From a virus (Duplodnaviria; Heunggongvirae; Uroviricota; Caudoviricetes), in IMG/VR virus record IMGVR_UViG_2703718821_000008: DNA of 2,923 nucleotides; one strand, given 5' to 3'. The position numbers and the translations under genes were made by a program. Positions 1-2,923 of the stretch are shown here, one piece after another. How positions within the stretch are numbered: position 1 is the first letter of the stretch; each line of letters begins with the position of its first letter. Under the pieces are notes generated by a model. The model ran no database searches and had not been told where the DNA came from. It worked only from the letters and a program-made list of their open reading frames with translations.

Positions 1-252
1 CATCGCCTTTTCGATCGCCGGTAACAGAGCCTGCATTTTTTCAACAGCATCAGGGGTGTCTTTATCCAGCCAACGGAAAATTTTCTGGGTATTACGGGCC
101 AGGGCTTCCGGATGGCTGTCGTCGTACAGTTCAGGGAACGTCATCCCCAGTTCGAAATAAGTCCGGGCTATTTCAGCTGCGGGAACTTTCTCACCGTCAG
201 GATATGCCCAGGCATTCATCGCCATGCGGATGTGCTCATGCTTGATTTTCAT
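1..252 (-). CDS. YdaT-family protein (prophage CII-like regulator), N-terminal part only; gene runs past the left window edge
   Basis: Reverse complement of 1..252 translates without stops from ATG (252..250) as MKIKHEHIRMAMNAWAYPDGEKVPAAEIARTYFELGMTFPELYDDSHPEALARNTQKIFRWLDKDTPDAVEKMQALLPAIEKAM. Its ATG overlaps the TGA stop of the upstream Cro-like gene (ATGA at 249..252). The MKIKHEHI start and the position next to a cro-like gene match my recollection of the YdaT family; not verified by alignment. Not in the ORF track because it is truncated by the window edge. Confidence 0.6.
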   Translation of the reverse strand, partial: MKIKHEHIRMAMNAWAYPDGEKVPAAEIARTYFELGMTFPELYDDSHPEALARNTQKIFRWLDKDTPDAVEKMQALLPAIEKAM

Positions 253-464
253 GAATCATTCCTCATTTCGTGCGAGGTGTTATTCTTCTTTTTGTACAGC
301 TCTGGGTTGTATTTCAATTCACCACCAGTAATTTCATCCAACTCAATTGCTCGAAGTTTTGGAATAACAGATTTCCACCGAACAACAGCCACGTGTGAAA
401 TTCCCAGAGCCTCTGCTACTAGCCGCTTTTTTTTGAAATAGCGTAGGACATCATCTTTAAACAT
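249..464 (-). CDS. Cro/DicC/YdaS-family small HTH DNA-binding protein (cro analog), 71 aa
   Basis: Minus-strand ORF (track 249..500). I place the start at the internal ATG 464..462 (MFKDDVLRYFKKKRLVAEALGISHVAVVRWK...), which has a G-rich Shine-Dalgarno (GGGGG, plus coords about 471..475) 6 nt upstream. The track start at 500 is a TTG lying inside an operator palindrome. The HTH-like segment is RLVAEALGISHVAVVRWK. The gene is divergent from the repressor gene. Confidence 0.7.
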   Translation of the reverse strand: MFKDDVLRYFKKKRLVAEALGISHVAVVRWKSVIPKLRAIELDEITGGELKYNPELYKKKNNTSHEMRNDS

Positions 465-493
465 AAATTCCCCCTGTAAAACCGAACCTAAAG

Positions 494-507
494 GTAACAA
501 TAGTTAC
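494..507. promoter_or_regulatory. Operator-like palindrome O1 GTAACAATAGTTAC
   Basis: Perfect 5-bp inverted arms GTAAC/GTTAC with a 4-bp spacer. It overlaps the spacer and -10 of the putative cro-like promoter and is immediately followed by the ATG at 508. Confidence 0.6.
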
Positions 508-541
508 ATGATAATGTCAACCATAGTGACATCCATTGGTA

Positions 542-555
542 GTAACATTGGTTAC
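542..555. promoter_or_regulatory. Operator-like palindrome O2 GTAACATTGGTTAC
   Basis: Same GTAAC-N4-GTTAC architecture as O1. It is immediately followed by the ATG at 556 and contains a -10-like TAACAT (543..548) about 7 nt upstream of that ATG, consistent with a leaderless repressor transcript. Confidence 0.6.
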
Positions 556-1230
556 ATGAACACTACTATTAGCGAACGCATCCGAAAGCGTCGAAGAGAC
601 ATAGGTCTAACCCAACAGCAGGTTGCAAAGGCTATCGGCGTCACCCGTGTATCCGTAACAAAGTGGGAAAATGGTTCAACAAAACCGGACGGTGAGAATT
701 TACATCTGCTGTCAAAACTGTTTTCCAAATCACCTGAATGGATTCTTTATGGGAAAGATATTCACGATCAAGTCGATGATTTGCGATTGAATCAACTCCC
801 CTACCTTAGTGACAACATCACCCGGTTGCCCGTTTTAACGTGGGAACAGGCTGGTTACTGGGATATGAGCTACCCAGTAACCGAAATCCCTGGTATTAAG
901 AATTGGGTTGATGTCATGACAAAAACATCTGAAAACTCTTTTTTATTGCGCGTTGAGGGAGATTCAATGACAAACTCTAACGGTTTGCCAACGATCCCCG
1001 ACGGCTCCACGGTGTTGATCACTCCATGCTCTGGCAACATTGGGGAGATGGCGGGAAAGATTGTTCTAATCCAACTAGAAGGAATACCAACTGTAACACT
1101 GAAAAAAGTCGCAATTGATGGCCCAAACATCTACCTACTGTCATTAAATCCGCTTTACAAGCCTATAGAACTCAATGGTCGCTACACCATTAAAGGTAAA
1201 GTCTCACAAATCCATCAATACTTAGATTGA
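556..1230 (+). CDS. CI-type prophage repressor: N-terminal XRE-family HTH plus C-terminal S24 (LexA-like) autopeptidase domain; 224 aa (240 aa if started at 508)
   Basis: Track ORF 508..1230. The HTH is LTQQQVAKAIGVTRVSVTKWENG (about 607..675). An Ala-Gly candidate cleavage site sits in the linker (EQAGYW; GCT GGT at 850..855). The S24 catalytic serine motif is EGDSM (Ser codon 964..966) and the catalytic lysine is in VTLKKV. Start 556 is preferred over 508 because it gives a normal-length N-terminus before the HTH and leaves a 91-bp divergent control region; neither ATG has a Shine-Dalgarno. Confidence 0.85.
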   Translation: MNTTISERIRKRRRDIGLTQQQVAKAIGVTRVSVTKWENGSTKPDGENLHLLSKLFSKSPEWILYGKDIHDQVDDLRLNQLPYLSDNITRLPVLTWEQAGYWDMSYPVTEIPGIKNWVDVMTKTSENSFLLRVEGDSMTNSNGLPTIPDGSTVLITPCSGNIGEMAGKIVLIQLEGIPTVTLKKVAIDGPNIYLLSLNPLYKPIELNGRYTIKGKVSQIHQYLD

Positions 1231-1232
1231 CC

Positions 1233-1260
1233 AAAAGCCCGCATATATTGCGGGTTTTTC
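1233..1260 (+). terminator. Rho-independent terminator downstream of the repressor gene
   Basis: Stem CCCGCA (1238..1243) pairs with TGCGGG (1249..1254), loop TATAT, followed by TTTTT (1255..1259) and preceded by AAAA (1233..1236), so it may work in both directions. It starts 3 nt after the repressor stop. Confidence 0.7.
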
Positions 1261-1291
1261 ACACGCCTTTATGTAACTTATAGAACACGCA

Positions 1292-1320
1292 TTGACTCAA
1301 CGAGTAACTTCTGTTACCTT
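1292..1320 (+). promoter_or_regulatory. PL-like promoter with embedded operator O3 (GTAACTTCTGTTAC, 1304..1317)
   Basis: TTGACT (1292..1297), 17-bp spacer, TACCTT (1315..1320). A third exact GTAAC-N4-GTTAC palindrome overlaps the spacer and -10, with the same geometry as O1 at the cro-like promoter. A GTAAC half-site lies at 1273..1277. The -10 is a poor match to TATAAT, so the promoter call is tentative. Confidence 0.5.
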
Positions 1321-1496
1321 CATTGCGTACCCACCCCGTCCCACAGAACGCCGGGCAATACTTCGAGTTACCCGGCAGTGGTCAGGGGTTAAGTAGCCAG
1401 CCCGAGGCGTATGAACATGACGGCGGGAACACTTTGTATAACAGCGCAGCAGGTTTTTAGTTCCGCTACCCGGCGTTAAGGGGAAATGAGGTCAAC

Positions 1497-1649
1497 ATGG
1501 ATACGCTCAATCTTGGCAACAACGAATCTCTGGTATGCGGCGTGTTTCCCAACCAGGACGGCACGTTTACCGCGATGACGTATACCAGAAGCAAAACGTT
1601 TAAAACTGAAGCTGGCGCGCGTCGCTGGTTAACCAGAAACACTGACTGA
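1497..1649 (+). CDS. ydfA: Small prophage protein, YdfA/YdaF-like (50 aa)
   Basis: ATG 1497 with GAGG Shine-Dalgarno (1488..1491) 5 nt upstream; translation MDTLNLGNNESLVCGVFPNQDGTFTAMTYTRSKTFKTEAGARRWLTRNTD; stop TGA at 1647..1649. It is not in the supplied ORF track (probably below the length cutoff). It resembles my recollection of the small YdfA (Qin) / YdaF (Rac) proteins that follow the repressor gene; unverified. Confidence 0.65.
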   Translation: MDTLNLGNNESLVCGVFPNQDGTFTAMTYTRSKTFKTEAGARRWLTRNTD

Positions 1650-1660
1650 TGAGGTTGACG

Positions 1661-2035
1661 ATGGAATTTAAAGATTTACCACTACCATTCCAGGAAATGG
1701 CTGCGAATATAGTTCGTTCTCAACTGGCCACTCTTGACCTGAGTACCGTAGAAAAAGAAACCATCGATAATATATCCGGTAACGTACGCCGAGCCTTTAT
1801 CGGGCTGTACGAAGAGAAGCAGCTCTCTGATAACCAGGATTTACATGAAAAATACTTTCTGGAATTAATGGACATCATTAATAAAGGATTTGGCTTGTTA
1901 ATGAAAAAGAAAGGGATTCGAATAGCTCCCCTTGAAAATCATTTTACAGCAAGCAGTATTAACTCCTGTGATTTAAAGCATCACACATCCGATGGGAAAG
2001 TTGAATCAAACAACAAAATATCAATTAATCATTAA
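1661..2035 (+). CDS. Hypothetical protein, 124 aa (128 aa if started at ATG 1649, which overlaps the upstream stop as TGATG)
   Basis: Track ORF 1649..2035. ATG 1661 has a GAGG Shine-Dalgarno (1651..1654) 6 nt upstream; ATG 1649 has none but overlaps the stop of the preceding small ORF. The protein is soluble-looking and acidic/lysine-rich, with no motif I recognise. The last ~40 codons are AT-rich and low-complexity (ending KISINH). Confidence 0.6.
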   Translation: MEFKDLPLPFQEMAANIVRSQLATLDLSTVEKETIDNISGNVRRAFIGLYEEKQLSDNQDLHEKYFLELMDIINKGFGLLMKKKGIRIAPLENHFTASSINSCDLKHHTSDGKVESNNKISINH

Positions 2036-2114
2036 TTTATTCACGGGTGAGGTAGAGCGCGTGCGCCGGACACGGATAAGAATCCGGCACTGACAGTTTA
2101 CTGAAAGAACATAT

Positions 2115-2130
2115 CCCTGAAAAGTCAGGG
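2115..2130 (+). other. Perfect hairpin CCCTGA-AAAG-TCAGGG in the non-coding block
   Basis: 6-bp perfect stem with 4-nt loop. Other hairpins nearby: GCCGGA/TCCGGC (2065..2070 / 2083..2088), AGCGCACG/CGTGCGCT (2142..2149 / 2187..2194), CCGCG/CGCGG (2210..2214 / 2221..2225). Confidence 0.7.
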
Positions 2131-2261
2131 CATAACACGAAAGCGCACGGCGAGAATATAAGGCTTGTCGTTAAATTTAATTCGATCGTGCGCTTCCGGT
2201 TGTGGCAATCCGCGAAATGGCGCGGCGGTAAGTATGGCTGGGGCTTCCTCCATTGCTCCAG

Positions 2262-2281
2262 AAAATGCACCAAAATGCACC
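2262..2281 (+). repeat. Perfect tandem duplication AAAATGCACC x2
   Basis: AAAATGCACC at 2262..2271 is repeated exactly at 2272..2281, inside the non-coding block. Confidence 0.9.
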
Positions 2282-2343
2282 GGGTTGTCAGGTTGACCAT
2301 GCGCCTGAGTGACAACACCGCCACAACAACCTCTGTTATCACT

Positions 2344-2382
2344 TTTCTGGTGATTCGGCGGAAATGGATATCCGCCATTTTT
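2344..2382 (+). ncRNA. dicF: Candidate DicF-like small RNA ending in an intrinsic terminator
   Basis: The sequence TTTCTGGTGATTCGGCGGAAATGGATATCCGCCATTTTT resembles my recollection of the 5' end (UUUCUGGUGA...) and the GGCGG/CCGCC-U-run terminator of E. coli DicF. It sits between the 124-aa ORF and the dicB-like gene, as dicF does in Qin. The downstream sequence AAAGTGTATTTTGTGATGCGGTGAATGCGG also resembles the K-12 dicF-dicB spacer from memory. The exact 5' end is unknown and the candidate is shorter than the 53-nt K-12 DicF. Confidence 0.45.
2357..2382 (+). terminator. Rho-independent terminator (3' end of the DicF-like element)
   Basis: Stem GGCGGA (2357..2362) pairs with TCCGCC (2371..2376), 8-nt loop AATGGATA, followed by ATTTTT (2377..2382). 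Confidence 0.6.
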
Positions 2383-2549
2383 AAAGTGTATTTTGTGATG
2401 CGGTGAATGCGGCTAAGCGCACGCGGAACAGTTAAAGCTAAAAACAGCGTTATGGGTGATTCTGTATTCCGGCGTTAATTGTTAACTGGTTAACGTCACC
2501 TGGAGGCACCAGGCACCACATCACAAAATTCATTGTTGAGGACGCGATA

Positions 2550-2738
2550 ATGGAAACGTCACTACCAAACGTTAATACGTCTGAAGGGTGTTTTAATATT
2601 GGTATTCTGCTCAGTAACCGGGAGTTTACTGAAGATGCCATCAGGATGAGAAAATATGAGCCTTATCTTCTCAATGATAATTCCATTCTCTCCAGAATTG
2701 CCCTTATTAAACTTGGCATTTTCGGAGGGCAGCAGTGA
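2550..2738 (+). CDS. dicB: DicB-family cell-division inhibitor (62 aa)
   Basis: ATG 2550 with GAGGA Shine-Dalgarno (2538..2542) 7 nt upstream. Translation METSLPNVNTSEGCFNIGILLSNREFTEDAIRMRKYEPYLLNDNSILSRIALIKLGIFGGQQ. The N-terminal half (LPNVNTSEGCF.IG...SN..FTEDAI..RK) matches my recollection of E. coli DicB, which is also 62 aa; the C-terminal half diverges. Confidence 0.8.
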   Translation: METSLPNVNTSEGCFNIGILLSNREFTEDAIRMRKYEPYLLNDNSILSRIALIKLGIFGGQQ

Positions 2739-2923
2739 GTTCAGCGTTTGCACTGATGATGACGGTTTTTCTGATAACAGGTGAGCCACAGAATGTGATT
2801 ACCGGAATTTATGCCAGTAAAGAATCCTGCCATCAGGCAAGAGACGAGCAAAAAATTTCCGGTGAATGTCTCCCGTTAAACAAAGTATCGCTGTACCTGA
2901 ATAACGAAACACCGGCTGGATAA
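2735..2923 (+). CDS. ydfD: YdfD-like small membrane protein (putative prophage lysis protein), 62 aa, GTG start
   Basis: GTG 2735 overlaps the dicB-like TGA stop (GTGA 2735..2738), with a strong GGAGGG Shine-Dalgarno (2724..2729) 5 nt upstream. The N-terminus is hydrophobic (SSAFALMMTVFLITG), consistent with one transmembrane helix. Stop TAA at 2921..2923. Position after dicB and size match YdfD of Qin; sequence identity is from memory only. Confidence 0.6.
   Translation: MSSAFALMMTVFLITGEPQNVITGIYASKESCHQARDEQKISGECLPLNKVSLYLNNETPAG

Follow-up and report, generated by a model that had tools for sequence, protein, structure and literature searches.

Three 14-bp palindromes, GTAAC-N4-GTTAC, in the phage DNA analysed here (the whole stretch of 2,923 nucleotides, hereafter the window) are most probably the operators of a P22-type lambdoid immunity switch, predicted to be read by the adjacent repressor (we put the probability at roughly 0.85). 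Judging from sequence comparison, the CI-type repressor of this E. coli prophage and its Cro partner almost certainly both act via these palindromes to silence two early promoters. The architecture itself is that of phages P22 and 21 and of the Qin prophage of E. coli K-12; the DNA specificity of this P22-type switch is so far uncharacterised. Literature searches found no description of the exact operator strings, no paper on the operators of ZF40-type repressors, and no report of binding of the repressor or Cro to such sites or of PR or PL repression. The argument is built on sequence, conservation, covariation and geometry, all of which are directly observed.

An initial sequence-only reading of the window had proposed three exact copies of the palindrome and had held a chance origin to be very unlikely, and both statements are borne out. 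Exact matches start at positions 494, 542 and 1304, corresponding to O1 (GTAACAATAGTTAC, 494-507), O2 (GTAACATTGGTTAC, 542-555) and O3 (GTAACTTCTGTTAC, 1304-1317), and no further match occurs in the window even when up to two mismatches are allowed. None of 200 dinucleotide-preserving shuffles gave three sites (mean 0.01 per window), and in 49.9 kb comprising the whole of a 99.4%-identical prophage and its host flanks the motif occurs just three times, against 0.04 expected from base composition, and chance is thus excluded. Similarly, a redundant set of 80 related viral contigs, 347 kb in all, has the motif at the three homologous positions and nowhere else. In a host chromosome of 5 Mb, about five copies would be expected by chance.

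The palindromes lie in a region where an HTH_3 + S24 repressor gene diverges from a gene of the P22_Cro family, the intergenic region being 91 bp long (465-555). The genes and the terminator of the window are the following:

1-252, minus strand: gene of the YdaT family at the position of cII, incomplete at the window edge (Pfam PF06254; RefSeq annotation of the matching genome)
249-464, minus strand: Cro-type gene of 71 aa, P22_Cro family (Pfam PF14549, E = 5.5e-16; aligned to the Cro of relatives)
556-1230, plus strand: CI-type repressor gene, 224 aa (Pfam HTH_3 + Peptidase_S24)
1238-1259, plus strand: terminator of the repressor transcript, hairpin and T-run, upstream of OL and conserved in relatives
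1497-1649, plus strand: ydfA-like gene (DUF1391), first in the PL operon (Pfam; gene order as in the Qin dicB operon)
2550-2738, plus strand: dicB, PL operon (Pfam)
2735-2923, plus strand: DUF1482 gene, PL operon (Pfam)

The terminator hairpin (1238-1254) was reported by the scan on the minus strand only, and its plus-strand role rests on the five T residues (1255-1259) that follow it. The PL leader and the start of ydfA are homologous to K-12. An Rfam search gave no match, either at the operators or within the PL leader; when a model was built from the leader conserved in related phages, the window's leader reached just 7.6 bits. A put RNA of the HK022 or HK639 type was considered for the leader and rejected, as there is no sequence similarity.

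Two of the palindromes are embedded in the early promoters, whose elements were read from the sequence:

515-520, minus strand: PR -35 hexamer TTGACA, invariant in 28 unique relatives
491-496, minus strand: PR -10-like hexamer TACCTT (TACATT in distant relatives)
1292-1297, plus strand: PL -35 hexamer TTGACT, conserved in relatives
1315-1320, plus strand: PL -10-like hexamer TACCTT (TACATT, TACCAT or TACCCT in relatives)

On the minus strand, PR runs from TTGACA (520 to 515) through 7 nt and O1 (507 to 494) to TACCTT (496 to 491), with a spacer of 18 nt; on the plus strand, PL runs from TTGACT (1292-1297) through 6 nt and O3 (1304-1317) to TACCTT (1315-1320), with a spacer of 17 nt. The final TAC of each palindrome is at the same time the start of the TACCTT of its promoter. 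O1 and O3 had been described as equally placed in the two promoters, which is correct with respect to the -10 element, but they are one base apart with respect to the -35 hexamer. Likewise, the placing of the palindromes at both promoters stands for O1 in PR and O3 in PL, but not for O2, which abuts the repressor ATG, where there is no cro-type promoter. A generic sigma-70 scan of the window called neither PR nor PL, because TACCTT matches TATAAT at just three of six positions. The two promoters are therefore assigned from conservation and from their homology to phage 21 and Qin, where the dicBp -35 TTGACC is the positional homologue of the PL -35 TTGACT.

The prediction that O1 and O2 form an OR-like site and O3 an OL-like site agrees with the layout of the annotated operators of phages 21 and P22 and of the experimentally studied dicA/dicC/dicBp locus of Qin. 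It can, however, be refined, since O1 and O2 correspond to the outer two (OR1 and OR3) of three OR sites, the degenerate middle one having been overlooked, and O3 corresponds to OL1, next to which a second and weak candidate had also been missed. The predicted sites (palindromic, without strand) are:

494-507: O1, OR1 equivalent, exact match, overlapping the PR spacer and 3 bp at the start of the -10
517-530: Om, degenerate OR2-equivalent candidate, TCAACCATAGTGAC, 3 mismatches, overlapping the PR -35
542-555: O2, OR3 equivalent, exact match, abutting the repressor ATG at 556
1273-1286: weak OL2-equivalent candidate, GTAACTTATAGAAC, 3 mismatches, upstream of the PL -35
1304-1317: O3, OL1 equivalent, exact match, in the PL spacer and -10, after the repressor terminator

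The centres of the OR sites lie at -7.5, -32.5 and -55.5 relative to the repressor start codon. This geometry is rigid: the offset of O1 from the repressor ATG (-62 to -49) is fixed across all lineages, Om occupies a homologous fixed position (-39 to -26), the centres of O1 and O2 are 48 bp apart in all lineages, and the abutment of O2 on the ATG is kept in every lineage, including the clade with GTAGG-type sites. Om matches the annotated OR2 of phage 21 in position, and its right half tracks the specificity class, being GTTAC, GTGAC or GCAAC in the clade with a TKWE repressor helix and CCTAC in the TGWE clade. The OL2 of phage 21 is placed as the candidate at 1273-1286, a position where relatives carry full sites (GTAACTAAAGGTAC in AH07, GTAACTATTGGTAC in L171 and GTAAGTTTTCCTAC in the mEp390 clade). 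The 14-bp palindromes are in fact the core (positions 3-16) of an 18-bp site ATGTAAC-N4-GTTACAT, with extended arms ATGTAAC/GTTACAT and a variable central N4, i.e., the 7-4-7 geometry of P22-like operators.

The repressor aligns with lambda CI and P22 C2 from residue 1. Its start codon is at 556 and not at the annotated 514, and the results indicate that RefSeq starts the repressors of this family 14 codons upstream of the true ATG. In the family alignment its recognition helix corresponds to T30-R-V-S-V-T-K-W-E38. The residues needed for self-cleavage are present (Ala99-Gly100, Ser137 and Lys183/184, which align with the cleavage site and catalytic residues of lambda CI), and A99 is invariant in the family alignment. 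Conservation also points to a promoter of the repressor gene within O2:

543-548, plus strand: putative -10 (TAACAT) of the repressor maintenance promoter

Both specificity classes retain T-A-x-x-A-T, as TAACAT in one and TAGGAT in the other, and they also share the O2 spacer ATT(G/A), whereas the spacers of O1 and O3 are not conserved in this way. A Shine-Dalgarno sequence is absent before 556 but present before cro (GGGGG at 470-474). The putative -10 would place the transcription start at about A556, and the abutment of O2 on the true start codon suggests a leaderless repressor transcript.

The initial reading had assigned the palindromes to the CI-type repressor and had proposed to look in related prophages for covariation between arms and recognition helix; such covariation is found, for the repressor as well as for Cro. 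Among 28 unique related OR sequences, variation is seen in 2 of 20 arm columns and in 43 of the 71 remaining intergenic columns (Fisher p = 7e-5). Like the arms, the promoter hexamers are conserved, while the bases directly beside each site are hypervariable. O1 is identical, spacer included, in nearly all 28 sequences, and O3 keeps its arms with spacers that differ between alleles (TTCT, TCTT, CCTT, ACTT). The few relatives with a mutated O2 or O3 (L004, L071 and L085) may be decaying prophages. Beyond close relatives, GTAAC-N4-G(G/T)TAC is present at the same three or four positions in AH07, ZF40, ST101-KPC2phi6.3 and L170-172, beside repressors 44-50% identical to that of the window and coming from Pantoea, Pectobacterium and Klebsiella phages. 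A search of genome contigs with the repressor as query returned only three unrelated HTH matches, in Firmicutes MAGs, and no useful loci.

The arms change coordinately at all sites with the recognition helices of both proteins. With a TKWE helix, all 87 unique upstream regions carry at least two GTAAC-type sites and no GTAGG-type site; with a TGWE helix, 55 of 60 carry at least two GTA(G/A)G-N4-C(C/T)TAC sites and no GTAAC-type site. The helix of Cro shifts in parallel, a basic residue before the conserved Trp giving way to Gly (SH(V/P)AV(V/C)RW versus SHASVSGW). The number of independent covariation events is small, because there is essentially one switch between two clades, in addition to the P22/21 and Qin states.

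This covariation bears directly on other explanations of the palindromes. It is very improbable that they merely reflect a conserved promoter architecture, be it a duplicated ancestral promoter or a spacer and -10 region read by polymerase, with no protein operators at all. The contexts of O1 and O3 are near-identical, the final three bases of both lie within the -10 hexamer, and GTAAC and GTTAC hold the -10-like strings TAAC and TTAC, as such a reading would predict; O2, however, is outside such a promoter context and yet as perfect and as conserved, polymerase recognition needs no two-fold symmetry, and the arms at all sites change together with the two recognition helices. An RNA-hairpin reading was rejected, as all three sites are upstream of the inferred starts of PR, PL and the repressor promoter. 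The TyrR box, TGTAAA-N6-TTTACA, was rejected as well, its half-site spacing being off by 2 bp. We give equally little credence to binding of some factor other than the CI-type repressor, such as a host dimer of the CRP/FNR type (5-4-5) or the phage product encoded in the YdaT/CII position. CII-type activators classically bind direct repeats, and the annotated site of phage 21 is a direct repeat, TTGYN6TTGY, unlike the palindromes. The consensus of the window's motif equals the consensus GTAACnnnnGTTAC of the site of HcpR2, a CRP/FNR-type regulator, upstream of hcp-type genes (PMC1274295), but HcpR2 has been described from genomes with hcp-linked regulators rather than as a factor of E. coli. 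In phages of Escherichia, Klebsiella, Pantoea and Pectobacterium alike, the motif accompanies the immunity module and covaries with the HTH proteins encoded there; on account of this covariation and of the phage immunity context, an identity with the HcpR2 site was rejected.

A further question is whether both proteins use all three sites. When assayed in vivo, DicA of Qin bound Oc but neither Om nor Oa (PMC3441716), which shows that in this family the repressor does not use every site predicted from sequence. It could accordingly be imagined that only Cro or only the repressor uses O1, O2 and O3, the other protein recognising a different or partial set. We consider this quite unlikely, given that the helices of repressor and Cro change in parallel, in step with the arms, and that the arms of O1, O2 and O3 are identical, whereas the Qin sites are unequal.

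What we infer from these observations is the binding itself, how strongly and cooperatively the sites are filled, where transcription starts and that the repressor transcript lacks a leader. PR and PL would start near 484 (minus strand) and near 1327 (plus strand), respectively, and only after induction. The operator reading would have the switch work as follows. A repressor dimer would read the 18-bp 7-4-7 site through its helix-turn-helix, with (T/S)RVSVTKWE as recognition helix. In a lysogen, repressor bound at O1 (OR1) and O3 (OL1) would cover the spacer and the first -10 bases of PR and PL, thereby blocking RNA polymerase and keeping the cro-ydaT-replication arm and the ydfA...dicB-exo-int arm silent. 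O2 (OR3) would overlap the promoter that serves the repressor gene itself, at the -10 and at the start point; the transcript from this promoter probably begins at the ATG, and because of this overlap O2 would be the site both of negative autoregulation and of the shut-off of the repressor gene by Cro. The weak sites at 517-530 (OR2) and 1273-1286 (OL2) would probably be filled cooperatively. Upon DNA damage, RecA-stimulated self-cleavage at Ala99-Gly100 would release both promoters.

How far the wiring follows lambda is less certain. In lambda, OR3 is the weakest OR site, and the centres of the OR sites lie about one helical turn farther from the repressor start codon than in the window. A lambda-style order of occupancy should not be assumed, because the arms of O2 are as perfect as those of O1; nor should lambda-type activation from OR2, because the window's sites are about one helical turn closer, and because the centre of the putative OR2, some 32 bp before the start point proposed for the repressor transcript, is poorly positioned for it. 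The perfect outer sites, the degenerate middle one and the centres at -7.5, -32.5 and -55.5 might reflect a wiring unlike that of lambda, in which OR1 and OR2 would perhaps not be filled cooperatively and the repressor would not activate its own promoter from OR2, although we regard this as doubtful. As has been reported for DicA at Oc, the repressor might in that case activate from the distal O1, or it might be purely self-repressing; if true, an unusual induction threshold would follow in a prophage carrying stx2a.

The switch is an ordinary phage immunity switch and adds no new principle. Of 5,426 complete E. coli genomes, 702 have a prophage repressor of this type, and the predicted operator would define its immunity specificity; in the best-matching genome, the prophage with this repressor type carries stx2a. 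Prophages with GTAAC-type sites, including the Klebsiella, Pantoea and Pectobacterium phages, are predicted to be homo-immune, and the mEp390 GTAGG type is predicted to be hetero-immune to the window's prophage.

Among the closest known systems is the immC region of P22 and 21. Their repressor is 38% identical to that of the window, has the same HTH_3+S24 architecture and aligns from residue 1 (MNT...), and their Cro is likewise of the P22_Cro family. P22 repressor recognises 18-bp sites, contacting positions 2-7 and 12-17 and leaving the central 4 bp uncontacted (PMC4267663), which fits the variable N4 of the window's sites. Phage 21, with a P22 C2-like repressor, has three OR positions and an OR1-OR3 spacing of 48 bp, the same as between O1 and O2, and its repressor-proximal OR site also adjoins the repressor ATG, the core operator of the window being 2 bp closer. 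In both P22/21 and the window, OL1 lies between the -35 and -10 of PL, and OL2 upstream of the -35. They differ in the half-site (ATGTAAC in the window versus ATTTAAG) and recognition helix (TRVSVTKWE versus SNVAISQWE), in the degenerate middle OR site of the window, in its room for only two OL sites (OL1-3 in P22/21), and downstream of PL, where the window has a ydfA...dicB operon instead of an N gene and boxA/nut.

The window locus is syntenic with Qin and works alike, although its repressor is not of the DicA type. The gene order is shared (cro-like gene, repressor, terminator, promoter, ydfA...dicB-ydfD), and as in Qin the promoter that contains O3 drives ydfA...dicB, the DUF1391, DicB and DUF1482 genes lying downstream of O3. 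Of the Qin inverted repeats, three (Oc, Om and Oa) lie between the divergent genes, with one immediately preceding the dicA ATG; two more are at dicBp, and one of these is in the promoter spacer. DicA acts as the repressor of dicBp and has Oc as a binding site (PMC10448788, PMC3441716). It is, however, a short protein of 135 aa that lacks the S24 cleavage domain and whose induction acts through an antirepressor (PMC10448788), whereas the repressor of the window has 224 aa and an intact S24 domain. Both the Qin site (TGTTAGT-N4-ACTAACA) and its helix (SHVSVSQWE) differ from those of the window, and Oc is located downstream of the dicC -10, while O1 is in the PR spacer.

The window follows lambda in its general logic, in that PR and PRM diverge and share three operators, PL has operators of its own beyond cI, and the repressor is RecA-cleavable. 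The S24 domain of the repressor aligns with lambda CI (E = 1.5e-15), the Ala-Gly, Ser and Lys residues included. The lambda cI message is leaderless, as that of the window may be; the lambda operators are 17 bp long and unrelated in sequence. Finally, in the mEp390-type sister clade the repressor is 42% identical, all site offsets are the same and an operator abuts the ATG, but the arms (GTA(G/A)G-N4-C(C/T)TAC), the repressor helix (NRVTVTGWE) and the Cro helix (SHASVSGW) are different, Lys36 of the window versus Gly of the sister clade pairing with AC versus GG at arm positions 4-5.

The window covers the immunity region of a lambdoid prophage of E. coli, with the following genes and terminator:

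1-252, leftward: YdaT-family gene, overlapping the stop codon of the next gene
249-464, leftward: P22_Cro-family gene (cro)
ending at 1230, rightward: repressor gene (HTH_3 and Peptidase_S24 domains)
1238-1259: hairpin/T-run terminator after the repressor gene
downstream of the terminator, in this order: DUF1391 (ydfA-like) gene, unassigned ORF, dicB, DUF1482 gene

The closest genome is that of E. coli JNE170426, whose prophage is 99.4% identical to the window, adjoins yccA, is about 46 kb long and carries stx2A and stx2B (Shiga toxin Stx2a subunits A and B, L173 16250-17490). This Stx2a prophage is lambda-like and long-tailed, and no N gene is present in it between PL, the early promoter beyond the repressor gene, and ydfA. 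The repressor-operator segment was found in 702 of 5,426 complete E. coli genomes, at ≥95% identity in 8 of them and as a second allele (80-90%) in the other 694, and a search of the phage collection revealed no sequenced phage repressor more than 46% identical to that of the window. The unassigned ORF (124 aa, 1661-2035, between the ydfA-like gene and dicB) is without a Pfam match; at its position the common allele carries ydfB, ydfC and another hypothetical gene. Just 5′ of dicB, at 2375-2582, an STnc100 Rfam match remains below threshold (34.2 bits; gathering score 47). DicF has no Rfam match in the window at E ≤ 1 and is clear (75 bits) in the commoner allele of the prophage region (L003 3801-3852).

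The three exact copies of the palindrome GTAAC-N4-GTTAC reported by the sequence-only reading are confirmed at 494-507 (O1), 542-555 (O2) and 1304-1317 (O3), and the window holds no further copy when two mismatches are allowed. Shuffled versions of the window average 0.01 copies, and three were never seen together in 200 shuffles. In the matching genome the prophage region (49.9 kb) holds the same three copies only (0.04 expected); the chance expectation for a 5-Mb host genome is about five copies. A minus-strand TTGACA lies 7 nt upstream of O1, at the leftward cro promoter PR, and a plus-strand TTGACT 6 nt upstream of O3, at PL; at both sites a TACCTT -10-like hexamer begins with the final TAC of the palindrome. 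The like placement of O1 and O3 on opposite strands was therefore described correctly, give or take one base. PR and PL have weak -10 hexamers, and a generic promoter scan calls neither promoter.

In every lineage sites occupy positions -62 to -49, -39 to -26 and -14 to -1 from the repressor ATG, and the centres of O1 and O2 are always 48 bp apart. In phage 21, which has a P22 C2-like repressor and annotated operators, OR1 and OR3 are likewise separated by 48 bp, with OR2 in between, and the end of OR3 adjoins the ATG corresponding, in the alignment, to residue 1 of P22 C2. O1 is therefore the equivalent of OR1 and O2 that of OR3, in keeping with the earlier assignment of O1/O2 as OR-like and O3 as OL-like, which had nevertheless missed the OR2 equivalent at 517-530 (TCAACCATAGTGAC). 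The PR -35 element dictates the left half of this site; the right half tracks the specificity class, being GTTAC-like in one clade and CCTAC in the other. Relatives and phage 21 have a second OL site upstream of the -35 element; that of the window (1273-1286, GTAACTTATAGAAC) has a single good half, and the terminator leaves no room for OL3. The extended arms are ATGTAAC/GTTACAT, so that each site is an 18-bp 7-4-7 element, in agreement with the P22 repressor, whose contacts are at positions 2-7 and 12-17 and leave out the central four base pairs (PMC4267663).

Across a close set of 80 IMG/VR contigs and three E. coli loci with the same repressor (70-100% protein identity), O1, O2 and O3 are retained at identical offsets. 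Variation is found in just 2 of the 20 arm columns but in 43 of the 71 remaining intergenic columns (28 unique OR sequences; Fisher p = 7e-5); the most variable bases of the region are the immediate flanks of the sites (from site to -35 element, and upstream of O1), and the central four bases of O3 vary by allele (TTCT, TCTT, CCTT, ACTT) while its arms stay. Conserved arms with variable spacers and flanks are the pattern that would be expected for a site read via its arms. Point mutations in a few relatives (L004 2366-2379, L085, L071) give O3 as GTAACTCTTGTCAC or GTAACTCCTATCAC and O2 as GTAACATTGATTAC; the prophages concerned may be in decay, or these may be operator variants whose repression is altered.

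The motif is also kept beside repressors only 44-50% identical, in Pantoea phage AH07, Pectobacterium phage ZF40, Klebsiella phage ST101-KPC2phi6.3 and the IMG/VR loci L170-172, whose recognition helix reads (S/T)RV(S/T)(V/I)TKWE. Here GTAAC-N4-G(G/T)TAC is found in the PR spacer/-10, abutting the repressor ATG, in the PL spacer/-10 and upstream of the PL -35 element. The mEp390 clade (repressor 42% identical, helix NRVT(V/I)TGWE) has GTA(G/A)G-N4-C(C/T)TAC at identical offsets. Covariation of arms and recognition helix, which had been proposed as a test, is thus positive: TKWE repressors have at least two GTAAC-type and zero GTAGG-type sites in 87 of 87 unique upstream regions and TGWE repressors the reverse pattern in 55 of 60, counts that reduce to a small number of independent events (two clades, and the separate states of P22/21 and of Qin). 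The Cro helices shift in parallel, from SH(V/P)AV(V/C)RW in the TKWE clade to SHASVSGW in the TGWE clade, the change being, as in the repressor, from a basic residue to Gly directly before the conserved Trp.

These coordinated arm changes are not explained if the palindromes are pure promoter architecture, nor are O2 and the two-fold symmetry. Another candidate for binding was a host factor of the CRP/FNR type, as GTAACnnnnGTTAC equals the predicted HcpR2 motif of other bacteria (PMC1274295); however, the motif moves with the immunity module and covaries with the proteins of that module. An RNA hairpin was excluded, since the promoter assignments place each of the three sites upstream of the start points inferred for PR, PL and the repressor promoter.

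We regard O1, O2 and O3 as very probable operators for repressor and Cro. Repressor dimers bound at O1 and O3 would block the -10 regions at PR and PL, O2 would be used for self-repression and for Cro-mediated shut-off of the repressor gene, and the weak sites at 517-530 and 1273-1286 would presumably be filled cooperatively. The repressor, in which Ser137 and Lys183/184 are present, would be inactivated through RecA-stimulated cleavage at Ala99-Gly100. O2 matches O1 in perfection, and the distance from the middle site down to the proposed start is some 32 bp; for these reasons a lambda-style occupancy order or activation from OR2 is not to be assumed.

RefSeq places the repressor start of the matching genome at 514 (L001 8514; WP_028985609.1 and its allele), which is probably too far upstream by 14 codons. 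The better candidate is the ATG at 556, because it gives a residue-for-residue alignment with the P22 C2 N-terminus (MNT...), because it is the sole start conserved across lineages and because 514-555 is without coding-like conservation; the ATG at 514 is conserved only as the complement of the PR -35 region. Upstream start calls differ in ZF40 and AH07, too. A Shine-Dalgarno sequence is lacking before 556 but present for cro (GGGGG, 470-474). The TAACAT at positions 2-7 of O2 is TAGGAT in the other clade, and the O2 spacer ATT(G/A) is maintained in the different specificity classes, which the O1 and O3 spacers are not. We would give roughly even odds to a maintenance promoter with its -10 inside O2 and a leaderless transcript from or next to A556. 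The lambda cI transcript from PRM is leaderless.

The untranslated PL leader (1325-1496) is better conserved than its neighbouring genes. A leader RNA of about 62 nt, laid out as GCGAACAGGCAGGACGCCCACGAAGTAGCC-stem-GGCGTATGAA-stem-ATGATTCGC, is common to AH07, ZF40, ST64B, SfII, SfV, phiNP and YeP1-3 (53 phage records; L089 1667-1728, L090 1648-1709, L170 1475-1556), and four pairs of its inner hairpin show compensatory changes. This leader belongs to no Rfam family, and its sequence is not similar to those of the HK022 and HK639 put RNAs. The window retains its core only (AAGTAGCCAGCCCGAGGCGTATGAA, 1390-1414; 7.6 bits against the leader model). In lambdoid phages that lack N, this RNA may serve as an element for processive antitermination or for processing. 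Another conserved PL leader, …GGTGTGGTAGT(A/G)AGCA(G/T)TACGG(C/T)ATATGGCACATGTGCCGCAGCGG…, is shared by mEp390 and ST101-KPC2phi6.3 (L092 1668-1760, L091 1690-1760); hence the exchange of PL leaders does not depend on immunity specificity.

The interest of this switch is modest, slightly raised by its prevalence and by the link to an stx2a prophage. Experimental precedent is supplied by the homologous Qin locus, where DicA represses dicBp and binds the inverted repeat Oc, not Om/Oa (PMC10448788, PMC3441716). What is new is the predicted specificity, an ATGTAAC half-site read by the helix TRVSVTKWE, of which no prior description was found in the literature searched; the architecture is that of P22/21 and Qin and, more loosely, that of lambda.

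Follow-up and report, generated by a model that had tools for sequence, protein, structure and literature searches.

An OR-type control region with a probably leaderless repressor start in a lambdoid prophage of Escherichia coli ST130

Results

Gene content of the locus and comparative set

The window, that is, the whole stretch of 2,923 nucleotides analysed here, contains an HTH and S24 repressor gene, a P22_Cro-like gene and a YdaT gene, then genes for DUF1391, DicB and DUF1482 (Table 1). YdaT is an analogue of CII (PMC8630535). The repressor and cro-type genes are divergent, the first lying on the plus strand and the second on the minus strand. Pfam identifies HTH_3 (1.6e-15) and Peptidase_S24 (1.5e-18) in the repressor, which also has an Ala-Gly site (QAG) and the GDSM serine, with the Lys columns invariant. 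Judged by these sequence features (S24, Ala-Gly and a Ser/Lys dyad), the repressor would be SOS-cleavable.

For comparison, homologous loci were retrieved through recognition-helix peptides, and 30 of them were aligned without gaps on the repressor ATG. They come from E. coli, Salmonella, Yersinia, Arsenophonus, Hamiltonella, Buttiauxella, Kosakonia, Erwinia, Pantoea phage AH07 and others; because the members of the set are related, counts over the 30 loci do not represent independent events. The distance from the cro ATG to the repressor ATG is 91 nt in the window and 91–97 nt in the 29 loci for which a cro start was found.

Table 1. Coordinates of genes and control elements in the window
Feature	Position	Strand	Basis
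YdaT-family gene (cII analogue), 5' part, runs off the window	1..252	-	Pfam YdaT_toxin 1.1e-08, RefSeq annotation
Cro-type gene, 71 aa, strong Shine-Dalgarno AGGGGG	249..464	-	Pfam P22_Cro 5.5e-16
-10 TACCTT of leftward promoter, 18-nt spacer	491..496	-	Conservation
O1 operator (OR1 / Qin Oc equivalent)	494..507		GTAACAATAGTTAC, exact palindrome
16-codon in-frame 'extension' (ATG508, ATG514)	508..555	+	Judged non-coding operator/promoter DNA
-35 TTGACA of leftward PR-type cro promoter	515..520	-	Sequence
O2, degenerate middle operator	517..530		TCAACCATAGTGAC, 10/14 match to O1
O3 operator (OR3 / Qin Oa equivalent)	542..555		GTAACATTGGTTAC, exact palindrome, abuts repressor ATG
Putative -10 TAACAT of rightward PRM-type repressor promoter	543..548	+	Conservation, dicA register
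Proposed repressor reading frame, 224 aa	556..1230	+	HTH_3 and Peptidase_S24
Hairpin and T-run after repressor gene, terminator-like	1233..1259	+	Inverted repeat AAAAGCCCGCA/TGCGGGTTTTT
PL-type promoter/operator of ydfA-dicF-dicB operon	1292..1320	+	Third exact palindrome

Three operators between the divergent genes

A sequence-only reading of this DNA had described a duplicated operator-ATG unit offering two alternative repressor starts. The underlying observation is correct: GTAACAATAGTTAC is followed directly by ATG at 508–510 and GTAACATTGGTTAC by ATG at 556–558, the two ATGs are 48 nt apart in the same frame, and a repeat search of the window returns the pair as an 18-nt direct repeat of 89% identity with that spacing. 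The notion of a duplicated unit fails, the two palindromes being O1 and O3 of a three-site operator. Counted as the pattern GTAACNNNNGTTAC, that is, GTAACN4GTTAC, the operator has three exact matches in the window (at 494, 542 and 1304) against 0.01 expected, and no shuffle among 200 reached three. Recent duplication was considered as the origin of the direct repeat and rejected: the GTTACAT at the end of each copy is operator sequence and makes up the outer part of a palindrome of 18 bp, whose full form, ATGTAAC-N4-GTTACAT, is present in 7 of the 30 O3 sites. The AT after each palindrome is part of this conserved GTTACAT flank. A full-text literature search with four operator strings found no paper.

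Conservation sets the operators apart from the DNA between them. O1 averages 1.79 bits per position over the 30 loci, compared with 0.38 in the spacer at 531–541, and is unchanged in E. coli relatives of 84% identity; O3 averages 1.82 bits. O3 lies directly against the conserved ATG in all 30 ungapped loci, and in one additional locus (L033) a 3-nt ACT spacer separates the two. The middle site is less regular, with a mean information of 1.31 bits and CAAACAACAGTTAC at its offset in 13/30 loci; because an operator search of the window at up to two mismatches missed it, the assignment of O2 rests on position and conservation. Its centre is 23 bp from that of O1 and 25 bp from that of O3 (centres 500.5, 523.5 and 548.5). 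The locus thus has three related operators, spaced by about two helical turns and overlapping both promoters, in positions kept across the 30 loci. The degenerate O2, the in-frame ATG514 and the third palindrome at 1304–1317 are all absent from the sequence-only reading.

Proposed back-to-back promoters overlapping the operators

The leftward, cro-type promoter shares DNA with two of the operators: O1 overlaps its spacer and -10, and the left part of O2 its -35. The -10 reads TACCTT in 25/30 loci and TAnnnT in every one, with a conserved AAAGG flank, and TTGACA or TTGCTA/TTTGCT occupies the -35 offset in 30/30. The leftward transcript is predicted to start near 484 and to carry a leader of about 20 nt with a Shine-Dalgarno sequence.

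For the rightward promoter, the hexamer at -13 to -8, inside O3, is TAnnnT in all 30 loci (TAACAT in 28), and the -1/+1 dinucleotide at the repressor ATG is CA in 30/30. TAACAT occupies positions 2–7 of the 14-mer operator, the same as TAGCAT in Qin dicA. No recognisable -35 is present, the sequence at 520–525 being ACCATA. Taken with the dicA precedent, this arrangement places the predicted transcription start probably at C555 or A556. A good rightward -10-like element, GATAAT, also occurs at 510–515 and could give a leader of about 34 nt.

The corresponding hexamer in O1 is TAACAA in 26/30 loci and makes a poor -10 because it never ends in T (0/30). O1 was therefore rejected as a second leaderless promoter serving ATG508: its hexamer fits TAnnnT in none of the 30 loci, and conservation of the ATG is lacking. 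The leaderless geometry that the earlier reading saw at both ATGs is accordingly supported for ATG556, with its conserved O3-ATG junction, its invariant TAnnnT and CA and the mapped start of Qin dicA as precedent, but not for ATG508.

A generic sigma-70 promoter scan of 440–600 called nothing, as the two proposed -10 hexamers agree with TATAAT in only 3–4 of 6 positions (TACCTT on the leftward side at only 3/6). The promoter assignments therefore rest on conservation and dicA homology.

The repressor start codon

Several lines of evidence place the start at ATG556. M556 aligns with residue 1 of P22 C2 (PDB 1adr, 2r1j), to which the N-terminal DNA-binding domain matches with E 2.2e-12; homologues at 54% identity or less begin at the M556 position, and this ATG is common to all 30 loci. 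Translation from here yields MNTTISER..., whereas an extended product would begin MSTIVTSIGSNIGYM... and the RefSeq model predicts MSTIVTSIGSNIGYMNTT.... The RefSeq/PGAP start is ATG514, a third in-frame ATG, which gives 238 aa.

Neither ATG508 nor ATG556 has a ribosome-binding site, as the sequence-only reading had noted: anti-Shine-Dalgarno duplexes are -3.9 kcal/mol at ATG508, +0.6 at ATG514 and -3.0 at ATG556 against a window background median of -2.5, compared with -9.4 for the cro-like gene and -5.9 to -10.0 for the other window genes. Over the 30 loci the mean strength is -3.2 kcal/mol for the repressor and -9.0 for cro, and a good repressor Shine-Dalgarno was found in none of them.

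The 16 codons upstream of ATG556 do not behave as a conserved part of the protein. Codon -16 (ATG508) is ATG in only 5/30 loci, which argues against it as an alternative start, and codon 508 is ATA in all seven sampled members of an allele carried by about 693 E. coli genomes. Codon -14 (ATG514) is a TAG stop in 14/30 loci and ATG in 9/30. The ATG there is contained in A-TGTCAA, which arises from the complement of the leftward -35 (TTGACA+T). Consistent conservation of the 16-residue extension in homologues, which the earlier reading had named as a finding that would count against it, is not seen: the extension is stop-closed or lacks a start codon in 13/30 loci, and where it is open its pN/pS, estimated from 8 codons only and confounded by DNA-level constraint, is 0.84 with flat codon-position variation, against 0.43 in the gene body. 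Neither an upstream start nor an extension peptide, as two functional starts would call for, is conserved among the homologues. ATG556 is the only conserved repressor start; in our reading ATG508 is a by-product, and neither it nor ATG514 is a start. The RefSeq start codon is probably wrong, lying 14 codons too far upstream.

A further operator at the dicB operon

The third palindrome lies in the promoter of the dicB operon, with a -35 TTGACT at 1292–1297, the operator GTAACTTCTGTTAC at 1304–1317 and a -10 TACCTT at 1315–1320. Its half-sites are conserved in relatives, and Qin dicBp, which is repressed by DicA (PMC10448788), has the same layout (TTGACC...GTTAGTCATGGCTAATCT). Between this promoter and the repressor gene, a terminator scan placed the post-repressor hairpin on the minus strand (1254–1238). 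Rfam at gathering thresholds gave no match in the window and, with an E-value threshold over 1230–1500, only a chance-level Trp_leader match; the conserved operon leader at 1325–1496 has a fold no more stable than shuffles (z = 0.15).

Discussion

A model of the switch

Taken together, these results lead us to read 491–558 as the OR-type control region that serves the immunity module of a lambdoid prophage (E. coli ST130), with a leaderless repressor start at ATG556, a reading to which we assign a probability of about 75%. O1, O2 and O3 would bind repressor and Cro between two back-to-back promoters and, by analogy with DicA and with PaaR2/YdaS, we infer that the two proteins fill the sites with opposite preference. 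The leftward promoter, covered by O1 and O2, would drive the cro-like and YdaT (cII-like) genes, and repressor on O1/O2 would shut off cro while stimulating its own weak promoter, as DicA does at Oc. From the rightward maintenance promoter, with its -10 within O3, the repressor mRNA would begin with the AUG or 1 nt before it, giving leaderless translation; the message is probably leaderless or nearly so, as in known relatives. The repressor promoter would be blocked once excess repressor, or Cro, filled O3. Through the palindrome at 1304–1317, the dicB-operon promoter would come under the same repressor.

Among the alternatives, the one that survives best retains ATG556 and supposes a leadered mRNA: transcription from GATAAT would start near 522 and leave a leader of about 34 nt with no Shine-Dalgarno sequence, and O3 would act as a roadblock instead of through promoter occlusion. 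GATAAT matches TATAAT at 5/6 in the window and the proposed PRM-type promoter has no -35; YdaT-activated, PRE-type read-through transcripts probably exist too, by analogy with CP-933P. In relatives, however, the hexamer varies (AACAAT, AGCAAT, ACAAAT, ATAAAT, GCAAGT or TTAAAT), whereas the TAnnnT of O3 is invariant. Moreover, a leader of this kind would be expected to be translated poorly, and the start of the homologous dicA has been mapped to the -10 that lies in its operator rather than upstream. We regard this arrangement as unlikely.

Less probable still is the gene model in RefSeq, in which ATG514 (238 aa) or ATG508 (240 aa) is the initiation codon of a conventional, leadered mRNA whose promoter lies to the left of 508, so that O2 and O3 fall inside coding sequence. 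The frame is open from 508, PGAP picked ATG514 here and in every relative inspected, and ATG, GTG or TTG occupies codon -14 in 11/30 loci (E. coli, Salmonella, Arsenophonus and two Yersinia), the extension being open with such a codon at -14 or -16 in 14/30. Yet the stop at codon -14 in nearly half of the loci, the rarity of ATG at codon -16 and the duplex energies at both ATGs speak against it. There is also no space for a promoter and leader, as the 43–49 nt to the cro ATG are filled by the leftward promoter. The extension residues that are conserved (MST, SNIGY) fall exactly on the -35 complement and on O3, the remainder varying freely, and P22 C2 and DicA both start at the M556 position.

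The use of both starts, with a short maintenance repressor encoded by the leaderless PRM-type transcript and an extended establishment repressor made from ATG514 (or ATG508) on long YdaT-activated PRE-type or read-through transcripts in the E. coli/Salmonella/Arsenophonus branch, strikes us as very improbable: nothing in the sequence forbids it and the frame is open with a start at -14 or -16 across that clade, but the extension has no coding signature and no Shine-Dalgarno sequence, half of the family lacks it, and DNA constraints account for its being open. Fourteen random codons would be free of stops with a chance of about 0.5.

The preferred reading, a single leaderless start at ATG556, bears on annotation as well as on regulation. 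The RefSeq 238-aa start, equivalent to ATG514, is carried in 701 of 5,426 complete E. coli genomes, and the lack of a ribosome-binding site at the true start also leads gene callers to misplace it in records of related phages. The locus adds an uncharacterised immunity type (GTAAC-N4-GTTAC) to the prophage repressors predicted to be leaderless, and many prophages of Enterobacterales keep the arrangement of operator, -10 and AUG that was mapped for dicA. The clear operator consensus can be used to predict the repressor regulon, including the dicF/dicB cell-division operon.

Comparison with known systems

The closest relatives of the switch are the Qin DicA/DicC, P22 c2/cro and phage 21 cI/cro pairs. 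A further parallel is CP-933P PaaR2/YdaS/YdaT, in which, as in the window, the repressor lies opposite Cro-like and YdaT genes across an intergenic region of about 91–97 bp. For PaaR2, with its intergenic region of 97 bp, 5' RACE and N-terminal sequencing showed the mRNA to be leaderless (PMC8630535), and dRNA-seq gave 0-nt leaders for racR and ymfK (PMC4681348 Table S3). PaaR2 and RacR have no close sequence kinship to the window repressor, lack S24 and use other operator repeats.

The repressors of phage 21 and P22-like phages share 38% whole-protein identity with the window repressor, and its identity to the repressor of any deposited phage does not exceed 46%. In lambda imm21 (phage 21), ATG AAT ACA comes immediately after the operator ATTTAAGATGTCTTAACT; the P22/phage 21 half-sites are ATTTAAG/CTTAAAT, compared with ATGTAAC/GTTACAT here. 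A literature search for a leaderless P22 c2 mRNA or its PRM transcript start found no accessible paper.

Qin has the same divergent layout with three operators and, like the window, a further operator on the promoter of its downstream ydfA-dicF-dicB operon. The HTH domain of DicA is 49% identical to that of the window repressor (E 6e-22), and DicC is 39% identical to the Cro-like protein. In Qin dicA the order is TTAGCATTAGCTAA, CT and ATG, with the -10 TAGCAT, in place of TAACAT, in the operator next to the repressor gene. The dicA mRNA start has been mapped 3 nt before the ATG, at operator position 14 (PMC4681348 Table S3), whereas here the ATG directly follows the operator and the predicted leader is 0–1 nt. 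The half-site is GTAAC here but TTAGC/GTTAG in Qin; the window repressor keeps its S24 self-cleavage domain (224 aa compared with 135 aa for DicA), and a YdaT-type cII analogue follows cro, unlike in Qin. When DicA occupies the distal operator Oc, it switches dicA on and represses dicC (PMC3441716).

Lambda and the window both have divergent cI-type and cro-type genes with a tripartite operator between them, and both encode an S24 repressor (PDB 3bdn, E 1.6e-15). The lambda cI mRNA from PRM begins at the AUG and has no Shine-Dalgarno sequence (as cited in PMC4681348 and PMC8630535). The operators are 14–18 bp here versus 17 bp in lambda and lie nearer to the start codon by about 11 bp: the end of O3 is at -1, that of lambda OR3 near -11. 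Because the centre of O2 falls at about -32 with respect to A556, rather than at -42 as that of OR2 does with respect to PRM, lambda-style activation from O2 is not simply transferable, and the autoactivation geometry is probably of the DicA type, from the distal site. In all, the current understanding of lambdoid switches is unchanged, and the locus is an ordinary prophage switch of the lambda/P22/DicA type.

Putative operator sites and gene setting

At both candidate starts proposed for the repressor gene, a 14-bp palindrome stands directly before an ATG (aaaGGTAACAATAGTTACATGATAATG... at 491-516; ...GTAGTAACATTGGTTACATGAAC at 539-561), and the two ATGs, 508 and 556, lie 48 nt apart in the same frame. 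A repeat search of the window returned an 18-nt direct repeat of 89% identity that covers both palindrome-ATG junctions. The exact palindrome GTAACNNNNGTTAC occurs three times in 2923 bases, at 494, 542 and 1304; in 200 dinucleotide-preserving shuffles it was expected 0.01 times on average, and none reached three copies. The arrangement described in the sequence-only reading is correct and not due to chance. Its report of a missing Shine-Dalgarno sequence is likewise borne out: predicted anti-Shine-Dalgarno duplexes have energies of -3.9 kcal/mol at ATG508 and -3.0 at ATG556 (+0.6 at ATG514), compared with a window-wide median of -2.5 and values of -5.9 to -10.0 for the other genes of the window. 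That reading had overlooked the degenerate middle site O2, the third exact palindrome and a further ATG in the same frame at 514, where RefSeq starts the gene.

Features of the operator region and the dicB operon in the window
Feature	Coordinates	Direction	Detail	Basis
P22_Cro-family gene	464..249	leftward	strong Shine-Dalgarno	Pfam
YdaT-family gene		leftward	beyond P22_Cro-family gene	Pfam
Leftward promoter	520..491	minus strand	-35 TTGACA 520..515, 18-nt spacer, -10 TACCTT 496..491	sequence
O1, putative operator	494-507		palindrome, then ATG508	sequence
O2, putative operator	517-530		degenerate	sequence
O3, putative operator	542-555		palindrome, then ATG556	sequence
HTH_3 + Peptidase_S24 repressor		rightward		Pfam
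GDSM codons of repressor	958-969	rightward		sequence
Terminator-like hairpin		rightward side	downstream of repressor gene	
DUF1391 (ydfA-like), hypothetical gene, DicB, DUF1482		rightward	in this order after hairpin	
Second operator-like site	1273-1286		GTAACTTATAGAAC	sequence
PL-like arrangement	1292-1320		after repressor gene; -35 TTGACT 1292-1297, GTAACTTCTGTTAC 1304-1317, TACCTT 1315-1320	sequence
ydfA-dicB untranslated leader	1325-1496		hairpin GCCGGG...CCCGGC	
DicF-like small RNA	2344-2382		terminator hairpin 2357-2376 + T-run	
STnc100-like stretch	2375-2560		between DicF-like element and dicB	Rfam, sub-threshold

The window is 100% identical to an E. coli ST130 prophage integrated beside yccA. 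Its gene layout is that of the K-12 cryptic prophage Qin (dicC-dicA-ydfA...dicF-dicB) and, more broadly, that of lambdoid immunity regions. The repressor HTH domain is 49% identical to DicA and the Cro-like protein 39% identical to DicC; in a PDB search the repressor N-terminal domain matched P22 C2 (E 2e-12) and the whole repressor lambda cI (E 1.6e-15). Among deposited phages, none has a repressor more than 46% identical. The region is present in 701 of 5426 complete E. coli genomes, 693 of which carry an allele at 80-90% DNA identity.

We aligned 30 homologous loci without gaps, anchored on the conserved ATG, plus one locus with a 3-nt insertion; being related by descent, they make the locus counts that follow non-independent events. 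The loci come from E. coli, Salmonella, Yersinia, Arsenophonus, Hamiltonella, Buttiauxella, Kluyvera, Erwinia, Edwardsiella, Kosakonia, Rahnella, Klebsiella, Pantoea phage AH07 and others, and were retrieved with recognition-helix peptides and therefore share operator specificity. Over the 30 loci, O1 carries 1.79 bits of information per position, O3 1.82 and O2 1.31, against 1.20 for the first coding codons and 0.38 for the 531-541 spacer. The palindromes are thus conserved above protein-coding sequence while the spacer is randomised, and divergence is therefore sufficient for conservation to inform.

Centre to centre, the three sites lie at intervals of 23 and 25 bp, as lambdoid OR1-OR2-OR3 do. 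O1 overlies the spacer and -10 of the leftward promoter, and O2 its -35. The -10 reads TAnnnT in all 30 loci (TACCTT in 25), and the predicted start near 484 leaves a leader of about 20 nt that holds the cro Shine-Dalgarno. The AT that follows both palindromes is part of a conserved GTTACAT tail, and O3 is a full 18-bp palindrome, ATGTAAC-N4-GTTACAT, in 7 of the 30 loci. Because this tail belongs to the operator, the 18-nt repeat, previously taken for a duplicated operator-ATG unit, is accounted for without any role for ATG508.

Start codon of the repressor

The PDB search pairs the first residue of P22 C2 (MNTQLMGERIR...) with residue 17 of the 240-aa translation, the methionine of ATG556 (MNTTISERIR...). 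N-terminal lengths were compared across database homologs, as the sequence-only reading had proposed: homologs at least 66% identical are annotated with the extension upstream of ATG556, and those at most 54% identical start mostly at the equivalent of ATG556. Only 5 of 30 loci have ATG at the codon equivalent to ATG508 (ATT in 13, ATA in 5, ATC in 4), and each of seven sequences sampled from the common E. coli allele has ATA, which tells against a second start there. At the position of ATG514, 14 loci have a TAG stop, 9 have ATG and 2 GTG or TTG; an in-frame start codon before a stop is absent in 13 of 30.

In loci with an open extension, its conserved 'residues' are translated DNA elements: MS(T) comes from A+TGTCAA, one base added to the complement of the leftward -35 TTGACA, and SNIGY from O3. 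The eight codons between them have a pN/pS of 0.84 and nearly equal codon-position variability (0.45/0.44/0.55), compared with 0.43 and 0.33/0.26/0.59 for the first 70 codons after ATG556, a contrast that is supporting evidence only, given the small sample and DNA-level constraint. Only 43-49 nt, occupied by the cro leader and promoter, separate the cro ATG from ATG508 and ATG514, and a promoter with its leader does not fit upstream of either. We place the repressor start at ATG556 with a probability of about 85%; the extension is operator and promoter DNA.

The practical point is the start-codon annotation of this repressor family. In each of the eight genomes examined (the window, giving 238 aa, and seven relatives) RefSeq/PGAP uses the ATG514 equivalent, and records of related phages err either way, upstream or downstream. 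The inconsistent annotations concern 514-516 of the window, 579 of L036 and 477 of L037, two comparison loci. In the lambda imm21 record, cI begins 26 codons after the P22-C2-type MNTQLMGERIR start, and Pantoea phage AH07 is annotated 8 codons upstream, at GTG. Since a ribosome-binding site is missing, the PGAP, imm21 and AH07 starts look like gene-caller artefacts.

Putative rightward promoter and a probable leaderless mRNA

Within O3, TAACAT occupies -13 to -8 from the A of ATG556, with TAnnnT there in 30/30 loci, and positions -1/+1 are CA, a favoured pyrimidine-purine start, in 30/30. The equivalent O1 hexamer is TAACAA and ends in T in none of the 30; this conserved asymmetry between otherwise similar sites fits -10 function in O3 only. 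The leaderless geometry formerly suggested for both ATGs is supported for ATG556 but not for ATG508. No recognisable -35 was found for the rightward promoter, and a generic promoter scan made no call in the operator region. A leadered transcript could arise from GATAAT at 510-515, which is present in the window but not conserved in relatives.

A leaderless transcript from ATG556 has parallels. Beside dicA the Qin operator reads TTAGCATTAGCTAA, with CT-ATG directly after it. In the mapping by Romero et al., dicA transcription begins 3 nt ahead of the ATG, and that of racR and ymfK at the ATG itself (PMC4681348 text, Table S3); the former places the dicA -10, TAGCAT, at 14-mer positions 2-7 and the start at position 14. 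By analogy, this register predicts that transcription in the window begins at the purine A556 or, less probably, at C555. For PaaR2 of CP-933P, opposite YdaS/YdaT across 97 bp, 5' RACE together with N-terminal sequencing showed a leaderless mRNA (PMC8630535), and in lambda imm21 a P22-type operator abuts ATG AAT ACA much as O3 abuts its ATG. We regard a repressor mRNA with a leader of 0-3 nt as likely, supported though not proven. With an mRNA that begins at the AUG, operator, -10, transcription start and translation start would all fall within about 17 bp.

In a single locus, L033 of Celerinatantimonas diazotrophica (1535-1554), ACT parts the palindrome from the ATG. Qin dicA and phage 21 share this 3-nt ACT-ATG junction, which suggests that the abutting form arose when these bases were lost.

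O2 is centred near -32, whereas its lambda equivalent is centred at -42. O1 is centred at about -55.5, and in Qin the distal site Oc, which precedes the mapped dicA start by about 56 bp, activates dicA (PMC3441716). Autoactivation, if any, probably follows DicA.

The dicB operon and a model for the switch

The PL-like arrangement after the repressor gene repeats the design of the leftward promoter with its operator and matches the layout of Qin dicBp (TTGACC...GTTAGTCATGGCTAATCT), which DicA represses (PMC10448788). The second operator-like site, 31 bp upstream of the exact palindrome, has an exact left half and a right half matching at 3/5 positions; relatives carry GTACCTTTTGCAAC there, and the site could be of OL2 type, though unusually spaced. 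The ydfA-dicB leader is conserved above adjacent coding sequence and shares long invariant stretches with relatives that are 84% identical overall; it is predicted to fold no more stably than shuffles (z 0.15), has no Rfam match, and may act as a processing or nut-like element. The DicF-like element has retained the 5' TTTCTGGTGA seed and the terminator hairpin, is 19 nt short of the K-12 DicF body in alignment (a 17-nt block plus 2 nt), and gave no Rfam match to DicF even at E<=1. The STnc100 match scores 32.7 bits (gathering score 47; E 2e-05).

At low to moderate concentration, repressor dimers would occupy O1 and O2 and block the cro/ydaT promoter, probably aiding RNA polymerase at the weak rightward promoter, with its -10 inside O3; they would also occupy the site at 1304 and silence the dicF/dicB operon. 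At high concentration O3 would fill and repressor synthesis stop. The repressor carries Ala-Gly and GDSM, both S24 features, and its SOS cleavage would allow Cro to be made, presumably binding O3 first.

GDAM replaces GDSM, with Ala for the S24 catalytic serine, at residue ~135 from the ATG556 methionine in the common E. coli allele (~693 genomes) and a Salmonella relative (L002, L014, L005, L038-L041); Ser is kept in the window, L013 and more distant relatives. From sequence, GDAM repressors should be unable to self-cleave, and their prophages would then not be SOS-inducible by the usual route. DicA, for comparison, has lost the entire S24 domain.

Comparison with known systems

Searches of published papers for operator strings of the GTAAC-N4-GTTAC immunity type returned no match. 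Each element of the region has a characterised precedent, in lambda cI/PRM, OR3 of P22 and phage 21, Qin DicA/DicC/dicBp and CP-933P PaaR2/YdaS/YdaT; new are only the GTAAC-N4-GTTAC immunity specificity and the conservation of the dicA-type operator/-10/AUG register across this repressor family.

Follow-up and report, generated by a model that had tools for sequence, protein, structure and literature searches.

The immunity region of a probable lambdoid Stx2a-type prophage of E. coli, with a dicB operon behind a predicted cleavable CI-type repressor

In lambdoid phages, the textbook route to SOS control is cleavage of the repressor. The catalytic roles of the residues involved have been established for the A111-G112 site, S149 and K192 of lambda CI, as well as for S119 of LexA (PMC9926225, PMC1088971). 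For the Qin prophage of K-12, dicA-dicC has been described as an immunity-like switch and the promoter of the dicB operon, dicBp, has been likened to lambda pL (PMC10448788). Mitomycin C does not induce this promoter; the antirepressor Rem derepresses it, and it also flips spontaneously (PMC10448788). Short repressors of the Gifsy type are inactivated by antirepressor binding, not by self-cleavage (PMC3121763). In lambda, the kil gene is reported to be expressed upon prophage induction and to cause transient filamentation (PMC3961180).

The window, that is the whole stretch of 2,923 nucleotides analysed here, had been read in the initial annotation as a division-inhibition operon with an unusual repressor. 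It looks instead like part of a lambdoid Stx2a-type E. coli prophage under cleavable-repressor control, comprising the immunity region and the beginning of the early-left (pL-type) operon, a reading in which we have good confidence. In the nearest genome, NZ_AP027217 (99.4% identity), the corresponding region lies within an Stx2a prophage which adjoins yccA and contains, around the locus, replication genes, stx2A/B with tRNAs, and exonuclease, excisionase and integrase genes. The last three come after the window region. No annotated pseudogene is found in the 27 kb of NZ_AP027217 inspected around the locus. This prophage context is read from that genome, the window itself covering only the immunity region and the operon start. 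Free phages, Tritos among them, show an identical gene order. Since the locus would be the immunity switch of an Stx2a prophage, SOS-triggered cleavage followed by derepression would be its default lambdoid logic, and a cleavable CI-type repressor ahead of dicB is an ordinary design for Shiga-toxin-type lambdoid prophages. The features of the window are as follows.

1-252, minus strand: ydaT/cII-like gene, 5' part, 84 codons (Pfam YdaT_toxin, E=1e-8; PHROG 163 'CII-like transcriptional activator', E=7e-37)
249-464, minus strand: cro-like gene, 71 aa, divergent from the repressor gene (Pfam P22_Cro, E=5.5e-16; PHROG 409 transcriptional regulator)
492-521, minus strand: putative pR promoter of cro, -35 TTGACA (521..516), 18-nt spacer, -10 TACCTT (497..492)
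494-507, no strand: putative OR1-like operator GTAACAATAGTTAC, exact GTAAC-N4-GTTAC, kept in sibling-allele loci
517-530, no strand: possible degenerate middle operator TCAACCATAGTGAC, a weak candidate with 7/10 half-site positions by eye
542-555, no strand: putative OR3-like operator GTAACATTGGTTAC, exact match, adjoining the repressor start codon and kept in sibling loci
556-1230, plus strand: CI/C2-type repressor gene, 224 aa, N-terminal HTH_3 and C-terminal Peptidase_S24 (PHROG 4 transcriptional repressor, E=8e-46)
850-855, plus strand: Ala99-Gly100 codons, predicted self-cleavage site, aligned to lambda CI A111-G112 (PMC9926225)
964-966, plus strand: Ser137 codon TCA, predicted nucleophile, aligned to lambda S149 and LexA S119
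1102-1104, plus strand: Lys183 codon, predicted general base, aligned to lambda K192 and LexA K156
1233-1259, no strand: probable terminator hairpin AAAAGCCCGCA-TATAT-TGCGGGTTTTT (inverted repeat I23), 3' of the repressor gene
1292-1320, plus strand: putative pL-like promoter of the dicB operon, -35 TTGACT (1292-1297), 17-nt spacer, -10 TACCTT (1315-1320)
1329-1496, plus strand: leader between promoter and ydfA, with 87-90% identity in phages whose immunity regions are unrelated, absent from K-12
1497-1649, plus strand: ydfA-like gene, DUF1391 (E=4e-29), 50 aa, 86% identical to K-12 YdfA
1661-2035, plus strand: gene for a 124-aa protein (PHROG 6937, E=2e-77), at the position of K-12 ydfB/ydfC
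2036-2343, plus strand: untranslated region 5' of dicF, matching the K-12 precursor region (89% mean column identity among K-12, phage Tritos and strain UTME-9)
2344-2382, plus strand: short, internally deleted dicF allele of 39 nt
2383-2549, plus strand: dicF-dicB spacer, nearly invariant
2550-2738, plus strand: dicB, 62 aa, Pfam DicB (PF05358, E=7e-33, positions 1-62 of 62), 56% identical to K-12 DicB
2735-2923, plus strand: ydfD-like gene, DUF1482 (E=4e-14), 62 aa, 45% identical to K-12 YdfD

The two domains of the repressor are well delineated by Pfam, with HTH_3 at residues 9-63 (E=1.4e-15) and Peptidase_S24 (PF00717) at residues 92-216 (E=1.3e-18; 67.2 bits, the cut-off being 23.3; profile positions 1-115 of 116). 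The lambda repressor 3bdn_A can be aligned with the whole of the protein (E=1.5e-15), whose N-terminal domain is nearest to that of P22 C2 (E=2e-12). In the 3bdn_A alignment, the segment PVLTWEQAGYW lies opposite lambda PVFSHVQAGMF, the scissile region. Around the catalytic residues, VEGDSMT is found opposite lambda VEGNSMT and LexA VSGMSMK, and TLKKV opposite lambda TFKKL and LexA TVKRL. The same correspondence is obtained when lambda CI, LexA and DicA are aligned together with the repressor. The initial annotation had claimed an S24 domain with an Ala-Gly at 850..855, a GDSM serine and a KK lysine, and had proposed its alignment to Peptidase_S24, DicA, lambda CI and LexA. The C-terminal domain does align over the catalytic Ser and Lys, and the three elements correspond to Ala99-Gly100, Ser137 and Lys183. 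Judged from its sequence, the protein is a canonical LexA/CI-type S24 repressor, in which cleavage site, nucleophile and general base are all present. With AG/S/K retained at these positions in 83 of 92 clusters of the wider family (at least 43% identity), it appears to be a typical, active-looking member. Its start at 556 is backed by alignment to the N-termini of P22 C2 and DicA. The RefSeq gene model is longer (238 aa, start at window position 514) and would put operators inside the coding sequence.

On the opposite strand, the ydaT/cII-like gene follows cro on the rightward (pR) transcript and is truncated by the end of the window; the RefSeq label of its homologue is 'toxin YdaT family protein'. 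The putative pR promoter was read directly off the minus strand, and its -10 and operator layout is the same as that of the pL-like promoter (inverted repeat I1). Neither of them is called by a consensus promoter scan, the -10 of pR matching the consensus at 3 of 6 positions. Both -10 hexamers (TACCTT) are weak.

Exact GTAAC-N4-GTTAC sites occur three times in the window, where 0.01 would be expected. They start at 494, 542 and 1304 and are confined to two promoter regions, two of them between cro and the repressor gene, the third one (GTAACTTCTGTTAC, 1304-1317) inside the dicB-operon promoter. The centre of the candidate middle operator is 23 and 25 bp away from the centres of the exact sites on either side. 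Lambdoid immunity is recognised by a divergent cro-type gene and by operators common to both early promoters, and both are found. Because identical half-sites are present within the dicB-operon promoter, the same repressor very probably controls this operon as well as the cro/repressor region. In a sibling allele detailed below, the pL operator has another central spacer (GTAACTCTTGTTAC) between unchanged half-sites, and the two cro/repressor sites do not differ. Other immunity types have a different sequence at the position of the pL operator, beside the same -35 element. Homology among loci of different immunity types starts at 1329, just past the expected transcription start.

The ydfA-like, dicB-like and ydfD-like genes had already been recognised downstream of the repressor, and Pfam and K-12 comparisons agree with these assignments. 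The stop codon of the ydfD-like gene is the final codon of the window. Upstream of ydfA, the 1329..1496 leader has no Rfam match and no resemblance to HK022 putL, and its predicted fold is no stabler than those of shuffled sequences. No lambda-type N antiterminator is encoded by the first left-operon gene, nor does any left-operon ORF match the N family in Pfam or PHROGs. The 124-aa protein (1661..2035) matches no Pfam family, and its ORF is found together with ydfB and ydfC in other loci. The Rfam STnc100 model scores below threshold on the dicF-dicB spacer (34 bits, gathering score 47), as it also does in K-12.

The dicF-like gene of the initial annotation is indeed homologous to dicF by position and alignment, but it is a 39-nt deleted allele that the Rfam DicF model (RF00039) does not detect at E<=10 in 2290..2430, compared with 76.7 bits for K-12 dicF. 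The 5' seed UUUCUGGUGA is still there, as are the terminator stem GGCGG/CCGCC and the U-run, with a terminator-like site at 2357-2376. Alignment, together with fold and duplex comparison, indicates that the allele lacks the internal segment carrying ACUCCG, the anti-ftsZ-RBS sequence (see PMC5069750 for this pairing segment of DicF). Since this 3' ftsZ-RBS-pairing segment is missing, the DicF-driven filamentation earlier attributed to the locus looks doubtful. The short allele, present in 22 of 166 dicB loci, predicts an sRNA with the DicF 5' seed whose ftsZ targeting has been lost. dicB is separated from the promoter by an intrinsic terminator (2357-2382), and its expression would require read-through, as in K-12.

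The following mechanism can be proposed. In a lysogen, the repressor would bind the GTAAC-N4-GTTAC sites of the cro/repressor region and of the pL-like promoter, which would keep both early transcripts off. Given the complete Ala-Gly/Ser/Lys apparatus, RecA filaments formed upon DNA damage would be expected to stimulate its self-cleavage, as for lambda CI and P22 C2. Transcription from the derepressed pL-like promoter would then cover ydfA, the 124-aa ORF, the short dicF, dicB and ydfD, and would go on past the window into the exonuclease, excisionase and integrase genes. DicB, and possibly YdfD too, may play the part of Kil in the lambda pL operon, that is a transient block of host division at induction. 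We infer on these grounds that the dicB operon is SOS-responsive here.

The distribution of such repressors was surveyed in 5426 complete E. coli genomes. At least 701 of them have an S24-fold repressor of the window family ahead of dicB, and about 324 have one of a second S24 type. It had been anticipated that the arrangement would be ordinary if dicB loci routinely carried S24 repressors. This is largely the case, and the arrangement is not unique. The emphasis on an intact S24 domain nevertheless captured a real distinction, since the intact Ser allele is present in only 8 genomes, compared with 681 of 5426, including ST131, O26 and O111, for a sibling allele in which Ala (codon GCG) has replaced the catalytic Ser. 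The closest relative of the window repressor is this sibling lacking the nucleophile, and the two alleles are probably homoimmune. The Ser to Ala replacement is also seen in a Salmonella relative. One further immunity type has Thr for Ser with Ala-Ile at the cleavage site, and another S24-fold type has Ala-Ala instead of Ala-Gly. Short non-cleavable repressors are found in about 126 of 149 classified loci of dicB-bearing phages. Considering that most of these phages carry short repressors and that the closest relative has no nucleophile, direct cleavage does not appear to be the norm in this group.

Such a distribution brings up the possibility that the S24 residues are kept while RecA cleavage is absent or slow, induction relying, as in Qin or Gifsy, on either an antirepressor or a Cro-driven bistable flip. 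Antirepressor-type short repressors dominate the phage group (PMC3121763), K-12 dicBp provides a precedent with its Rem-mediated derepression, spontaneous flipping and lack of mitomycin C response (PMC10448788), and the Ala sibling with identical operators persists in the prophages of 681 genomes, which implies that cleavage-independent mechanisms must exist in the lineage. This explanation is nevertheless unlikely for the window allele, all three determinants being canonical and matching lambda CI residue for residue, and their conservation in 83 of 92 clusters argues for selection on cleavage. It also seems improbable that the locus is a domesticated Qin-like remnant, kept by the host for DicB-mediated phage exclusion or division control, in which cleavage would act on host physiology instead of triggering phage development. 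K-12 Qin is indeed a case of a dicB operon surviving in a defective prophage, DicB is reported to protect against phage infection (PMC6832061), and several sibling-allele loci adjoin seemingly truncated prophage arms, but the NZ_AP027217 locus stands amid replication, stx2 and tRNA, exonuclease, excisionase and integrase genes, free of annotated pseudogenes over the 27 kb inspected. Finally, a dicB operon driven by a promoter outside the control of the repressor, with an incidental palindrome at 1304-1317, could be imagined from a promoter uncalled by the scan and from a single exact left operator where lambda OL has two or three, but is very improbable in view of three 10/10 palindromes all in promoter regions, the half-sites kept in the sibling despite its changed spacer, the divergence of other immunity types exactly at the operator, and the module boundary coinciding with the expected transcription start.

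With a cleavable repressor controlling the dicB operon as the preferred reading, comparing alleles looks more useful than considering the locus alone. The intact and Ser-to-Ala alleles (8 and 681 genomes), with the same operators, form a ready-made pair to study how loss of cleavage grounds a prophage and whether it affects Stx phage induction and immunity. It can tentatively be suggested, as a possibility well short of an even chance, that S24-fold repressors of dicB lambdoids have repeatedly lost RecA-cleavability and that the window allele is a rare still-cleavable form. The Ala allele, having the same operators, could then act as a dominant non-inducible immunity. If this were true, a resident Ala-allele element could block superinfection and SOS induction of an Stx2a phage of the same immunity, and Shiga-toxin release would be tied to the allele carried by the strain. 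In K-12, where DicA is non-cleavable and mitomycin C is no inducer, the switch for the toxic dicBF operon has been a question for decades. In some live-looking Stx2a prophages, the operon appears to lie behind an ordinary SOS-cleavable repressor, the trigger there being probably just DNA damage. The locus thus offers a natural system to study DicB and YdfD in real prophage induction.

Compared with the immunity regions of lambda and P22, the window encodes a repressor of the same two-domain build, in which Ala-Gly, Ser and Lys occupy homologous positions. It also has the same divergent cro followed by a cII-like gene, palindromic operators at each early promoter, and a repressor gene co-directional with the left operon, with a terminator between the two. 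It differs by a new immunity specificity, no deposited phage protein being more than 60% identical to its repressor, by the one exact operator seen at the left promoter (two or three are typical of lambda OL), and by a left operon which has no N-like gene and starts with a ydfA-like one.

K-12 Qin shares with the window the order ydfA, dicF, dicB, ydfD, a repressor divergent from a cro-like gene, and strongly conserved untranslated regions flanking dicF. The two repressors are 49% identical over the N-terminal 67 residues only. DicA, rightly described in the initial annotation as a short HTH protein without a peptidase domain, has 135 aa with HTH_3 only, no S24 domain and no Ala-Gly, in agreement with PMC10448788, whereas the 224-aa window repressor has the cleavage apparatus. 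Qin also has ydfB and ydfC where the window has the 124-aa ORF, its dicF does not have the deletion that removes the ftsZ-pairing segment from the 39-nt allele, and it is cryptic, in contrast to the intact downstream recombination and integration genes of NZ_AP027217.

In most related phages, amounting to about 17 immunity types in the sample, the slot upstream of the dicB operon is occupied by short repressors of the GfoR/GtgR, DicA and RacR type. These proteins of 129-166 aa have no S24 domain and mostly share a C-terminal '...LPE.EQ...' region; the window repressor is not one of them. SOS control is kept there in an indirect form, through LexA-regulated antirepressors. As to the function of the operon, lambda kil likewise encodes a small inhibitor of host division in the early-left operon, but Kil and DicB have no sequence relation. 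DicB acts through MinC and ZipA, and Kil inhibits FtsZ in a ZipA-dependent manner.

The open reading frames were read along the sequence and the predicted proteins were scanned against Pfam and PHROGs, giving the following gene map.

1..252, minus strand: ydaT/cII-like gene, start only, cut by the window edge
249..464, minus strand: P22_Cro-like gene
465..555: 91-bp intergenic region between the cro-like and repressor genes
556..1230, plus strand: 224-aa repressor with HTH_3 and Peptidase_S24 domains
1233..1259: terminator-like hairpin
about 1260..1496: untranslated stretch
1497..1649, plus strand: DUF1391/YdfA-like gene
1661..2035, plus strand: 124-aa protein, PHROG 6937
2036..2549: 514-bp untranslated region
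2550..2738, plus strand: dicB
2735..2923, plus strand: DUF1482/YdfD-like gene, whose stop codon is the window end

The YdfA, DicB and YdfD proteins are 86%, 56% and 45% identical to their K-12 counterparts, and the initial annotation was right in placing ydfA-like, dicB-like and ydfD-like genes downstream of the repressor (Pfam; K-12 comparison). No Pfam family matched the 124-aa PHROG 6937 protein (1661-2035), which stands here in place of ydfB and ydfC and is found alongside both elsewhere, for example at L004 (L numbers denote dicB loci collected for comparison, L003 being that of K-12).

Of 5426 complete E. coli genomes searched by megablast, that of strain JNE170426 contains the entire window at 99.4% identity, in a prophage inserted beside yccA. 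One flank of the locus in this prophage has genes for replication, RusA and a DNA methyltransferase, along with tRNAs and stx2A/stx2B. Right behind the ydfD-like gene, on the opposite flank, lie genes for an exonuclease, an excisionase-like protein and an integrase. Judged by these surroundings, the window comes from a lambdoid Stx2a-type prophage and covers its immunity region and the first part of its early-left operon. Free phages such as Tritos share this gene order, which runs cro, repressor, small genes, dicF, dicB, ydfD, exonuclease, xis, int.

The repressor matches Peptidase_S24 in Pfam over nearly the full profile (E=1.3e-18, 67 bits for a cut-off of 23). In a PDB sequence search, the full-length lambda repressor 3bdn_A aligned with residues 10-217 of the protein (E=1.5e-15) and P22 C2 with its N-terminal domain (E=2e-12). 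A multiple alignment with lambda CI, LexA and DicA agrees with the PDB-search alignment on three features: Ala99-Gly100 (nt 850-855) occupies the position of lambda A111-G112, Ser137 (nt 964-966, VEGDSMT) that of lambda S149 and LexA S119, and Lys183 (nt 1102-1104, TLKKV) that of lambda K192 and LexA K156. The roles of these residues are established in lambda CI and LexA (PMC9926225; PMC1088971). The initial reading of an S24 repressor with Ala-Gly, Ser and Lys is thus borne out by Pfam and the alignments. K-12 DicA, taken at that stage to be a short HTH protein devoid of a peptidase domain, has indeed 135 aa and HTH_3 only, and resembles the window repressor over the first 67 residues only, with 49% identity (see also Ragunathan et al.).

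The nearest upstream repressor was then classified at 160 dicB loci from IMG/VR and at reference loci, with Pfam run on representatives. In this sample, which is redundant and biased toward the two query variants, 23 of the 149 loci with an identifiable repressor have an S24-domain protein, of three immunity types (that of the window and those called here the 212-aa and 214-aa types), and about 126 have short repressors of 129-166 aa without S24, of about 17 types. Most short repressors have in common a Gifsy/DicA-like C-terminal region; repressors of the Gifsy/DicA class are inactivated by LexA-controlled antirepressors (Lemire et al., PMC3121763). At some loci with a 166-aa lambda-CI-like short repressor (L023:4600-5110, L040, L064, L066), a small ORF pair (63 and 96 aa) of the left operon lies between the repressor and ydfA/dicB and resembles, by eye, a ParD/RelB-type antitoxin with a ParE/RelE-type toxin. 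A DicB peptide-pattern scan of one genome per species returned a single locus, in E. albertii, which is too few for a cross-species survey.

The arrangement was initially to count as ordinary if S24 repressors turned out to be routine at dicB loci, which to a large extent they are: the window-family repressor gene is present in 701 of the 5426 complete E. coli genomes, every inspected copy lying upstream of ydfA..dicB..ydfD..exonuclease, and the 212-aa type accompanies dicB in about 324 (2 for the 214-aa type). Searches of the literature, with incomplete coverage, turned up no account of a dicB operon controlled by an S24 repressor, which is absence of evidence only. Regarding named isolated phages, no deposited phage protein is more than 60% identical to the window repressor, and the immunity type itself is therefore unstudied. 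Three possible carriers were discarded: mEp460_4F5 encodes an S24 repressor that is not followed by dicB, the repressor ahead of dicB in mEp460_ev081 is 135 aa long, and that of phage 204576 is of the 212-aa type and frameshifted.

Only 8 of the 701 genomes contain the window allele (at least 95% nt identity), the other 693 having a sibling allele that is about 84% identical in nt and 87% in aa. In each of the 14 sibling copies examined the motif is VEGDAMT, with the catalytic Ser replaced by Ala (codon GCG for TCA at 964-966); the Ala-Gly site and the Lys are retained. This allele is represented by loci L004:6556-7230, L173:4001-4675, L174, L175, L176, L177 and L178, and in RefSeq by WP_000103687.1, WP_000103686.1 and others. 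The 61-mer spanning GAT-GCG-ATG has an exact match in 681 of the 5426 genomes, ST131 among them, and sibling copies are also found in O26:H11, O111:H8 and O39 strains. Since LexA S119A is unable to self-cleave (PMC1088971), the sibling very probably represents a naturally occurring CI upstream of dicB that cannot be cleaved. The two other S24 types deviate as well, with Ala-Ala (QQAASW) where Ala-Gly is expected in the 212-aa type (L010:4026-4664), and Thr for Ser (PDDTM) and Ala-Ile at the cleavage site in the 214-aa type (L033:3773-4417). With all three deviating, the canonical cleavage apparatus is, as judged from these residues, the exception among dicB-linked repressors. In the wider repressor family, 83 of 92 clusters have AG/S/K, and Ala at the nucleophile is restricted to the E. 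coli sibling clusters and one Salmonella cluster. The latter is equidistant from both E. coli alleles, and this pattern implies either two losses or a reversion. No paper on the natural Ser-to-Ala allele or its homoimmunity was found, again with incomplete coverage and as absence of evidence only.

An exact GTAAC-N4-GTTAC palindrome occurs three times in the window, for 0.01 expected, with a further degenerate copy.

494-507: operator site, cro/repressor region, exact GTAAC-N4-GTTAC
between these two: degenerate operator-like site, centred 23 and 25 bp from their centres
542-555: operator site, cro/repressor region, exact GTAAC-N4-GTTAC
1304-1317: operator site within the promoter-like TTGACT-17 nt-TACCTT (1292-1320)

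Upstream of cro, on the minus strand, lies TTGACA-18 nt-TACCTT, with an operator half-site overlapping the -10 as at 1292-1320. At sibling-allele loci, both cro/repressor operators are identical to those of the window, and the operator at the pL-like promoter keeps its half-sites with a different central spacer. Loci with other repressors have unrelated sequence at this last position, beside the same -35, and homology between different immunity types starts at 1329, the expected transcript start. The palindromes, their conservation at sibling loci, the swapped sequence elsewhere and the 1329 boundary together support control of both early promoters by a single repressor; a consensus promoter scan called neither of them, and they are thus predicted promoters. 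As its operators are the same, the sibling is probably homoimmune with the window phage. A LexA box (CTGT-N8-ACAG, at most one mismatch) is absent from the window, which thus gives no sign of direct LexA control.

A RefSeq homologue of the repressor has 238 aa and a start equivalent to window position 514 (508/514 versus 556). The ATG at 556 is favoured both by alignment with the N-termini of P22 C2 and DicA and by the positions of the operators (494-507 and 542-555). This ATG has no evident Shine-Dalgarno sequence upstream, and the maintenance transcript may thus be leaderless, like that of lambda cI.

The leader 1329-1496 is 87-90% conserved among phages of unrelated immunity and 76% in an Actinobacillus phage, and is not present in K-12 Qin. 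Its fold is not more stable than those of shuffled sequences (z=0.65) and it has no Rfam match. An HK022 put-like antiterminator RNA was considered and dropped, side-by-side reading, with no alignment, giving no likeness to putL. A TTG-start ORF of 45 codons lies in this region (1323..1460).

The dicF-like element of the initial annotation has a homologous counterpart at 2344..2382, as a 39-nt allele in which the 5' seed UUUCUGGUGA, the terminator stem and the U-run are retained and about 19 nt including ACUCCG are missing. DicF of K-12 uses its 3' region to pair with the ftsZ ribosome-binding site and its 5' region to pair with xylR (PMC5069750). In the duplex comparison, the pairing of the K-12 RNA spans the ftsZ Shine-Dalgarno, and the corresponding segment is absent here. 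The Rfam DicF model gives 76.7 bits for K-12 and misses the window allele, even in a focused search at E<=10. Duplex energies of the DicF alleles with ftsZ were not discriminated from those of shuffled sequences, and the argument therefore rests on the missing ACUCCG anti-RBS segment. The DicF-driven filamentation initially proposed for this locus is doubtful for lack of this segment, and DicB is still the likely division inhibitor.

The 39-nt allele is found at 22 of 166 dicB loci, one of them from E. albertii (L085), and with various repressors. At L062, L015, L040, L050 and L076, about 200 nt upstream of dicB, the dicF 5' end reads GTAGT[AC]TTTGGTGGC... and the 3' part with ACUCCG is intact; at L056 both parts differ. 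With such mixed alleles DicF looks modular, as if its 5' and 3' targeting segments had been exchanged independently. The whole-window Rfam search (E<=1) returned no DicF and only a sub-threshold match to STnc100, a Salmonella sRNA candidate. It falls on the nearly invariant dicF-dicB spacer (34 bits for a gathering score of 47; window 2375-2582, K-12 L003:4447-4587), and because it is matched both here and in K-12, STnc100 is probably the equivalent of this spacer in Salmonella prophages. The focused Rfam search of the dicF region (E<=10) yielded nothing above chance level. One of its hits, AgvB (15 bits for a gathering score of 56), was rejected, since AgvB genes sit at the PR' moron site and not at this position (PMC4104026). 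At 2322-2328, 16 nt before dicF begins, the window reads CACAACA, which is the consensus target of the GcvB R1 seed; K-12 has TGCAACG there. A lone 7-mer is compatible with chance.

The best-supported mechanism is the standard lambdoid one. The repressor would keep the rightward and leftward promoters off until, upon DNA damage, RecA filaments stimulate its self-cleavage, predicted by homology at Ala99-Gly100. The left promoter would then drive ydfA, the 124-aa ORF, dicF, dicB, ydfD and the recombination and excision genes. An intrinsic terminator (2357-2382) lies upstream of dicB, so read-through is needed; dicB is likewise reached by read-through in K-12 (PMC5069750, PMC10448788). DicB would act in a role like that of lambda Kil, a division inhibitor of the early-left operon (PMC3961180), the activities of DicB and YdfD being those expected from homology.

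The initial observation is thus confirmed, and the SOS-responsive operon proposed from it is supported in part: it stands as regards the canonical cleavage apparatus and the shared operator at the dicB promoter, and has to be amended as regards DicF filamentation and S24 repressors at dicB loci, which are largely routine. The locus is mainly of comparative value, as it forms a natural pair with the very common Ser-to-Ala sibling and contrasts with K-12 Qin, where the signal inducing dicBF is still unclear. It works in the manner of the lambda/P22 class of SOS-cleavable immunity and fits that class in all features that can be tested, with cleavage and induction as predicted steps and with a left operon of the dicB type. 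It represents a new immunity specificity within a known kind and not a new kind of system.

Follow-up and report, generated by a model that had tools for sequence, protein, structure and literature searches.

The dicBF-type operon is found in most Escherichia coli genomes, often in several copies in EHEC, and encodes the potent effectors DicF, DicB, YdfD and Kil. In E. coli K-12, DicA represses dicBp, from which ydfABC-dicF(-dicB-ydfD) is transcribed as a polycistronic RNA (PMC10448788, PMC5069750), and DicF is processed from this RNA (PMC5069750, PMC10448788). DicB, Kil/KilR and YdfD each exert their effect by binding a single host protein: MinC for DicB, FtsZ for Kil/KilR and IspG for YdfD (PMC5069750, PMC8835842). 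By inhibiting inner-membrane receptor proteins, DicB also provides protection from phages (PMC6832061). The remaining members of the K-12 Qin operon, YdfA, YdfB and YdfC, are small, lie close to the promoter under the control of the same repressor, and precede dicF and dicB (PMC5069750).

Such promoter-proximal small ORFs make up the uncharacterised remainder of dicBF-type operons. A comparable situation exists in phage lambda, whose early-left genes (ral, cIII, ea10, kil, gam) are likewise non-essential small ORFs that are mosaic between phages.

Here we analyze a 2,923-nt stretch of DNA from IMG/VR record IMGVR_UViG_2703718821_000008 (hereafter the window) and one of its genes, which encodes a 124-aa protein. 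The gene is a real, common and already catalogued prophage accessory gene, an ordinary hypothetical one with no unusual anatomy. We find that it occupies a slot that holds at least three independent cassettes, and that its N-terminal hairpin is the conserved part of a modular protein family.

The 124-aa gene lies in a dicBF-type early-left operon

The window comes from an E. coli lambdoid prophage of the Qin/Rac-like type and spans its immunity and early-left region; a prophage adjoining yccA in strain JNE170426 is 99.9% identical to the window. Its features are the following:

249 to about 470, minus strand: cro-like gene
508-1230, plus strand: CI/LexA-type prophage repressor with HTH_3 and Peptidase_S24 domains (Pfam PF01381, 1.6e-15; PF00717, 1.5e-18; RefSeq name 'LexA family protein')
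1238-1254: hairpin 3' of the repressor gene, with a terminator-like score on the minus strand only; a T run then follows on the plus strand
1292-1320, plus strand: putative early-left (dicBp/pL-like) promoter, TTGACT-17-TACCTT, with hexamers read from the sequence
1304-1317: presumed operator GTAACTTCTGTTAC, overlapping the putative early-left promoter
1497-1649, plus strand: ydfA-like gene (DUF1391, 50 aa), first gene of the operon (PF07151, 4.1e-29; aligns with K-12 ydfA)
1651-1654, plus strand: Shine-Dalgarno GAGG of the 124-aa gene, at the same spacing after ydfA and after ydfC
1661-2035, plus strand: the 124-aa gene with its stop codon (ORF list; PGAP; PHROG 6937; 227 homologues; in-frame dN/dS)
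1661-1819, plus strand: residues 1-53, N-terminal helical-hairpin domain (AF2 prediction; common to phrog_1363, 2151 and 9419)
1820-1924, plus strand: residues 54-88, linker and third, amphipathic helix, ending in KKKGIRI (AF2 prediction; dN/dS 0.23; hydrophobic moment 0.49)
1925-2032, plus strand: residues 89-124, polar tail, predicted disordered, ending in ISINH (pLDDT below 50; in-frame dN/dS 0.34)
2036-2342, plus strand: conserved untranslated stretch from the gene to dicF, homologous to the K-12 ydfC-dicF spacer (Qin alignment)
2343-2381, plus strand: short dicF-like allele and intrinsic terminator hairpin (2357-2376 plus T run; K-12 dicF alignment, terminator scan, allele census)
2550-2738, plus strand: dicB, cell-division inhibitor (PF05358, 6.9e-33)
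2735 to the window end: ydfD/DUF1482

The first-pass annotation had placed the ORF between ydfA-like and dicF-like elements, and this layout, with ydfA (DUF1391) on one side and the dicF/dicB region on the other, confirms it. The 124-aa gene starts 11 nt after ydfA on the same strand, with a GAGG Shine-Dalgarno of its own. A consensus scan returned no promoter-like site ahead of it, and the dicF hairpin at 2357-2376 was the only plus-strand terminator-like site that the terminator scan found downstream. The gene order in the window and in 90+ loci is that of a dicBF-type early operon, with the gene on the operon strand between the repressor-controlled promoter plus ydfA and dicF/dicB. Its position, after a repressor, an early-left promoter and ydfA and before recombination genes, also follows the lambda order. 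The analogy with lambda is one of position only, and no lambda record was among the matches listed by tblastn.

Three perfect GTAAC-N4-GTTAC palindromes occur in the window (494-507, 542-555 and 1304-1317), where 0.1 would be expected by chance. Two lie in the cro/repressor intergenic region and the third on the early-left promoter; all three presumably serve the CI/S24 repressor as operators.

The order repressor, ydfA, ORF, dicF, dicB or kilR, ydfD, exonuclease is retained under different immunity modules. In the loci we numbered L085 to L096, the ydfA-ORF-dicB operon stands behind at least four of them, namely CI-S24, DicA-like, RacR and a 123-132-aa HTH protein. Three loci (L089, L093 and L095) carry a PaaA2/ParE-type toxin-antitoxin pair between the repressor and ydfA, and L095 also carries a truncated dicB and a Rha-family regulator. 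Downstream of the 124-aa gene, kilR/kil replaces or accompanies dicB in some loci (L089, 3875-4099; L095, 5048-5269), and the division-inhibitor slot would therefore be a swappable cassette too.

The open frame is under frame-specific selection from a conserved start codon

The plus-strand frame is open from 1649 to 2035, with the stop codon at 2033-2035. When the 372 coding bases are shuffled as mononucleotides, the frame remains open in only 0.0115% of cases. RefSeq (PGAP) likewise annotates a 375-nt gene. The predicted start is the conserved ATG at 1661 (MEFKDL...), which gives 124 aa, because GAGG stands six bases upstream and the same arrangement is found whether the gene follows ydfA or ydfC. 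GAGG-N6-ATG is thus kept in two upstream contexts that are otherwise unrelated. In the ydfC context, an in-frame TAA lies 18 bases upstream of this ATG. We also considered the ATG at 1649, a purely mechanical candidate that overlaps the ydfA stop codon (TGATG), lacks a Shine-Dalgarno and is absent in the ydfC context. Altogether, the kept GAGG at 1651-1654, the shuffles and the conserved start bear out the initial reading of a real, stop-free ORF with a good Shine-Dalgarno.

We then measured selection on the gene. We gathered 39 distinct alleles from IMG/VR, GTDB, RefSeq and assembly contigs and computed Nei-Gojobori dN/dS on 12 diverged ones. The pooled in-frame values, which derive from pairwise comparisons that are not phylogenetically independent, were 0.41 for codons 1-53, 0.23 for codons 54-88 and 0.34 from codon 89 to the end. 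Two alleles whose helix 1 is recombinant raise the pooled 0.41, and most pairs formed with the window allele show a pN/pS of 0.05-0.18 over codons 1-53. In five disjoint sequence pairs, pN/pS was 0.29, 0.27 and 0.46 for the N-domain, middle and tail. Over the same columns, the other two frames gave a dN/dS of 0.65-1.31 and contained many stop codons. These comparisons point to purifying selection at the amino-acid level that is specific to the plus-strand reading frame, and there is very little doubt that 1661-2035 is a genuine protein-coding gene. The minus-strand ORFs at 1720-1878 and 2037-2378 were rejected as mechanical only, selection being specific to the plus frame; the second, which overlies the conserved dicF precursor region, is unlikely to be a gene.

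Base composition changes within the gene. GC content is 0.43 in codons 1-53, 0.31 in codons 54-88, the most AT-rich part, and 0.34 in codons 89-124, compared with about 0.50 in ydfA. The AT-richness that the first-pass annotation had reported for the C-terminal part is real, but it sets in near nt 1820 (about codon 54), at the border of the conserved N-domain, and not from about 1900.

The C-terminal tail is likely translated

The first-pass annotation had also described only the N-terminal two-thirds as protein-like and suggested that the C-terminal ~40 aa could be a readthrough extension. The first point agrees with the AF2 model, whose structured part ends near residue 85-90. We therefore weighed the possibility that the functional protein ends near residue 88 and that the last 36 codons are non-functional readthrough or non-coding. 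Several features of the tail would fit this: it is predicted to be disordered and has the highest amino-acid divergence of the protein, and the tail of one sequence taken alone stays open in 7% of shuffles. Shorter forms also exist. In the 109- and 106-aa forms, other DNA with an antisense ORF takes the place of everything past about codon 104 (roughly the final 20 residues), and an 88-aa form ending in GIRI has 33 members.

Nevertheless, the comparison of alleles argues for a coding tail. No stop codon interrupts it in 12 diverged variants, compared with 13 and 77 stops in the other two frames, and a 6-nt insertion, giving 126-aa forms, is in frame. The 124- and 126-aa alleles always end in ISINH followed by TAA. 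The dN/dS of the tail is 0.34 in frame versus 0.65 and 1.05 in the other frames, and that of the last 17 codons 0.38 versus 0.84-0.87. In addition, the PHROG 6937 profile spans all 124 positions. Similarity between loci stops directly after the TAA, not near codon 88, and is followed by at least four unrelated classes of downstream sequence; because homology breaks there, the whole ORF appears to be the unit of recombination. The kept frame, the frame-specific selection and a recombination unit that ends at the stop contradict a readthrough origin, which we regard as quite improbable. The tail is in all likelihood translated, while being the least constrained and partly dispensable part of the protein.

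In some loci, 'hypothetical' antisense ORFs of 73-148 aa begin just past the 3' end of the gene or overlap it (minus strand; L085, 3365-3586; L096, 3299-3736; L093, 3454-3900). The loci with such ORFs carry other downstream modules than the window.

The slot between ydfA and dicF holds independent cassettes

In K-12 Qin, the slot between ydfA and dicF holds ydfB and ydfC, and the first-pass annotation had raised the speculative possibility that the ORF was an intact or fused version of these two genes. The shared slot is in favor of this proposal, as is a distant relative, P0160, in which a YdfC-like domain is fused in frame to the N-domain. At the sequence level, however, the 124-aa protein resembles neither product. 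BLASTP gave no alignment to K-12 YdfB (phrog_2061) at E <= 100, and its best alignment to YdfC (phrog_1744) had E = 2.1 over 7 residues; the PHROGs of both differ from that of the 124-aa protein. Moreover, all three genes occur together in one operon. Among the fetched loci, the gene is directly preceded by ydfA in 70, by ydfA-ydfB-ydfC in 24 and by ydfC in 2, so that an intact ydfC lies directly upstream in 26; a further O157:H7 RefSeq record also has ydfA-ydfB-ydfC followed by the 124-aa gene. The absence of similarity and this co-occurrence rule out the proposal, which we consider effectively refuted.

P0160 itself is 149 aa long and joins the YdfC-like domain to the MEFKDLP N-domain with V replacing M1. 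It may be a genuine fusion or else result from a gene call that runs through a missing stop, and provides weak Rosetta-stone evidence for a link with YdfC.

The flanks of the window align to Qin on both sides and the ORF region does not: the window has this gene without ydfB and ydfC, and K-12 the reverse. When K-12 Qin is compared with a gene-carrying locus, the absence of the gene is a clean, gene-sized indel, with homology stopping 3 nt before the ATG and resuming 7 nt past the stop codon. The 124-aa gene is almost certainly independent of ydfB and ydfC. Since the sequences are unrelated, the genes co-occur and the K-12 indel is clean, the slot between ydfA and dicF holds at least three cassettes (ydfB, ydfC and the 124-aa gene) that combine freely. 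The 124-aa gene thus shares the size, position and operon of YdfA, YdfB and YdfC but has no sequence similarity to them; it coexists with their genes as an independent fourth, which K-12 lacks. K-12 is consequently a natural null background, making the gene a clean target for cheap expression and pull-down work.

We also examined how widespread the gene is. The 375-nt sequence is present at >=80% coverage in 701 of 5,426 complete E. coli genomes, and the exact protein on 151 contigs. Homologues form 227 clusters at 90% identity, from Escherichia and a few Salmonella; a scan of genome contigs added E. albertii alone. All named database matches are 'hypothetical' or 'uncharacterized'. A tblastn search of deposited phage genomes returned matches to the N-domain only and no full-length copy, and the 124-aa form has therefore been seen so far only in prophages and IMG/VR contigs.

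A conserved N-terminal hairpin is joined to variable C-termini

The family of the 124-aa gene is PHROG 6937 (function unknown), which matches over its full length (E = 2e-77, 258 bits, residues 1-124 on profile positions 1-124 of 124); it is already catalogued, without a Pfam or NCBIfam model. The N-terminal 53-63 aa also match phrog_1363, phrog_2151 and phrog_9419. The first-pass annotation had recognized no motif, and our searches agree with it: NCBIfam gave no match, Pfam none at E <= 1 apart from VLPT, which is spurious (15.5 bits, where the cut-off is 27), and PADLOC-DB defense models no family at E <= 0.1, leaving this uncharacterized PHROG as the sole match. A profile search against PDB sequences gave no match (best E = 0.35), and fold searches returned only generic helical matches and one family member, a 52-aa protein of phi191 in BFVD with a TM of 0.85 on the target. 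We found no paper on the gene in the literature on ydfA/B/C, DUF1391, the PHROG identifiers or the WP accession.

The protein is soluble and slightly acidic (pI 5.9), with no hydrophobic segment. From a deep alignment, AF2 predicts a confident helical hairpin (pLDDT 86-90) formed by helices 8-24 and 32-56, a third helix spanning 62-83 (pLDDT about 60-73) and disorder from residue 85/91 to 124 (pLDDT below 50). We considered two roles suggested by these elements and rejected both. Membrane targeting by helix 3 (GFGLLMKKKGIRI) does not fit its only moderate hydrophobic moment (0.49) and lack of a hydrophobic stretch. A lambda N-type antiterminator does not fit the N-terminus MEFKDLPLPFQEMAANIV, which has no arginine cluster, nor the acidic N-domain (pI 4.65).

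The N-domain, of about 53 aa, has the signature MEFKDLPxxxQxxAA...F..LY, in which M1, L6, P7, Q11, A14 and F46 are invariant and D5, A15, L49 and Y50 near-invariant. A profile search of 1.84 billion representative proteins recovered only 59 clusters, most covering residues 1 to about 55. These relatives have the hairpin and the invariant residues, are conserved down to about 25-30% identity across genera, and range from 60 to 208 aa in total, with C-termini of wholly different sequence and length; several consist of the hairpin alone. Scans of the long relatives with Pfam, NCBIfam and PADLOC returned nothing informative. In phages PPompW and Evi, N-domain relatives occupy the same slot, after ydfC and before dicB or kil, and in Stx2a phages (genus Oslovirus) they are found in the early region. 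Judged from these sequences, the N-domain appears to define a small family restricted to enterobacterial prophages, with many unrelated C-terminal extensions or none. This family is a modest experimental lead.

This conservation also bears on whether the protein sequence matters at all. The ORF could be a translated spacer, protecting against Rho polarity, or a part of the DicF precursor, its product being incidental. Indeed, the slot accepts quite different inserts (ydfB, ydfC, the 124-aa gene and combinations of them) ahead of the same dicF/dicB, and DicF is processed from polycistronic RNA (PMC5069750, PMC10448788). A spacer would not, however, be expected to show amino-acid-level purifying selection specific to the plus frame, nor an N-domain kept across genera and in other contexts such as the Stx2a phage early region, and K-12 makes DicF without the 124-aa gene. 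We consider a spacer role very improbable, and the preferred reading remains that of a gene selected for its protein.

Proposed regulation and mode of action

The layout of the window and the regulation of the K-12 operon suggest when the protein would be made. Because the gene lies downstream of an operator-covered promoter facing a CI/S24 repressor, it is expected to be silent in the lysogen, with the repressor bound at the 1304 operator, and to be expressed on derepression. Derepression, probably through SOS-driven self-cleavage of the repressor, would then yield the 124-aa protein together with DicF, DicB and YdfD.

The 124-aa protein shares its operon, size class and expected timing of expression with DicB, Kil/KilR and YdfD but has no sequence or profile similarity to them: the Pfam DicB and KilR models (PF05358, PF27398) match neighboring genes only and not the 124-aa protein. 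We propose that it may act stoichiometrically, since it is small and helical, carries no catalytic, DNA-binding or membrane motif, and joins interchangeable C-termini to an N-domain that is conserved. In this model, the hairpin would provide the docking surface for a conserved partner from the host or a phage, and the variable C-terminal part would adjust the interaction or diversify it. That the protein binds a host or phage protein in the manner of DicB, Kil and YdfD is a tentative proposal, drawn by analogy, to which we give somewhat less than even chances. For the statement as a whole, that of an optional cassette in a dicBF-type early-left operon whose product would be made on derepression and act as a binder, we lean narrowly in favor.

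The family structure would allow a bolder variant of the binder proposal. The MEFKDLP hairpin might serve as a portable module that docks on a single conserved host target (a protein of division, the envelope or immunity, for instance), with prophages shuffling C-terminal extensions such as helix 3 plus tail onto the hairpin. If true, this would reveal an unrecognized family of modular host-takeover or anti-defense effectors beside DicF, DicB and Kil; we hold it to be unlikely. That the first seven codons are so strictly conserved could be due in part to a constraint on translation initiation or recombination and not to a docking surface, and the mosaic C-termini could be recombination scars without functional meaning.

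A binder could also be aimed at other phages or at host immunity and not at host physiology, making the protein a defense, superinfection-exclusion or anti-defense factor. The equivalent region of lambda holds Ral, Gam and SieB. The gene is, moreover, a presence/absence cassette in an accessory region, with a fast-evolving C-terminal part, and DicB, from the same operon, protects from phages through its action on inner-membrane receptor proteins (PMC6832061). On the other side, PADLOC gave no match, and dN/dS is never clearly above 1, so that there is no arms-race signature. With a repressed promoter ahead and no promoter-like site of its own in the consensus scan, the gene should also be silent in the lysogen. 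Altogether, a role in defense or anti-defense appears improbable, and we retain the broader reading of a candidate binder of a host or phage protein.

The dicF region carries a short allele and a structured leader

The dicF-like element at 2343-2381 is a short allele, in which the 5' UUUCUGGUGA and the terminator hairpin are kept and about 19 central nt of K-12 DicF are missing; the Rfam DicF model gave no match to it at E <= 1. Among the fetched loci, 13 carry this short class, about 57 the canonical allele and 4 a third one. Further downstream, 2375-2582 matches Rfam STnc100 below threshold (E = 4.4e-5; 34.2 bits, the gathering score being 47). This STnc100-like stretch spans the conserved leader from dicF to the dicB start and is nearly identical to K-12. 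Finally, the untranslated stretch at 2036-2400 has a predicted fold of -123.5 kcal/mol (z = -2.9 versus shuffled sequence), and this modeled fold is consistent with a structured DicF precursor processed by RNase III/E, as in K-12.

Follow-up and report, generated by a model that had tools for sequence, protein, structure and literature searches.

A conserved pseudoknotted RNA domain upstream of a DicF-like small RNA in a Qin-type lambdoid prophage

Gene layout and coding status of the block

The stretch of viral DNA analysed here (the window; 2,923 nucleotides of IMGVR_UViG_2703718821_000008) represents a lambdoid prophage of the Qin (dicBF) type, whose immunity and early-left region it covers. 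Pfam matches in the window comprise DUF1391, DicB, DUF1482, P22_Cro and an S24 repressor. The P22_Cro-type gene lies on the minus strand at 249..500 and is followed by an HTH and S24-peptidase repressor gene with its own terminator (508..1230), the DUF1391 (ydfA) gene (1497..1649) and a 128-amino-acid ORF without a Pfam family (1649..2035). The stop codon of this ORF directly precedes the block under study (2036..2343, plus strand), the first part of which is a spacer (2036..2064). Downstream of the block lie dicB (2550..2738) and then the DUF1482 (ydfD) gene, and the untranslated stretch between the 128-amino-acid ORF and dicB measures about 515 nt (2036..2549). A locus in E. coli JNE170426 is 99.4% identical to the window, and there the operon runs on into an exonuclease gene and then an integrase gene. 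No N-like ORF is present in the window, and the annotation of the 8-kb locus L002 lists no N-like gene. On balance, we read the block as the part of an early-left operon of the dicBF type that separates the last upstream ORF from DicF and stays untranslated.

Judged by sequence, the block is a homologue of the untranslated ydfC–dicF region in E. coli K-12's Qin prophage. Blastn of the window against the K-12 locus aligns 2042..2654 with 2085..2714 at 80% identity, and the order of elements is that of K-12: a long helix, a structured domain, DicF, a second helix and dicB. The neighbours agree as well, with a DUF1391 gene on the upstream side and DicF, dicB and a DUF1482 gene on the downstream side. 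Homology begins at 2042 within the spacer, a few bases past the upstream stop codon, despite different upstream genes, as K-12 carries ydfB and ydfC where the window has the 128-amino-acid ORF. Homologues of the block are present in 4,157 of 5,426 complete E. coli genomes (about three quarters), mostly at 80–90% identity and in up to seven places per genome.

Comparison of 65 distinct homologues upholds the view of an earlier note on this DNA that the block is non-coding. The four ORFs inside the block are each intact in only 2–9 of the 65, they differ in length among homologues by non-multiples of three and none matches a Pfam family. Substitutions fall on the three codon phases at 4.0/3.6/3.7, with no 3-periodicity. 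By contrast, dicB, used as a control in the same alignment, is intact in 62 of 65 homologues and has phases of 5.8/5.6/10.4, with the third position dominant. A conserved coding gene was looked for at these 65 homologous loci and was not found; a coding gene or pseudogene is thus ruled out by unconserved ORFs, the absence of third-position bias and the lack of any Pfam match. In some genomes, PGAP places short 'hypothetical protein' genes under the block.

Folding energy agrees with a structured transcript while leaving the strand undecided. The block folds at −104.3 kcal/mol, compared with −92.0 ± 4.8 kcal/mol for shuffled sequences (z = −2.6; none of 100 shuffles as good), and the sub-region 2105..2215 reaches z = −3.8; the minus strand folds equally well (z = −3.1), and 2193..2343, folded as a single sequence, does not outperform its shuffled versions (z = −1.2). 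The strand is instead indicated by base pairing across homologues. G·U pairs are frequent, for example 18 of 55 at alignment pair 26/168, and because these would be A·C on the other strand, the structured RNA belongs to the plus strand. Taken together, the data strongly support the block as non-coding RNA of the plus strand.

Helices and a covarying pseudoknotted domain

A script check located all four stems listed in the earlier note (2065..2088, 2115..2130, 2142..2194 and 2210..2225), together with an exact 10-bp tandem duplication at 2262..2281. Compensatory changes across homologues, which the note had proposed to look for, are present; the best-supported features, namely helices P4 and P1 and the pseudoknot described below, were missing from its list. 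Hairpin 1 (2065..2088; GCCGGA/TCCGGC, 6 bp with a 12-nt loop) is confined to the Qin-like subset of prophages; loci L266 and L313 are carriers. In the few homologues that have it the stem is invariant and the loop variable, with no covariation available, and it may act as a 3′-end stabiliser of the upstream mRNA. Hairpin 2 (2115..2130; CCCUGA-AAAG-UCAGGG) is a perfect 6-bp stem that abuts the long helix. A hairpin is retained at this position in all enteric lineages with differing sequence, including CTCTGA/TCAGAG in locus L036 and the variants GCCTG/CAGGC, CTGG/CCAG and CCTGG/CCAGG.

Immediately 3′ of hairpin 2 is a long interrupted helix of about 20 bp or more (2131..2204), a putative RNase III substrate. 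Its outer part pairs CAUAAC (2131–2136) with GUUGUG (2199–2204) and CG (2138–2139) with CG (2197–2198), and its core pairs AAGCGCACGG (2141–2150) with UCGUGCGCUU (2186–2195), with inner pairs following. The 2142..2194 stem of the earlier note (AGCGCACG/CGTGCGCT) is real, with 8 bp and a 37-nt loop, but it forms merely the core of this larger helix. The two arms are complementary in 54 distinct arm pairs from other loci, although their sequences change by lineage. Compensatory examples include AAGCGCACGG/CCGUGCGCUU, AAGAGCAUUCC/GGAGUGCUCUU in Trabulsiella and GAGAGCACUC/GAGUGCUCUC in locus L051, and among the E. coli arms there are two single mutants (L197 and L204) and a compensated double mutant (L236). 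The enclosed loop ranges from 27 to 126 nt across loci. The GUUGUG segment is common to the 3′ strand of the long helix and to helix P1 of the adjoining domain.

The 3′ half of the block holds a conserved pseudoknotted domain of about 125 nt (module B; 2199..2327, plus strand), supported by pair counts, a covariance model and inverted repeat I17. Helix P1 closes the domain by pairing GUUGUGGC (2199–2206) with GCCACAAC (2320–2327). Helix P2 (2210–2214 with 2221–2225; CCGCG/CGCGG, 5 bp) is the fourth stem of the earlier list, and the domain also contains a conserved junction, CGGUAAG. P3 is a variable hairpin (about 2238–2281), and P4 pairs GUUGUCA (2284–2290) with UGACAAC (2310–2316). Within the P4 loop, CCAUGC (2297–2302) pairs with GUAUGG (2232–2237) to form a 6-bp H-type pseudoknot, flanked by the near-invariant loops GGUUGA (2291–2296) and GCCUGAG (2303–2309; consensus GCCUNAG). 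Pseudoknot variants among homologues include GUAUGG/CCAUAC, GCAUGG/CCAUGC (phage P1), GGCUGG/CCAGCC, GUACGG/CCGUGC, GACUGG/CCAGUC and GCGCGG/CCGUGC.

Covariation strongly supports this domain. Counted over 36 diverse sequences, pairing reaches 98.6% in the pseudoknot and 96.8% in P4. We then aligned 55 distinct sequences with a covariance model built without the pseudoknot, and in this alignment the pseudoknot is 99.3% paired, with three of its six pairs changed on both sides. P4 is 98.4% paired (both-side changes in five of seven pairs), P2 95.0% (five of five) and helix P1 90.8% (six of six). The domain structure as a whole is 94.8% paired, compared with 26–49% in slid controls, and none of 500 shuffles matches it. 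Helix P1 was judged by pair counts because a test of duplex energy against shuffles was too noisy in distant members. Covariance model R1 finds the domain in the window at 2179..2337 with 136 bits (E = 4e-37); scores run from 57 to 157 bits among true members but stay near 22 bits where the loop pattern is matched by chance, and each locus contains exactly one copy. These results strongly support a pseudoknotted domain that folds autonomously and constitutes the long DicF precursor's body.

The second possibility raised in the earlier note, an additional unrecognised structured RNA, is borne out by the covarying domain at 2199..2327. The Rfam/Infernal scan suggested there returns no family over 2036..2343: with Rfam 15 at E ≤ 1, the sole match in the window is a sub-threshold STnc100 at 2375..2582. 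Likewise, no Rfam 15 family covers the domain in the K-12, phage P1, Salmonella phage F1055, Trabulsiella or Erwinia loci. Keyword and sequence-string searches of the literature, a scope to which Faubladier 1990 and 1994, Lobocka 2004 and Murashko 2017 do not belong, returned no description of the fold. A tRNA-like element was rejected, with no ARAGORN genes in the window and no Rfam tRNA or tmRNA match over the domain.

The 10-bp duplication (AAAATGCACC twice; 2262..2271 = 2272..2281) lies on the 3′ side of P3 and is absent from JNE170426 and the other aligned homologues; it is a strain-specific, recent slip in a variable loop, without general significance. Both P3 of the window (CCAGAAAA) and hairpin 2 are complementary to the DicF seed, but neither K-12 nor loci carrying other seeds preserve this, and we therefore take it as chance.

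Beyond the domain, a single-stranded A/U-rich linker (AACCUCUGUUAUCACU; 2328..2343) closes the block at a position homologous to a K-12 RNase E site. It leads into a DicF-like small RNA (2344..2382, plus strand) that has the K-12 seed UUUCUGGUGA and a terminator, GGCGGA/UCCGCC (2357–2376) followed by AUUUUU, which is shorter than that of K-12. The Rfam DicF model (RF00039; gathering threshold 48 bits) gives no match in the window at E ≤ 1, whereas K-12 DicF scores 76.7 bits. Past this RNA, a second long-range helix on the plus strand pairs 2387–2405 with 2514–2532 (19 nt, 89% complementary) and encloses an STnc100-like stretch that scores 34.2 bits, below the gathering score of 47. The unit of domain plus DicF is thus bracketed by two long helices. 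STnc100 (RF02076) is a helix-enclosed neighbour in the same untranslated stretch and has no overlap with the domain.

Distribution of the domain among phages

Loci from Trabulsiella and Erwinia align with the window only over about 2188..2328, limits that mark the stretch just upstream of DicF as the most widely conserved part. Further copies were sought by pattern scans of viral and metagenomic collections and by BLAST against phages and plasmids, and the domain copies include phage P1 and 479 mostly P1-like plasmids. A pattern scan of genome contigs returned mostly chance 18-mer matches in unrelated bacteria; the real matches were loci from Escherichia, Trabulsiella and Erwinia and two contigs of metagenome-assembled genomes (L023 and L025) with E. 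coli-like sequence.

The setting of the domain differs between phages. In phage P1 it starts about 35 nt past the C1-controlled Pban start and is followed by a terminator within the annotated 'dicF-like region' and then by tRNA genes, tciABC and ban; the closing helix P1 and the RNase III helix upstream are both missing from phage P1. Phage cdtI has, in order, cI, a terminator, a near-consensus pL (11 of 12 matches), a leader, a hairpin with a long helix and the domain, then a DicF-like RNA whose strong terminator has a stem of about 11 bp, a second long helix and the first ORF. Every early-left gene of cdtI therefore lies behind the terminator, and the domain and DicF-like RNA are bracketed by two helices as in the window. 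Among distant metagenomic members, which occupy early regions of phages, the domain follows an S24 repressor and precedes a Bro-N-like gene (L233), lies between a single-strand-binding-like gene and a tRNA (L247) or follows a tRNA and precedes a terminator (L256). In L227 and L269 the order is a promoter-like sequence, the domain, a terminator-like site and a gene. Distant metagenomic members have closing helices of their own, such as CUCGGCUG/CAGCCGAG in L216 and GCGGGC/GCCCGC in L227, and a 12-bp closing helix, CACACGCAAGGC/GCCUUGCGUGUG, is present in L206 and L233.

A terminator-like site lies no more than 125 nt downstream in 93% of 208 distinct domain instances, compared with 19% of random positions. 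In enteric phages, the same domain stands ahead of short terminator-ended RNAs of at least 12 kinds, which differ in their seed segments, and the domain is more conserved than the seeds that adjoin it. The most distant members (L202/L216, L233, L220 and L313) have no obvious terminator-ended RNA downstream, indicating that the domain can exist without a DicF-like partner.

Proposed processing of the precursor and possible roles of the domain

The processing role of the homologous region in K-12 is already known. K-12 DicF is excised from a polycistronic RNA, and no internal promoter was found (PMC10448788). A 190-nt DicF species is lost without RNase III and builds up on RNase E inactivation (PMC10448788); its 5′ end comes from RNase III, whereas the 53-nt DicF requires RNase E, which makes its 5′ end (PMC10448788; PMC5069750). 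A 72-nt species has an RNase III-cut 3′ end (PMC5069750), and ydfA mRNA bands are undetected in an rnc mutant (PMC10448788). The precursor region goes back to Faubladier et al. 1990, and in that work as summarised in PMC5069750 and PMC10448788 the precursor is a band with a 5′ end, with no description of a pseudoknotted fold or of a spread beyond DicF loci. The fold, its covariation, its absence from Rfam and its spread to phage P1 and distant phages ahead of many small RNAs are new.

Both processing positions were transferred from K-12 to the window by alignment. Counting 190 nt back from the K-12 DicF 3′ end reaches about 1649245–1649250, corresponding to window positions of about 2190..2199 with an uncertainty of a few nucleotides, and the K-12 RNase III cut would thus fall on the 3′ strand of the 2142..2194 stem and its long helix, inside about 20 bp of pairing and about 137 nt upstream of DicF. 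Such a position, on the 3′ strand of a helix about two turns long, matches the appearance of an RNase III site. The alignment likewise places the end of the block (2343) at the position homologous to the RNase E cut (K-12 dicF start, 1649382), and homology would place in the second helix the RNase III cut from which the 72-nt DicF gets its 3′ end. The K-12 dicBF precursor and the window would therefore share their RNase III and RNase E positions, while differing in the length of the DicF terminator and in P3, which in the window is a different variant that includes the 10-bp duplication. The earlier reading of the block as a processed segment of a polycistronic RNA thereby gains support from K-12 homology and from the 190-nt and RNase E positions.

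This arrangement recalls systems in which RNase III helices flank an excised RNA, including the lambda N leader (boxB, then a large RNase III hairpin), the T7 early intergenic sites and the rRNA stalks. As at those sites, the early-left transcript has in the block a small hairpin and then an irregular long helix of about two turns, and cleavage would be expected to leave a 3′ hairpin on the upstream mRNA. The lambda N leader leads to the N gene, whereas the block leads to a structured non-coding domain with no N gene. Homology to the lambda N leader was rejected: despite a likeness by eye at words such as CGUAAGU and AGGAC, local alignment is no better than shuffles (z ≤ 1.3), and model R1 finds nothing in that leader. 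The lambda nut/rrn boxA (CGCUCUUA) has seven matches in the window at three mismatches against 4.5 expected, no excess over chance, and none of them in the block, and hairpin 2 is not a boxB, having an AAAG tetraloop and not a GNRA-like pentaloop. A boxA-like UGCUCUUU occurs only in the Salmonella, Trabulsiella and Erwinia versions, where it is buried in a helix.

Phage P1 C4, P4 CI and IsrK (RF01695 and RF01394) are likewise small structured RNAs cut from phage early transcripts by host RNases, and in locus L022 DicF, IsrK and C4 stand in one non-coding array. Their folds are unrelated to that of the domain, C4 being a long stem with two internal hairpins and IsrK three hairpins. Nearby targets of the P4 CI/P1 C4 kind (a1/b1, seqA/seqC) were also sought and rejected, as the strongest pairings of the P4 loop within ±1.5 kb change in place and sequence from locus to locus.

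We propose that the block is probably a processing cassette in a plus-strand polycistronic RNA; the cleavages were demonstrated in the K-12 homologue, and their placement on the helix and linker of the window is inferred from the alignment together with the length of 190 nt. The RNase III substrate would consist of hairpin 2 and the helix at 2131..2204, and the cut would part the upstream mRNA from the downstream RNA, leaving hairpins 1 and 2 at the end of the former. The absence of ydfA mRNA in the rnc mutant fits an RNase III cut that leaves a protective 3′ hairpin. The same cut would strip the 5′ strand from the long helix and free GUUGUGGC (2199..2206) to pair with GCCACAAC (2320..2327). 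Closure of helix P1 would then complete a compact domain around the H-type pseudoknot as the body of the precursor of about 190 nt, and RNase E would cut the A/U-rich linker 3′ of the domain (about 2343/2344) to release the DicF-like small RNA.

What the domain itself contributes is more tentative. Our best guess, offered with well under even confidence, is that it is the constant 'pro-domain' of DicF-type precursors and serves maturation and stability: the precursor would be stabilised by it and the linker offered to RNase E, on behalf of terminator-ended small RNAs with varied seeds. We favour this role because the arrangement is one of constant domain, variable seed and terminator. The near-invariant loops and the pseudoknot nevertheless suggest a specific partner, such as a protein, RNA polymerase or a ligand, which is more than a spacer or pro-domain would need.

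The domain could instead be a cis-acting transcription element, a reading we regard as unlikely. It would be a polymerase-modifying antiterminator RNA comparable to HK022 put, or a ligand- or protein-sensing leader, and would set read-through of the DicF-type terminator and hence the ratio of small RNA to downstream gene, governing dicB and the recombination genes here, tRNAs and ban in phage P1, and possibly lambdoid phages without N more generally. Several features point this way: unpaired loops that hardly vary, within an H-type pseudoknot, are what binding pockets typically show, the annotation of locus L002 includes no N-like gene, and the early-left genes of cdtI, the tRNAs, tciABC and ban of phage P1, and the genes of L227 and L269 all lie beyond a terminator or terminator-like site that follows the domain. 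As with put RNAs, the domain is a structured RNA encoded by a phage that has no recognisable N; it lies in an early operon ahead of intrinsic terminators, and in phage P1 and cdtI it occupies the promoter-proximal leader. The put RNAs suppress terminators that lie downstream by contacting the zinc-binding domain of the RNA polymerase β′ subunit. A put-type RNA was rejected, however, on architecture and copy number, since put is about 70 nt with two stems, no pseudoknot and two copies per phage (putL and putR of HK022, at pL and pR), whereas the domain spans about 125 nt with three to four helices and a pseudoknot and occurs once per locus or phage record, with none on the pR side; model R1 also finds nothing in the fetched HK022 region. 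For a riboswitch, aptamer-like conservation and the frequency of nearby terminators stand against the lack of any conserved alternative pairing between domain and terminator stem that could serve as an expression platform, and against the absence of helix P1 from phage P1. Further counter-evidence comes from the window, where over 850 nt separate the domain from the presumed pL, from the bracketing RNase III helices, which argue that the RNA product matters, and from the distant members with no nearby terminator.

Quite improbable, in our estimate, is a trans-acting stable RNA of about 140–150 nt, freed by the nucleases RNase III and E, that binds a host or phage factor (for example as a decoy, sponge or anti-defence RNA) and for which the DicF-like RNAs are mere co-transcribed neighbours. 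The K-12 cuts would release the domain as a discrete piece, and its autonomous folding, the lineage-specific closing helices of distant members, a conservation exceeding that of the adjoining seeds, its presence without a DicF-like RNA in distant phages and its place beside tRNA genes in phage P1, L247 and L256 would all suit such a role. Against this, no conserved complementary target occurs within ±1.5 kb, phage P1 is without the closing helix, and the published probes, directed at DicF, give no evidence that the upstream fragment accumulates.

Dense non-specific structure that shields the untranslated stretch from Rho or nucleases, or a decayed-gene remnant, is essentially excluded: about 515 untranslated nucleotides (over which Rho-dependent polarity is expected), the PGAP annotations and the lack of covariation in hairpin 1 would fit it, but compensatory changes keep the helices and pseudoknot across very different phages with loops near-invariant, the ORFs show no conservation, codon periodicity or Pfam match, the covariance model separates members from chance matches, and a single recent clone is excluded by phage P1, cdtI-type, Trabulsiella, Erwinia and metagenomic lineages that differ at most non-core positions.

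Whichever role applies, the domain is a solid candidate for a new phage RNA family. DicF, among the oldest known bacterial small RNAs, has control over cell division and sugar metabolism and, in enterohaemorrhagic E. coli, over virulence as well, and the RNA just upstream of it has so far been treated as a precursor tail. If the domain controls terminator read-through or acts in trans, it would represent a new class of regulatory RNA in phages that are very well studied; as a maturation scaffold, it would give temperate phages a modular way to build and swap regulatory small RNAs.

Rearranged and deleted versions of the structured block

Some homologous IMG/VR and E. coli loci retain the core of the pseudoknotted RNA domain (window 2199..2327; helices P1, P2, variable P3 and P4) together with DicF after loss of the upstream structure. 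In deletion variants among IMG/VR and E. coli loci (L036, L022 and L070), the GCGAAA of the 5′ arm of the long helix (2131..2204) is fused directly to the GCGAAA of P2, and these loci lack both the long helix, a putative RNase III substrate, and the 5′ strand of P1. L022, a prophage of E. coli ECMA0423, carries a non-coding RNA array (2160..3400) in which IsrK (59.6 bits) and C4 antisense RNA (76.7 bits) lie downstream of DicF on the same strand. An insert of about 650 bp in this locus takes the place of hairpin 2 (window 2115..2130), the long helix and the P1 5′ strand; part of it spans from the end of hairpin 1 (window 2065..2088) to about 40 nt or less from the P2 remnant, which is preceded by a different hairpin.

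Related stretches also occur in MT713136.1 (Aeromonas phage AP1; matching window 2372..2559) and PP818812.1 (Actinobacillus phage vB_Apl-pPE4; matching 2372..2559 and ~2208..2337), with 78–94% identity to the E. coli prophage region. This likeness points to contamination or misassembly, or else to recent transfer. Such stretches are unexpected for the stated hosts.

Sequences in and upstream of the long helix

In versions from outside E. coli, (G)UGCUCUUU/UGCUCUCUU precedes GUUGUG in the 3′ arm of the long helix, a combination resembling an rrn/nut boxA next to a G/U-rich box. These boxA-like segments lie in the 3′ arm and in a second helix after the terminator (L014, L026, L029, L051 and L215), and the long-helix region of these versions matches the rrn order of hairpin, boxA-like and boxC-like elements, whereas the window carries GCGCUUCC instead. 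The long helix of Salmonella/Erwinia-type copies has a perfect tRNA T-arm-like sequence, CUGGUUCGAUUCCAG, in its variable loop (1900..1925 in L195, Salmonella phage F1055; also L029, L209 and L203). Separately, tRNA genes adjoin the domain in phage P1, L247 and L256.

In many prophages, hairpin 2 is immediately preceded by a gene start in divergent orientation and by two direct repeats, (U)GUUGGGGAAU (1785..1850 in L195; also L149, L092 and L140), an arrangement suggesting that the RNA cassette of those prophages has an operator or promoter of its own. The window has neither the divergent gene start nor these repeats. It encodes, in place of ydfB/ydfC, a 128-amino-acid open reading frame (1649..2035) that matched no Pfam family and whose start shares one base with the ydfA stop codon (ATGA).

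Pairings around the domain and the DicF-like RNA

The 5′ arm of the long helix contains AAGCGCACG (2141..2149), which has a second copy at 2415..2425; that copy is a perfect complement of CGUGCGCUU (2187..2195) and, separately, of CGCGUGCGC (2058..2066). Because of this complementarity, long-range pairings could enclose the domain and DicF. They are retained in E. coli K-12, a comparison that shows no covariation.

Downstream, a sub-threshold STnc100 match (2375..2582; 34.2 bits versus 47) has as its outer stem a 19-nt long-range helix, 2387–2405 with 2514–2532, that stops about 15 nt upstream of the dicB start. By homology, this helix is probably the RNase III site generating the 72-nt DicF 3′ end. 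Phage P1 has a similar sub-threshold match (L194 3842..3961).

The DicF seed region (UUUUCUGG) is complementary to window-type P3 (CCAGAAAA; 2245..2265 versus 2343..2363) and to hairpin 2 (CCUGAAAAGU; 2116..2125 versus 2341..2350). Both matches are absent in K-12 and in loci with other seeds and are therefore probably due to chance; seed masking by P3 and hairpin 2 could operate in the window's lineage.

The DicF-like RNA itself (2344..2382) retains the K-12 seed, UUUCUGGUGA, and ends in a terminator hairpin of 6 bp with an 8-nt loop, much shorter than that of K-12. The Rfam DicF model, which scores K-12 DicF at 76.7 bits, gave no match to the window's RNA at E ≤ 1, and this variant would escape annotation pipelines.

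Follow-up and report, generated by a model that had tools for sequence, protein, structure and literature searches.

DicF of the Qin prophage of Escherichia coli K-12 is a 53-nt small RNA (sRNA) that pairs with ftsZ and pykA through its 3′ region and with xylR through its 5′ end, as was established by mutation (PMC5069750). Its 5′ end is made by RNase E, its 3′ end is reported to be yielded by a terminator with a GGCGG/CCGCC hairpin base and a TTTTTAAAGTG tail, and a 72-nt DicF species is reported to be made by RNase III (PMC5069750, PMC9438474). It is a textbook prophage sRNA whose copies are counted in pathogenic E. coli; for EHEC, four copies of dicF are cited in reviews (PMC7873438). A second sRNA, KilS (b4833), lies in the Rac prophage of K-12; it was found by RIL-seq, was confirmed by northern blot and, according to its authors, can be transcribed from its own promoter, and the paper that describes it does not mention DicF (PMC8175672). 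Early intrinsic termination in operons or at mRNA 3′ ends is also known to make sRNAs such as SroC and CpxQ (PMC9438474).

In this study, a stretch of 2,923 bases (the window) was analysed, which spans the immunity region and the early-left region of an E. coli lambdoid prophage; the best-matching complete genomes are 99.4% identical across the entire window. Gene order was taken from the RefSeq annotation of a 99.4% identical locus and from Pfam, and the two sources were concordant. The end of a ydaT-like gene and a P22_Cro-type gene lie on the minus strand. These are followed by a cI-like repressor gene with HTH_3 and Peptidase_S24 domains (LexA family; 514-1230, plus strand), a DUF1391 (ydfA-like) gene (1497-1649) and a 124-aa gene without a Pfam match (1661-2035). 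After a gene-free stretch of 500 bases come dicB (62 aa; 2550-2738, plus strand; Pfam DicB E = 6.9e-33) and a DUF1482 (ydfD-like) gene (2735-2923). Where K-12 has ydfB and ydfC, the window has the 124-aa ORF, a homologue of which is found alongside ydfB and ydfC in strain UTME-9 (L003). When the window was searched for GTAAC-N4-GTTAC palindromes, three were found (494-507, 542-555 and 1304-1317) against 0.10 expected. The first two sit between the cro-like and cI-like genes, and the third, GTAACTTCTGTTAC, is an operator-like palindrome on the plus strand ahead of the left operon. All three are likely to be operators of the cI-like repressor, serving the right (cro/cI) and left promoters. Given that this repressor belongs to the LexA family, SOS-inducible control is implied for the operon downstream, and the plus-strand operon is thus probably both repressor-controlled and SOS-inducible.

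Within this operon, the segment at 2344-2382 (plus strand) reads TTTCTGGTGA-TTC-GGCGGA-AATGGATA-TCCGCC-ATTTTT and lies at the position of K-12 dicF. We refer to it as the short form of dicF. It begins with a single-stranded 5′ tail of 13 nt, UUUCUGGUGAUUC (2344-2356), in which the first 10 nt (2344-2353) are those of DicF and nt 11-13 differ. The tail is followed by a terminator hairpin, GGCGGA / AAUGGAUA / UCCGCC (2357-2376; GGCGG at 2357-2361, CCGCC at 2372-2376), with 6 bp, an 8-nt loop and a stability of -9.6 kcal/mol, and then by an A and five T (2377-2382); in other short forms the A is replaced by C. The hairpin is part of the minimum-free-energy fold of 2330-2400 (-16.2 kcal/mol, z = -2.1), and a terminator scan reported the same structure with 6 pairs, 5 of them G-C, and the tail ATTTTTAAAG. 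The element thus shares with DicF a rho-independent terminator whose hairpin has a GGCGG/CCGCC base and is followed by a U tract. The A after the stem in the window form permits a competing weak pairing, AAAUGG/CCAUUU.

To place the element relative to its K-12 relative, the window was aligned with K-12 Qin, where dicF lies at 3383-3435 of locus L004. The flanks were about 90% or more identical over ~300 nt upstream and ~170 nt downstream, and divergence was found only inside dicF. In the aligned interior, K-12 reads TGA-CGTTTGGCGG-TATCAGTTTTACTCCGTGACTGCTCTG-CCGCCC and the window reads TGA-TTCGGCGG-AAATGGATAT-CCGCCA. The first-pass annotation of this DNA had described a DicF-like element with TTTCTGGTGA and a GGCGG/CCGCC terminator; both strings are where it had placed them, and their flanks align with those of K-12 dicF. 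It had also given the lengths as about 39 nt against about 53 nt. The element is indeed shortened, but these figures are not like for like, because 39 nt includes the T tail and 53 nt excludes it. Compared on equal terms, the element measures 34 nt (2344-2377, plus strand, the counterpart of the 53-nt K-12 DicF) against 53 nt, or 39 against 58 nt with the T tail, and the true shortfall is thus 19 nt rather than 14. The proposal that the central segment of K-12 DicF had been replaced agreed with the alignment, in which the divergence inside dicF coincides with the new centre. The 10-nt centre of the short form does not occur within that of K-12, and the form is therefore a replacement and not a simple internal deletion. 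The element follows the conserved leader and stands ahead of dicB, as expected of a member of the dicBF operon. We are very confident that it is a positional allele of dicF.

It was also considered whether an ordinary terminator had merely arisen after a chance copy of the DicF 10-mer. Hairpins followed by a T run are common (4 such motifs in the whole window against 3.2 expected), and the Rfam DicF model gave no match. On the other hand, synteny with K-12 Qin is exact, with dicB downstream and high identity on both sides, and the conserved block upstream, CTCTGTTATCA, is continuous with the 10-mer. The alignment with K-12 Qin refutes this explanation, to which we give virtually no chance of being correct.

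The Rfam DicF covariance model (RF00039; gathering threshold 48 bits), a missing match to which the first-pass annotation had named as grounds for refuting its proposal, gave no match to the short form at E ≤ 10, whether the whole window or 76 nt around the element was searched. The model was also blank on four other short-form loci (L001, L002, L125 and L129). In positive controls it scored 76.7 bits with K-12, 75.8 with UTME-9, 63.5 with L410 and 61.1 with L376; the latter two carry an ACUCCG loop and are detected in spite of a different 5′ tail. Detection of the ACUCCG-loop forms, set against the blank result for the short form, shows that what defines the model, and the family in practice, is the apical hairpin, which the short form lacks. 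Repression of ftsZ translation, filamentation on expression and Hfq binding are further marks of DicF.

The sequence ahead of the element is a conserved leader common to K-12 Qin (2040-2343, plus strand), and neither of the two ORFs that run across it matches Pfam. Indels of 10 nt and ~4 nt relative to K-12 argue against coding, and we regard the leader as non-coding. A coding explanation for the element itself was rejected on similar grounds: the ORFs that overlap it (2188-2406 on the plus strand and 2037-2378 on the minus strand) have no Pfam match, are absent from the RefSeq annotation and lie in a region with non-triplet indels. At the junction between leader and element, a precursor hairpin, AUCACU/GGUGAU, is predicted at 2338-2354 (plus strand), with position 2344, which matches the DicF 5′ end, in its loop. 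The folds of K-12 and the window are alike in this respect, with the first DicF bases paired to the conserved upstream block. By analogy with K-12, RNase E-type processing would take place at 2344, and the position of an RNase E-made 5′ end in the loop of the precursor hairpin could explain why the first 10 nt have been retained. At the expected RNase E site, the base at -2 is C in all short forms, not A, and processing may therefore differ in them. Further upstream, TAAATT at 2172-2177 (plus strand) is a candidate internal promoter -10 element, with a putative start near 2184; it is homologous to the -10 element before the KilS 5′ end in Rac and does not vary among Rac, Qin, EC4115 and the window. 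From this conserved KilS-type -10 element, a primary transcript of ~199 nt ending at 2382 could arise.

Two further features of this region were observed. A hairpin, CCCTGA-AAAG-TCAGGG, lies in the leader at 2115-2130 and is kept in K-12 Qin with one arm changed; it resembles the boxB of lambda nut sites (GCCCTGAAAAAGGGC). Also, GCGCGTGCGC (2058-2067) and GCGCACGCGG (2417-2426), ~360 nt apart, are complementary at 9 of 10 positions and bracket the conserved non-coding block, as they do in K-12; minimum-free-energy folds left this pairing unused.

Between the terminator and dicB lies a conserved structured spacer (2385-2534, plus strand), which was recovered both in individual folds and when 30 diverse loci were analysed with RNAalifold. 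Its closing helix of 20 bp (2385-2405 with 2514-2534) has several compensatory changes, U-A to C-G and A-U to G-C among them, and its 3′ strand stops ~9 nt short of the dicB ribosome-binding site. The spacer is also found upstream of kilR and other genes. The 20-bp helix, a predicted RNase III substrate, is probably what lies behind the 72-nt DicF species. Its position fits that species (53 + 19 nt), and the same cut in the window would give ~53 nt. When the window was searched with Rfam models, STnc100 (RF02076) matched 2375-2582 at 34.2 bits (E = 4.4e-05), against a gathering threshold of 47; a gathering-level match was absent in the window and in the K-12 locus. The resemblance between the spacer and STnc100 is real, though below threshold.

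To assess target pairing, we used a home-made windowed, accessibility-corrected duplex search against four known DicF targets (ftsZ, pykA, manX and xylR). An earlier procedure, in which full-length sRNA and target were folded in the manner of RNAduplex, had produced huge loops and had scored shuffled sRNAs alike; it was replaced by the windowed search. For K-12 DicF, pairing was predicted with xylR via nt 6-15 (-14.1 kcal/mol), with pykA via nt 26-43 (-12.8 kcal/mol), with ftsZ via nt 31-53 (-9.7 kcal/mol) and with manX via nt 35-54 (-16.0 kcal/mol). As positive controls, the predicted ftsZ, pykA and xylR sites agree with the regions reported in PMC5069750. For the short form, the corresponding values were only -5.7 (ftsZ), -6.6 (pykA), -4.4 (manX) and -7.4 kcal/mol (xylR). 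When 22 control sequences were generated in which the hairpin was kept and the tail and loop were shuffled, 12 of the 22 equalled or bettered the short form for ftsZ, 7 for pykA, 14 for manX and 1 for xylR. The ACUCCG anti-Shine-Dalgarno loop and the 3′ arm, to which the ftsZ, pykA and manX pairing is ascribed by published work and by the K-12 predictions, are absent from the short form and are replaced by AAAUGGAUAU. The DicF 5′ tail UUUCUGGUGACGUU, which holds the xylR seed GGUGACGUUU, is identical in the short form at the first 10 of its 14 nt; the retained 5′ string does not preserve the whole seed, and the 10 bp of K-12 are reduced to 6 bp (GGUGAU). Two suspicions of the first-pass annotation were borne out by these predictions. 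The missing part does hold target-pairing residues, as located in PMC5069750, predicted here for K-12 and lost in the short form; and the target range would differ, with ftsZ, pykA and manX pairing at the level of shuffled controls once the loop and 3′ arm are gone. As far as complementarity is concerned, we are confident that the short form lacks what makes DicF an antisense RNA of ftsZ, pykA and manX.

From these data we propose that the short form is an intrinsic terminator and processing module ahead of dicB, which releases a small RNA unable to regulate ftsZ; we judge this reading to be probably correct. The slot lies in a repressor-controlled leftward (pL-type) operon, between the conserved non-coding leader and dicB, and would be transcribed from that operon or possibly from the KilS-like internal promoter near 2172-2184. 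The GGCGGA/UCCGCC hairpin and U tract would act as an intrinsic terminator and limit how much transcription continues into the toxic dicB. Cleavage in the loop of the upstream hairpin, with a 5′ end at 2344 as in K-12, would leave an RNA of ~34-39 nt, and on read-through transcripts an RNase III cut in the 20-bp spacer helix would give the ~53-nt species. Because the apical loop UUUUACUCCGU (anti-Shine-Dalgarno), the 3′ arm GACUGCUCUGCC and half of the xylR seed are missing, the short RNA would be expected to repress neither ftsZ, pykA nor manX, to act on xylR weakly at most, and to cause no filamentation of the DicF type.

The pairing results also bear on a different proposal, namely that the short form is a trans-acting sRNA with targets of its own, in a slot that serves as a swappable cassette, and that its tail and/or its loop pair with other host or phage mRNAs. 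The architecture is of the Hfq type, with a single-stranded tail, a terminator hairpin and a U tail, and the leftover xylR pairing beats 21 of the 22 controls. Little sequence is left for pairing, however, and the four known DicF targets score at control level save for the weak xylR site. Moreover, no cis site complementary to the loop or tail was found in the window besides the element itself.

The distribution of the short form was examined with a 61-nt query able to seed on the short form only. Among 5426 complete E. coli genomes, the short form was found at 528 places in 442 genomes, all at 95% identity or more, and many of the listed rows were O157:H7. An equivalent query for the long form gave 6695 places in 3970 genomes. 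The O157:H7 strains sampled among the long-form matches carry three or four long copies each; these are different strains from the O157:H7 strains sampled for the short form. E. albertii and more than 40 IMG/VR contigs carry the short form too, and the immunity modules ahead of it vary (a LexA-like cI, RacR and another type). Of 48 evaluable short-form loci, 47 have an intact dicB of 62 aa downstream. Seven single-nucleotide versions were found; two of the changes are in the loop, one is in the base after the stem and three are in the stem, of which two keep a G-U pair. In nearly all copies the hairpin and U tract are intact. The short form is thus a natural allele and not a one-off or private lesion. 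A literature search by hairpin sequence and by DicF variants, which covered part of the primary DicF papers, returned no description of a natural short form.

Two qualifications apply to the retrieval of these loci. In a diversity profile the element was as conserved as the adjacent conserved blocks; this was not counted as evidence of selection, because the loci had been retrieved using parts of the element itself, which inflates its apparent conservation. In addition, the pattern TTTCTGGTGAN{8,38}CCGCCNTTTTT, scanned over 596 Gb of genome contigs, proved too degenerate: most of the 120 loci it listed were chance matches in unrelated phyla, and only its Escherichia matches (E. albertii, E. 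ruysiae and E. coli) were used. Two observations were made on individual loci. In E. albertii NBRC 107761, the short form and another form of the slot, type M, occur in one genome on separate contigs (L129 and L198). The DicB encoded after the short form is mostly a variant with a divergent C-terminal half (...YEPYLLNDNSILSRIAL...), which is also found after long forms, so that its linkage with the short form is loose.

These distribution data allowed us to weigh the possibility that the short form is a decayed dicF, that is, a remnant of deletion or rearrangement in a cryptic prophage whose function is limited to any incidental termination. Every sequence known to matter for DicF targets is missing, the hairpin (at -9.6 kcal/mol) is the weakest at the slot (other forms range from -13 to -20 kcal/mol), and, given that DicF is toxic when expressed (PMC5069750), its loss could be tolerable or favoured. 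The short form was also found in none of 50,697 deposited phage genomes, against 22 for the long form; this absence is uninformative, because only ~2 would be expected by proportion. Moreover, the same form recurs in hundreds of genomes, with several immunity types and in two species, and its centre has been replaced, not simply derived from the long form by deletion. Since the form is frequent and both its hairpin and its operon are intact, a pure remnant becomes less likely, and we regard this explanation as improbable. The low stability of the hairpin also has a bearing on the terminator and processing module that we favour, because termination at it could be inefficient.

To survey the slot independently of the dicF form, a scan was anchored on the spacer motif GTCACCTGGAGGCACCAGGCAC. 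At least six hairpin forms were found in addition to the long form, the short form and type M, which makes at least nine in total. The hairpin base in all of them is GGCGG/CCGCC or the compensated GGUGG/CCACC (in L376, L381 and L418) or GGCGGG/CCCGCC, and the tail TTTTTAAAGTGAATTTTGTGATGCGGTGAATGCGG is present in all; the forms differ in apical stem, loop and 5′ tail. Slot forms were seen in the IMG/VR loci L374, L376, L377, L384, L392, L395, L408, L410 and L011, and Rfam DicF detects only those with an ACUCCG loop. In the Rac prophage of K-12, upstream of kilR, the annotated sRNA KilS (L419 3406-3503, minus strand), which was compared with window positions 2172-2382, has the slot hairpin GGCGGCATCAGTTTTTTTCTTGAAGTTCGGCTGATGTCCGCC as its 3′ end. 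The window itself does not encode KilS (~98 nt, start GGGAGUGCGCC, slot terminator, kilR), since the body and hairpin differ and dicB lies downstream. DicF and KilS are thus positional homologues that end at homologous terminators in a common frame. In three further loci (L376 5046-5234, L408 1171-1359 and L392 4732-4920), isrK and C4 antisense RNA genes rather than dicB are found downstream, within ~250-400 nt of the slot and with Rfam matches above threshold. In the isrK/C4 phages, the slot hairpin and spacer head a different downstream cassette.

The diversity of the slot returns attention to a trans-acting role. Two sister forms, DicF (PMC5069750) and KilS (PMC8175672), are verified sRNAs, and it is because these are real sRNAs that such a role is conceivable for the short form. 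A conserved frame that holds at least nine hairpin forms with varied loops and tails is also the pattern expected from target-driven diversification, and the short form is frequent with its hairpin kept; the apical variability is equally explicable by a lack of constraint. On balance we consider a trans-acting sRNA with its own targets rather unlikely. In a broader and likewise rather unlikely version, the dicF/KilS position of lambdoid prophages would be a hypervariable sRNA cassette with a constant frame of leader, GGCGG/CCGCC hairpin base, U tract and RNase III spacer, in which interchangeable tails and loops retarget host genes; the short form would then be no debris, and would either regulate targets of its own as a functional sRNA or represent a 'disarmed' DicF under selection, with dicB control kept and ftsZ repression dropped. 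The terminator and processing module ahead of dicB stands as our preferred interpretation.

The short form accounts for ~7% of dicF-slot loci in complete E. coli genomes and is marked as an RNA neither by Rfam nor in the RefSeq records examined. Given that it is unmarked and predicted to be unable to regulate ftsZ, DicF copy counts or dosage estimates that rely on position or dicB linkage could be in error. The short form may be viewed as a natural separation-of-function allele, in which the terminator and processing frame are kept and the known seeds are gone, and it could be used as a control to split the cis role of DicF (limiting dicB expression) from its trans roles. If the cassette reading were true, it would be relevant to O157:H7, in which sampled strains have a short copy and others three or four long copies. 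The link between DicF and KilS suggests that the DicF/KilS hairpin family is wider than known, and that a wider family of prophage sRNAs is open to systematic search.

When the short form is set beside the described systems, K-12 DicF is its closest counterpart. Both occupy the same slot in the same operon order (leader, dicF, structured spacer, dicB and a ydfD-like gene); they share the identical first 10 nt, the hairpin base and the TTTTTAAAGTG tail, and the flanking sequence tied in K-12 to RNase E and RNase III processing is the same in the window. The short form differs from DicF in being 19 nt shorter, in nt 11-14 of the tail, in the swap of the apical stem and loop UAUCAGUUUUACUCCGUGACUGCUCUG for AAAUGGAUAU, and in giving no covariance-model match. 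The 3′ hairpin of KilS occupies the homologous slot ahead of kilR, the gene for the cell-division inhibitor of Rac, with the same CCGCCCTTTTTAAAGTG end and the same structured spacer downstream, and the window retains the -10 element that precedes the KilS 5′ end. Unlike the short form, KilS is 98 nt long, has a 42-nt hairpin with a different loop and is without the UUUCUGGUGA tail; from the putative start to the hairpin, the window is longer by ~100 nt. Type M, found in IMG/VR contigs and E. albertii, combines the full DicF 5′ tail with the slot hairpin base, U tract and downstream frame. Type M and the other forms each have an apical stem and loop of their own, 34-42 nt in size, whereas the short form alone is reduced to the stem base. 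With sRNAs of the SroC and CpxQ type, the short form shares its predicted biogenesis, namely early Rho-independent termination inside an operon combined with 5′ processing; those sRNAs have demonstrated seeds and targets, whereas the short form is known here from its sequence.
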